DNA of 63,136 bases, filler included, from Octopus bimaculoides (Eukaryota), in NCBI RefSeq assembly GCF_001194135.2. It is 5 parts of 5 records of this genome, joined end to end, with 100 filler letters (N's around TTAATTAATTAA, not from the genome) between each part and the next. Parts side by side here need not be neighbours in the genome. Positions count along the whole stretch, not along the records: positions 1 to 23,298 come from NC_069007.1; 4 more parts are not named here. One strand, 5' to 3'. The notes under the pieces were generated by a model that saw nothing but the letters and a program-made list of their open reading frames with translations, was not told the DNA's origin and did not search any database. The first letter of the stretch is position 1, and each line of letters starts with the position of its first letter. This document shows, piece by piece, positions 1-63,136 of this stretch. The position numbers were made by a program, and so were the translations under genes.

Positions 1-101
1 AAAAATTTGTAGTTTAGAATCAGTAGTTCTTTGACTGCTGTTTCTGAATTTTCAGTATGTTGGAGAAGCAACTCAATTGCTAATCCCTTATATTTATGAT
101 G

Positions 102-133
<32 letters not shown>

Positions 134-1098
134 CAGTCGAATTAGGTATTTAAGTTGAGGCACATTGTTAGGTTGGAATAATATACACACACAATAATCA
201 TCATCATCATCCAATGTTTTAAATCTGGGTTTTGTTCCTGTTAACAGGGGTGTCTGGATCTACCTCAATGCCATAGCAACTGAGGTAGGCAGGTGCAGCC
301 CACCCCAACCTTTGGGCTGGCTGGCTGGTACCCATTCTCCTTAGCTACCATGAAGCTTTTTTGGAGCTGGATTTTCTATGGGGAGCATGCCCTTGCTTAC
401 CCCCAGCCTCAGTTTCAAGACAATGAGTGGTGCCGAGACCAAGGCCTCTACCACGATTTTTTTAGAAATGTGGTAGAAAACTAGCTCAGGAAGGCAGGAA
501 CGCTACTTTCAGAGCCTCCCTACCATATTCTGTAAATATCAACTTTGGTACAGAAGTACCAGCAGAATGATATTCTTACAGTGCATGGAGACAATTTGAC
601 CCAGCTGAGTATAAAAGCACCCCTTGAGCTTTTCAGACTCGTACATTTTATTAAATATACAGTCCATTAATATACTTCAGAATTTATGAAGGGCATGTTC
701 TGAGATACGTGAATAAAATATAAATAAGTATTACTGGTTCATATTTATTCTTCAATTGTTACTTATATATATATAGTTTTGTTCAGAATATCGTATCCTC
801 GAGAACCGATTATCATTAAGTTTATCATCGTAAACAAAGTGAAAGTAAATTGTCCTAAAAACCGGAAGTGATCAACAATTTTAACTTGCATTACTCGGTC
901 CGCATTATTGCCTAACTTTCTTTTTGGCGCGCATTCATCGCCCTTCTATAGTCTGTGTATGAATATTATCATCAGTGACTTTCAACCGGGGTCCATATAA
1001 CATTTTTGGGGGTCAACGTAAGCTAAATAGTAAATTGAAAAATCTATGGTAGTATTCTATGGGTCCATGAAAAATTTTGCGTTAAATCAGATCCAAGC

Positions 1099-1423
1099 TT
1101 TTCCCTCGTAACTTTTAGGAAAATGGGTTTTTTTCAATGAAATTTTATAGAAATATCTTTGAAACGGCATACATTACGATTATAAAGAAATTTGTGGGGA
1201 AAATCTTTTCCAAGGGGGTGGGGAGAGGACTTCGGAAAATTCACAAAATCCGAGTTTTTCCCTCGTAACTTTTAGGAAAATGGGTCTTTTTTTTTCCAAT
1301 GAAATTTTATAGAAATACCTTTGAAACGGCATACATTACAATTATAAAGTAATTTGTGGGGAAAATCTTGAGGTGGGGAGAGGAATTTCGGAAAATTCCC
1401 CAAATCCGAATTTTTCCTCGTTA
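1099..1423. repeat. ~157-bp diverged tandem repeat, ~2.1 copies
   Basis: TTCCCTCGTAACTTT(T)AGGAAAATGGG...GAAACGGCATACATTAC recurs at ~1101 and ~1258, with a third start at ~1413. Confidence 0.85.
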
Positions 1424-2542
1424 TATTCCGAAATCACATTCAACTTTCTACAGATACCCTAGGGTAGTGCTATTACACTACGTAGTGTTTATTTTTACCC
1501 ACTTTCAATAATTTTTAGTCTTTTGGCTTCAATTTTGTTTCATTTTCAATTATTTTTACACTTTTTTAACCCTTCGTCGTTATCCTCATTCATTCGTTAT
1601 TACTTTCTCTCACTCTGTATATATACATAGAGAGATAGCTACATATATATATATACATATATACACACATAATATATATATTATTCTACCATGAATTTAC
1701 ATGTTAATATCGCTGTTTGAAACGATCGTATGCATGTATTAAAATTCTTTCAAATTTTAACATCTTCTCTTCTCCATTTTTGACAAATTTGTTGAGTTCT
1801 ATGGGATACCTTTCCATAGATTCTCATAACACACCATATATATATACGTGTGTGTTTATGCCTTCAGTATTGCTTGCAACCAGTGATGGTTTGTTTACGA
1901 CCTGTAAACTAGCAGTCCAGTAAAAGGAGATCGATGTAATAAGTATGAGACATAAAAAAGAAATACTAAACTCCAGTGGTCGATTTGGTCGACTAACCTT
2001 CAAGGCTACTGTCCAATAACTGTAACAAGATACAAGATTTTAAACTTAATATAGCTCTGGGTTAGTGGCTATTTGATCTCTAGTCGTGTCATTACGTCAG
2101 CAACAATGACTAAAATAAAACTGCTTTTTAACATTTTCAAACTTGGTTCATTGGTATAATATAGCCGTTGAACGTCTCCTCCCTATTGAGGATCACACAT
2201 TGTCGATTTTTGAAAATTTTCTTGGTCTTCTTTACACGCAAAACCCTCGCAACCACACACACTCACACACATTTTTCTTTTTTTTACGATGAAAATAAAC
2301 GAAGTTTGTTTTCGAAGCGTTATTCTCAGACGCGTGATAATGCTCATAAAAAAGGCGCGTATCGGATAAATTATCCAGACATTGCAGAAAAATACGTCTT
2401 GTCCTGTGCTGTCCATAATGTTTTTCTTAATGTAAACCATTCTGGTTAATAAAGAAATTATCATTATTATTGTTATTTTGACAAGTTTGTTGCTAGTAAC
2501 GAAATAATGCTTTATTGATTTGAAATCACGACTTTTACCTTC

Positions 2543-2547
<5 letters not shown>

Positions 2548-2584
<37 letters not shown>
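2548..2584. repeat. (CT)n microsatellite
   Basis: Direct read. Confidence 0.95.
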
Positions 2585-2591
<7 letters not shown>

Positions 2592-3420
2592 CATTTGCTA
2601 TTCTGTAGTGTTTGTCATCAGTGACTCATCTCTGTAACCTATCTGTGTATGTCTATATATAAATGGTACATACACTTTTACGGATGAAAGAAATGAATCA
2701 GTAATCTATACACACACACACACACACACACATATATGGAAAATTCAGTCTGTGGGCGTGTTTGTTTGTGGAGTTGTTAGCTAACTCCTACACCGTTTTA
2801 TCGATTTTGGTGAAACTTGACACGTGAGTAGAACTCGTGTCAGGAAACCTCATGGCATACTAAGATTGTTTAGATAAAAATCGATGATAGGGCCCCTGGG
2901 AGGGATCCTTGTATATAACTAATATATTTAATTTTAACAGCCAAGGGAAATAAACCATTTATTTTCCTATATTATTTGGTATAAGTCAAATTGAGTATGC
3001 TTATTTCTTAGTATTTGAACTGTTAGAGTTATTTTCGCAATTTATCTAGTAGAACCCTTCAACAAGTAAATAGTATTTTCCTAAACAATAGATCCCCTTA
3101 TTTCAGTTAGTGACTTACTCACGAATACACCACGGATGACGATGCCTTTCATGTCACTTCAGCCAATTGATGAGTGCTGCATGAAGAACTGTTCTGCTTT
3201 TAGACAAATGCATTGGCAACACAAAGGTCACACCCTGTTTACATGTTGGAACACCTTCTTAAAATCTGTCTGTACATCTTGAAGATTGTATATTTCACAG
3301 AAGACAATGCTTGAAACGTAGTTCTGAATCCATGAGAAACCACTTTGAAAGCTTTTCTTCAAATTATGTCCTGGGGTTGGGCCGCAGTCAAGTGACTGAA
3401 ACGTGTAAAAGAATATACAT

Positions 3421-3566
3421 AGGCTCGGCGTAGTGAGAAGCTTGCTTCCCAACCACATGGTTCCGGGTTCAGTCCCACTGTGTGGCATCTTGGGTGAGTG
3501 TCTTCTGTTATAGCCTCAGGCTGACTGAATTCTTGTGATTGGATTTGGTAGACGGAAACTAGAAGA
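3421..3566 (+). mobile_element. SINE family A (tRNA-like head), 5' part
   Basis: CACATGGTTCCGGGTTCAGTCCCACTG (B-box-like) plus GGATTTGGTAGACGGAAAC, shared with many copies in the window. Confidence 0.8.
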
Positions 3567-4510
3567 TTTCAATGTCACATTCGTTGAAAGCATGCGAAAT
3601 ANNNNNNNNNNNNNNNNNNNNNNNNNNNNNNNNNNNNNNNNNNNNNNNNNNNNNNNNNNNNNNNNNNNNNNNNNNNNNNNNNNNNNNNNNNNNNNNNNNN
3701 NNNNNNNNNNNNNNNNNNNNNNNNNNNNNNNNNNNNNNNNNNNNNNNNNNNNNNNNNNNNNNNNNNNNNNNNNNNNNNNNNNNNNNNNNNNNNNNNNNNN
3801 NNNNNNNNNNNNNNNNNNNNNNNNNNNNNNNNNNNNNNNNNNNNNNNNNNNNNNNNNNNNNNNNNNNNNNNNNNNNNNNNNNNNNNNNNNNNNNNNNNNN
3901 NNNNNNNNNNNNNNNNNNNNNNNNNNNNNNNNNNNNNNNNNNNNNNNNNNNNNNNNNNNNNNNNNNNNNNNNNNNNNNNNNNNNNNNNNNNNNNNNNNNN
4001 NNNNNNNNNNNNNNNNNNNNNNNNNNNNNNNNNNNNNNNNNNNNNNNNNNNNNNNNNNNNNNNNNNNNNNNNNNNNNNNNNNNNNNNNNNNNNNNNNNNN
4101 NNNNNNNNNNNNNNNNNNNNNNNNNNNNNNNNNNNNNNNNNNNNNNNNNNNNNNNNNNNNNNNNNNNNNNNNNNNNNNNNNNNNNNNNNNNNNNNNNNNN
4201 NNNNNNNNNNNNNNNNNNNNNNNNNNNNNNNNNNNNNNNNNNNNNNNNNNNNNNNNNNNNNNNNNNNNNNNNNNNNNNNNNNNNNNNNNNNNNNNNNNNN
4301 NNNNNNNNNNNNNNNNNNNNNNNNNNNNNNNNNNNNNNNNNNNNNNNNNNNNNNNNNNNNNNNNNNNNNNNNNNNNNNNNNNNNNNNNNNNNNNNNNNNN
4401 NNNNNNNNNNNNNNNNNNNNNNNNNNNNNNNNNNNNNNNNNNNNATATATATGTGTGTGTGTGTGTGTGTATGTGTGTGTGTGTGTGTGTGTATACATAC
4501 ATACACTTAT

Positions 4511-4812
4511 AGCACTCTGTCAGTTACAATGACAAGGGTTCCAGTTGATCCAATCAATGGAACAGCCTGCTCTTGAAATTAACGTGCAAGTGGTTCAGCA
4601 CTCCACAGACACATGTACCCTTAACGTAGTTCTTAGGGAGATTCAGTGAGACACAGTGGGACAAGGCTGGCCCCTTTGAAATATTTTGCCAGCTGAGTAG
4701 ACTGGAGCAACGTGAAATAAAGGGTCTTGCTCAAGGGAGCACAACCCTGTCTGGGAATCGAACTCACTGCTTTCTGACTGAGACCGATGTTCTCACCACT
4801 GAGCCACGCACT
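4511..4812 (-). mobile_element. SINE family B variant (B body, different head)
   Basis: GGGTTCCAGTTGATCC...AAATTAACGTGCAAGTGG...CCTTAACGTAGTTCT shared with the copies at 15004, 40790, 44900 and 56350. Confidence 0.8.
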
Positions 4813-5155
4813 TTCGCTTGTATTAAGACATTCAGTAATCACAGTTATTTTATTTGTACGCCATTGTTTTGTTTTGTTGTTGTTGTTGTCTTTTATAGTT
4901 CAGTCTGCTGTTATGACCTTGGTCTTTGAAGTTGTGTTTTTAAATTAGAATAATAAATGAACGAATTAACGACTCAGACATCGTTGTGGAGAGACAGAAC
5001 AAACAAAGAAATGATACAATAATGATTTAATTTGGTTTCCTTTTAAACGTAATGGTTTCGCTTTTGCTGGCATTTCTAAACGAGTGATTTGCATTGTCAC
5101 CACAAAAAAGCAGACGAACGATTACGAACTTTGTGGTATTACAAGTAATACCTCT

Positions 5156-5407
5156 TACTTTGTTTCAATCATTTGATACTGCGGGCCAAGGTGGAGCACT
5201 GCCTTCCTGGCTTTCAGCCGAGCACATTGGCGCCAGTACTTATTGTTTTATAGGTGTGGTGCTCTACTTATTTCGTTGGTCTGTTTTTGTCAAATCTCTA
5301 AGTTACAGGAATGTAAATAAACCAACTCTGGTTGTCAGGCGGTGGTGGTGGTGGTGGTGGTGGTGGTGGGACACTTACACAAAAAGAACTTGCTAACCAC
5401 ACAGCCA
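5156..5407 (-). mobile_element. SINE family A, degenerate
   Basis: Reverse-complement similarity to the family A 3' body and head. Confidence 0.6.
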
Positions 5408-6340
5408 ATCTTACATTTATAATTTGCATAATCTTAACTTCTGCCATGACTATGCAAGTTATGTTGTAGCCGAATACTTCGTNNNNNNNNNNNNNNNNNN
5501 NNNNNNNNNNNNNNNNNNNNNNNNNNNNNNNNNNNNNNNNNNNNNNNNNNNNNNNNNNNNNNNNNNNNNNNNNNNNNNNNNNNNNNNNNNNNNNNNNNNN
5601 NNNNNNNNNNNNNNNNNNNNNNNNNNNNNNNNNNNNNNNNNNNNNNNNNNNNNNNNNNNNNNNNNNNNNNNNNNNNNNNNNNNNNNNNNNNNNNNNNNNN
5701 NNNNNNNNNNNNNNNNNNNNNNNNNNNNNNNNNNNNNNNNNNNNNNNNNNNNNNNNNNNNNNNNNNNNNNNNNNNNNNNNNNNNNNNNNNNNNNNNNNNN
5801 NNNNNNNNNNNNNNNNNNNNNNNNNNNNNNNNNNNNNNNNNNNNNNNNNNNNNNNNNNNNNNNNNNNNNNNNNNNNNNNNNNNNNNNNNNNNNNNNNNNN
5901 NNNNNNNNNNNNNNNNNNNNNNNNNNNNNNNNNNNNNNNNNNNNNNNNNNNNNNNNNNNNNNNNNNNNNNNNNNNNNNNNNNNNNNNNNNNNNNNNNNNN
6001 NNNNNNNNNNNNNNNNNNNNNNNNNNNNNNNNNNNNNNNNNNNNNNNNNNNNNNNNNNNNNNNNNNNNNNNNNNNNNNNNNNNNNNNNNNNNNNNNNNNN
6101 NNNNNNNNNNNNNNNNNNNNNNNNNNNNNNNNNNNNNNNNNNNNNNNNNNNNNNNNNNNNNNNNNNNNNNNNNNNNNNNNNNNNNNNNNNNNNNNNNNNN
6201 NNNNNNNNNNNNNNNNNNNNNNNNNNNNNNNNNNNNNNNNNNNNNNNNNNNNNNNNNNNNNNNNNNNNNNNNNNNNNNNNNNNNNNNNNNNNNNNNNNNN
6301 NNNNNNNNNNNNNNNNNNNNNNNNNNNNNNNNNNNNNNNN

Positions 6341-6397
<57 letters not shown>

Positions 6398-6425
6398 CCA
6401 CGGGCATATGGCGTAATTTCCCCAA

Positions 6426-6471
6426 GACACCTGATGAAGGTTGGAGGATGTATCAGCTGAAACGTTGTGTT
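6426..6471 (+). ncRNA. Minimal type I hammerhead-ribozyme-like motif in a Penelope-type pLTR repeat
   Basis: GACAC-CTGATGA-A-GGTTG(loop)CAGCT-GAAA-CGTT-GTGTT. Core CUGAUGA and GAAA, helix I ACAC/GTGT, 5-bp helix II with wobbles, palindromic ACGT helix III, GUU triplet. Confidence 0.55.
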
Positions 6472-7299
6472 AACAACAAACAAGATGAGGACAAATATCT
6501 GTCAAATGTAAATAATGTAAATAATGTACATAATTCCTCATCTCTTAAACATAGAACTGTATCAGTTAGCATATTAACCCTGTCACACCGTGTTCCTTGT
6601 ACAGTGGGGATAGTATAAACGAAATCCCTACCGGATTCCCATTAAATCTGTGGTAATGAGCAATAAATGTAGAAAAAGAAGTGAAAATACTAAAGTTAGA
6701 CAACTGATCCACATTGTAGCTTTGTAATTGTGTCTGCGACTCATTGTTAATGGTGTTTCCCAAAGATGTCATTTACTTTCGTTTTCAGTCGACAAAACAA
6801 CTGAAACAAGTGTGTGACGGACCCTGCACCTATTGGAATTGTGCAAGGGCTAAATTCTTTGCAGTCAGGGTATTGTTTGATAAGAATACTACTAACTTGG
6901 GGGTACTTTTCAGTTAGGATACTAGTGGGTGAGGGTATAGTTTGATAGCAGTACTTCTCAATCGGGGTATGGTTTATCAAAAGAGTCTTTGGCGAGAGTC
7001 AACTCACAGCTAAACAATGGACAAGGTCAAGAATGATATCAGGTTTTTTTTTACTTTTCAGTTTTTGTGAAACTTATATTCTCACGGAGTGATTCAAATA
7101 TCCGTGACTGACACCATTGTATGTCTGTAGAGTCTGGTTCCATTACAATTGACCAATTGTTCCAATGAGAACAGCAAAACTATTAAAACATCCGTTTTCA
7201 CAAATCGAATCTTGAAAGAATGTTTTTTTCTTTTTTCTGCATTTATATATTTCCTGTTTTTCTAGTTTTGCTGTCGTTACTGTTGTCATTGCTGCTGCT

Positions 7300-7520
7300 G
7301 CTACTGCTGCTGCTGCTACTACTCCTTTTCTTCTCATTCTTCACCTTCACCTTCTTGTTCTTTCTCTTTACCTTCTACTTCTTCCTCTTTTTCTTTCTCT
7401 TTACCTTCTACTTCTTCCTCTTTTTCTTTCTCTTTTCCTTCCTTCCTTCCTTCTCCTCCTCCTCTTCCACTACCACAACCACCATTGCTGCCACACCACC
7501 ACCACCACCACCATCACGAT
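7300..7520. repeat. Pyrimidine-rich and (CCA)n low-complexity tract
   Basis: Direct read. Confidence 0.9.
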
Positions 7521-7779
7521 CATAGATACCATCAACATCCTTATTATTGTTGTTGTTATTGTTATTTTTATTCCATTTTCTGGATTTATATGCATATGTG
7601 TATACTTTTATAGTTTTATTTGCTTTATTCATTTGACTGTGACCGTATATATACGGTGCGTATGTGTGTATATATATATATATATATATGTATATACACG
7701 CACACACACATATATATATCTATATACATATCTATTTCTCAATCTATTTACCAATTGTCTTTCTTCCGTCTCGTTGCAG

Positions 7780-8856
7780 ATGAGACGATTCCGGTCATCT
7801 CAGAGTCAATGTTGTTGCTGTGTCGTTGCCATCCTGTTGTCGCTAGGGAGTGTGATATTGACCGGTATCGGAGTGTGCGTGATCCTGAAATATGTCATGA
7901 TTCGGACGGATTTACTACTTCCAGAGCTACAGAACCACGACGGTCAAAAGATCGTTGGCATCATTCTCACCTCTGTCGGGGTTTTGGGCATAATTATCAG
8001 TGCCATAGTTGCAATTCTTTACTTCACAGTGTGTCACGAAAGTCGGAGTGGACAGCCCGCTGTTGCACAGAAAATATGCAAGAATGGTATCAAAGAAAAT
8101 TCAAATTCACCTGCCACACCAAAAACGGAGGCCAATGGCCAAAACAAATTCCATAATTCCCATCTCCACCCGCCGAAATCCCCTACCAAGATGCAACCCT
8201 TCAAACCTAAATCTCCATTTGGTGGCGAGAGAATGGTCTCTGCCAAACCCATTTCCACTATTGGGGTTCCCCTGACTTCGACGCCGAGGAGAATGCGGGG
8301 CGCCAAAAATGGCCGTCCACTCTCTTCGAATTTGGACATTGTCGAAGAAGTCGACAGCGATGTTCCGTTACCACTGTTGCAAATCAATGGCATAGATATC
8401 GGTCTGACGAACGGTCGTAAATGTGTCGACAACGTTATCCATAATGGACAGAACGATGTATTGAGACCAATTCTGAAATCTTCTTCCAACACCACCACCA
8501 CCACCACCACCATCACTACTGCTACTAACACACTTGTAACTAGCAACAACATAGCATCCACCAATTCTATAGCAGCTGCTGCTACTTCAAATACTAACTC
8601 TGTTTCTAGGTCTTTATTTTCAATGAAAAACATTCCGGACTCCTCCACTGACAACAATCACAACAACAACAACAATACAACTACCACCGTAACATCTGCA
8701 TCAAGCAGTTCCCATACTTCATCTGTACATTCAAAGCCCTACCACGATAGCACCACCACCACCACCATTACAGACCTTGACCAATCAAATTGTGATTCAG
8801 ACCAAGATATACAAACACACGATTCAGATTGTGAAATAACATCAAGCAGACTATAA
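7780..8856 (+). CDS. Uncharacterised two-pass membrane protein (358 aa; CCCC motif, 2 TM helices, Ser/Thr/Asn-rich tail), single large coding exon
   Basis: 1077-nt open frame in otherwise stop-rich DNA. It begins right after a polypyrimidine-tract acceptor (TTCTTCCGTCTCGTTGCAG|ATG). Two ~25-residue hydrophobic segments are separated by a ~17-aa loop. The ATG may be internal if upstream coding exons exist. Confidence 0.85.
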
Positions 8857-9093
8857 TACTTGTGTGTGTGTGTGTGTGTTTGTGTCTCAGTGCGTGTGTG
8901 TCTCAGTGTGTGTGTGTGTCTCAGTGTGTATGTGTCTCGGTGTGTGTGTGTCTCAGTTCGTGTGTGCGTGTGCCAAATTCTAACATACTAATTGATTTTC
9001 TTCCTCAAAATGCAACGCCAAGAGATTTGGTTATCAATGTTATTATTATTATTATTATTATCTTTATTATTATTATTATTGTTGTTGTTTAAT

Positions 9094-9650
9094 GTGGCGA
9101 GCTGGCGGAATCATTAGCATGCCGGACGAAATGCTTTGCAGTATTTTGTCTGTCTTCATGTTCTGAGTTCAAATTGTGCCGAGGTTGCCTTTTGTCCTTT
9201 TGGAATTGATGAATTAAATACCAGTTGAGTACTGGGGTCGATGTGGCCGACTGTCCCCCTCTCCACAAAATCCAGGCCTTGTGCCTATAGTAGAAAGGAT
9301 TATTATTATTATTATTAAGCATAAGCATGTAATAAACATCCTTTTATCCTTTTGGGGTTGATAAAATAAGTACCAGCTATGCACTGGGATCACTGTAATT
9401 GACTACCCCCCCCCCCAAATCTCCTTATAGCAGAAAGTACTGTTATTATTCTGTTTTTCAGTTTTGAGTTTGAATTCTGTTCAAGTCAACTTTGCCTTAC
9501 ATCCTTTGGTGGCCGAAATAAATACCAGCTGGGCACTGAGGTTGATGTAAACAAGTAGCCCCTCCCCTCAAATTTCAGGCCTTGTGCTTATAATAGAAAG
9601 GATTATTATTTATTATCAAAATCTATTATTATTATTATCGAAGCCTGTTA
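9094..9650 (+). mobile_element. Cluster of SINE family C copies (one near-full, two partial) with (ATT)n tails
   Basis: GGCGAGCTGGCGGAATCATTAGCA...TTCTGAGTTCAAATT...TTTGCCTT...TAAATACCAG repeated at ~9094, ~9340 and ~9460. Confidence 0.8.
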
Positions 9651-10103
9651 TTATTATCGAAGCTCTGATTTCAAATCCCTTCGATGTTGGTATTTTTATA
9701 GTTTTTGTAATCGTACCTGAGTGGAGGGGTGAGGTGGAAGGGAGGGGGGGGGGCTATTTACTTCTCATCTCTGAAGTGCTTTCATATTTAAATACAAAAC
9801 GGTGAGCTGGCAGAATCATCGGCTCTTTGAATTCTGATTTAAAATGCTGTCAAGGTAGACTTTGCCTTTTNNNNNNNNNNNNNNNNNNNNNNNNNNNNNN
9901 NNNNNNNNNNNNNNNNNNNNNNNNNNNNNNNNNNNNNNNNNNNNNNNNNNNNNNNNNNNNNNNNNNNNNNNNNNNNNNNNNNNNNNNNNNNNNNNNNNNN
10001 NNNNNNNNNNNNNNNNNNNNNNNNNNNNNNNNNNNNNNNNNNNNNNNNNNNNNNNNNNNNNNNNNNNNNNNNNNNNNNNNNNNNNNNNNNNNNNNNATTA
10101 ATT

Positions 10104-10324
10104 ACTCCTTTACTCTTTTACTTGTTTCAGCCATTCGACTGTGGCCATGCTGGAGCTCCGCCTTTAGTCGAACAAATCGACCCCAGGACTTATTCTTTGT
10201 AAGCCTAGTACTTATTCTATCGGTCTCTTTTGCCGAACCACTAAGTTACAGGGACGTAAACACACCACCATCGGTTGTCAAGCAATGTTGGGAAGTGAGG
10301 GACAACACAGACACACAAATACAT

Positions 10325-10355
<31 letters not shown>

Positions 10356-10492
10356 CATACATACGACGGGCTTCTTTCAGTTTCCGTCTACCAAATCCAC
10401 TCACAAGGCTTTGATCGGCCCGAGGCTATAGTAGAAGACACTTGTCCAAGTGCCACGCAGTGGGAATGAACCCAGAACCATGTGGTTGGTAA
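10104..10492 (-). mobile_element. SINE family A, near full length
   Basis: Reverse complement of the 42327/49510/53835 copies, including the internal (CA)/(TA) microsatellite. Confidence 0.9.
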
Positions 10493-10574
10493 AAGATGAT
10501 ATTTACATATAAAAAAATTAATTATATAAATATTTAAATATAAAAAAAATACTTCAATATTTGCTTCTGCATTG

Positions 10575-10787
10575 AGGGTGACGAGTTGGTGCAATCATTA
10601 ACATGCCAAGCAAAATGGTCAGCGACATTTTGCTGTCTTTATGTTCTGAGTTCAAATTCCACCAGGGTTCGTTTTGCCTTTCATCCTTTCAGGATCGATA
10701 AAATAAGTACCAGTTAAACACTGGGGTCAATGTAATTGATTTACCCCCTCCCCCCAAATTGCTGGCTTTGTGCTAGAATTTGAAACC
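10575..10787 (+). mobile_element. SINE family C
   Basis: TTCTGAGTTCAAATTCCACC...TTTGCCTTTCATCCTTTC...GATAAAATAAGTACCAG. Confidence 0.8.
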
Positions 10788-10929
10788 TGTATTTGCATCT
10801 GCACTGCATTTCAATTGATTTGATCTCCAATTGTCATAGCATGCCACATTCTTAAATGTGTGTGCATAGGTGGATAGCACAGAACTGGAGTTAAACTTGA
10901 GGCTAATTAAATTTTAATAAATTCTTCAT

Positions 10930-11270
10930 TATCTTTAAAATTAATCGAATCAAAAGCGTTCTAAATTAAAACTTTTCATCATAATTTTATGTTATTTCTT
11001 TACGCAAACACCAGCTTAATAATGATAGAATTATTTTACCAAATTCATTATTTTCAAAATTACTTGGAACAAATGTAGTGTTTATCTACAGAAATATGGT
11101 AACAAAAGGGTTAAAGTGATCTAAATTAAAACCTTCTTACAAAGTTTTGTGTTTATTTATGTTCCAAACACCAACTTAATAACAACAAAGTTGTTTTACT
11201 AAATTGTTGATTATTTTCAAAATATTTGAAACCAAGTAAATTTCAACAGAATTATGGTAACGAAACGGTC
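10930..11270. repeat. ~160-bp diverged tandem duplication
   Basis: CTAAATTAAAAC at 10961 and 11121; CAAACACCA(G/A)CTTAATAA and ATGGTAAC repeated with the same period. Confidence 0.75.
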
Positions 11271-12190
11271 AATCAGCTGTTTTGAATAAACTGTCCACAT
11301 ACTGGTCTTTGACAACAGAATGACAATCAGAAATTCTCAGTCTTGTTTGTGGTTCCACTATTTTTGTTTTGTTTTGTTTTGTCTGTTTGTGGTTGGTGTG
11401 TGAAGGCACTTGTCTGTTGTGGCTGCGGTGGTGCAACCACAACCACAAGATCATGATTTCAATTCTCAGACCAGGTGGTTCATTGTGCTTTTGAGGAAAA
11501 CCCATGACGACTCCATTGATGCAGTCCTCAGACCTGTCAGGGTGTGTCAAATCTCCAAAGGCATGCCTGCACCACACAAGGACATCCAATGATGTTGTTG
11601 TTGATGATGATAATTACCAGAGTCTCGAGGCACCTACAAAAGCCGTGGGCACTAAAGCTTCTTGGTGGCTCCCCCATGATGCAGTCCTCAAAACCATCAG
11701 ATCCTTATAAGCTATCCAACCCATGCTAGCATGAAACAAGAACATTAAATAAATGATGATGATGATGATGAATCCTACTGATTCAGTATCCCTACAAGGG
11801 CGATGTGTACTGCCATTGCCACTCCCAAACCTAACAAAAAAAAAACCCTAGTAAAACTAAATATTTTTTTTCAAATATGATGTGTATCTATTAACAAATA
11901 TGCTGTACGGTGTTATCAACAATTAACATCCCTTACTTATTATCAAATTTCTAACTACTCAGGAAAACTAATATTGTAAAGCAGTGATTCCCAATCTTTT
12001 ACAATCACAACTTATTTGAGTGAATCATTAATCTTCTAAGACTTATTTTTTAAATTAACAAATCCCAGAAACGGTGCATTTTACGTTTTATACTTAATTT
12101 TTGAAAAATATTTCCTTCATTTTCGTTTGCAGTAAATGTTGTGTTTGTAACCTGTATGTCTATGGTTTTTATTTATTTTTTTATTTTTGT

Positions 12191-12554
12191 TTCCGTCATT
12201 GCACTTCAGCCATGCTGGAGCACCACCTTGAAAGGTTTAGTTAAATAAATCAAACCCCAGTACTTATTGAGTCGAGTATTTATTCTACCTCTTATTCATC
12301 CTCTTTTGTTGAGCTAAGTTACGAGGATATAAATAAACCAACACTGGTTGTCATGTGGTGAAAAAAGGACAAACACAAAGACCCACTACACACACAACAG
12401 GCTTCTTTCAGTTTCTGTCTACCAAACCCACTCACAAGGTTTTTGTTGGCTCAGGGCTATAGTAGAAGTCACTTACCCAAGGTGCCATGCAATGGGAGTG
12501 AACCTGGAACCATGTGGCTGGTTAGTAAATGTGTTACCACACACCTGTGCCTGC
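12191..12554 (-). mobile_element. SINE family A
   Basis: Reverse complement of the family A consensus seen in this window. Confidence 0.8.
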
Positions 12555-12559
12555 ACCTG

Positions 12560-12880
12560 TGCATCCTGGTGTTCTGTCAGTTATAAGGACGAGGGTTCCA
12601 GTTGATCCAATGAACGGAACAGCCTGCTCATGAAATTAACATGCAAGTGGCTGAGCACTCCACAGACACACGATCCCTTAACGTAGTTTTCGGGTAGATT
12701 CAGCATGACACAGAATGTGACACAGTGGGCCCTTGTGAATTACAGGTACAACCTATTTTTGCCAGCTGAGTGGACTGGAGCAATGTGAAATAAAGTGTCT
12801 TGCTCAAGGACACAACTTGGCACCAGGATTTGAACTCCTGCCCTTACAATTGTGAGCTGAATGCGATAACCACTAAACTA
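12560..12880 (-). mobile_element. SINE family B variant
   Basis: Homologous to 4511-4812. Confidence 0.8.
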
Positions 12881-12902
12881 TCAACCTATGTGTATAACAT
12901 AT

Positions 12903-13122
12903 TTAACCTTTTCACATTTAAACTGGCCAAAATAGTCTGACATTTTTCTGTTCAAACTGACTAGATCTAACCTTTCACACCTATCCTACAATGTCATTCT
13001 GAATCTAAACGATCCCATATTTGAAATCTCAAAACGACGAGGTAATCCACACTTAATTCAAAACAACGCGAATAAATAAGCATTACTTTTTGACATAGTA
13101 ATCTGAATGCAAAAGGATTTAA
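12903..13122. mobile_element. TTAA-flanked MITE (piggyBac/Kolobok-like ends)
   Basis: Ends TTAACCTTTTCACATT and AATGCAAAAGGATTTAA; homologous copies at 18573, 19784 and ~21300. Confidence 0.65.
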
Positions 13123-15003
13123 GCACACCTGATACTTGATTAAATAAGTTACATCGTCAGTGACAACATATAATGTGTGTGTGTGTGTGTGTGTGTAACA
13201 ATATCACAATACCAAATATAACCGCCTAACAATAAACAATGTAACAAGAGTCGATTATGGTGTTATAACCATTCATACAATAACAATCCAATACTCCAAC
13301 ACAGAATAAATTACGAAACTAACGCTCTCACAGTTCGATCTCAACTGTCGACTGGCTCATCATTTTATAAGACGCACCCAGCCCGCTGTCAGTTCACTCC
13401 ACAACAAAATATTTCTGAGACGATGTTAGGTGTGCCACAATGTAACCTGAATATCATTTTTTTTTCTCCCCTATACTTTTAGTTATATTTTTAGCTCAGG
13501 TGTGCCACCGAATTTTGAAAAGAATGTTAAGTGTGCCACAAGTGAAAAAAGGTAGCGGAGCACCGATATAGAGGATAATCACCAAATAGCAATCAAGACC
13601 AGTACACACACACACATCATCATCATCTTTGAATATCCACGTTTCATCTGTGCTTCTAATGAATGGGTCAAGATTACTAAATAACGGTCAAGGGGAGATA
13701 ATCTCAAGAATCCAGATTTCCTCAAAACTGATATGCCAGTGAGGAAAACGATAGGCTTATCGTCTGGAGACGAGAGGACAGTCATGGACATCTGCTTCTA
13801 TTTCTGTAGCTGTCATTGGTATAATAAGTGTCTGACTTCCAGAGAATGTATCGTAGTGTCTCTCTATCACGTACGTTTCGAAAAACGATGCAAAAGATAT
13901 AAGAAAATTTTTTTAAATCATCTTGATTAAAAATATAATTGAAATTAAACAATTAAAAAAATTAAAATTGAGAATAAAAATAAATATGAAATTTAAAATT
14001 TAATTTATGCTTTGTCATTTTCATCAGTGAGGAATCTTTTGAGGGACATCNNNNNNNNNNNNNNNNNNNNNNNNNNNNNNNNNNNNNNNNNNNNNNNNNN
14101 NNNNNNNNNNNNNNNNNNNNNNNNNNNNNNNNNNNNNNNNNNNNNNNNNNNNNNNNNNNNNNNNNNNNNNNNNNNNNNNNNNNNNNNNNNNNNNNNNNNN
14201 NNNNNNNNNNNNNNNNNNNNNNNNNNNNNNNNNNNNNNNNNNNNNNNNNNNNNNNNNNNNNNNNNNNNNNNNNNNNNNNNNNNNNNNNNNNNNNNNNNNN
14301 NNNNNNNNNNNNNNNNNNNNNNNNNNNNNNNNNNNNNNNNNNNNNNNNNNNNNNNNNNNNNNNNNNNNNNNNNNNNNNNNNNNNNNNNNNNNNNNNNNNN
14401 NNNNNNNNNNNNNNNNNNNNNNNNNNNNNNNNNNNNNNNNNNNNNNNNNNNNNNNNNNNNNNNNNNNNNNNNNNNNNNNNNNNNNNNNNNNNNNNNNNNN
14501 NNNNNNNNNNNNNNNNNNNNNNNNNNNNNNNNNNNNNNNNNNNNNNNNNNNNNNNNNNNNNNNNNNNNNNNNNNNNNNNNNNNNNNNNNNNNNNNNNNNN
14601 NNNNNNNNNNNNNNNNNNNNNNNNNNNNNNNNNNNNNNNNNNNNNNNNNNNNNNNNNNNNNNNNNNNNNNNNNNNNNNNNNNNNNNNNNNNNNNNNNNNN
14701 NNNNNNNNNNNNNNNNNNNNNNNNNNNNNNNNNNNNNNNNNNNNNNNNNNNNNNNNNNNNNNNNNNNNNNNNNNNNNNNNNNNNNNNNNNNNNNNNNNNN
14801 NNNNNNNNNNNNNNNNNNNNNNNNNNNNNNNNNNNNNNNNNNNNNNNNNNNNNNNNNNNNNNNNNNNNNNNNNNNNNNNNNNNNNNNNNNNNNNNNNNNN
14901 NNNNNNNNNNNNNNNNNNNNNNNNNNNNNNNNNNNNNNNNNNNNNNNNNNNNNNNNNNNNNNNNNNNNNNNNNNNNNNNNNNNNNNNNNNNNNNNNNNNN
15001 NNN

Positions 15004-15329
15004 AGCCTGCTCGTGAAATTAACGTGCAAGTGGCTGAGCACCCCACAGACACGTGTACCCTTAACGTAGTTCTCGGGGATATTCAGCGTGACACAGAGTG
15101 TGACAAGGCTGACCCTTTGAATTACAGGCACAACAGAAACACGAAGTAAATGTGAGAGAAGGTTGTGGTGGAAGAGTACAGCAGGGTTCACCACCATCCA
15201 CTGCCAGAGCCTCGTGGAGCTTTAGGTGTTTTCGCTCAATAAACACTCACAACGCCCGGTCTGGGAATCGAAACCGCGATCCTATGCCCGCGAGTCCGCT
15301 GCCTTAACCACTGGGCCATTGCGCCTCCA
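15004..15329 (-). mobile_element. SINE family B (tRNA-like head)
   Basis: Minus-strand head GGAGGCGCAATGGCCCAGTGGTTAAGG...GGTTTCGATTCCC with A/B-box-like motifs; body shared with the 39313 and 54912 copies. Confidence 0.9.
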
Positions 15330-16199
15330 CAACTGGTCGCATACCACAACGTTTATCGGAATCTACTGAAACAGTCAACACGTTTAAACTGTTGTAAAAT
15401 TTGGCTTTTTATTGTCAGGTTGGGTTAAAATTATAAACCGCGTTAACTCTGTCTTATGCTTCCCCATACCAGGTAGAAATATTACATAATTAAAACAGCA
15501 ACTTATAATCAGAGTTTCTCAAACGACATTACTATATATATTGCCAGTTATCTCCCCTTTGAAAGTACAGCTTCCTTTTCCGGTTTAACATCATTCGTGT
15601 GAGTACGCAGTCTTCTCGTTCCCTCAATATTTTCACAAAATCTCTTTTCATCTTGTTGCGAAAATATATCATTTAAACATATTTTGATTATATTTCTCTA
15701 ACTAAAATACCCAAATTTCATTTTACCATATTTTCATCCCTAAAACACTTAATAATAACCGATTTTTATCCACACTTTCTCTCCTGTTGCCACCGCATTG
15801 TGGATTTCTCAAATATTTCTTCTTCCATCGTCGATTATTCCGCCGTTTTTTTTTCACGTTTTAAACCTTTTTTTATTTATTTCCTATGCTTCGAATGAAA
15901 TAATTAAGATTTAAAATTCATATAAACCCTGAATCTTTATTAAAAGTGCCAGCAATCGAAGATAGATTCTTATTATATTCCTCCAGTCGCACATGTGAGC
16001 CACCAGCTTTGACATCGCACTTTATATATCTTTATATATATAGATATAGGGCGATCGCCAGATATAGATATGGCCAGGGTACATTTTACTATTAATAGCT
16101 TTGGGAACAAGTTGGATTTAATGTAGTTGAGTGTATATTGATCGATGAAGGTCCGAAGGTTATACACACACGTGTACATGAGATTTTCATTCTATATCC

Positions 16200-16350
16200 A
16201 TGTCAGCTAAAAGCAGGACCCAGTCTTCATTTTTAACGTTTTATCAATTTCTACATAAGGACATTGTATTATCCAATGTGTCTATTATCTTTAAAGACCG
16301 TTCAGTGTGATTTGATCAAAATTTGGCTGCCATTTCTAGCAGGGCACCTG
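16200..16350 (-). mobile_element. Old repeat family E fragment
   Basis: TTTGGCTGC(C/T)(A/G)TTTCTAGCAG core also at ~16670, ~21155 and (reverse) in 47360-47850. Confidence 0.6.
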
Positions 16351-16872
16351 TTCAAACCATTTTAAATCGCTTCGGTTCCCGATCTTTTAAACTCCATTGC
16401 ATTTAATAGATGTAGTTTATGGCCAGCATAGATTTTACTAGAAATGTTTAAGTGTTGCGAACAAGGTGATTGTATATGATGTATGTATATTATAAGGGTC
16501 TAATTTTTTTAACTGAAAAATATACACTCGTGAAGTTAAACAGCGAAACTTAAAACATACATGCTTAAGGTTCATTATTCTGTATCGATGTCATCCAAGA
16601 TCAGAAACCAATTTTCATTTAGATGTTTATTTCTTTCTTCAAAGACCGTTGAGTGTGATCTGATAAAGATTTGGCTGCTGTTTCTAGCAGGTCAGCTGAT
16701 AAGTTTTTGTTGTGAATATGTTGGGCTGAGGTCAGTGTATAATGATGTATATATGATGAAAAAAAAAGAAAAGAGGGGCTTAATTTTTCATTTATGTACA
16801 CACGTGTACGTGACAGCCAAATGGGTAAAATTCACATTCTTTATTCATGTTCCCTAAAACCAGAACCCGCGA

Positions 16873-16904
16873 TCCTTTTCCGCGTTTGTTTTCCTACTTA
16901 GGAG
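16873..16904 (+). promoter_or_regulatory. Candidate TCT initiator / 5'TOP start of RPL13 exon 1
   Basis: TCCTTTTC matches YYCTTTYY and is followed by CGCGTTTGTTTTCCTACTTAGGAG; it lies ~890 nt upstream of the RPL13 acceptor at 17761-17762. Confidence 0.45.
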
Positions 16905-17095
16905 CTTGGAATTTATCCAAAGTGCTTTTTTTCTGTAAAGACGTCTNNNNNNNNNNNNNNNNNNNNNNNNNNNNNNNNNNNNNNNNNNNNNNNNNNNNNN
17001 NNNNNNNNNNNNNNNNNNNNNNNNNNNNNNNNNNNNNNNNNNNNNNNNNNNNNNNNNNNNNNNNNNNNNNNNNNNNNNNNNNNNNNNNNNNNNNN

Positions 17096-17548
17096 GGTCC
17101 CGATGCGCGTATGCGCAAAATAATGTAAAAGTAAATAAAACAGTAAATAATTTTTTTTTTTTAATCTTCCCTATCTTACTCTTAAAACGTCGTTTTACGT
17201 CCTTCCAGGGTGTATTTTGGTGTCGCATCTATTTCAGTAATCCCATTGTAGGACGCACTCCAACAATCAGAACATATACTCGTCCCTGGTTTGATAAATT
17301 CTTTAATAAATGGTAGAAGAGTTTCAGAAGAACAGTCAGGTACAAAGACTATAAACCTATTTTTATCCCCCTCTATCCCATCCTCCATTGTATTTGCACA
17401 TCATAAGATTCATCTATTTCTACGATCTGCCCAAGTCCACCAAATTGGTAGGGGTTACGCAAAAGATAATTACTTGTAATGTCCCTCATGAACTGATACT
17501 AGGATCGACTAGTCACGACTAGCTAGCGCGAGTGCGCGCACCGGAACC
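17096..17548 (-). mobile_element. Merlin (ISXO2/IS1595-like) DNA transposon, internally deleted
   Basis: Minus-strand fragments QFGGLGQIVEIDES and TLLPFIKEFIKPGTSICSDCW match Merlin/ISXO2 DDE motifs. The 16-bp TIRs GGTCCCGATGCGCGTA (17096-17111) and TGCGCGCACCGGAACC (17533-17548) differ at 3 positions. Confidence 0.8.
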
Positions 17549-17770
17549 ACAAAGCCAGCAATTTCGGAGGATGGTGTAAGTCAATTTCATCGACCCCACC
17601 CCCCATCCTCGAGTGTTACTCTGTCTACCCTGAAAGGCAAAGTCGTCTGTCTTTGTGCTGTGGTTGGCTGCCTTTCAGGGTCAGTTAAAATAGGTACCGG
17701 TTGATGCAATTGACTTGACCCTTTTGGCCCCAAATTTAAAGCCATTTTTATTATTGTTTCAGTTATCACT

Positions 17771-18016
17771 ATGGCACGTCTTGGAAACCAAACGGTGCCA
17801 AATGGCCATTTTCACAAGGACTGGCAGCGCTATGTCCGAACCTGGTTTGACCAGCCAATGCGCAAAAAACGCCGAGCAAGGAAGAGGATGATAAAAGCGA
17901 GGAAAGTAGCTCCCAGACCAGCCGCTGGCCCCCTTCGGCCAATCGTTACATGTCCTTCCATCAAATACAACATGCGTGTCCGTGCTGGACGTGGTTTCAC
18001 TATTGAAGAGTTGAGG
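17771..18016 (+). CDS. RPL13: 60S ribosomal protein L13 (eL13), coding exon 1 (codons 1-82)
   Basis: [29 protein letters not shown]...[12 protein letters not shown] is unmistakable eL13; acceptor AG at 17761-62; donor GTAAGT at 18017. Confidence 0.98.
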
Positions 18017-18187
18017 GTAAGTCAGTTTGAAGTTGATTTCTTTTTTTCTTAAAGATCTGTGATTCTCCTCCGAATTACCCCAGCATTACAATACTTCTCA
18101 TTGGTGTTGGTTCTCTCTCTCTCTCTCTCCTCCACATACGTAATCCTAGTTTTGTTGTTTTTTTTTTTTATTTCTCTGTGTTTGTAG

Positions 18188-18361
18188 AAAGCTGGCATCA
18201 GCAAGAGGGAAGCCCCAACAATTGGAATTGCTGTTGATTACAGAAGACGCAGCATGTCTGCTGAGGAGCTCCAAGCTAACGCCCAGAGACTGAAGGAATA
18301 TAAATCCAGATTGATTCTGTTCCCCAGGAAGATGAGCAAACCTGGCAAGAAAGATTCTTCG
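18188..18361 (+). CDS. RPL13: RPL13 coding exon 2 (58 codons)
   Basis: TTTGTAG|[58 protein letters not shown]|GTGAAT; phase 0 at both ends. Confidence 0.97.
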
Positions 18362-18572
18362 GTGAATATGGCTTTGGTTCTTTCTTTCTTTTCATTATAG
18401 AATCTGTGTGGTGTAGCTTAAGTTTGCTGGTGTAATATACCTAATGGGCATTTTGTTCAGACTCTGGTCAAGCACAGCCTAAACATTGAACTACAGTATA
18501 AGCTATCTGTGTTAATATGGCCTTTGTTCGTCCATCATAGCTGGGGTTTCACTTAATGACATCCCTGTTCGC

Positions 18573-18755
18573 TTAATCCTCTAGCAATATCCGACCCAAT
18601 TTGACCTCTCACATTTACTTCGCAATGTCATGCTAAAAATATACACAATCGCATCATAATGTTGAAGCCCCCTGAGATAATGCATGATTAATTCAGAACG
18701 ATGGGAATAGATAAGAATTACATTTGACAGAGGAAGCTGAATGCTAAAGGATTAA
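18573..18755. mobile_element. TTAA-flanked MITE in RPL13 intron
   Basis: TTAATCCTCTAGCAAT ... AATGCTAAAGGATTAA; homologous to 12903-13122. Confidence 0.65.
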
Positions 18756-18769
18756 AGTATAGCTAAATA

Positions 18770-18870
18770 TGTTGTTGACTGATCCAGTGATGATAATTCA
18801 TGTACCACTCTGACCTTCCAAGATGGACAAACAAACACCCATTTATCTGAGGATTTTGGTCAGCACAGCT
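18770..18870 (+). ncRNA. Box C/D snoRNA-like unit, copy 1
   Basis: Box C GTGATGA 18787-93, D' CTGA 18810-13, D CTGA 18847-50; terminal stem ATCC/GGAT plus extended TGTTGTTGAC/GTCAGCACA. Confidence 0.85.
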
Positions 18871-19099
18871 ATTTAATTGCATCCACCATCATCATCATTT
18901 AATATCCACTTTTACATGGTTCGGATAGCATTTGTTGAGGTAGATATTTCTCTGGCTGGAAGGATGCCCTTCCTGTCACAGGCCTTCATCTGTTTCTTGG
19001 TAAGGTCATATTTAAAAGCAATGTAAATAAATAAGCAATTACATTTGACAGAATAATTTGAACTAGACATGAGTGTGTGCGTGTGTGTGTATGTATATA

Positions 19100-19270
19100 T
19101 ATATCATCGTTTAACATTCTTTTCCATGCTGGCATGGGTTGGACGGTTTGACTGTGGTCTGGAGAGCCAGTGGCTGCACCAGGTTCCAATCTGATCTGGC
19201 AGTGTTTCTACAGCTGGATGGTGATGTTTTACGTACTGCCGGCACAGGAGCCAGTCAGGCGGACCTGGCA
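19100..19270 (-). mobile_element. SINE family D ((GAT)n-tailed) fragment
   Basis: CATCGTTTAAC...TTTCCATGCTGGCATGGGTTGGACGG...CCAGG(T/C)TCCAATCT shared with 23022, 48855 and 55465. Confidence 0.75.
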
Positions 19271-19658
19271 TGTATATGTGTGTGTGAGTGTATATAGATA
19301 TATGTATACACACACACACACACACATCTATAGTGACAAGTTTAGCTCATTAGGATGTACATCAGTCCTGAATATTCCTTGTTTTTGTGTTCAAGCTGGT
19401 CAGATCCTCTTTCCCCACAATGTCATTCTCAATATAATCACATCATCAAAATGTCTAAGCTATGAGATGATGCAAGATTAATTCATCATACCAAACTTTT
19501 TTTTTTTTTTGTAAATGGGCCACTCCTTATGCGGTGGTCCCCACTGCTGAAAAATTTCCATGTGATTTTTCGTTAGACATGCCATTCAGAAAATCTTGCA
19601 GGCCATAGGTTGCTTATGTCTGGTTTGAAATATATGTGTATCCACATATTGATAACGT

Positions 19659-19758
19659 GTTGTTGACTGATCCAGTGATGATAAATCATGTACCCCTCTG
19701 ACTTTCCCAGATGGACAAACAAACACCCATTTATCTGAGGATTTTGGCCAGCACAGCT
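19659..19758 (+). ncRNA. Box C/D snoRNA-like unit, copy 2
   Basis: Box C 19675-81, D' 19698-701, D 19735-38; same terminal stem. Confidence 0.85.
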
Positions 19759-19783
19759 TTTTTTGATACTTCCAAATGATCCC

Positions 19784-19948
19784 TTGACCCTTTAGCACTC
19801 GGGTGTCTCTGTCGAATGTAATGCTTATTTATTCCCATTGTTTTGAATTAACAATGTATGAGCTTATAGCTTGAAGATTTCAATGATGTGTTTGTATATT
19901 CTTAGAATGACATTGTAGGGTAGGTGTGAGAGGTCAGGTATGGTCAGT
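19784..19948. mobile_element. TTAA-type MITE, inverted relative to the 18573 copy
   Basis: Reverse complement of 18573-18755 (TTGACCCTTTAGCA...AGAATGACATTGTAGGGTAGGTGTGAGAGG). Confidence 0.65.
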
Positions 19949-19949
19949 G

Positions 19950-20286
19950 GTCATTTGACTGCGGCCATGCTGGGGCACTGCCTTGAAAGGTTTTAGTCGA
20001 TCAAATTTACTCGGGGACTTATTTTTGTTAAGCTTGGTACTTATCCTATCAGTTTATTTTGCCGAACCACTAAATTACAGGGACGTAAACACAAGACACC
20101 TGCACACAAATGTGTGTATACACACTCACACAGGGCAGGCTTATTCCTGTTTGTCTACCAAATCGACTCAATGCTTTTTTGTTGGCCTGAGAGTAAGACA
20201 GTAACCCAAGGTGTCGCGCAGTGGGACTGAACCTGGGACCATGTGTTTGGGAAGCAAACTTGTTACCACACAGCCACATTTGCGCC
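19950..20286 (-). mobile_element. SINE family A between snoRNA copies 2 and 3
   Basis: Reverse complement of the family A consensus. Confidence 0.8.
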
Positions 20287-20322
20287 AAAAGCACACACAC
20301 ACACACACACGATATGGTAACA

Positions 20323-20422
20323 TGTTGTTGACTGATCCAGTGATGATAATTCATGTACCACTCTGACCTTCCAAGATGGACAAACAAACACCCATTTATC
20401 TGAGGATTTTGGTCATCACAGT
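20323..20422 (+). ncRNA. Box C/D snoRNA-like unit, copy 3
   Basis: Box C 20340-46, D' 20363-66, D 20400-03; C-to-D sequence identical to copy 1. Confidence 0.85.
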
Positions 20423-20536
20423 TATTTTACCCCAGGGTGGTTAAAAGCAATCTCTATTGTAATACGAGGTGGATTTATTGTTGTATGATGTGATATACAG
20501 TCTCGGTGTGTTTGGGGAGGGATTTCTGGTGTTATG

Positions 20537-20643
20537 TTGTGCTGTTTCTTGATCCTATGATGATAAATCATGTACCCCTCTGACCTTCCAAGATGGACAA
20601 ACAAACACCCATTATTTATCTGAGGATATTGGTCAGCACAGCT
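20537..20643 (+). ncRNA. Box C/D snoRNA-like unit, copy 4
   Basis: Box C ATGATGA 20557-63, D' 20580-83, D 20620-23; 3-nt ATT insertion in the D guide; external stem TGTGCTG/CAGCACA. Confidence 0.85.
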
Positions 20644-20911
20644 GCTCTGAGGTGGGGCTAAATCTCTTGCTCAAGATGAGTGGTCTACTAATCTCTTTCT
20701 GTGCAGACTTTGGTCTCTGAAGCAATCGGTCATCAATGGTTTGGGGTGGGATTTGTACGTTCATGGTTTGGGGGTGGGAAAAAGGGGCACTTGCCTCTTG
20801 TGCATCTGGGGACTGTCAGGCTGATGTTATTACTTGTTTCAGTCATTGGGCAGTGGCCATGCTGGGGTATGTTGAAAATGGTATTTCATTGGTTGTTTTG
20901 GTTTGGTTTCA

Positions 20912-21003
20912 TTGACTGATCCTATGATGATAAATCATGTACCCCTCTGATCTTCCGAGATGGACAAACAAACACCCATTATTTATCTGAGGATATTGGT
21001 CAT
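20912..21003 (+). ncRNA. Box C/D snoRNA-like unit, copy 5
   Basis: Box C ATGATGA 20924-30, D' 20947-50, D 20987-90; same ATT insertion as copy 4. Confidence 0.85.
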
Positions 21004-21294
21004 CATAGCAACTTTAGATGAGGGTGGGTAATCTTTCTGATTAAGGTTTGGGTTAACCTTGAGCAAACAAGCATTTCATCACCCGGCCCAGCTGTGATCA
21101 TTTATTTCTATACCTAAGACTGTGTGCAATGTTTCATCTCCATGGGAAAGTGTGGTTTGGTTGCTGTTTCTAGCAGATTGAGCAATTAGATCATTCACGA
21201 ATGGCCAGTGGCTTGCGGGACTTTCTGGGTGTCATGCTGAATGGAAAATTATAAGTGTCACCTTGGGACCTAATCCTTATTTAGCTTGCTTTGC

Positions 21295-21477
21295 CAAATC
21301 TAATATTTATTCACATGGTTTGGGGATTTCGATGATGTATAAGGTGGTGCTGGAAAAGTTCCTGGCTTTGACAAAAGAAAATACAGGAGAATCAAGTAAC
21401 AGTGATATTGTAGGATAGATGTAAGGGCTGGTTAACATTTTGGCAGGACATGGCCAGTTTAAATGCTAAGGGGTTAA
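21295..21477. mobile_element. TTAA-type MITE with a nested mariner-TIR-like fragment (~21339-21395)
   Basis: Ends AAATGCTAAGGGGTTAA; the internal TATAAGGTGGTGCTGGAAAAGTTCCTGGCTTT resembles a mariner TIR. Confidence 0.5.
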
Positions 21478-21604
21478 AAGTTAACTCGTTTTTTTAATCC
21501 TATCCCAATAATGACACACACACCGGTTAAGTATCATTTCTTTCTTATTAGTCAACTAACCAATTAATCGTTTTTCTAATTTCTCTCTCTTGTTTCATCT
21601 GCAG

Positions 21605-21820
21605 TCTGAAGAGATCAAGTTGGCCACCCAATTGAAGGGCAAACTGATGCCAATTGTGAACAAGGTGAGGAAGGACAAACCACAGGTGCTCACCAAAGAC
21701 ATGAGGAGATTCAAGGCTCACCACACAATCAAGATTGCCCGCATTGACAAACGTATGTTTGGCCGAAGACAGAAGATAGCCGAGAGATTGGCAGCTGAAG
21801 AGGAATCTAAGAAGAAATAG
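21605..21820 (+). CDS. RPL13: RPL13 coding exon 3 (71 codons + stop); spliced protein 211 aa
   Basis: CTGCAG|SEEIKLATQLKGKLMPI...RIDKRMFGRRQKIAERLAAEEESKKK*; 246+174+216=636 nt. Confidence 0.97.
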   Translation, partial: SEEIKLATQLKGKLMPIVNKVRKDKPQVLTKDMRRFKAHHTIKIARIDKRMFGRRQKIAERLAAEEESKKK

Positions 21821-21834
21821 ACTGGCTTTGTATG

Positions 21835-21840
21835 AATAAA
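21835..21840 (+). terminator. RPL13 polyadenylation signal AATAAA
   Basis: 15 nt after the stop codon and followed by U/GU-rich sequence. Confidence 0.85.
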
Positions 21841-22132
21841 TGTTTCAGTGAATTGATTGTCTTGTCATTTTCTATACAGGTGTGTGTTTGTGTATTTGGG
21901 AGAATGATTCAGCAGGTGTTTCAAATACAGATTCACATGAAATCTTGATTGAAGGGTTTTACTTGGAAAGTGTTAGCATAAAACCAATGGGGCAATTTCA
22001 GGCAGGTTGGTATCAAAAGGGTTCACAAGGCATTGGGAAAAGAGGCTCAGTGGATTAAAGAAGGGATACGTGTATAAAGGAAATGGCATGGGTTGAGATC
22101 ATTGTGGAATGGCAGAGAATTAAAATAGACTG

Positions 22133-22375
22133 TTGGTGGTCATGCTGGAGCAGCATCTTGAAGGGGTTTGGGTCAAAGAAATCGACTCCAGGACATATGT
22201 AGTTTCTTTAAAGTCTGCTACTTATTCTATCGATCTCTTTTGCCAAACGGCTACACTATGGGGATGTAAACAATCCAACATACTTGTGCAAGTGTCTTCT
22301 ACTATAGCCTCCGGCTGACCAAACACCGAAATTGAAAGAAGCCCGTCGTGTATGTATATATGTATGTGTGTGTGT
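22133..22375. mobile_element. Rearranged SINE family A fragments (minus then plus)
   Basis: 3' body in reverse, followed by TGCAAGTGTCTTCTACTATAGCC...GAAAGAAGCCCGTCG forward. Confidence 0.6.
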
Positions 22376-22441
22376 ATACTGAGAGAGCTAGATCTCGTGT
22401 TCGACGACCTGCTAACATTGATATATCCATTTATAACAGAG

Positions 22442-23027
22442 GATGAACTGCAGCTGTAATCTAAAGCAGTACAAGTATCTATATGATACCGGAATACTCA
22501 ACTACTTGCATTATAACAATGAATGAGTTGATGTTACAGTTTCCATATATAAATCAAACGGGTTTTCGCTGGAGCTAGTGAACAGGGGAGACAACTCTTT
22601 ACATCAATTACCTTTCTTTAANNNNNNNNNNNNNNNNNNNNNNNNNNNNNNNNNNNNNNNNNNNNNNNNNNNNNNNNNNNNNNNNNNNTATTGTGGTTGG
22701 GAAGCAAACTTCTCACCGCACAGCCACACTCGTTTCTGACTGGATCGGGCAAGATGCGATTATAATGCATTATTTAAATGGAATTATATTTTCGAGAAGA
22801 GAATGATTGCCGGTTTCCGAGGTGGGGGGGGGAAGATTTAAAGGGAGGTAATTGATGTAAGAGTTGTCTCCCCTGTTCACTAGCTTCAATAGGTTCAGCT
22901 AAAATCCGTTTGATTTATATATGGAAACTGTAACATCAACTCATTCATTGTGTTATAATGCAAGTGGTTGAGTATTCCGGTATCTTACAGATACTTGTAT
23001 TACTTTAGATTACAGCTGCAGTTCATC
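22442..23027. mobile_element. Foldback/MITE with ~175-bp inverted arms (22442-22613 and 22846-23027)
   Basis: GATGAACTGCAGCTGTAATCTAAAG... and ...CTTTAGATTACAGCTGCAGTTCATC; arms roughly 90% identical by eye. Confidence 0.85.
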
Positions 23028-23298
23028 ATCATCGTTTAACGTCCGCTTTCCATGCTAGCATGGGTTGGACGATTTGACTGAGAACTGGTGAAACCGGATG
23101 GCAACACCAGGCTCCAATCTAATTTGGCAGAGTTTCTACAGCTGGATGCCCTTCCTAACGCCAACCACTCAGTGTAGTGGGTGCTTTTACGTGTCACCCG
23201 CATGAAAACGGCCACGCTCGAAATGGTGTCTTTTATGTGCCACCCGCACAAGCCAGTCCAGGGTCACTGGCAACGGCCACGCTCAAAATGGTGCATCT
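23022..23298 (-). mobile_element. SINE family D
   Basis: CATCATCGTTTAACGTCCGCTTTCCATGCTAGCATGGGTTGG...CTGGATGCCCTTCCTAACGCCAACC. Confidence 0.85.
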
Positions 23299-23342
23299 NN
23301 NNNNNNNNNNNNNNNNNNNNNNNNNNNNNNNNNNNNNNNNNN

Positions 23343-23354
23343 TTAATTAATTAA
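23343..23354. other. Assembly spacer TTAATTAATTAA inside an N-gap (also 38830-41, 48274-85, 56705-16)
   Basis: Identical palindromic six-frame-stop 12-mer embedded in N runs four times. Confidence 0.95.
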
Positions 23355-23398
23355 NNNNNNNNNNNNNNNNNNNNNNNNNNNNNNNNNNNNNNNNNNNN

Positions 23399-23735
23399 GT
23401 TAAATTCCTCCACAATGCTTTGAGGTTTGGTCCAGATTATGAAGCAATCGTCCAGGTATCTCTTCCATGCTTTTTCTATAAGCTTCCTAAATTCGGTGTT
23501 ATATCTCTCCTCTATTTCCTGGTAGAGTTTTTGTTCCAAGTAACCCATCACCGAATTCGCATAAACGGGGGCAAACCTCGTCCCCATAGCCGTGCCTTTA
23601 ATTTGGATATAGTTCTTACCATTGAAGAAGAACGTATTATTTTCCAGGATAAGTCTCACTGATTCTAGTATAAATGTCACCGTGTACCTGTTGGGAATTG
23701 CTTCTCTGTGTTTGTTTACCCAGTATTCAACCGCA
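23399..23735 (-). mobile_element. Penelope-like element reverse transcriptase fragment
   Basis: ILENNTFFFNGKNYIQIKGTAMGTRFAPVYAN...WKRYLDDCFIIW are PLE RT motifs; truncated by a gap and a (TA)n tract. Confidence 0.9.
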
Positions 23736-23761
23736 TTTATACATGTATATGTATATATTTG

Positions 23762-23809
<48 letters not shown>

Positions 23810-24752
23810 CATACTTACACACACAATTACTTATATATGTATATATATTGTATTCCAGTCATCATTAATATAAATATTTATATAGATTATATAGCATAAT
23901 TACATTGGTTAAAACATAAACGTTAAACGATAAAATAATATAGTCAATTATAGAACGTAGTATAATATATCTATCTAACGTATTTATCGATCTATTTATC
24001 AATCGATATATCTATGTACTAATCGATGTATATATGTTTGTACGTAACTATTAGTCATTATTTGTATCTTTCAATGGAGCGATCTTTCTATCCACTGATT
24101 TACCATTCTCTCTTAGTGACCCTTAGTGTATACATGTATGTAGTTATCTCTGACTGTATCTTTTCTCTATATATTTATCTGCATACACATCTGTGTGTCT
24201 ACGAGTGAGTGGATAATGCATAAATTATAATGTAACTGTCTATATGCGTTGTGTGTTTACAACATCATATATTTCTTACATATTTGTATATTTCAAATAA
24301 ATATTCACTGAAATACTTTACACAGATGCACAAAATACATTAGTAAATTGTCGATGACAATATTCAAAATTGAAATTCACTGAAAGGATGATATATGTGT
24401 TTCAATTTCTTGAAAAATCGTACACAAAGTTTCCCTCACATTGTGTCATTAATTTCGGAAGGCGTATATTGTAGGTTTTAGAGAGAATAATGCCCTAATT
24501 CAGACATTAATCATACAGTGAGAAACGTCTTATGCAATATAAGTTTTTTTTAATAGCCTCATTTACTTGCGAACGAGAGAGATTTGAAGTGATAAGCCAT
24601 CTACCTCGAAATAGTGTTAGGTCATTTACCACAACACACGTTGGGTACTTTTTATTCTGGTTACGCTCTCTCCGAAACAAATGACGGGATGCTAATGGAT
24701 GACAGTTCTTTAATTATTGGTCAGCTGGATTAAAAGTAACATTTGGCAAACT

Positions 24753-24800
<48 letters not shown>

Positions 24801-25149
24801 CACAGCAGACTCTGTGGGTTGTGATGATATTTTATCTACGAGTGGTCTTGATGATTTTTACGAGTTCAAATGTTTTGCCTATTAGAGCAGCAACTGCGTT
24901 ATATTTTAATTGGGCGTCAGTTGAAAATCATGCACACATACACACTTACGCACATACACACACTGCCCGGGCAATTACAATACACACACATCCATACACA
25001 GATACACACACATACCCATGTGCACACACACACCGCGCTCTGACCAGAAAGGAACACACACATCCATACAGTTACACGCAACTACATGCCATTCCTATGA
25101 ATATTACATATAATCTCCAAAACACCAGCCAAATTACTGAACCATAATA

Positions 25150-26616
25150 TTAGGTTGTTCCAAAAATAATGGCCGCTCTAAGTGTTGCGCTTTGAAACGC
25201 AATTTTATCATAGTATTTTAATTATATTTTCGGTGAATTTCGACATACCTAAAAATTGATGTATGTTCTTTAATAATTTACTACTTATTCCAGACAGAAA
25301 ACATTCTTGTAACATAGGCGCCATTAATCATGAACATAACAAAAAAGGGCCTTCGCTTATTTTCCTTGCATGAATTCAAGCTTGGGCACAATGCCTCCCA
25401 AAACTGCCGTCAATATCAACACAACATGGGGAGAGGGGTTCACAAGTGATCGCACAGTACGAAGGAGGTTTCAGATATTCCGTATTAGTGATGCGAACCT
25501 TGAAGATGAGGAAGGTAGAGGACGGTCATGCAGTCTTGACAATGAGCACATAAAAGCAATTGTTGAACAAAACCCACGTCAAAGTGTCAGAGAAATGTCT
25601 AAGGCACTTGGTGTCGATATTGCAACGGTCTCACGCAATCTGCAGAAGATTGGTATGGTGGAAAACCTCGATAAATGGGTACCGCATAGGTCAATGAAAA
25701 TCAAGAAGTTCTGCGTTTTGAAGTGTACTTGATGATCTTTCTGTGAAATACCAATGATCCTTCTCTTGACCGAACAATCACTTGTGAGAAGTAGATCCTT
25801 TATGATAACCGTACAAGATCAGATCAATGGCTTCATCGTGATAAGACCCCCAAACATTTTCCAAAGCCAAAGATGCATCAGCAAAAGATTATGGTGGCTG
25901 TCTGGTGGTCTGCAAATGGTGTTGTCCAGTACAGCTTTCTGGAAGCCAATCAGAGCATTACAGCAGAGGTTTACTGCAATCAACTCGCTGAAATGCAGGC
26001 TCACTTGCAAAGNNNNNNNNNNNNNNNNNNNNNNNNNNNNNNNNNNNNNNNNNNNNNNNNNNNNNNNNNNNNNNNNNNNNNNNNNNNNNNNNNNNNNNNN
26101 NNNNNNNNNNNNNNGTACAGCTTTCTGGAAGCCAATCAGAGCATTACAGCAGAGGTTTACTGCAATCAACTCGCTGAAATGCAGGCTCACTTGCAAAGTA
26201 TGAGAACTGCATTGGTGAATCGGCGTGGCCCAATTCTACTCTACGATAATGCAAAGCCAGATTTTGCAAGAATGACACTGCAGAAAATCAGAGATTTGGA
26301 ATACGAGACTTTACTACATCCTCGATATTCTCCTGATCTTTCGCCCACTGGCTACCATTTTTAAAGCATTTAAGTACGTTTTTAATTGATAAAACTTTCA
26401 GGTCCAGAGGTGGAATTAACTTTCAAAGATTTCTTAGTTTCAAAGCCAATAAGTTTTTTTTTTTATCAACGAGGCATTAATAATCTCGTTGATCGATGGC
26501 AGAGATGCATAGATGTTCTCGGTTCTTGCTTTGACTAATCAAAACATTTCTATTGTTAATTTTTCCAGAATAAAAATGCGTTTCTGAAATCGGCCATTAT
26601 TTTCGGAACAATTTAA
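25150..26616 (+). mobile_element. Mariner (DD34D) transposon, near full length, transposase pseudogenised
   Basis: TIRs TTAGGTTGTTCCAAAAATAATGGCCG and CGGCCATTATTTTCGGAACAATTTAA, with TA on both sides. KWVPH and YSPDL motifs are present, broken by frameshifts and stops. Confidence 0.95.
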
Positions 26617-28247
26617 TAGAACCAGCTCACCAAACAAGCCTTTCCTGGCTCCACAACAACTATTACAACATTTTGATCATGTGACTACCATCAACCACCC
26701 ACACTGTTTTCAGTCAGAAAGCAATTCTAAGCCACCATATCTAAAAAATAGAGCCATCTTTTGATCACGTGACTATCATCAGCGACAACATTGTTTTTTT
26801 TTAAACGAAGGCAAATTTGAGCTTACCATCTCTGTATAAATTAGTGGTAACTGTTAAATTACATCCAGATGCGAGACCCTACGACCGGCTCCGAGAACTA
26901 TAAATGGCTTGTTATTTATCTACTCAACTTTTTTTTTTTAATTCAAGATGCTGCAATCAATTATGTTTTCTGATAACAGTGAGACTAAAACTGTAGTACC
27001 CACTGATTCACAAACCAGGCACGTTTTATCCTGTCAAAAACTCTATTATTTGATTTAGATATATCTATGTAAATTCTTTGTTATCTTCTATCATTGTATT
27101 ATTTGATCTAAAGGTTTTTCGGTGAAAAACGTTTTGGGCTCATCACAGAGGATACACAAAACCTCACACTTTATTTTTGGAAATGTTTTTTAAATAAGTG
27201 AAACCAGTTAAGTTAATAAATACTTTTAAAAGACTCCTGCATTTTCAGATTCCTTTCCTGATATACTCACTCGTACAGTAACCCCAACTTTTATATATGT
27301 ATATATATACATATATATNNNNNNNNNNNNNNNNNNNNNNNNNNNNNNNNNNNNNNNNNNNNNNNNNNNNNNNNNNNNNNNNNNNNNNNNNNNNNNNNNN
27401 NNNNNNNNNNNNNNNNNNNNNNNNNNNNNNNNNNNNNNNNNNNNNNNNNNNNNNNNNNNNNNNNNNNNNNNNNNNNNNNNNNNNNNNNNNNNNNNNNNNN
27501 NNNNNNNNNNNNNNNNNNNNNNNNNNNNNNNNNNNNNNNNNNNNNNNNNNNNNNNNNNNNNNNNNNNNNNNNNNNNNNNNNNNNNNNNNNNNNNNNNNNN
27601 NNNNNNNNNNNNNNNNNNNNNNNNNNNNNNNNNNNNNNNNNNNNNNNNNNNNNNNNNNNNNNNNNNNNNNNNNNNNNNNNNNNNNNNNNNNNNNNNNNNN
27701 NNNNNNNNNNNNNNNNNNNNNNNNNNNNNNNNNNNNNNNNNNNNNNNNNNNNNNNNNNNNNNNNNNNNNNNNNNNNNNNNNNNNNNNNNNNNNNNNNNNN
27801 NNNNNNNNNNNNNNNNNNNNNNNNNNNNNNNNNNNNNNNNNNNNNNNNNNNNNNNNNNNNNNNNNNNNNNNNNNNNNNNNNNNNNNNNNNNNNNNNNNNN
27901 NNNNNNNNNNNNNNNNNNNNNNNNNNNNNNNNNNNNNNNNNNNNNNNNNNNNNNNNNNNNNNNNNNNNNNNNNNNNNNNNNNNNNNNNNNNNNNNNNNNN
28001 NNNNNNNNNNNNNNNNNNNNNNNNNNNNNNNNNNNNNNNNNNNNNNNNNNNNNNNNNNNNNNNNNNNNNNNNNNNNNNNNNNNNNNNNNNNNNNNNNNNN
28101 NNNNNNNNNNNNNNNNNNNNNNNNNNNNNNNNNNNNNNNNNNNNNNNNNNNNNNNNNNNNNNNNNNNNNNNNNNNNNNNNNNNNNNNNNNNNNNNNNNNN
28201 NNNNNNNNNNNNNNNNNNNNNNNNNNNNNNNNNNNNNNNNNNATATA

Positions 28248-28289
<42 letters not shown>

Positions 28290-28801
28290 AAAATATTGAA
28301 GAGCCGAAGAAGGCGAAGGATTAGAAAGGTATGTCAGATTTAATCACTTTAGTGTGAGATATGTGATAAGAATAGGAATCATTATGCCTGTCGTGGACGG
28401 AGGTAAAGAGGCGGATATTGTTTAAGACAATTGATAAAATTATCGAACTGGGTGCAGGTACATTGCAAACGAAAGTGATAAACTGTCAAGCTCTTATCTG
28501 GTCAGGATGATGGTGCCAAAACTGTCCTTAATATATCAACCGAACAGTTCTGGGATTTTTCCGGTGAACTGAGAAGAGTTGCTCTTGAATGTGACGTACA
28601 AAGAAACTGCCATGATTCTGACTTATCCTAATTCCAAAAGTAACCCTTCTGACAGGTTATCAAAATTCTCCAGAGATAGAAACTCAATTTAGGGTTAGGA
28701 CGAGTTCGGTTACGTGGAGCGTGTGGTAGTGCTAGCTACGAGAAGTAGTTACCGAGCTAGGAAATGTTTAAGGGCTGAAATTGTCTAATATATCCGAAGT
28801 A

Positions 28802-29683
28802 CGAGGACTGATCATAAGTATCCGTCGTAATGAAGCCAACGTACGCATAGTAAAGCCGCTTAGCACAGATTGACTTAGAACTCCGCTGTGCATGCGCACA
28901 AAATTTTAACGCACTAGCTCACTTCCGTTGTTTGCAGCATTGCTTGGAAAGAAGGTGTGTAGCGTGTGATCCTTGCATTGATCATGGCAGAGAAAGTTGT
29001 CATAGCGATACATATTCAGAGGCCTACGCAAAGTTGCAAAAAGTGTATGGAGAGGGGTGTATGAGCCGCACACAAGTGTACGAGTGGTTCAGATGTTTCC
29101 AAGATGGCTGAATATATGTCGATATTGAGGAATGTTCTAGGAGACCAGCAACCAGCACAGCTGAGAAAGATATCACTGAAGTGCTTGCAACTGTGAGGGG
29201 AAATCTTCAGATCACCACCCCTGAGTTATCAGAGGATGTGAAAATTAGTTACGTTTCAGTTTAGTCCATTATCACTGAAGGTTTGGGTATGAGACGCGTG
29301 TCTGACAAGTTTGTATCAAAACTTCTTTCAGCTGACTAAAACGACACTCGTCTTTCACTCGCACAAGACCTACTTGATTGTGTCGAAAACAATGAAATAC
29401 TTTTTGAAAAGTTTGTGTTGGCCTCTGAGCAGGTATCACCAAACTTTTGGCAAAATGTGATGCAGATTCTCTGCTCAACTATCTCTGTCATGGTCAATGC
29501 GATGATCACACACTACACACCTTAGTTCGAAACACTGTTGTAAACAACGGAAGTGAGTTTGAACGTTAACACTTAGTGCGCCTGGACAGCAGAGTTTAAG
29601 GTTAATCTTACCAAGCGGATTGACTGTGCATGATTTAGCATCGTTACTATGGCAACGGTCCGGATACTTAATGATAGACCACG
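28802..29683 (+). mobile_element. Second mariner family, internally deleted
   Basis: TA|CGAGGACTGATCATAAGTATCCG ... CGGATACTTAATGATAGACCACG|TA. HTH remnant AYAKLQKVYGEGCMSRTQVYEWFR and LGMRRVSDKFVSKLL. Confidence 0.9.
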
Positions 29684-29730
29684 TATGTATATTTCATTCA
29701 CCAGTTGGTTGAACGAAGTTATATTCTCAC

Positions 29731-29969
29731 ATTTCTTATTTCTTTACTGCCCACAAGGGGCTACACACAGAGGGGACAAACAAGGACAGACACACGGATT
29801 AAGTCAATTATATCGACCCCAGTGTGTAACTGGTACTTATTTAATCGACCCCGAAAGGATGAAAGGCAAAGTCGACCTCGGTGGAATTTGAACTCAGAAC
29901 GTACCGGCAGACGAAATACCGCTAAGCATTTCACCCGGCGTGCTAACGTTTCTGCCAGCTCGCCGCCTT
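29731..29969 (-). mobile_element. SINE family C, near full length
   Basis: CGACCCCGAAAGGATGAAAGGCAAAGTCGACCTCGGTGGAATTTGAACTCAGAAC...CCAGCTCGCCGCC. Confidence 0.9.
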
Positions 29970-31117
29970 TAAATAAGCTTCCTGGAGATTCTCACATTTC
30001 TTCAAAGCTATTTATCTGATTTATTCCGATTCATTTAATTTCTAAATCTTAAAACCTCTCCGGAGAGTATTTCCTCTGTGCAAATTTAAATGAATTGATA
30101 TTAGATTCATTATATGTGTTGCTGTCTCCTACGCGTATTACTGTGCAGAATGCACTTCTCACGAATATTCTCATATTCCTATCGTTATTGGCTTCCTCCC
30201 TCGAAATAATTCTCTATGAAGCTTATTCTCATTGTCTGGTTAACTTTGCCTATCTGAATTATGAAGTAATTCCCTCCAGCAATGCGAGCTCCTGATATGT
30301 ATACGATGGTTATAATATGATACTTCACCGAGCAACTTGAATCGTAAACTTCCAAAAACATAATGAATGTGAAACGGATGCATGTTTAGCTAGCAGTATT
30401 ACATTACTACTGTATATTTAATATCGGAAATAATTGGTATAACAGCAACTGAAATTGTTATCGACCTCCATTACCTGCAATGTCTTGCGGCACGAACAGA
30501 ATATTTATTCTTTTATCAACGTCAAACCAACATGGTACTCGCTTTTCTTTCTTTTAATATACATGAAAACTTTACATCGTTATTATCAAATCTCCTTTAC
30601 TTGAGGATATATATTTGAAATTAAATCATTCCCAATTATTTCACTTATTCCTATATTTCATTAGTGCTGTTATATATTTAAGTATTCCTCCAGGTTAATT
30701 TGTTCAAATGTTTCCATTTCTTCAAGACGGAAATAATATCCAATCTTTGCACACTGCAACATCGTTAATTAATGCTTCAGTTATTATGCTAATTTAATTA
30801 CTTCTAATACATCTTTCTATTTCAAGTTACGCAGCCAGTTCAAGTTATTCATTTATTAACTTTACGTTTCTTCATAACACACGACACTCAATTCAACGGA
30901 ATTTGCAAATTGCATTCAGTTTTCACATATCTCGACAAATTTTCAAGGGTCAATTTTTAATCAAGAATATTGCAGAAATAAAATTCTCCTCAATAATACA
31001 CGTTTGGATGTTTAGCCTTTATCCTCAATTGACTTTACACAGTGAAAGTATTCATGTTACGTGTAATGTAGTGATACAGTATATGTCTTAGACATGACGG
31101 TCCAAATATTCAACTAA

Positions 31118-31800
31118 CTAGCAAATCTACCCGTCTACGACGGAGGCATAATGACAGTATGTGTTGAGAAATGTGTAAATGGACTTGATAGATTACTGCG
31201 GATGTCTTAGAGAAATCACATTATTCACGGTGATACAGCATTCTATTACAGCTATATGACGTGTTTGCAACTAAGTGACATGTGATGACGATTCACTCCC
31301 TAACTGAAATAGGATCCCAGCCTCTGTATCATGAATGGTTATGTGGATCACTCCTAACGATAACCAGGGCTTCCTTCGACCACTACACAAAACGTATTAA
31401 GAAAGAAATGTTTTTTAGATACACTTTTATTTTAGTAGTCTATACTATTTTACGCTTCTCTATACTCTCATACATTCAAAGTTCACATATTTTCTTTTTA
31501 AATTATGAACCATATTCCTTTCAACATGATTACAAAACTTCTTTGTAGACAATATTTTCTGTTTGGTCGACACTAATTTTCAAATTGCTGGAGTCCGTTG
31601 CTCTACGCATAGCGACGTATAACTGGCCTTGTGTAAACATCGGAGTGGGTAAATATACACTTACACCATCTAACGTCTGGCCCTGTGACTTGTCTGCTGT
31701 GAATTCGCGAGTGGAATCTTTAGGTTTGCTAAACATCAAACTAAGACATACCTCTCACAGTTCAATGTGAACAATGTCTGGATGTTTTGGTACCATGGGT
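31118..31800 (-). mobile_element. Helitron 3' end with a PIF1-like helicase C-terminal remnant
   Basis: KSQGQTLDGVSVYLPTPMFTQGQLYVAMRR...TENIVYKEVL* (31530-31739). Terminal CTAG at 31118-21 with hairpin CCGTC-TAC-GACGG at 31131-43. Confidence 0.85.
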
Positions 31801-31959
31801 TATTTTGATTGACAAAACTAAGATGTAAACAACAGCCGATTCGATTAGCCGTTTCGTATCCTACTCGAGACTGACACACTTCAATATCGACTAGATAATC
31901 ACACACACACTATATACTGACAGACACTTTTCCCATTTTATTTTGTTTATTAACCGTCC

Positions 31960-32550
31960 TCGCGACTCCCTTCGTATCTATGATGGGGCCACGAACTATA
32001 CGATGAAAATCCAGAGTTATTCGTGGTCGGTGAATTTTTAATAAAAATGCGAAGGTGGTTTATCAATTCAAAAATCGATATCCACGAAATAATTGTACTT
32101 TCTGATTTTGAAATGCTAAAACCTACCTGTCGACCGACTTTGTATTCCCGAAAAATATCGTAACCATTGTTCCGGCCGTCTGGCCATGAATAGAAAACAG
32201 ACAAAGAGACGAACTGAGGGACATAACACCCATTAGCAAATCTACACATCTACGATGGGAAATCAAAGGATAGTATCGCAAAAATAAACCCTCTAAATTC
32301 ACAAATTATACGGGAGAAATACGAAGTCAATCCACGTCGCCGGAATTTTAATTAAAAAACATCAGTTTATTTATTAATACAAAACTCAATATCCACTAAA
32401 TAATCATACTTTGTCACATTTTTTTTCGCTAAAAACCTCCCTGATTACCTCTTTCGTAATCCCGAAAAACATCGTGACCTTTGTTCCAGCCATTTGACAG
32501 AGAGACAGACGGACAAACAGAAAGATAGACATAATGCCCGGTATTAAGAT
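31960..32550. repeat. Two diverged ~290-bp units, probably Helitron-internal
   Basis: AATTTTAAT(A/T)AAAA...ATATCCAC...AAAACCT...TCCCGAAAAA(T/C)ATCGT(A/G)ACC(A/T)TTGTTCC(G/A)GCC occurs twice. Confidence 0.55.
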
Positions 32551-34236
32551 GTTACTAAAAAATACTCACCTTTGAGACGAGTTTCTATGTAATATATTCT
32601 CTGGCTACAATTTAGTGCATGGATGTCACTCAAATTTTTGCCTACTGTATTAGATAATCACTAACCAGATTATCCATTGAACTCCAAGGCAGAACATAAA
32701 ATATAATATCGACCCTGTGAAATGCCTTCTTCTTCTAAATTTGGGTTAACCGATCTTAAATAGAAAAACAAGAACACTTTCAACAAAAATTATTCAAAAT
32801 ATTTTACTTCCACTAAATTGTAAAATGTTCATTGAAAAATCTGCTAAAATATTTGTTTTAAAATAGAGGCCATTGTGGTTTCCCTCTTTCGAAATTGTGA
32901 TTTCCTTCTTTCGAAATTTCATATATTTTCTATTTCATTTTCCGTCCGTCTGCACTAACATCATATTGCTAATATCTGTTGTAAATAGCAATCAAATACG
33001 CTTATTCCTAAACTAATAGATAATAGGGTAAATAATCACCGCTATCCTTGAGAAATTACATGAAGCTGAAGCGTTATGGCACCTCCTTACAAGGCAGCCT
33101 GATGCAGATTTCTCTTATCTATGATTTTTGGTCTACGTGGCTTAAATACGACAGGTATGTAGCTCGACTATCTTATCAGTCCAATCTTAGCACTTAAGAG
33201 ACTTGCACATTACTTACGTTTGTGAAGGTGTTCATGACTAATATCACAACTCATATCGTGTAAGATTCAAATCCAACATCTCATTTCATTATTCCTAGTT
33301 TCACCAATATAATGGCTAAAAGTGTTGTACCAACAATTTTGTATTGCTTCCATACATACTTTCTTTCTGAAACTGTACGCAATACATCTCCCTTCATCTT
33401 CAAAGAGAATACAATCTAATCGATTACACTGCTATTTCTAACAAGTCGTCTGACAATGCAGACAGCGTCTTTTTTGTCTTGACGATATTTCGGTATCTGG
33501 ATAGTAGATTTAACATATATTATATTACAACCATGCAGTTAACTTTACATATTAATAATCAGATCGTTTTGAGACATATATCAACATAGATTTTGTATCC
33601 TTCTAGGTTAAATCCCAAATACCCTAACTATAAGTAGTCAGTGTCATAGTATCTTGTCTGACATAGTATAACAGTATACCTAGGACGAAGTTATAAAACG
33701 TAATTTCAAATCTTCGCACAATAAGTTATGGTCTGACTGATGTTTGGCTTCTATTTACAGAGGATCCTTAGGCAAAGCCAACAATAATTTGTTTAGAAAA
33801 CCTTTGTTTCCAGGCTGGTCAACGATACGGAAGTTTTATGACTGCTTATAGATTATGATCTCCTACAAGGGCACCAAACTATTGACATTCATCAAGAGGT
33901 AAATTACCTTGAGTCATTGCATAGTATTTATTAATGTGACAAGGTAAATGCAGAAACTAATACATTTCATTGAAATGCATTCAAATAAGCCGCTGTCATC
34001 CTGGTGGGAATCACATTCAGCTCCATTTCATAATTATCGTTCACATTCCATTCTAAATAGCAATGATAGGGGGCACTCCAAATTTTTTTTCATCAGCGAA
34101 TATAGAATTTCATTATATATAATTTTATCTCCTTCCCTTGCAAAACTATGTCTGATAACAGGCGAACAAAAATTACCAGAGATTAATTCACTCGGAAAAT
34201 TATATATCCCTCAAGACCAGTAGTATTTATTTTAGT

Positions 34237-34241
<5 letters not shown>

Positions 34242-34325
<84 letters not shown>
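34242..34325. repeat. (CT)n microsatellite
   Basis: Direct read. Confidence 0.95.
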
Positions 34326-34330
<5 letters not shown>

Positions 34331-36754
34331 TACAATGAAGGAATCCGACCGAAGGTTTAGTTTTCCTTTCCTTCTTACTATATATATTTTACCCATTATT
34401 TCTTATCCTTTTCTGTTACCAGCTTTCAAGGCTCCTCATTACACGTTTCCGCTAATCAAACGGTGATGTTATAATGTATAAAAGGAGTGGTCTACACTTG
34501 TTTTTATAGCGTTTAACTATGTTATTACTATGTGCAACATAGCAGTAAATGCGTAAAGTAAAATCTTCTACATTAAAGTACATTATATTAACATTAGTGC
34601 TGAACGTAGAATGGTGAACACACTACAGTTTTCTGTATAGTATGTACTCAGTATGCATCATTTCTATTAGTTTCCTTCCAAAACTATAGTAACAGCAGTA
34701 TATAATTTATTAGCTTCTCTCTTTGCGAAACCGCATTCATTGACTCTGTTTGTCTACGACCCTGTATTGTAAGACATGGCAGAATGTCAGATTTCAGTTA
34801 TTTTGTCATGCTGTATGTTTTTTTTTTGAAGTTCAATTAAACCAGGCGTAATTTTGGTTTCCTTTACATATGATTTAGTTACATAAATAACTAGTCATTA
34901 TATCATATAGTAGTTGCATAACCCGAACCCAAAAGAATGTCCATACATAGTACCTAAATCTCTTTAGCATCTAAATATATCCGTAGTTACATGTTAACGA
35001 TTCGATAGTCATAAGTGAAATGCTTTACTTTCCGCGATGACCAGTAAACTGTTATGTGGCAATAACAGTTCTGTATAAACAGGTACCTTTCACTACCAGC
35101 TGTAATACATTGCATCTCTAATACTGACTGATATATTGAAAAATTAAAAGTTAAACGCGAAAAAAAAGAAATAAAAGCAAAGGAAAACAAGAACAAAAAA
35201 TCCCAAAATGCTTTATTTTAGCATTATTTTATACTTTTCGATAGTAGTTGTGACAGCATTTATTTCACTGTTCGTTAAGTATTACTATCTTTTTTTTCTT
35301 TGTGTTTATTGTGGTGACGAGATTAATTTAAAAGTGATTTGTGAAGGTTATCTCTACAAATTTTCTATAGAAATTATAGCCAAAACTCATTTTGTTACGA
35401 CGTTTCGCAACAAAATCAGTGCTGCTATAAATTCCACACACAATCTGTAGAGATATCTTTAACAAGTGATGTAACAGAACTGCTACAACAGTAGAGTACA
35501 GTATAGACTAATAAGAAAAATAAACAAAAAAGAAAGTGTTTAATATATTCTGTAGTAATGGTTGCATAACAAAATATGGGGTAACTAGAAGTCATTAATA
35601 TTTTTAAAGATAGTGTCATGGCTAGCACAATAAGTTCCGTAGGATTTGTAGTTACCAATCATGTCTGTGATAATTTTACATACATGAGAAATATTTGGAA
35701 ACGGCATAGAATCGAAATTTCAAGTTCCATCTTTGTGTATTGAGAGCGGCTACTTATATACATTTCGGCATAGATCTAAAAGGGAGAGGAATAGAAAATT
35801 CAGTACGCTTATGTTCATTCCTGATCTAAAGAAATTATGTGTGTGTGTGTGTGTGTGTATGCGTGCGTGTGTGTGTATATGTGTGTACCTGGATGCAAGT
35901 ATATATATATATGAGCTTTACATATAACTTATAAAGCAGAAAATGGACGTATATCCATTTTAAACATCGTCTGGCACCTTTTTCCGATGACCCGTGGTAA
36001 TCCTCTTTTCCATAGATATTTACTAACATCAACTTTGGTGCTGATTTGATACAAACTGTGTATCCCATTTTTATCTTCTTTATAAATATACGTGATACTT
36101 CTTTATTACTGACATAAACGTGCATTCAACCATATATACATAAAGTACTAAAGGCTCGCATACATACAGAACCACAATAGCACACACATACACTCATATT
36201 TATGTACAAATATATTTTTAAATATCAGCAACCGACATATAATTTCTTTTAAAGTTTACAGTGATATTGTTGAAATGTAGAGAAATAGATTGAGCAATCA
36301 AAATTATTTATTACCAAATTACGAAACGATGAAAAAATAAGAATTCATAAACCAAAGATTAAATGTGTTCCTTGATGCTAAGAATATATATTCATTAATA
36401 AATCATTTTGAATTTATTTTAGGATTATAGATTTATCGCAAAGATGTAACGTAGATAATATTAGTGTGTATAAACAAGTGGTTGAACTACTGAAATCGAA
36501 TTTTCCGAGAAAAAAAGCCAAGTAATTTAACAATTCTGAAAAATACCATTTATCAACTGTATATGTGAAATGGGCTGTTTGTCTTTGTGTATTTTTGCAT
36601 ATCAATAGATATATGATTATATATATATATTGGGGTATTAATAGAGGTAATCCTATATCAAAAAACAAAAAGAACAACGATATGTACAATCTGTTTTTGT
36701 AATGAGTGAAGTTTACAATGTATATAGGTCCGCGAAAACACACCCACCCACCTA

Positions 36755-36789
<35 letters not shown>

Positions 36790-36876
36790 AAATATATATT
36801 TTTAACAAAAAATTTGGTAAAAAAATATAGTATCTGTTAACAATCTTAGCAAAACACTCACAGTTGAGTTTTTGAA

Positions 36877-37141
36877 TATATATCAACTTTAAATAGAGCT
36901 CAAAAGTGATCCGTTGAAAATACTTTATTACAACAACAATAATAATGATAATAATAACAAATAAATAGACCTATGTACATTTCGATAGAACATCCAGAAT
37001 GATTAATACATATCATAAAATATTATAAAATATTATAAAATATAGGATACTCCATCTCCTCAGGGTCCCATTATTATTGCTATCATTATTATCATTATTA
37101 TTAGCAATACACATCCAATAAAAACAGAAACCATTCAAATC
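36877..37141. repeat. Dispersed repeat, inverted copy at 48340-48586
   Basis: GACCTATGTACATTTCGATAGAACATCCAGAATG...CTCCATCTCCTCAGGGTCCC is present as its reverse complement at ~48410-48505. Confidence 0.85.
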
Positions 37142-37646
37142 TAATTTTCATAGTTACCCATGAAAATATTACAAAACAAGATGAAAAAGTAATAGATGGC
37201 ACACAACTTTCCATCCCAAATGTGCAATGAACGAGCAAACGGTAAATTTACTCAAATCTAAACCTAAAAATTTTATATTATAAATTTCAGTTACTGTTCA
37301 ATTTAGAACGCTATAAAATCCGTTAGAGCAATAATCAGCAAAATAAATATCAAATTAAATAAATAAATAAATCAATAAAGAATGTAAGAAAGAAAGAAAG
37401 AAAGAAATCATGCCGTAGAAAACAATTTCTTTCTTTCTTTCTTTCTTACATTCTTTATTGATTTATTTATTTATTTAATTTGATNNNNNNNNNNATATAT
37501 ATAAAGGAATTAGGGAAAAGGAAAACGATGGGGGAGAAAACAGTATAGAGTAGAGACACATCAAATATATTAAGATAACCTTGTGGAAATGGAAGCGTGG
37601 CGTTCACTCAAATAATTTTATATACATATTTATATGCATATATACG

Positions 37647-37694
<48 letters not shown>

Positions 37695-37696
37695 GT

Positions 37697-37736
<40 letters not shown>

Positions 37737-38339
37737 AAGGTTGAAGAGGAACACACGAGTAGATATATATATGGAAAAAAGACAAAGTAGAAAATGCTAA
37801 AATACTTTTATAAGGAAAATTACCGTACCGGTTTCGATCCTAGAGATCTTTTCAACAGTAAATATGAATAGTAAATTTTTGAAAAATTATTGAAAAATTA
37901 AATTTTGGTAAATTTAAAAGAAAAAATATTTTTAAAGACATATTTGTATAGTATTCAAATAACAGGGGCATTTGTTTTGTTTCTGTCTGTCTCTGTTTCA
38001 CTTGCTAATTCGTATGGGTTCGAAGAAGTGGGGTGGACTCACAACGTGAATAAGATACTGAGGACATTAAGACGGACAATATTACTAGAACGGTTAGCTT
38101 GATTAAAACTTATATGTTTTACATAGGAACGAATGTAGGTGTTGAACCAAATCTTAAAAGAGGAAATGTAGCAAAATAATTTTTGTAGAAAAGAAGGATA
38201 AAGCAATCAATGAACGAACTACGAAAACATATCGATATCCTGGAAAGAAAGAAACAAGGTAAAATCAGGAAGGAGGAGAGCTATTAGCAATTGAAACATA
38301 GATATAGGATGAAGGAAATGGAGTTAAATATAAAGCTGA

Positions 38340-38640
38340 AACAAAGACTCTCTGCTAATGTGGCAAAGACGAGCGTTTTCAGGTAGCACTTCTTTTTGCA
38401 TGTGCTCCATCCTTATGGCAGCGCCTATTTATTCTCAAGATATGTTTCATTGTTCCCAGATTTCCGACACTTGTTAGTACTACTATCACCTTTTTCATTG
38501 ACCACAACTTCTTAACTTCCCAAGCTAACCTGTCATATCTATCGATTTTCTTTCTTCCTAATCGCATACTTTGTTGTCAGCTAGGCATGCTATATCTCTC
38601 ATCCAGCATAGATAGATCAATGTCAGAGCGAACAGGTCAC
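38340..38640 (-). mobile_element. R4/NeSL-like non-LTR retrotransposon 3' fragment (restriction-like endonuclease region)
   Basis: DIACLADNKV..(frameshift)..KIDRYDRLAWEVKKLWSMKKVIVV...GNLGT resembles the RLE C-terminal motif. Confidence 0.6.
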
Positions 38641-39312
38641 AAAATGTAACACAAGATCTCTGACAAATAAACACTGATAAAGCTAAAGTGATTCTCTAAC
38701 AAATAATGTGTTTGTTGGCACAATAACTTCCTCAAATACAACATAGACACACAATATACATCTCATATATATATATATATATATANNNNNNNNNNNNNNN
38801 NNNNNNNNNNNNNNNNNNNNNNNNNNNNNTTAATTAATTAANNNNNNNNNNNNNNNNNNNNNNNNNNNNNNNNNNNNNNNNNNNNCCATGTTTTTTTTAT
38901 TTGTCTAAGTGAGAAATTTTTCTAGAAAGATGAGAGGAGTGTGAATAAACTTTCACCCGCCTGTCAGCTATTTGCGGTGAGTGGATGACAATAAAACCAT
39001 AGAAGTATTTCACTACCCCGGTGGCTTCTCGCGATTACACAAAATATCATAGCCAGAAATACGGGTTTTACATCCTGGATGACAATTCTCTTGACCAAAA
39101 TATAAACACCTATAAAACTGGCTTGAAAGGAGATAAAATTGAATTAAAGTACTCCCATGTCGTAGTTTACTTATGATAGTAAATGATGAAATATACTAAA
39201 CTTCATTTGTAAAATAGGGATACGGTACTCTCACAACGTGGTTTATTTATGATAAATTTATGGTTTCAAATTTATTCCTGTATACTATCATAATATTGTA
39301 CATGCATAGAGG

Positions 39313-39704
39313 TGGAGGCGCAATGGCCCAATGGTTAGGACAGCGGACTCGTGGTCATAGGATCGCGGCTTCGAATCCCAAATCGAGCGTTGTGAGTGTT
39401 TATTGGGCGAAAACACCAAAAGCTCCACGAGGCAACCGGCAGGGGATGGTGGCGAACCCTGCTGTACTCTTTCACCACAACTTTCTCTCTCACTTACTTC
39501 CTGTTTCTGTTGTACCTGTAATTCAAAGAAAGGGTCAGCCTTGTCACACTGTGTCACGCTGAATATCCCCGAGAACTACGTTAAGGGTACACCTATCTGT
39601 GGAGTGCTCAGCCACTTGCACGTTAATTTCAGGAGCAGGCTGTTCCGTTGATCAGATCAACTGGAACCGTCGTCGTCGTAAGCGACGGAGTGCCAACAAC
39701 AACA
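39313..39704 (+). mobile_element. SINE family B, full length
   Basis: tRNA-like head, body and (AAC)n tail. Confidence 0.9.
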
Positions 39705-39787
39705 AACATGCATAGAATCGTACATATCCCCCTCTTAGGAACCACTTTAAAATATCTTCCAGTAAGTGTGTGATAAATTTGTTTTGT

Positions 39788-39826
39788 AAAAATAGGGGTG
39801 CATCTTATACGTCGGCAAATACGGCA
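39788..39826 (-). mobile_element. Tc2/pogo-type TIR remnant
   Basis: Reverse complement TGCCGTATTTGCCGACGTATAAGATGCACCCC resembles TACCGTATTT..CGTATAAGACGCAC termini. Confidence 0.45.
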
Positions 39827-40754
39827 TGTTCTGTCGCTTTGCGTTCTAACAGAAAGCCTCCAGATAGAAATAGAAGCCAAATATTGCCCCAAATTACACC
39901 AAGGGAAGGATATCACGAACAAAATAGTCTCTGAAACAAATTAATAGATGGGACGTGGTTGGGAAGGTTTTGATCACAAATATCTGCTTGATTAGGGATG
40001 GCCTGTGGTTAAATAGCAGCAGAATCAAACACAACACGTCCAACACTTACAGAGACAAAATACTAACTTTACTGCACGAATCACACATACACATACACAC
40101 ACATTTCACATCACATAATACACACGCACACATACATACATACATACATACATACACACTTCACATCCCACGCATACATATATTACACGACACACATTTC
40201 ACATAATGCACAAACACACACACACGTCTCATCATACAACATACCATATCATATTACGCATGCATATACACACATTCATGTCACACACGCATACATACAT
40301 ACACACACACATCTCAAAACCAAAACCAATTCGTTAATTCTCTTGAATGCCAAGAACTCCGCAACAACAACAACAACAGCAGCAGCAGCTACAAAAGAAG
40401 GAATCAATCCATCAATAGACGATACGAAACAAAAATATAGGAACAACGTTACAAGAAAGCTTGAGCGCCTACCCCTACCATGACGACGACGACGAACACC
40501 ACCACCAACACTACCACCACCACCAGCACCGCCACCAACAACAGCAACAACGCCACGGCGGTCACTACTACCACCACGACTTCCACGGCCACCGCCTACA
40601 TCAAAAGAAACCAGTGGCATGATCAGGATTGAAATATCTTTGATCAATAATGCCTCTTCGATCTGTAGTGATCTGAAGTTAAATAATAATCAATCAACAA
40701 CAACAAACGACAACTATAACTGCAAATACCAAACCGACGCTAAAACAATACATA

Positions 40755-40756
<2 letters not shown>

Positions 40757-40791
<35 letters not shown>

Positions 40792-41018
40792 GGCACTCCG
40801 TCGCTTACGACGACGAGGGTTCCAGTTGACCCGATCAACGGAACAGCTTGCTCCTGAAATTAACGTGCAAGTGGCTGAGCACTCCACAGACACGTGTACC
40901 CTTAACGTAGTTCTCGGGGAGATTCAGCGTGACACAGTGTGACAAGGCTGACCCTTTTGAATTACAGGTACAACAGAAACAGGAAGTAAGAGTGAGAGAA
41001 AGTTGTGGTGGAAGAGTA
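40757..41018 (-). mobile_element. SINE family B 3' half with (TTG)n tail
   Basis: Reverse complement of 39313-39704; runs into a gap. Confidence 0.9.
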
Positions 41019-41874
41019 NNNNNNNNNNNNNNNNNNNNNNNNNNNNNNNNNNNNNNNNNNNNNNNNNNNNNNNNNNNNNNNNNNNNNNNNNNNNNNNNNN
41101 NNNNNNNNNNNNNNNNNNNNNNNNNNNNNNNNNNNNNNNNNNNNNNNNNNNNNNNNNNNNNNNNNNNNNNNNNNNNNNNNNNNNNNNNNNNNNNNNNNNN
41201 NNNNNNNNNNNNNNNNNNNNNNNNNNNNNNNNNNNNNNNNNNNNNNNNNNNNNNNNNNNNNNNNNNNNNNNNNNNNNNNNNNNNNNNNNNNNNNNNNNNN
41301 NNNNNNNNNNNNNNNNNNNNNNNNNNNNNNNNNNNNNNNNNNNNNNNNNNNNNNNNNNNNNNNNNNNNNNNNNNNNNNNNNNNNNNNNNNNNNNNNNNNN
41401 NNNNNNNNNNNNNNNNNNNNNNNNNNNNNNNNNNNNNNNNNNNNNNNNNNNNNNNNNNNNNNNNNNNNNNNNNNNNNNNNNNNNNNNNNNNNNNNNNNNN
41501 NNNNNNNNNNNNNNNNNNNNNNNNNNNNNNNNNNNNNNNNNNNNNNNNNNNNNNNNNNNNNNNNNNNNNNNNNNNNNNNNNNNNNNNNNNNNNNNNNNNN
41601 NNNNNNNNNNNNNNNNNNNNNNNNNNNNNNNNNNNNNNNNNNNNNNNNNNNNNNNNNNNNNNNNNNNNNNNNNNNNNNNNNNNNNNNNNNNNNNNNNNNN
41701 NNNNNNNNNNNNNNNNNNNNNNNNNNNNNNNNNNNNNNNNNNNNNNNNNNNNNNNNNNNNNNNNNNNNNNNNNNNNNNNNNNNNNNNNNNNNNNNNNNNN
41801 NNNNNNNNNNNNNNNNNNNNNNNNNNNNNNNNNNNNNNNNNNNNNNNNNNNNNNNNNNNNNNNNNNNNNNNNNN

Positions 41875-41995
41875 TTTTTTTTGCCTTTCGTCTTTCCGGG
41901 GTCGATAAAATAAGTACCAGCTGAACACTGGGGTTGATGTAATCGACTTAGTCCCCCCACCCAAACTTGCTGGTCGTGTGCTAAATTTTGAAATC
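41875..41995 (+). mobile_element. SINE family C 3' half
   Basis: TTGCCTTTCGTCTTTCCGGGGTCGATAAAATAAGTACCAG. Confidence 0.75.
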
Positions 41996-42129
41996 AATAT
42001 TTTTATTGTTATAACATCTAACTCAACCAGTGCAGTTGGTTGCTCTATTGTTTCTTCTTAAAGCTAAATGTTTAGCTGTGAACAAAGAACACGAGAAGGC
42101 ACAGTAGAGTAAAAGAACGCCGAGGACGG

Positions 42130-42320
42130 CCGCGGTGACGATGACGCGGAAGACGACGACAACGACGACGATGGAGGCGAAGATGATGACAATAACGATG
42201 ATGATGATGGTGATGATGACGACGATGACGATGATAATGGTGATGAAGAGGGTGATGATGATAGAGACGACGATGATGACGACGATGATGATGATGACGA
42301 TGATGATAATGATTATGGTG
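42130..42320. repeat. Imperfect (GAT/GAC)n microsatellite
   Basis: Direct read. Confidence 0.9.
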
Positions 42321-42326
42321 CAGATA

Positions 42327-42502
42327 GGCGTAGGAGTGGCTCTGTGGTAAGTAGCTTGCTTACCAACCACATGGTTCCGGGTTCAGTCCCACTGCGTGGC
42401 ACCTTGGGCAAGTGTCTTCTACTATAGCCTCGGGCCGACCAAAACCTTGAGTGGATTTGGTAGACGGAAACTGAAAGAAGCCCGTCGTATATATGTATAT
42501 AA

Positions 42503-42544
<42 letters not shown>

Positions 42545-42751
42545 NNNNNNNNNNNNNNNNNNNNNNNNNNNNNNNNNNNNNNNNNNNNNNNNNNNNNNNN
42601 NNNNNNNNNNNNNNNNNNNNNNNNNNNNNNNNNNNNNTTACAAAGAATAAGTCCTGGGGTCGATTTGCTCGACTAAAGGCGGTGCTCCATCCAGCATGGC
42701 CGCAGTCAAATGACTGAAACAAGTGAAAGAGTAAAAGAGTAAAGTAAAAGA

Positions 42752-42752
<1 letters not shown>
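42327..42752 (+). mobile_element. SINE family A, full length
   Basis: GGCGTAGGAGTGGCTCTGTGGTAAG head through TGACTGAAACAAGT(G)AAAGAGTAAAAGAG tail. Confidence 0.9.
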
Positions 42753-42800
<48 letters not shown>

Positions 42801-43079
42801 TTGACCATGGCAAAGACGACTATGATGGCGCTGGCTGGCGCTGGCTGGCGCAGCTGCTGACGATGGTGCTGATGCTGATGATGACGATGGTGATGATGCT
42901 GACGAAGGCGTTACTTCTGCTGACGAGTGTTGTGTTACAAACGATGGAGGTATGACTTTATAGAACAATGAAACCGAAGGCGTTGAGGTTTTGCCTCGCA
43001 GCTTTTTTTTACAGTTACTGTTGAGTTTTGGCCAAATCCGAGGGAAAGGCCTAATTAATGGGTGGACACAGTTCATTCC

Positions 43080-43542
43080 TTCCGTCTTTCTTTCCTTGCT
43101 GTCTTTCCTTCTTTCTTTTACCCGCCTTCCTTCTTTCCGTCCTTCCTTCTTTCTTTTACTTTACTTCCTTCGCTCCTTCCTCCCACCTTTTCTCTTTCTT
43201 TCTCTTTTTCTGTCTTCCTCTCTCTCCTTCTTTTCTTGCACGTTTCTCTTCTATCTTTCTTTCTTCATTTCTTTCTTTCTTTCCTTCTTTCTTTCGTTCT
43301 TTTTTCTTTCCTTCTTTCTTTCTTTCTTTCTTTCCTTCCTTCCTTTATTTCTTTCTTTCTTTCCTTCCTTTCTTTCTTCCTTCCTTCCTTCCTTCCTTCC
43401 TTCTTCTTCCTTCCTTCCTTCCATTCTTTCTTTCTTTCCTTTCGTTCAATCGACCTTTTCATTATCTTCTATGTTTGCTTATTTCTTTACTCTTATTTTT
43501 GTTTTTTTCTAACAATTGTTTTGTTGTTGCCGTTATTGATTA

Positions 43543-43591
<49 letters not shown>

Positions 43592-43740
43592 CATTTATTA
43601 TTATGTACCAGCACCACCACCACCACCACCATTCTTGTTGCCTTTATCCTCGTCATCATCATCATCGTCGTCGTCGTCATCATCATCATTATTACTGCCA
43701 TTATTGTTGTTGCTGTTGTTGCTGCTGATGTTGTTGTCGA
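43080..43740. repeat. (TTTC/TTCC)n, (TAT)n and (CAT/CAC)n compound microsatellite field
   Basis: Direct read. Confidence 0.9.
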
Positions 43741-43907
43741 TAAGATTTTATAAATATCCTCACGACACTATTGAGTAGTCAGAACCATAAATAGATGCAC
43801 ACATCGCTGCACATCATCTATTATGCATACATGTGCCTGTTTATGTGTGTGTGTGTGTGTGCATATATGTATATGTGTATATGTGTATATGTATATGTGT
43901 ATATGTG

Positions 43908-43945
<38 letters not shown>

Positions 43946-44553
43946 AGCTCACACATATTCCGAATTCTCAAGGTGTCCTGTGCAGTGATGTGTGTGTGTG
44001 TGTGTGTGTGTGTATCTTCGTATATGCATGTGTGAGTCAGAGTCATTGCAAAATACACACACACACACACACACATACCGACAAACAGACAGACGCACAT
44101 ACATAGAGTCGTAGAGCGAGGTCAGAAAAGAGCAAGTGAAGGAATAACGAGGTCAAATTGATGAGGTCAAATTATAGATTTTTTAAGATCGATCAATATA
44201 TAAATTAATTAATCCAGACAATATAAAAAGAAGGAAAAAAAAATCACAGAAAGACAAAAAAAAAACAAACAAACAAAAAACAACAAAAACTAATCAAACT
44301 AATATCAAACGAAGATATATCGATTTCTGTTCTGATCGCAAGGTCAGATGTCCAAGTGCATGAGTGTTGATGTGTGTGGGTATGAGTGTACGTGTGTGTT
44401 TGTGTGCGTATGTGTATGTATGTATGTTTGTGTATGTGTGTGTATATATATATATATATATATTTGTGTGTGTGTTCGTTGGTGCAAGTGGTTGTGTGTG
44501 TGTGCATGTGTGTACATGTGTACGTATGCCTGTATGAGTGCATATATGTGTGA

Positions 44554-44596
<43 letters not shown>

Positions 44597-44899
44597 TGTG
44601 TGCTGAAGTAGATGACTTAGGTGATGGTGAAGTAGGACCGAGGGAAACACTTTACTTATTGTTTATCGATAATTATGTTTAATCAAAGATCAGCCAGGAT
44701 TCGAACTCAGAAACTCGATGGACCTAATAAACTCATGATTATCGATGAGCTAATTGAAGGCGGGTGGCGGTGTGAGGGGTTGTTCTCTTCGCAGTTGCTC
44801 TTTCTGCCTACATTTGCAGTCAAATCCCTCTCAAATTGAATCAATCTACCTTGTTTTAAAACAAAAGGAGGAAGATTCTATAAAGTAATCCTAGGTACA

Positions 44900-45261
44900 T
44901 GTTGTTGGCACTCCGTCGCTTACGACGTCGAGGGTTCCAGTTGATCCAATCAACGGAACAGCCTGCTCTTGAAATTAACGTGCAAGTGGCTGAGTACTCC
45001 ACAGACACGTGTACCCTTAACGTAGTTCTCGGGGAGATTCAGCGTGACACAGTGTGACAAGGCTGACCCTTTGAATTACAGGCACAACAGAAACAGGAAG
45101 TAAGAGTGACAGAAAGTTGTGGTGAAAGAGTACAGCAGGGTTCGCCACCATCCCCTGCCGGAGCCTCGTGGAGCTTTAGGTGTTTTCGCTCAATAAACAC
45201 TCACAACGCCCGGTCTGGGAATCGAAACCGCTGCCCTAACCACTGGGCCATTGCGCCTCCA
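44900..45261 (-). mobile_element. SINE family B, full length
   Basis: Reverse complement of 39313-39704. Confidence 0.9.
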
Positions 45262-45638
45262 CGGTCCTAGATACATAACTGAATATAAAAAGGTAAAAAT
45301 AGCTGATATGGTCGCGGTTGGAGCACCTTTGATCATAGATGTGCTGTGTAGTGGCTTGACAGTTATGGTAGCGGAACGCAAGCTTCTTGAATGGCCTGTC
45401 ATGGTGGACAGGTCAAAGGATAGAGTTATAGGCCAGCTCTTCCCAGAGGTAAAAATGGGTTTGCATGGGGCCATGTACATACATACATATATGCATGCAT
45501 GCATGCATGGTTGTTGTCTACTCTTTATAGAGTCTGACCACCTCTTGTACATACACCTTAAGTCTGTCATGGCGTCTGATAGCCTTGGACCCTATATATC
45601 TATCTATCTATCTATCTACACATTTACATCCTATATGC

Positions 45639-45684
<46 letters not shown>

Positions 45685-45689
45685 AAGAA

Positions 45690-45875
45690 TTTACGAAAAA
45701 AACAACAGACGAAGACAGGTGGTGTAAACAACAAATGGATGTATTAGTATAACGCTCGGGAATAGAGAAAGTCTTTAACGTTTCGAGCCTACGCTCTTCA
45801 ACAGAAAGGAAGACAGAAAGAAACAAGGAGAAAAAAAATATAAATGTAGTGGTCAGCGATCTATCATGTCGAATG
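45690..45875 (-). mobile_element. Penelope-type pLTR-like repeat with hammerhead-like motif (45773-45808)
   Basis: Minus strand CTTT-CTGTTGA-A-GAGC-GTAG-GCTC-GAAA-CGTT-AAAG; inverted homologue at 48090-48229. Confidence 0.55.
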
Positions 45876-46419
45876 CCGATATATATGTGTGTGTGTGTGT
45901 CTGTGTGTGTGTGCGTGTGTTTATATGTGTCTAAATATATAATTAATCATTTGCAGGATCGAACGGAATCAAGGTATTTTGATTATAAGGAGACCAAGAT
46001 AAGGTCAAGTATAGCATATCCGTGTATCAACAATTACATGGACACTCACGCATATATTAATGCATATACCGATCTGTCCTACCACTTACATATACAGGCA
46101 CGTAAATTGATCAATATACTCATCGATATAAATATATAAGTACATGTAAAATCACATACAGACGTACTCCGATATGCAGTTTCACGAGCTATTCTAAGTT
46201 CCAGATCCAACGTAGGAAACGTTCTAGGTATGGTGTAAAATAAATAAGAACACAAATGGCTTGAGATTCACTACAGCTGTTTCAGACGCGTTTTTTTTTT
46301 TATTATTGGTGGGCAAATCAATTACATCATGAAAGAAAAATGCCGTTTTCAATCAGATGAATTAAAATTTAAATGTAAAATTTAACATTTAAGATTTAGC
46401 TCATAAAGAATATATGTGG

Positions 46420-46897
46420 GAGATGTGTGTCGGCATATGCCAATGACGTCACCGTAGTGGTGTCGGAAAATAAACATATCGAAATGATCGGCACTGTTCT
46501 CAGGGACTACGAGGCAGTATTAGGAGCGAAGATTAACCAGGAAAGTCAGTGGGCTTGTGGCTCGGCACCTGGAGAAGTAAGTCCATGCCGTCCAACTGCG
46601 TCGTTGGGCGGTGGACGGAGGGACCGGTTAAATTACTCGGGGTCTGGTCTGGTCTGGTCCAGACCTCCAGATGGACAAAAACTGGGACGCGGTAACGAGC
46701 AAGGTGATGACTCTCACCCAGAAATGGGCTGAGAGGAAGCTATCCCAGAAAGGTCGGGAGAGGTGGCTAACGCGTACATCGCGTCCGTCATCTACTACCG
46801 TTTGACTGTCGTATCTTGCCCCGGCGACCGTCTGATTATGTTGGAACGTATACACTTATGCTTCTTATGGAAGGGACGCCTCTCGATGGTCAGGCGG
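46420..46897 (+). mobile_element. Tx1/L1-clade LINE ORF2 fragment (RT end and downstream region), degenerate
   Basis: SAYANDVTVVVS...YEAVLGAKIN (YADD-like) and ANAYIASVIYYRL...LERIHLCFLWKG; frameshifted. Confidence 0.75.
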
Positions 46898-47359
46898 TTG
46901 TTGTTGTTGTTTCTGCTGCTGTTGTTTTTGTATTCTTTAGGTATCAGGTCGGCTCTAAACAAAGAGACATGTTTAAAAGTGACGACCAACTATGGCGACA
47001 ACAGCAACAGCAGATAAACAGGCTTGTAATAACAATGGTTGAACATAATTACTAAAGCGATAAGAGGCCATCGAGAACTGTGACGAAAGCATTTAGTATC
47101 GAACGAAAAGCATTTGCAAATGAAACCATGGTACACTAAAGATAACACAAATTGAAGAATGGTGTGGGTGGAACCGTAAATGAAGCGTAGTCATGTGACA
47201 CAATGAAACAGAATAGAAATAAAAAGATGAAAATAAATATAAATAATAATGGTGATAATAAAGAAAAAAGAGTAATCTATTTTTGTAGGACAGAGTAATT
47301 TTGTTTCGATCTGCCGCCCAACTAAAAATACATGTTGAATCTAGCCATTGATAAGAGGT

Positions 47360-47850
47360 ATCGACCTGCTTCAGAAATAGTAGCCACGCCTAACTCGAAT
47401 GAATAACATTGCATATTGTTAGAAAAGGCCGCTCTGGATAATGTGATCTTATAGGAGAAAAAAATGGAATGACCACTGCTTGAAAGCCTTCAATCATAGG
47501 CGTTGTTTATCTAGCCATTTATAACATGCTGCAGAAAGAGTAGCCAAGTCTCCCTCAAATAACACTAGATGTGGTCTTCAGTCTCCTACTCATGGGAAAA
47601 TAAACGAGATGATCACAGCTGGAAGACTGTACATCATAGAAATAGTATCCAAGTCTCCTTCAAATAACACGAAAATGGCCCGCTGGATAAATTAATATGG
47701 CTCTATAGCAAAAAAGAGACGGTCGCAGCTGCAACATCTTCGATCATAGGTCCGGTCTATCTATACAGGTAAAGCAGGCATCAAGTTACTACAGAAACAG
47801 TAGCCAGGTCTCCCTCAAATAATGCTGTACTGCCTTCGAAAAGAACACAC
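47360..47850 (+). repeat. Four diverged tandem units of repeat family E
   Basis: AGAAA(T/G/C)AGTA(G/T)CCA(A/G/C)GTCTCC(C/T)TCAAATAA-like heads at ~47372, ~47531, ~47638 and ~47791. Confidence 0.7.
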
Positions 47851-48089
47851 TCAGTGATCTGGCCTTCAGTTCTTGTGTACATAAAATAGTTAACATTCGC
47901 TGCTTTGTTCCAATGAATCTAACGCTCTTAGCTTAGTTTTTCCTTGTGGCTGGCCAGATTGGAGCAATCTCGAGTATAACCATCCGAAATTGCAAAGATA
48001 ATCTGGAACTCGACTGAGGAAAGAAAACTACGAATGACCCGTCCTTGTTTTCTTTGTATCGTCTGTCTGGATGTTTAGCGTTCTTGTCC

Positions 48090-48229
48090 CATTTGATAGA
48101 TCGCTGACCAAACCATTCAATTTTTTTTCTCCGTGTTTTTCTCCTTGTTTTCTCCTTATTCTTTCTATTGAAGAGCGTAGCTCGAAACGTTAAAGACTTT
48201 CTCTATTCCCGAGCGTTAAACTAATACAT
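48090..48229 (+). mobile_element. Penelope-type pLTR-like repeat, inverted partner of 45690-45875
   Basis: GAAGAGCGTAGCTCGAAACGTTAAAGACTTTCTCTATTCCCGAGCGTT. Confidence 0.55.
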
Positions 48230-48576
48230 NNNNNNNNNNNNNNNNNNNNNNNNNNNNNNNNNNNNNNNNNNNNTTAATTAATTAANNNNNNNNNNNNNNN
48301 NNNNNNNNNNNNNNNNNNNNNNNNNNNNNTTAACAATTGGATTTGAATGGTTTCTGTTTTTATTGGCTGTGTATTGCTAATAGTAATGATAATAATGATA
48401 GCAATAATAATGGGACCCTGAGGAGATGGAGTATCCTGTATTTTATAATATTTTATGATATGTATTAATCATTCTGGATGTTCTATCGAAATGTACATAG
48501 GTCAATTCCATTATTATTATTATTGTTGTTGTAATAAAGTATTTTCAACGGATCAGTTTTGAGCTCTATTTAAAGT

Positions 48577-48614
<38 letters not shown>

Positions 48615-48854
48615 TTTGTGTATCAAACCCAATTTGTTATATTTAATTTGTTTATCTGTATAATTACCTCCATATCTGCTCACCTAGATTCTTCTTATAG
48701 CTATTCTTTACCCTACAGAATTGGTCCCTCTTAAAGACATTGGAATCTAAATTCAGATCCTTTGACTGTGTGTTCTATACCAAGAATCTCTGGACTTCAT
48801 CTGTTGACTATATATAAGTTTGTATGTATGTACGTGTATGTATGTGTATCATCA

Positions 48855-49165
48855 TCATCATCATCATCATCATCATCGCTTAACGTCCGCTTTCCATGCT
48901 AGCATGGGTTGGACGATTTGACTGAGGACTGGTGAAACCAGATGGCTACACCAGGCTCCAATCTGATCTGGCAGAGTTTCTACAGCTGGATGCCCTTCCT
49001 AACGCCAACCACTCAGAGAGTATAGTGAGTGCTTTGACATGCCACCCGCACAAAGGCCAGTCAGGCGGTACTAGCAATGGCCAGGCTCAAAATGGTGTAT
49101 TTTATGTGCTACCCGCACAAGGCCAGTCCAGGGGCACTGGCAACGATCTCGCTCGAAAATCCTTA
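48855..49165 (-). mobile_element. SINE family D
   Basis: (CAT)n tail and body as at 23022. Confidence 0.85.
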
Positions 49166-49509
49166 CACATTGCAAACAGGTAACTGGGCTGGGGTTGATG
49201 TAATTGACTGTAACCCTACCCGACAACATGCGTTATTATGTGCCTATGTTTGAAAATATGAAAATATTTCTTAAGTTTAAAGGAATGAAAACATTTTCTA
49301 ACAAACACAAGGCCAATAAATTGTAGGTGGTGGAGGCCACTGTTAATCACACTGATCCCAGTTCACAACTGATGGTTTTATCTCCCCAGAACAGATAAAA
49401 GGCAAAAATCAACCTTAGAGAAACACAGGGAAATACCACAAGGAATTTCGGCCAGATGCTCAACCAATTTGGTCACTCAAAAGTCATTAGAGAATATATA
49501 TATACATAA

Positions 49510-49667
49510 GGCGCAGGAGTGGCTGTATGGTAAGTAGCTTGCTTATCAATCACATGGTTCCAGGTTCAGTCCCACTCCATGGCACCTTGGGCAAGTGTCT
49601 TCTACTATAGCCTTGGGCCGACCAAAGCCTTGTAAGTGGATTTGGTAGACAGAAACTGAAAGAAGTG

Positions 49668-49710
<43 letters not shown>

Positions 49711-49975
49711 ATATGTTTGTGTGTCTGTGTTTGTCCCCCACCCATCATCGCTTGACAACTGATGCTGGTGTGTTTACGTCCCTGTAACCTAGCAGTTCGG
49801 CAAAAGAGACCGATAGAATAAGTACTAGGCTTCCAAAGAATAAGTCCTGGGGTCANNNNNNNNNNGAATAAGTACTAGGCTTCCAAAGAATAAGTCCTGG
49901 GGTCAATTTGCTCGACTAAAGGCGGTGCTCCAGCATGGCCACAGTCAAATGACTGAAACAAGTATAAAAGAGAGA
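49510..49975 (+). mobile_element. SINE family A, full length (spans a small gap)
   Basis: GGCGCAGGAGTGGCTGTATGGTAAG head to CAAGTATAAAAGAG tail. Confidence 0.9.
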
Positions 49976-50780
49976 AAAAGAGATTAGGTAAGTGTAATTT
50001 ACACTTCTTCATTTTCTCTTTGCATGTTGCGATATTTCACATCTTTGCTACTCCCAGCAAATGAAAAGAGATGCTAGGTTTTTAGGGCTTTTTACAATGT
50101 TGAATTTTTGCTGTCTTTCATTGTGTGNNNNNNNNNNNNNNNNNNNNNNNNNNNNNNNNNNNNNNNNNNNNNNNNNNNNNNNNNNNNNNNNNNNNNNNNN
50201 NNNNNNNNNNNNNNNNNNNNNNNNNNNCATACATACATACATATATATATATGTATATATATATACATACATATATAATATGTATATGTAATCGATATTC
50301 TATATATGATCTTCTGTCTCGTGTATAGAATGACTTGTTTGAATTAGCACATCTCATCTTGCTGTGTGTACATATCTCAGTTTGTGCAAATGTATAACGT
50401 TTGTGTGTATATACGACTGAAATGTGTAAATATATCCATGTGTATTGCTCTGTGTGTGCCTGCATGTGTGTATATCATTATTATTTTTATTATTGTTATT
50501 GTTATTGTTATTATTATTGCTTTATTATTTTGTGACTGTGTTAGATGTGTGTGTGTTACTCTGAAGAGAATGCGAGGAAACCACCTAGTTACCTCTGTTT
50601 GAGGCTCCAGTTCTGCTTTGCACATCACCATCATTCTAGCAGGACCACCATTAACACTGCCACAATCATCATCATCACCACCACCACCACCACCACCACC
50701 TCCACCACCATACTGTTATTTCATTGTAAATGATATTAGTAATGATAGCTGACTCACCGATGATGATATCGTCTATAAGG

Positions 50781-50818
<38 letters not shown>

Positions 50819-50894
50819 ATGTGTGTGCTATATATACACACATATATGCACGCATGCACACATACACACACACAGGTGTATATGTATCTTTTAT

Positions 50895-51085
50895 CTTCTG
50901 CTTGTTCCAGCTATTTGATTGTGGCCATACTGGGGCACCAGCTCGAAGGGTTTAGTCGAACAAATAGGCCTCACTGCTTATTTTGTTTTTAAGGCTTGCT
51001 ACTTATTCTTTCGTTCTCTTCTTGGCCGACTGCTAAGTTATGTGTATGTAAAAAAAAAAAAAGAAATACTGGTTGCCAGGTGAGG
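50895..51085 (-). mobile_element. SINE family A 3' part, degenerate
   Basis: TTTGATTGTGGCCATACTGGGGCACC...TAGTCGAACAAAT. Confidence 0.6.
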
Positions 51086-51109
51086 TGGGGTGATGTTATG
51101 TGACAGTGG

Positions 51110-51600
51110 TGGTGGTGGTAGTGTTGATGGTTGTGCTACATGATATTGATGGTATGGGCTGTGGTGGTAGTGTTGATGGTTGAACTACATGGCATTGATG
51201 GTATGGGTTGTGGTAGTGTTGATGGTTGTGCTACATGATATTGATGGTATGGATTGTAGTGGTGGTGGTGCTAGCGTTGATGGTTGGACTACATGGCATT
51301 GATGGTATGGGTTGTGTTGGTGGTGGTAGTGTTGATGGTTGAACTATATGGTATTCATGGTATGGGTTGTGGTGTTGGTGGTGGTAGTGTTGATGGTTGG
51401 GCTACATAGCATTGATGGTATGTGTTGTGGTGGTGGTAGTGGTGGTAATGTTGATGATTATGCTACATAGAATCGATGGTATGGGTTGTGGTGGTGATAG
51501 TGTTGATGGTTGTGTTACATGGCATTGACTGTATGGGCTGTGGTGGTGGTGGTAGTATTGATGGTAATGTTACATAATGTTGTTGTGGTGGTGGTGGTAG
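51110..51600. repeat. ~46-60-bp GT-rich minisatellite, ~9 units
   Basis: AGTGTTGATGGTTG..CTACAT...ATTGATGGTATGGG.TG(TGG)n repeated. Confidence 0.9.
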
Positions 51601-52031
51601 TGTTGGTGGTGATGGTACATGGTGTGGCATTGGTTCTAGTACAAGAGGTGTCAGGACTCTAAAATGGTTGCATTAGGTGTTGTGGTGCAAGTAGTAGTGG
51701 TGGGTGTGGTGATGATGAGTCCTGGTGTAGCAGAACAGTGCTGGTGGTAGCAGCAGTAATGGTGCCTGTGATATAAAGGTGTGTTTGTATGCTGTACTCC
51801 TATCCTTTGTTCCCGACCCCCTCTGGACATACAATAGTCATCTTCACCAATGTACATCCTGTTCTGTGAGTCACACCTCTCCCTTCCAGCTGCTCCCTCC
51901 CCTGTTCACTCTCCAATTAATTAGTCAGAAATTAAGGCAGAGAGAGAGTGTGTGTGTGTTGTATATATATATACGCTGTATGTGTGTGTATATACATGTA
52001 CTTTGTATGTGTTTGTGTATCTCTCTCTCTC

Positions 52032-52089
<58 letters not shown>

Positions 52090-52484
52090 CTTTGTATTTG
52101 TGTGTATATCTATCTACCTATATTTATTTATATAAATATATATATATATATANNNNNNNNNNNNNNNNNNNNNNNNNNNNNNNNNNNNNNNNNNNNNNNN
52201 NNNNNNNNNNNNNNNNNNNNNNNNNNNNNNNNNNNNNNNNNNNNNNNNNNNNNNNNNNNNNNNNNNNNNNNNNNNNNNNNNNNNNNNNNNNNNNNNNNNN
52301 NNNNNNNNNNNNNNNNNNNNNNNNNNNNNNNNNNNNNNNNNNNNNNNNNNNNNNNNNNNNNNNNNNNNNNNNNNNNNNNNNNNNNNNNNNNNNNNNNNNN
52401 NNNNNNNNNNNNNNNNNNNNNNNNNNNNNNNNNNNNNNNNNNNNNNNNNNNNNNNNNNNNNNNNNNNNNNNNNNNNNNNNNNNN

Positions 52485-52530
<46 letters not shown>

Positions 52531-52956
52531 TTTGTGTATGTGTATATATACACATCTATATACTTTGTATGTGTGTATGTATATATATATATATAGTTAT
52601 ACATATGCATACACTTTGTATGTGTGCGTATACACACACACTTCAAAATTTGTGCAGTACTGTTTGCACATCTGCAATTAAATCGCATGCTATTTGCAAT
52701 TTGCATGTATACCTCAGACAAGCAATTTGAATTCATTTTGAGGTGACTCAGATACGCAGTGCCAACGAGCTGAAATACAACTTAAACATTGTTATCAACC
52801 ATTCTTGTTCACACACGTAGGATCGCGGTCAATAGCAGGGCTCATTAGCCACCAACGGAACCGCAAATGCAAAATATAAGTTAGTCCTAGAGCGCATGAT
52901 GTTCCTGAAGGTCGGCAATGGTCTTCCTCGGTCACGAGTGGACGGCCATCATCATC

Positions 52957-53000
<44 letters not shown>

Positions 53001-53834
53001 NNNNNNNNNNNNNNNNNNNNNNNNNNNNNNNNNNNNNNNNNNNNNNNNNNNNNNNNNNNNNNNNNNNNNNNNNNNNNNNNNNNNNNNNNNNNNNNNNNNN
53101 NNNNNNNNNNNNNNNNNNNNNNNNNNNNNNNNNNNNNNNNNNNNNNNNNNNNNNNNNNNNNNNNNNNNNNNNNNNNNNNNNNNNNNNNNNNNNNNNNNNN
53201 NNNNNNNNNNNNNNNNNNNNNNNNNNNNNNNNNNNNNNNNNNNNNNNNNNNNNNNNNNNNNNNNNNNNNNNNNNNNNNNNNNNNNNNNNNNNNNNNNNNN
53301 NNNNNNNNNNNNNNNNNNNNNNNNNNNNNNNNNNNNNNNNNNNNNNNNNNNNNNNNNNNNNNNNNNNNNNNNNNNNNNNNNNNNNNNNNNNNNNNNNNNN
53401 NNNNNNNNNNNNNNNNNNNNNNNNNNNNNNNNNNNNNNNNNNNNNNNNNNNNNNNNNNNNNNNNNNNNNNNNNNNNNNNNNNNNNNNNNNNNNNNNNNNN
53501 NNNNNNNNNNNNNNNNNNNNNNNNNNNNNNNNNNNNNNNNNNNNNNNNNNNNNNNNNNNNNNNNNNNNNNNNNNNNNNNNNNNNNNNNNNNNNNNNNNNN
53601 NNNNNNNNNNNNNNNNNNNNNNNNNNNNNNNNNNNNNNNNNNNNNNNNNNNNNNNNNNNNNNNNNNNNNNNNNNNNNNNNNNNNNNNNNNNNNNNNNNNN
53701 NNNNNNNNNNNNNNNNNNNNNNNNNNNNNNNNNNNNNNNNNNNNNNNNNNNNNNNNNNNNNNNNNNNNNNNNNNNNNNNNNNNNNNNNNNNNNNNNNNNN
53801 NNNNNNNNNNNNNNNNNNNNNNNNNNNNNNNNNN

Positions 53835-54218
53835 AGGAGTGGCTGTGTGGTAAGTAGCTTGCTTACCAACCACATGGTTCCGGGTTCAGTCCCACTGTGT
53901 AGCATCTTGGGCAAGTGTCTTCTACTATAGCCTCGGGCTGACCAAAGAGTTGTGAGTGGATTTGGTAGATGGAAACTGAAAGAAGCCCGTCGTATATATG
54001 TGTGTGTGTGTGTGTTTGTATTTGTCCACCTAGCATTGCTTGACAACCAATGGTGGTGTGTTTATGTCCCCGTAACTTAGCGGTTCAGCAAAAGAGATCA
54101 ATAGAATAAGTACCAGGCTTACAAAGAATAAGTCCCGGGGTCGATTTGCTCAACTAAAGGTGGTGCTTCAGCATGGCCGCAGTCAAATGACTGAAACAAG
54201 TAAAAGAGTAAAAGAGTA
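53835..54218 (+). mobile_element. SINE family A, full length
   Basis: Matches the 42327 and 49510 copies. Confidence 0.9.
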
Positions 54219-54226
54219 ATAAATAA

Positions 54227-54257
<31 letters not shown>

Positions 54258-54911
54258 TATTTATGTACGTGTGAGTGTGTGTGTGTGTGTGTGTGCGCAT
54301 GTGTATACAGTATGTTGTTTTTAAAACATATGGCATGTAAAACAGTGTAGTACAGTGCGGACCTGTTGGTGGGGTTGTTAGTGTTGTTGACATTGCTGTA
54401 GCCCTAGGTAAGCCAGTCCTATGATCACAGCTGGAAACAGCTGTGAACATCATGTTTTTGTTTTCTGTTCACTCATAGTATACTGCCACCCCACCTCTCT
54501 CTAGCTCCTGATTTATCTTCTGCCATCGTTGTCTGCACCAATCAGCTTCTTAGGCTCTTTGCCCAGAGGGGAACACACTGCTTGGTATATGGAGACGTCT
54601 CTGCGGTTGAATGATATTGCAAGGCAACTTCACTAGGGCTGCTGTCATGGTACAATGCCCCCCAATGCACTCTGCGAAAGTGGCTGGTGAATGAGAGGAG
54701 GAAAACATGGGGCTGAGAGGCCCCATCCATCTTAACAAGGACATGAAATAATGAAATATATCTTGTGCTTGTTCCATGATAAAATACACTCCCATAATCC
54801 CTTTAACATAGTTATCAGATGAAAAGAGACAAACATAGGCTCATATCTACTCCTCCCCATCCCCACCTCACACTCTTGTAATTTACCCTAGTTATATGTC
54901 ATCTTGTCCAG

Positions 54912-55303
54912 TGGAGGCACAATGGCCCAATGGTTAGGGCAGCGAACTCGCGGTCATAGGATTGCGGTTTCGATTCCCAGACCGGGCGTTGTGAGTGTTT
55001 ATTGAGCGAAAACACCTAAAGCTCCACGAGGCTCCGGCAGGGGATGGTGGCGAACCCTACTGTACTCTTCCACCACAACTTTCTCTCACTCTTTCTTCCT
55101 GTTTCTGTTGTGCCTGTAATTCAAAGGGCCAGCCTTGTCACACTCTCTGTCATGCTGAATATCCCTGAGAACTATGTTAACGGTACACGTGTCTGTGGAG
55201 TGCTCAGCCACTTGCATGTTAATTTCACAAGCCGGCTGTTCCGTTGATCAGATCAACTGGAACCCTCGACGTCGTAAGCGACGGAGTGCCAACAACAACA
55301 ACA
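54912..55303 (+). mobile_element. SINE family B, full length
   Basis: Matches the 39313 copy. Confidence 0.9.
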
Positions 55304-55464
55304 ATGTCATCTTCCCCACTCTCTCTCATATATATGTCCAAGGGCTTCATGTGTTCATGCACAAAACTCTCCAGACCTTGAATCACCCTGTTGACATAAA
55401 AATATGTACATACTCATATATTGAGTTCTATTTTTCCTGTCCGCATCAACATGCCCGAATATAT

Positions 55465-56090
55465 CATCATCACCATTCAACATCTGCTTTCCATGCTGGC
55501 ATGGGTTGGACAGTTTGACTGAAAAATGGTGAGCTGGAGAGCAACACTAAGTTCCAATCTGGTCTAACATGGTTCTTATTTCTGTATTGCCCACAAGGGG
55601 CTAAACATAGAGGGGAAAAACAAGGACAAATGAACGGATTAAGTCGACTATATCAACCCCAGTGTGTAACTGGTACTTAATTTATCGACCCCGAAAGGAT
55701 GAAAGGCAAAGTCGACCTCGGCGGAATTTGAACTCAGAATGTAACAGCAGACGAAATACCGCTAAGCATTTCGCCTGGTGTGCTAACATTTCAGCCAGCT
55801 CGTCGCCTGGTTTCTATGGATGGATGCCCTTCCTAATGCCAACCACTCCAAGAGTGTAGTGAGTGCTTTTTATGTGCCACTGACATGGGTGCCATTGACG
55901 TCACACCAGCATCGGTCACACGCTCAAACGATGCTTTTTACATATCACTGGCACAGGTATCATTGATGTGACACCAGCATTGGCCATGCACTCAAACGTT
56001 ACTGTTTATGTGCCACTGGCACAGATGCCAATCAACCAGCACTGGCATTGGCTGCAGCTATGATTTCACTTGGCTTGACAAGTCTTCTCA
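55465..56090 (-). mobile_element. SINE family D interrupted by a family C copy (~55575-55803)
   Basis: D tail and body at 55465-55570, C copy, then D resumes with GGATGCCCTTCCTAATGCCAACCAC at ~55823. Confidence 0.75.
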
Positions 56091-56349
56091 TGCACATGGG
56101 AAAAATAGTACTCAAATACCAAAGGTAGAGTAATATTTCTATTAAAGCTGCAAAATTATCACAGAACATTTCCATGGGAATATATATATGTGTGTGTGTG
56201 TATGTGTGTGTGTGCATATATATTTACATATATTTTGTATGTGTATGTGTGTGCATGTATGCAGACACACATTAAGTGGGTGATATTTTCAACCGAGACA
56301 TTACAATCATATCTGGTTCTTCAAGTGTTTCAATTCTGTGTATGTACAG

Positions 56350-56660
56350 GTTGTTGTTGTTGTTGTTGGCACTCCGTCGCTTCCGACGTCGAGGGTTCCA
56401 GTTGATCCGATCAACGGAACAGCCTGCTCGTGAAATTAACGTGCAAGTGGCTGAGCACTCCACAGACACGTGTACCCTTAACGTAGTTCTTGGGGATATT
56501 CAGCGTGACACAGTGTGACATGGCTGACCCTTTGAATTACAGGCACAACAGAAACAGGAAGAAAGAGTGAGAGAAAGTTGTGGTGAAAGATTACAGCAGG
56601 GTTCGCCACCATCCCCTGCCAAAGCCTCGTGGAGCTTCAGGTGTTTTCGCTCAAATAAAC
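56350..56660 (-). mobile_element. SINE family B
   Basis: Reverse complement of the 54912 copy; runs into a gap. Confidence 0.9.
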
Positions 56661-56760
56661 NNNNNNNNNNNNNNNNNNNNNNNNNNNNNNNNNNNNNNNN
56701 NNNNTTAATTAATTAANNNNNNNNNNNNNNNNNNNNNNNNNNNNNNNNNNNNNNNNNNNN

Positions 56761-57033
56761 GGTAGACGGAAACTGAAAGAAGACCGTCGTATATATGTAT
56801 GTGTGCATGTATATGTTTGTGTGTTTGTGTTTGTCTCCCCAACATCGCTTGACAACCGGTACTGGTGTGTTTACGTCCCCGTAACTTAGCGATTCGGCAA
56901 AAGAGTCCGATAGAATAAGTACTAGGCTTACAAAGAATAAGTCCTGGGGTCGATTTGTTCGACTAAAGGCGGTGCTCCAGCATGGCCACAGTCAAATGAC
57001 TGAAACAAGTAAAAGAGTAAAAGAGAGTAAAGA
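56761..57033 (+). mobile_element. SINE family A 3' two-thirds
   Basis: Matches the family A body and tail. Confidence 0.85.
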
Positions 57034-57296
57034 GTATGTATGTATGTGTATGTATGTATGTATGTATGAATGTATGTGCGTGTATGAGTATGTGTGTGTG
57101 TGTGTATATATATATGTGTGTTCGCGATTATTTTGTGTCTGTTCCCACCATAGCTTTGATTTGTTGGTTTGTTTACGTCCCCGTAACTTGCCAGTTCGGA
57201 AAAAAGAGATTGATTGAATAAGTACCAGAATTACAAAAACCGCGTGAATAGACGGGGAAAAGAAAGAGAACATAAAGGTACCAGCGATAGATCGGG

Positions 57297-57356
57297 GCTT
57301 GTGGGGTCGGAGCTTGTGGGGTCGGAGCTTGTGGGGTCGGAGCTTGTGGGGTCGGA
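57297..57356 (+). repeat. Perfect 15-bp tandem repeat (GCTTGTGGGGTCGGA)x4
   Basis: Direct read. Confidence 0.95.
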
Positions 57357-57914
57357 GCGTGGCCTGATCATCGCTTCATTTGTATTGTCTATGTACTGTT
57401 AATATCATTCGATTTTTTATATTTTATATAATTTTTAAAGTCATATTNNNNNNNNNNNNNNNNNNNNNNNNNNNNNNNNNNNNNNNNNNNNNNNNNNNNN
57501 NNNNNNNNNNNNNNNNNNNNNNNNNNNNNNNNNNNNNNNNNNNNNNNNNNNNNNNNNNNNNNNNNNNNNNNNNNNNNNNNNNNNNNNNNNNNNNNNNNNN
57601 NNNNNNNNNNNNNNNNNNNNNNNNNNNNNNNNNNNNNNNNNNNNNNNNNNNNNNNNNNNNNNNNNNNNNNNNNNNNNNNNNNNNNNNNNNNNNNNNNNNN
57701 NNNNNNNNNNNNNNNNNNNNNNNNNNNNNNNNNNNNNNNNNNNNNNNNNNNNNNNNNNNNNNNNNNNNNNNNNNNNNNNNNNNNNNNNNNNNNNNNNNNN
57801 NNNNNNNNNNNNNNNNNNNNNNNNNNNNNNNNNNNNNNNNNNNNNNNNNNNNNNNNNNNNNNNNNNNNNNNNNNNNNNNNNNNNNNNNNNNNNNNNNNNN
57901 NNNNNNNNNNNNNN

Positions 57915-57965
<51 letters not shown>

Positions 57966-57983
57966 TAACAATAACAACAATAA

Positions 57984-58190
57984 AGGTACCGAGCTGGCAG
58001 AATCGTTAGCACGCCGGGCGAAATGCTAACGTCTCTGCCGCTACGTTCTGAGTTCAAATTCCGCCGAGGTCGGCTTTGTCTTCCATCCTTTCGGGATCGA
58101 GGGATTAAGTACAGGTTACGCACTGGGGTCGATGTAAGCGACTAGTTCCTTTCCCCCAAAATTTTCAAGGCCTTGTGCCTCTAGCAGAAA
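57984..58190 (+). mobile_element. SINE family C
   Basis: GAGCTGGCAGAATCGTTAGCACGCCGGGCGAAATGC...TTCTGAGTTCAAATTCCGCCGAGG. Confidence 0.85.
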
Positions 58191-58549
58191 TAATAATAAT
58201 TATTATTATTATTATTCCGGAGAATATTCTGTCCAATCACCAGCAGCAAAATCAACGCGGCAAAACTATTTCAATATTCTCTCGTGACTTATACGAATGG
58301 CCGGTTGGTTACATGAGTTTTTTAGTTCGTAATTTAGTTTTTTTTTTAAATACGTACATTACACTTCTAAAGAAATGAAACTAGATTTCAGTTTTCCCTT
58401 CCATTATGAAAGGGATTCGCACATAGATGAAAAAGAATCGTTTGCAAACGTATTTCAACATCGTATACCTGTGTTTATATGACTGAACAAAGATCAAAGC
58501 TGTTCTCTTACTTTAAACTACAAACTGCGCCTTGAAGATTATTATCCTA

Positions 58550-59022
58550 CTAGCTGACCCCCGCGCCGTCAAAAATGACGGCTAATTGTAGTATTTTATA
58601 TATAAAGACGAAAGATAGAATATGGATGGTAATTCAAATTAATACACTTGTCTATGTTGTCTAATGGTTGTATTTTGAGATGTGACATCGATCATCGTTT
58701 GTTACTGAAAGAACGCTGGTTCACACATACAAACATTCACATACTGCCCTTGTACACGCACACACATACACACATATAACTCATACAGAGTTGAAATGCT
58801 GTTTGATTTTTTTTCTTTTCAGCGTTGAATGTTCACATTGCTCCCCACCCCCCACCCTATACTTACTCAGCGTTGAAACGCTGTTTGATTTTTTCACCCT
58901 AGAATTTCTATCATCCCACTACCAAGTTTGCTATCACCCCTTCCTTCCTTATTCATCTATCACCCCTTCCTTTCTCATTTATATGTTGTAACGGAGAAAA
59001 ACACGAGTATTATTATAGTAGA
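58550..59022 (-). mobile_element. Non-autonomous Helitron (~470 bp)
   Basis: Minus-strand 5' A|TCTACTATAATA at 59022. The 3' CTAG|T is at 58550-53 with hairpin GCCGTCA-AAAA-TGACGGC (58565-82). Confidence 0.7.
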
Positions 59023-60094
59023 TTGTTTCTTGTCTAAATGTCTAAAATCTATAGAGAAAAACTAAAATACAAAATTGCTTAAACGGGTACATAATACCCT
59101 TGCCCTTGCAATTTTGTTCTTTGAAGCCCCACCCTTTTTTTTTTTTTTNNNNNNNNNNNNNNNNNNNNNNNNNNNNNNNNNNNNNNNNNNNNNNNNNNNN
59201 NNNNNNNNNNNNNNNNNNNNNNNNNNNNNNNNNNNNNNNNNNNNNNNNNNNNNNNNNNNNNNNNNNNNNNNNNNNNNNNNNNNNNNNNNNNNNNNNNNNN
59301 NNNNNNNNNNNNNNNNNNNNNNNNNNNNNNNNNNNNNNNNNNNNNNNNNNNNNNNNNNNNNNNNNNNNNNNNNNNNNNNNNNNNNNNNNNNNNNNNNNNN
59401 NNNNNNNNNNNNNNNNNNNNNNNNNNNNNNNNNNNNNNNNNNNNNNNNNNNNNNNNNNNNNNNNNNNNNNNNNNNNNNNNNNNNNNNNNNNNNNNNNNNN
59501 NNNNNNNNNNNNNNNNNNNNNNNNNNNNNNNNNNNNNNNNNNNNNNNNNNNNNNNNNNNNNNNNNNNNNNNNNNNNNNNNNNNNNNNNNNNNNNNNNNNN
59601 NNNNNNNNNNNNNNNNNNNNNNNNNNNNNNNNNNNNNNNNNNNNNNNNNNNNNNNNNNNNNNNNNNNNNNNNNNNNNNNNNNNNNNNNNNNNNNNNNNNN
59701 NNNNNNNNNNNNNNNNNNNNNNNNNNNNNNNNNNNNNNNNNNNNNNNNNNNNNNNNTTTTTTTTTTTTTTTTTTCTTCTTTTTTCACAGTTTGTTCTAAA
59801 GAGATTACGCTCGTAACATATTCCAGCATTTAAAACATCACACCTCTGAAAAGTAATTAAGCTTTCAGCAGTCTTCGTTATACGTTTTATCTGCAATAAA
59901 TAGCTTCTTGAATGAACGCCATTTTCTTTCACGCCTTAAGCGTCGGATTTTTGCTTTGCCACCTTGCCGTATGTTGGTGAAATGATCGAAGCTCTTCCGA
60001 TGGCGGAACCGTTGGGGTTACTTTAATGTTCTGTGTACTGCAGTGTCTGTTCACTACGCTGTGAAATGGCCCGCACTGTCTCGCTGAGACCTGA

Positions 60095-60472
60095 ACTGGT
60101 TTTATGGTAAGAAGCTTGCTTCTCAAGCAGATAGTTCCAGGTTCAGTCCCACTGCTCGGCCCCTTGGGCAAGTGTCTTCTCCGATACCCTTGGGCTGAGC
60201 AAAGCCTTGTGAATGGATTTGGTAGACAGAAATTGAAAGGAGACTATCGTGTGTGTCTGTGAATATATATATATATGTGTGTCCCACCACTGCTTGACAA
60301 CCGGTGTTGGTGCGTTTACGTCCCCGTAACTTAGCGGTTCGGCACAATAGATCGCTAGAATAAGTACCAGGTTAAAAAAATATAAGGACTTGGGTTGATT
60401 CATTCGACTAAAAAATTCTTTAAGGCGGTGCCCCAGCATGGCCGCAGTCTAATGACTAAGACAGCTAAAAGA
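60095..60472 (+). mobile_element. SINE family A, full length, diverged
   Basis: GGTAAGAAGCTTGCT...GGTTCAGTCCCACTG...CAGCATGGCCGCAGTC. Confidence 0.85.
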
Positions 60473-62649
60473 CAGATTTCATGGCATGAATTTATTACCT
60501 GTACTTCGGGATAGAGCAGGAGTGTCGAGTGAGCTTTTCCAGTCACACCTTGATCACATTTGCTGGAAAGTACTGAGGCAAGATTTGTTTGTGGCATTCC
60601 TAAATGATAAACGAACAATTATTCGTTAAAGGATTCGAATATAAATCGATAGTATCATTTATGTATGTCATTAATAACACTATGTAACAAAATTTTCATT
60701 TTTTGTTGCTGTTGTTGTTGTATTTGGTCAGTAAGTGGTATTTTCTATTTCCTTCTAGCAAGAAATCAAAGGAATTGACTACTATCCCTCTTCAAATTTT
60801 GCTTTTGTCATCTGGACATGTTTTGAAACTGACTTATTTCCCATTACATTTCAGACAGATTCGGTACCGAGTTGCTGAAGCAGATATATCGTTATAGCAA
60901 ATATTCTACTCAATACCAGATTTGCTCGCTCTCTTTGGTCATTAAGTGTTATTTCCTAATTGCTTCTATCAGATTTGCTTGTCGGTTGCTTGACCTTAAC
61001 CACTTAAGCATGTCCCTTAGTGGTTGACAATATAGGCATCTCTGATAATGAGCAGGAATAGTGGGGAAGCGTCATAACCATGTGTTAAGAGGGATTCATT
61101 GGGGGTTTGAATAAATATTGTAACAAAAGCAAAGTTTGAAGGAAATATTAGCAGTTTTTCATACTTTCTAGGGGTAAGCAAATAAGGAAACAACTGTTAC
61201 TATCTAAGGACAAAAACCGTGATACATAGTGTAATAAATCACTATTCGACATTATTCAACTTGATTTTATAAAGATCTTGCAGCGGGGGTAGACTGGTGC
61301 AGATAGAACGCATGCTGTAGTGTAAAAGTGGAGGTAGGCCGCGCGATAAAAGTGGTACAGAAATATTGCTTGTACCGACGAAAGAAAAGGCGTTTATCTT
61401 CAAGTTTACATCGAATTCAGAAATCGAAAGAAATAAAAGAACAAAAATATGTACTTAATCTTAACATAGTGACCCAATATGCAGTTAATTTATTGAGAAA
61501 GCAACATTTTGTCCCCCCCTCCGATGACATGATTGGTTGCTAAGAGCTACGAATGTGTAACAAAACAAAAAACGACAATACAACAAAATGAGGTGTATAA
61601 CAATGACTTCTGGTTTTAATAAATAGAAGTATACAGTTGAAGAGGCCAACAGTGGCCACCCCCATTCATTCATTACAATCTGTAGGCACCATATTGTCAG
61701 CCGTAAAAACCACGAATACAAGACAAGAGCTATTCCACAGACATTAATTAATCTGTTTGTCTTTTAACAGAATTTTAATAGTTTTAATATTAATAATAAT
61801 AATAATTTTAATAATAATAATAATCTATTATTTTTTTTTTTTGTTGTAATATTCTTAAACATGTTTACCAAAAAAATTGTCATTTCGCCAATTAGCCAAA
61901 ACTGCCAGAAGGAGAGATTACAACGGATTCTGGTTGCTAACCTCAGTTCTAACAGATCACGTGATTGACTTTTTTTTTTTTTAGTCCACATACTAAAAAC
62001 TGACTTTTTCACAATAGCAGGCTTCAAAGAACAGTCACAAAACCTATAGGTATACTTCCACCGAGATGATAAAAAAAAAATATATATATAAACAAAGAAA
62101 AACAAACAAAAAAAAGGCTATCCAATTGTAACCTCTGAATTTTTTTAAATATAGATTTCCTTGTTTGTTATTCTTATTATAATTTCTCATTCTGTAAGGA
62201 AATCCAAACGATACCGGGTGGTGGTGGTGGTGGTGGTTGTGATTGTGGTTAGTGATGGGAGTTGGGTGGGTGGTAGTGGTGGTGATGGTAGTAGTGGTGG
62301 TGGTGGTGGTAGTGTTTGTAAAAGGGGGGTTTAGAAAGACAAGGCAAATAAACATTGAAGTTAAATCGTAAAACAATAGTGAACCATCTTTCCGGGCGGA
62401 ATCTTAAAATTACCTGGCAGAACACTTTAGGGTGTGTAAATTACATATATACATACATACATACATACACACACACAAATGCGTATGTATAATATCACAA
62501 TTGCATACATACACACATACGTGGAAAGAGGGGTAGGAGTAGGGTTACGAGGAGCAGTAGGAGCTGTAGTAGTAGTAGTAGTAGTAGTAGTAATGATAGT
62601 GGTTAACTACTTAGAAGTGGAAGAGTTGTATGTGTGCGGGTATGAAAGT

Positions 62650-62927
62650 GCGTTATACTTCATATATATATATACACACATATACAAATATACATACATA
62701 TATATATACACACATATGTATACGTATATATATATACATACACATACGTATATATATACGCATATATACAAACATACGAATATACACATATAAGTATATA
62801 TATACATATATGTATATATACATATATATATATAAGTATATATATATTTACATACATACATATATATATATATATATACACAAATATATATATATATATA
62901 CACAAATATATATATATATACAGGTAC

Positions 62928-62979
<52 letters not shown>

Positions 62980-62980
62980 T
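62650..62980. repeat. (TA)/(CA) compound microsatellite
   Basis: Direct read. Confidence 0.9.
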
Positions 62981-63136
62981 GTTTATAATTATCTCTAAGA
63001 AGGGAGACTTTCTGGATTAAAATGGCAGGAGGAGCGAAAGTGTATTCAAAGGTTTCTTGAAGCTGAAGGTTGTGTCTTTTGAGTTTTGTCTTTTTCTCTT
63101 TTTGTTTTGTTTTTTTTTCTTTCTTGGAATCAGTTT

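What the first reader, a model, noticed from the sequence alone, without database searches (positions are those of the whole stretch)
18770..21003. Five-copy box C/D snoRNA array inside a single RPL13 intron
Seen: five ~100-nt units (18770, 19659, 20323, 20537, 20912), all on the host strand. Each reads stem-RTGATGA-guide-CTGA-spacer-guide-CTGA-stem, with 64-67 nt from box C to box D, a 3-nt bulge before the GA pairs and a closing ATCC/GGAT stem (canonical kink-turn geometry). Boxes and core are almost invariant while flanks diverge and are filled with SINEs and MITEs, which implies selection on the unit. Established: ribosomal-protein introns host snoRNAs, but in animals the usual rule is one snoRNA per intron, with C/D snoRNAs typically ~70 nt upstream of the 3' splice site. 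Polycistronic clusters are mainly a plant and yeast feature. Inference: this could be a metazoan intronic polycistronic snoRNA cluster, needing endonucleolytic release or hidden non-coding exons. I do not recognise the snoRNA family.
Basis: partly seen in the sequence, partly recalled or inferred. Interest (0 to 1): 0.82.

Follow-up and report, generated by a model that had tools for sequence, protein, structure and literature searches.

The report
Octopus RPL13 intron snoRNA array
The last intron of the Octopus bimaculoides ribosomal protein L13 gene carries five copies of one rRNA-methylation guide RNA (an octopus relative of yeast snR40 and plant SnoR21); the arrangement is uncommon for an animal but is a variation on known biology.

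Summary
Five 73-76 nt box C/D units lie on the host strand in one 3,243-nt intron (18362-21604) of Octopus bimaculoides RPL13 (eL13). All five have intact C, D', C' and D boxes and an ATCC/GGAT end stem.

The family can be named. The best Rfam match is plant Z221/R21b. The 5' guide matches those of fly Me18S-Gm1358, plant SnoR21 and yeast snR40, which direct the 18S Gm site (yeast G1271).

The array is not an assembly artefact. O. sinensis and O. vulgaris carry collinear orthologues (5 and 6 intron copies, plus one upstream of the ATG exon). RPL13 loci of a chiton, a gastropod and a bivalve have none.

Across 18 copies the boxes never vary and the guides vary little, while the D'-C' spacer and flanks vary freely. 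That indicates selection on several copies. Some paralogues also share species-specific changes, which indicates gene conversion.

Three O. bimaculoides copies carry an A-to-C change that breaks the 18S pairing.

How the inner copies are released is untested. Only one unit has a conserved splice-acceptor-like site at the usual distance. All units have long flanking stems.

Verdict: a real, lineage-specific intronic snoRNA cluster, of moderate interest.

The parts
17771..18016 (+). RPL13 (eL13) first coding exon, aa 1-82. It is preceded by a 3' splice site at 17762, so a 5'UTR exon lies further upstream.
   Evidence: tblastn with human RPL13, splice junctions read, protein 100% identical to O. 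bimaculoides RPL13.
18188..18361 (+). RPL13 second coding exon, aa 83-140. The 5' splice site is TCG|gtgaat.
18362..21604 (+). Last RPL13 intron, 3,243 nt with no assembly gap. It hosts all five snoRNA units.
18782..18854 (+). Unit u1, 73 nt. Box C is 18787-18793, the D' guide is 18794-18809 (TAATTCATGTACCACT, intact), box D' is 18810-18813, box C' is 18821-18827, the D guide is 18828-18846 (short form) and box D is 18847-18850. The conserved precursor with flanking stem spans 18764-18872.
   Evidence: for boxes. RF00300 scores 37.1 bits. Model R1 scores 140.6 bits. The mature sequence is identical to u3.
19670..19742 (+). Unit u2, 73 nt. Boxes are intact. The D' guide carries A-to-C (ACCCCT) three nt from box D'. 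The D guide is the short form. About 200 nt downstream are shared with the upstream copy u0 of O. sinensis and O. vulgaris.
   Evidence: (33.3 bits).
20335..20407 (+). Unit u3, 73 nt. Both guides match u1.
   Evidence: (37.1 bits).
20552..20627 (+). Unit u4, 76 nt. Box C is ATGATGA. The D' guide is ACCCCT. The D guide is the long form with an ATT insertion (CACCCATTATTTAT), which its orthologues in O. sinensis and O. vulgaris also have.
   Evidence: (41.6 bits).
20686..20706 (+). Branch-point-like tactaat, pyrimidine tract and cag, with the AG 79 nt after the end of u4. A strong acceptor-like site lies at +79 in all three Octopus species. It is a candidate cryptic or alternative 3' splice site.
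   Evidence: In O. sinensis and O. vulgaris a CTG|GTGAGT donor follows at +155. That stretch is deleted in O. bimaculoides.
20919..20994 (+). Unit u5, 76 nt. It differs from u4 at only 2 positions, including the ATT insertion and ACCCCT that its own orthologues lack. This indicates gene conversion from u4.
   Evidence: (44.0 bits, equal to the gathering score).
19942..20280 (+). SINE-like interspersed repeat between u2 and u3. Related copies lie at about 10122-10511 and 12187-12543.
   Evidence: Repeat families D7, D10, D12 and D19.
21605..21820 (+). RPL13 last coding exon, aa 141-211 plus the stop codon. An AATAAA signal follows at about 21836.

Best explanation
What it is (shown). The region is a lineage-specific array of paralogous box C/D methylation-guide snoRNA genes of the snR40 / Z221-R21b (SnoR21) / Me18S-Gm1358 type. 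The copies arose by local duplication inside the RPL13 gene of Octopus. They are kept similar by purifying selection on boxes and guides, plus gene conversion between copies.

What it does (inferred from guide rules). With fibrillarin snoRNPs, the 5' (D') guide CAUGUACCACU directs 2'-O-methylation of the 18S G in GGUGG*UGCAUGG. That G corresponds to yeast G1271, Arabidopsis G1275 and fly G1358. The 3' (D) guide ACCCAUUUAU probably directs methylation of an A in a 28S AAA*UGGGU sequence, most likely at the site homologous to yeast 25S U898. In O. bimaculoides only u1 and u3 keep an intact 18S guide.

How it is made (inferred, not shown). The copies are co-transcribed within the RPL13 pre-mRNA. 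None sits at the usual distance from the exon-3 acceptor, and the inner copies cannot be reached by exonucleases working in from the intron ends. I therefore favour snoRNP assembly that does not depend on splicing position. The 13-22 kcal/mol stem formed by the sequences flanking every unit would help that assembly. Endonucleolytic cuts between units and exonucleolytic trimming to the snoRNP borders would follow, as for plant and yeast polycistronic clusters and Xenopus U16/U18.
For: Anatomy. All five units have canonical boxes, spacing and an end stem.

Family.
- RF00300 is the best Rfam match for all five, at 33-44 bits and E 1e-4 to 1e-7.
- The printed alignments show the same D' guide in fly Me18S-Gm1358 (CAUGCACCACU|CUGA), plant Z221/R21b and yeast snR40.
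- The D guide shares an ACCCA core with snR40, at the same distance from box D.
- Arabidopsis SnoR21 is assigned to 18S G1275 in a RiboMeth-seq table (PMC8053127).

Target. In 129 kb of eukaryotic rDNA contigs, the only conserved rRNA site giving a pairing run that starts next to box D' is the 12-bp match (9 Watson-Crick, 3 G-U) at GGTGGTGCATGG in 18S. The A-to-C variant has no match there.

Selection across 18 copies.
- Pairwise difference is 0 in boxes D and D', 0.016 in C' and 0.07-0.08 in the guides.
- It is 0.245 in the D'-C' spacer and 0.62-0.66 in the far flanks.
- Variable columns are 6 of 7 in the spacer against 8 of 56 in boxes plus guides (Fisher p = 2.7e-4).

Age and reality. Collinear orthologous copies occur in O. 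sinensis and O. vulgaris. RPL13 loci of a chiton, Pomacea and Mya have none.

Gene conversion. In O. bimaculoides u1 equals u3, and u4 differs from u5 at 2 positions. Their positional orthologues differ at 2-10 positions.

Flanking stems. Duplex energy is -13 to -22 kcal/mol and lies below the shuffle mean in all 18 units (z from -1.2 to -3.6). In several lineages the pairing extends into flanks that are not homologous between paralogues.

Against one exon per unit. Only u4 has a conserved acceptor-like site 40-100 nt downstream.
Against: - No expression or processing data were available, so maturation of any copy is unproven.
- The flanking stems have no covariation support. Shuffles reach the observed values, and RNAalifold finds no compensatory pair.
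The D guide fits two LSU sites about equally: 9 bp at CUUUAAAUGGGUAAG, and 8 or more bp at the snR40-homologous site. Arabidopsis SnoR21 has no 25S target listed.
- Three of the five O. bimaculoides copies have a mismatch two nt from the predicted 18S methylation site.
- u4 and u5 have a 3-nt longer D guide with no identifiable target.
- Orthologue identity of the units (88-97%) is barely above the intron background (86%). Cross-species conservation alone therefore proves little.
- Rfam at gathering thresholds reports nothing.
Confidence: 0.55

Rival explanations
1. Hidden-exon model. The annotated intron is really a string of short introns separated by non-coding or poison exons. Each snoRNA is then released from its own lariat by the ordinary splicing-dependent pathway, as in UHG/GAS5-type hosts or the SNORD116 array. 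The RPL13 mRNA comes from skipping all of those exons.
For: - Downstream of u4 there is a near-consensus branch site (tactaat), a pyrimidine tract and cag. The AG lies exactly 79 nt after the snoRNA end. An acceptor-like site is found at +79 in all three species.
- In O. sinensis and O. vulgaris a CTG|GTGAGT donor follows 75 nt later. The resulting 75-nt exon would carry an in-frame TGA, as read from the alignment.
- u3, u4 and u5 share a related downstream motif, AGGGTGG..TAATCT.
Against: - Only 1 unit in 5 or 6 per species has a strong acceptor-like site 40-100 nt downstream in all three species. An extra one after u2 occurs in O. bimaculoides only.
- The O. bimaculoides intron has no strong donor-like site at all by the same scan, and the O. 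sinensis donor region is deleted there.
- The acceptor-like site after u1 in O. bimaculoides is not conserved.
- The scan is a crude consensus filter. It also missed one real donor, at 18362.
Confidence: 0.2
2. Partial-output model. Exonucleolytic trimming of the single debranched intron yields mainly snoRNA-ended long RNAs (sno-lncRNAs) bounded by u1 and u5, and/or only some copies mature. The guide-mutated copies u2, u4 and u5 are decaying pseudogenes carried along by gene conversion.
For: - Two snoRNAs in one intron give sno-lncRNAs in mammals (PMC11028025).
- Three O. bimaculoides copies have lost 18S complementarity.
- O. vulgaris u2 has a mutated D guide, TT to CG.
- Species-specific variants shared between paralogues show that conversion can spread mutations.
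Against: - Boxes C, D' and D are invariant and C' nearly so in all 18 copies, while the internal spacer varies. This is not expected if most copies were free of constraint.
- Copy order and number are retained in three species.
Confidence: 0.2
3. Artefact or mobile-element model. The copies are an assembly duplication, or a snoRNA-derived retroposon or other transposable element scattered through the genome.
For: - The surrounding intron is full of interspersed repeats.
- The homologous segment is short, about 130 nt, for most paralogue pairs.
Against: - Each copy has unique flanks and diagnostic substitutions.
- Three independent assemblies show the same collinear order.
- Copies occur only in RPL13, only on the host strand, in the 84.8 kb held from the three Octopus loci.
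- No poly(A) tail is visible at the unit ends.
- Some paralogues share 180-300 nt of flank, which is typical of segmental duplication.
Confidence: 0.03

Closest known systems
Yeast snR40 (Rfam RF01201)
   Same: It is a dual-guide C/D snoRNA. The 5' guide ...UGCACCAGU|CUGA targets the same 18S G (G1271). The 3' guide has an ACCCA core at the same distance from box D as in the octopus units.
   Different: It scores only 19 bits against a gathering score of 50. The yeast gene is an independent single-copy transcription unit (my own knowledge). The yeast 3' guide reads ACCCAAAUUU, the octopus one ACCCAUUUAU.
Plant Z221/R21b, also called SnoR21 (Rfam RF00300)
   Same: It is the best Rfam match for all five units, at 33-44 bits. 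The D' guide core CAUG.ACCACU is the same. The 3' guide consensus ACCCAUUaUuuAUCUGA equals the long form found in u4 and u5. Arabidopsis SnoR21 guides 18S G1275 (PMC8053127).
   Different: Plant copies sit in polycistronic clusters; for example SnoR21.1 belongs to the HID1 cluster. The short-form octopus units lack 3 nt of the plant 3' guide. Only u5 reaches the gathering score, and only in a small-region search.
Drosophila Me18S-Gm1358 (RF00533)
   Same: The 5' guide and box arrangement are nearly identical: UGAUGAUAUUUCCAUGCACCACUCUGA.
   Different: It scores 21 bits against a gathering score of 50. The rest of the RNA is unrelated.
Human SNORD32A in RPL13A (my own knowledge, not tested here)
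   Same: It guides the homologous 18S G (G1328) and lives in a ribosomal-protein gene intron.
   Different: The host is a different gene (RPL13A, uL13, not RPL13, eL13). There is one snoRNA per intron. The 18S guide sits at the 3' (D) end. Its other guide targets 28S A1511, the site of fly Me28S-Am982.
Intronic snoRNA clusters of Drosophila and rice
   Same: Several snoRNAs lie within one host intron on the host strand (PMC3089462; PMC11028025).
   Different: The Drosophila clusters are described as H/ACA clusters. The rice clusters are in a plant. Here the cluster is five to six paralogues of one C/D snoRNA in a protein-coding ribosomal-protein gene of a mollusc.
DmSnR60 copies in the Drosophila mfl gene; SNORD115/116 arrays
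   Same: They are multiple tandemly duplicated copies of one C/D snoRNA in one host (PMC1821038).
   Different: Those follow the rule of one snoRNA per intron, with an exon between copies. Here the annotated mRNA splices across all five copies.
Mammalian sno-lncRNAs
   Same: They arise when two snoRNAs share one intron (PMC11028025).
   Different: Nothing here shows that such RNAs are made.

Membership tests
Box C/D snoRNA (class) | Box C (RUGAUGA) near the 5' end and box D (CUGA) near the 3' end, brought together by a short terminal stem (kink-turn). | tested here: met
   All five units read ATCC-N-RTGATGA ... CTGA-GGAT. Three nt lie between the stem and the GA of box C. The 18 Octopus copies keep 94% of the terminal-stem cells paired.
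Box C/D snoRNA (class) | Internal D' and C' boxes. | tested here: met
   D' is CTGA, invariant in all 18 copies. C' is AGATGGA, a degenerate form, and is TGATGGA in O. vulgaris u4.
Box C/D snoRNA (class) | A guide of about 10 or more bp complementary to rRNA ending next to box D or D', with the target nucleotide opposite position 5. | tested here: inconclusive
   Met for the D' guide of u1 and u3: 12 bp, 9 of them Watson-Crick, to GGTGGTGCATGG of 18S in surrogate eukaryotic rDNA. Not met for u2, u4 and u5, whose ACCCCT variant has no match. The short D guide pairs over only 8-10 bp at two candidate LSU sites. The long D guide has no match. Octopus rRNA itself was not available.
Box C/D snoRNA (class) | A stable 60-100 nt RNA bound by fibrillarin, Nop56, Nop58 and Snu13. 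| not testable with these tools
   No expression data are available.
Rfam RF00300 snoZ221_snoR21b | Bit score at or above the curated gathering score of 44. | tested here: inconclusive
   u5 scores 44.0, u4 41.6, u1 and u3 37.1 and u2 33.3 in a 2.8-kb search. Nothing is reported at gathering thresholds on the whole window or on the O. sinensis and O. vulgaris loci.
Rfam RF01201 snR40 and RF00533 Me18S-Gm1358 | Bit score at or above the gathering score of 50. | tested here: not met
   The scores are 19.3 and 21.1 bits. The resemblance is limited to the guides and boxes, so this is a functional analogue or distant homologue, not a member by score.
Intronic snoRNA cluster | Two or more snoRNA genes on the host strand between the same pair of spliced exons. 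| tested here: met
   Five units lie between exons ending at 18361 and starting at 21605. Those exons join to give the exact annotated protein. The same holds in O. sinensis (5 units) and O. vulgaris (6 units).
Polycistronic snoRNA cluster processed by endonuclease (plant/yeast type) | Release of individual snoRNAs from a common precursor by endonucleolytic cleavage, independent of splicing. | not testable with these tools
   Only indirect evidence exists: flank-flank duplexes of -13 to -22 kcal/mol at every unit, without covariation.
snoRNA retroposon (snoRT) or other transposable element | Poly(A) tail, target-site duplications and dispersed copies in both orientations. | tested here: not met
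   There is no A-tail at the unit ends. All copies are on one strand inside one gene across the 84.8 kb held from the three Octopus loci. Genome-wide dispersal could not be tested.

The most novel reading that the evidence does not exclude
Octopus releases five to six C/D snoRNAs from a single intron of a protein-coding gene through a splicing-independent, endonuclease-dependent polycistronic pathway. That pathway is otherwise typical of plants and yeast. Alternatively, the intron gives snoRNA-ended long non-coding RNAs. In either case the copies may have divided their tasks. u1 and u3 keep the 18S guide. The u4 lineage keeps a 3-nt longer 3' guide that is conserved in three Octopus species, is identical to the plant Z221/R21b consensus, and has an unknown target.
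Probability: 0.2. Interest if true: 0.6.

Novelty: new member of a known kind. Interest (0 to 1): 0.4.

Why it matters
- It adds an unannotated snoRNA to the cephalopod catalogue. Rfam thresholds miss it. It identifies the likely guide for a universally conserved 18S methylation site.
- It gives a clean natural test case for how an animal cell releases several C/D snoRNAs from one intron. It could also show whether cephalopods produce sno-lncRNAs.
- It offers a small, tractable example of concerted evolution and guide decay among tandem snoRNA paralogues.
- It does not change the general picture of snoRNA biology.

Tried and rejected
- Rfam at gathering thresholds on the window and on the two other Octopus loci gave no hit. 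Only E-value mode on short stretches exposed the family.
- The fly Me28S-Am982 family, in the same Rfam clan as snR40, was considered for the 3' guide. Its guide pairs with the CGAAAGAUGGUGAA site, so it is unrelated.
- A scan of metagenome contigs for the unit found nothing.
- RPL13 loci of Liolophura, Pomacea and Mya hold no relative of the unit. They also show no Rfam hit at E <= 0.01.
- No squid, cuttlefish or Nautilus genomic locus could be reached. The only other cephalopod-like RPL13 (P0003, 79% identical) sits on a 927-nt contig.
- Covariation tests of two alternative flanking helices were negative, as was RNAalifold.
- Cross-species conservation has no power to reveal hidden exons. 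The intron background is already 86% identical, and many 40-nt windows outside the units are at least 39/40 identical.
- The plant literature gave only the 18S target for SnoR21, so it does not settle the 3' guide.
- Huang et al. 2005 on Drosophila intronic clusters is not held in the library.
- The long 3' guide can pair with AUGGGUGGUGG of 18S only through five G-U pairs. I treat this as chance.
Full report
**Observation.** The sequence at 18600-21200 contains five units with the same architecture. Exact coordinates were computed.
- The units span 18782-18854 (u1), 19670-19742 (u2), 20335-20407 (u3), 20552-20627 (u4) and 20919-20994 (u5).
- Each reads ATCC, one nt, RTGATGA (box C), a 16-nt guide, CTGA (D'), a 7-nt spacer, AGATGGA (C'), a 19- or 22-nt guide, CTGA (D), GGAT.
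- The repeat finder groups them as one five-copy family (D4).
- A covariance model built from them (R1) scores 124-141 bits. With filters off it finds no further copy on either strand of the 23.3-kb piece.

**Host gene.** tblastn with human RPL13 and RPL13A shows the gene is RPL13 (eL13), not RPL13A.
- The junctions read give coding exons 17771-18016, 18188-18361 and 21605-21820.
- These splice into a 211-aa protein that is 100% identical to the database record for O. bimaculoides RPL13 (P0001).
- All five units lie in the intron between the last two coding exons (18362-21604, 3,243 nt). That intron contains no run of N.
- The first unit starts 420 nt after the donor. The last ends 610 nt before the acceptor. 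No unit is therefore at the usual position relative to exon 3.

**Which snoRNA it is.** At gathering thresholds Rfam reports nothing.
- In E-value mode, all five units have plant Z221/R21b (RF00300) as their best match. Scores are 33.3-44.0 bits against a gathering score of 44, with E from 1e-4 to 1e-7.
- Weaker hits go to fly Me18S-Gm1358 and yeast snR40.
- The printed alignments explain these hits. The 5' guide of the octopus units (UUCAUGUACCACU|CUGA) is the guide of Me18S-Gm1358 (CCAUGCACCACU|CUGA), Z221/R21b (UCAUGCACCACU|CUGA) and snR40 (UGUGCACCAGU|CUGA).
- Arabidopsis SnoR21 is assigned to 18S G1275 in a RiboMeth-seq table, next to U1273 (PMC8053127).

**The 18S target.** I had no octopus rRNA, so I fetched 55 eukaryotic rDNA contigs from metagenomes as surrogates.
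- In these 129 kb, the only conserved rRNA site giving a pairing run that starts next to box D' is GGTGGTGCATGG of 18S. It forms 12 pairs, 9 of them Watson-Crick.
- By the fifth-nucleotide rule, the methylated base is the second G of GUGG. From my own knowledge of the yeast map (U1269 and G1271), this is the G1271 site.

**The 3' guide.** The 3' guide (ACACCCAUUUAU|CUGA) shares with snR40 (AUACCCAAAUUU|CUGA) an ACCCA core at the same distance from box D.
- From my own reconstruction of yeast 25S, snR40 pairs with GAAUUUGGGUAUAGGGG and methylates U898.
- Many eukaryotes read AAAUGGGUAUAGGGG at that site. That would give the octopus guide 8 or more pairs there and an A as the target.
- A second LSU sequence, CUUUAAAUGGGUAAG, gives 9 Watson-Crick pairs.
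- The two sites cannot be told apart without the octopus 28S sequence. Arabidopsis SnoR21 has no 25S target listed.

**Guide variants.** u1 and u3 carry the canonical 5' guide.
- u2, u4 and u5 read ACCCCU instead of ACCACU. This puts a C-U mismatch two nt from the target G. The variant has no match in the surrogate rDNA.
- u4 and u5 carry an ATT insertion in the 3' guide. It moves the CCC core three nt away from box D, and no rRNA match was found for it.
- This long form is identical to the plant consensus ACCCAUUaUuuAUCUGA.

**Other species.** I fetched the RPL13 loci of O. sinensis (L001) and O. vulgaris (L002) and searched them with R1. Exons were mapped.
- O. sinensis has five copies in the homologous intron (11364-17946). 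It has one more copy about 470-575 nt upstream of the ATG exon.
- O. vulgaris has six copies in the intron (11226-23114) plus the same upstream copy.
- blastn shows the introns are collinear. Each O. bimaculoides unit has a positional orthologue in the same order. The extra O. vulgaris copy is a recent duplicate of u1.
- The long 3' guide is present in the u4 orthologues of all three species. All copies in the other two species have the canonical ACCACU.
- The array therefore predates the split of these species and is not an assembly artefact.
- RPL13 loci of a chiton, Pomacea and Mya contain no relative of the unit. They also show no Rfam hit at E <= 0.01. Hosting in RPL13 is thus lineage-specific.

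**Selection and concerted evolution.** These figures come from the 18 aligned copies (A4).
- Average pairwise difference is 0 in boxes D' and D, 0.016 in C' and 0.07-0.08 in the guides.
- It is 0.245 in the D'-C' spacer, about 0.2 in the adjacent flanks and 0.62-0.66 further out.
- Six of seven spacer columns vary, against 8 of 56 columns in boxes and guides (Fisher p = 2.7e-4).
- A variable spacer between invariant elements argues for purifying selection acting on several copies, not only for homogenisation.
- Homogenisation also occurs. In O. bimaculoides u1 and u3 are identical, and u4 and u5 differ at two positions. Each differs from its positional orthologues at 2-10 positions. u5 has acquired the ATT insertion that its orthologues lack.
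- Between O. bimaculoides and O. sinensis the units are 88-97% identical, the intron background 86% and the exons 93.5%. Cross-species conservation on its own is therefore weak evidence.

**Processing.** A review states that animals mostly follow one snoRNA per intron, and that two snoRNAs in one intron can give snoRNA-ended long RNAs (PMC11028025). Drosophila has numerous intronic clusters, described as H/ACA (PMC3089462). The four DmSnR60 copies in mfl keep one per intron (PMC1821038). I tested two ideas at the sequence level.

- **Flanking stems.** The sequences flanking each unit can pair, at -13 to -22 kcal/mol. All 18 lie below the shuffle mean (z from -1.2 to -3.6). In several lineages the pairing continues into flanks that are not homologous between paralogues. 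There is no covariation support for any fixed helix.
- **Hidden exons.** A consensus filter recovers all three real acceptors. It finds a strong acceptor-like site 40-100 nt downstream of only one unit in all three species, namely u4. That site has tactaat, a pyrimidine tract and cag, with the AG exactly 79 nt after the snoRNA end. In O. sinensis and O. vulgaris a CTG|GTGAGT donor follows 75 nt later, but that stretch is deleted in O. bimaculoides. The other units lack such sites.
- **Reading.** The model of one exon per copy is not supported by sequence. u4 may be the ancestral copy, placed upstream of an alternative or poison exon.
- **Preferred mechanism.** I favour splicing-independent assembly aided by the flanking stems, with endonucleolytic separation of the units. 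This is inference only.

**Comparison and verdict.**
- By guide and box architecture, this is the octopus counterpart of snR40, SnoR21 and Me18S-Gm1358. By Rfam score it is borderline for RF00300 and fails the other two families.
- By organisation, it is an intronic snoRNA cluster. That category is known, but it is uncommon for C/D snoRNAs in animal protein-coding genes.
- It is a new member of a known kind.
- The open and testable points are how the inner copies are released, whether the guide-mutated copies are expressed, and what the conserved long 3' guide targets.

Noticed in passing
window 20598-20619 (u4) and 20965-20986 (u5); L001 15172-15283; L002 19656-19767: A 3-nt ATT insertion in the 3' guide is conserved in the u4 lineage of all three Octopus species. 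It makes the guide identical to the plant Z221/R21b consensus (ACCCAUUAUUUAUCUGA). No rRNA target was found for it.
   Followed up: partly
window 19695, 20577, 20944 (the third base upstream of box D' in u2, u4 and u5): The same A-to-C change (ACCACT to ACCCCT) occurs in three non-orthologous copies of O. bimaculoides and in no copy of the other two species. It looks like a mutation spread by gene conversion, and it should disable the 18S guide.
   Followed up: partly
window 20686-20706; L001 about 15320-15425: A branch-site-like tactaat, a pyrimidine tract and cag sit exactly 79 nt after u4, with an acceptor-like site at +79 in all three species. In O. sinensis and O. vulgaris a GTGAGT donor follows 75 nt later. 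The 75-nt segment would carry an in-frame TGA, so it is a possible poison exon of RPL13.
   Followed up: partly
L001 9424-9532; L002 9310-9418; window gap 16947-17095: O. sinensis and O. vulgaris have a further copy (u0) about 470-575 nt upstream of the ATG exon. It shares about 200 nt of downstream flank with u2. In O. bimaculoides the corresponding region holds an assembly gap and 568 nt of non-homologous sequence, so the presence of u0 there is unknown.
   Followed up: partly
L002 16727-16835 and 20254-20362: O. vulgaris u2 has a mutated 3' guide (ATTTAT to ATCGAT, and CAAAC to CAATC). O. vulgaris also has an extra copy (u1b) that is a recent duplicate of u1 with about 80 nt of upstream flank.
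   Followed up: no
window 19421-19494, minus strand; related sequence at about 18640-18700: A C/D-like motif antisense to the host gives a weak hit to fly Me28S-Am982 (22.5 bits, gathering score 49). It has no CUGA box D. Similar sequence recurs at about 18640-18700, next to a repeat family (D15) with copies at 13054, 18689 and 19009. It is probably chance.
   Followed up: partly
window 19058-19130 and 19261-19343: TG/CA/TA microsatellites give spurious sub-threshold hits to mir-297, mir-466 and similar families on both strands (up to 47 bits against gathering scores of 85-90).
   Followed up: no
L002 1-9963 and 10001-23330: The O. vulgaris annotation splits the locus. The RPL13 model starts at Met40 (P0004, 172 aa). 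An upstream 80-aa gene model on the same strand ends inside the RPL13 ATG exon. This suggests a transcript that splices from more than 9.9 kb upstream into that exon, with u0 in its intron.
   Followed up: no
window 3602-4444, 5483-6340, 9871-10096, 14051-15003, 16947-17095, 22622-22688: There are six runs of N (assembly gaps) in the piece. None lies inside the snoRNA-bearing intron.
   Followed up: yes
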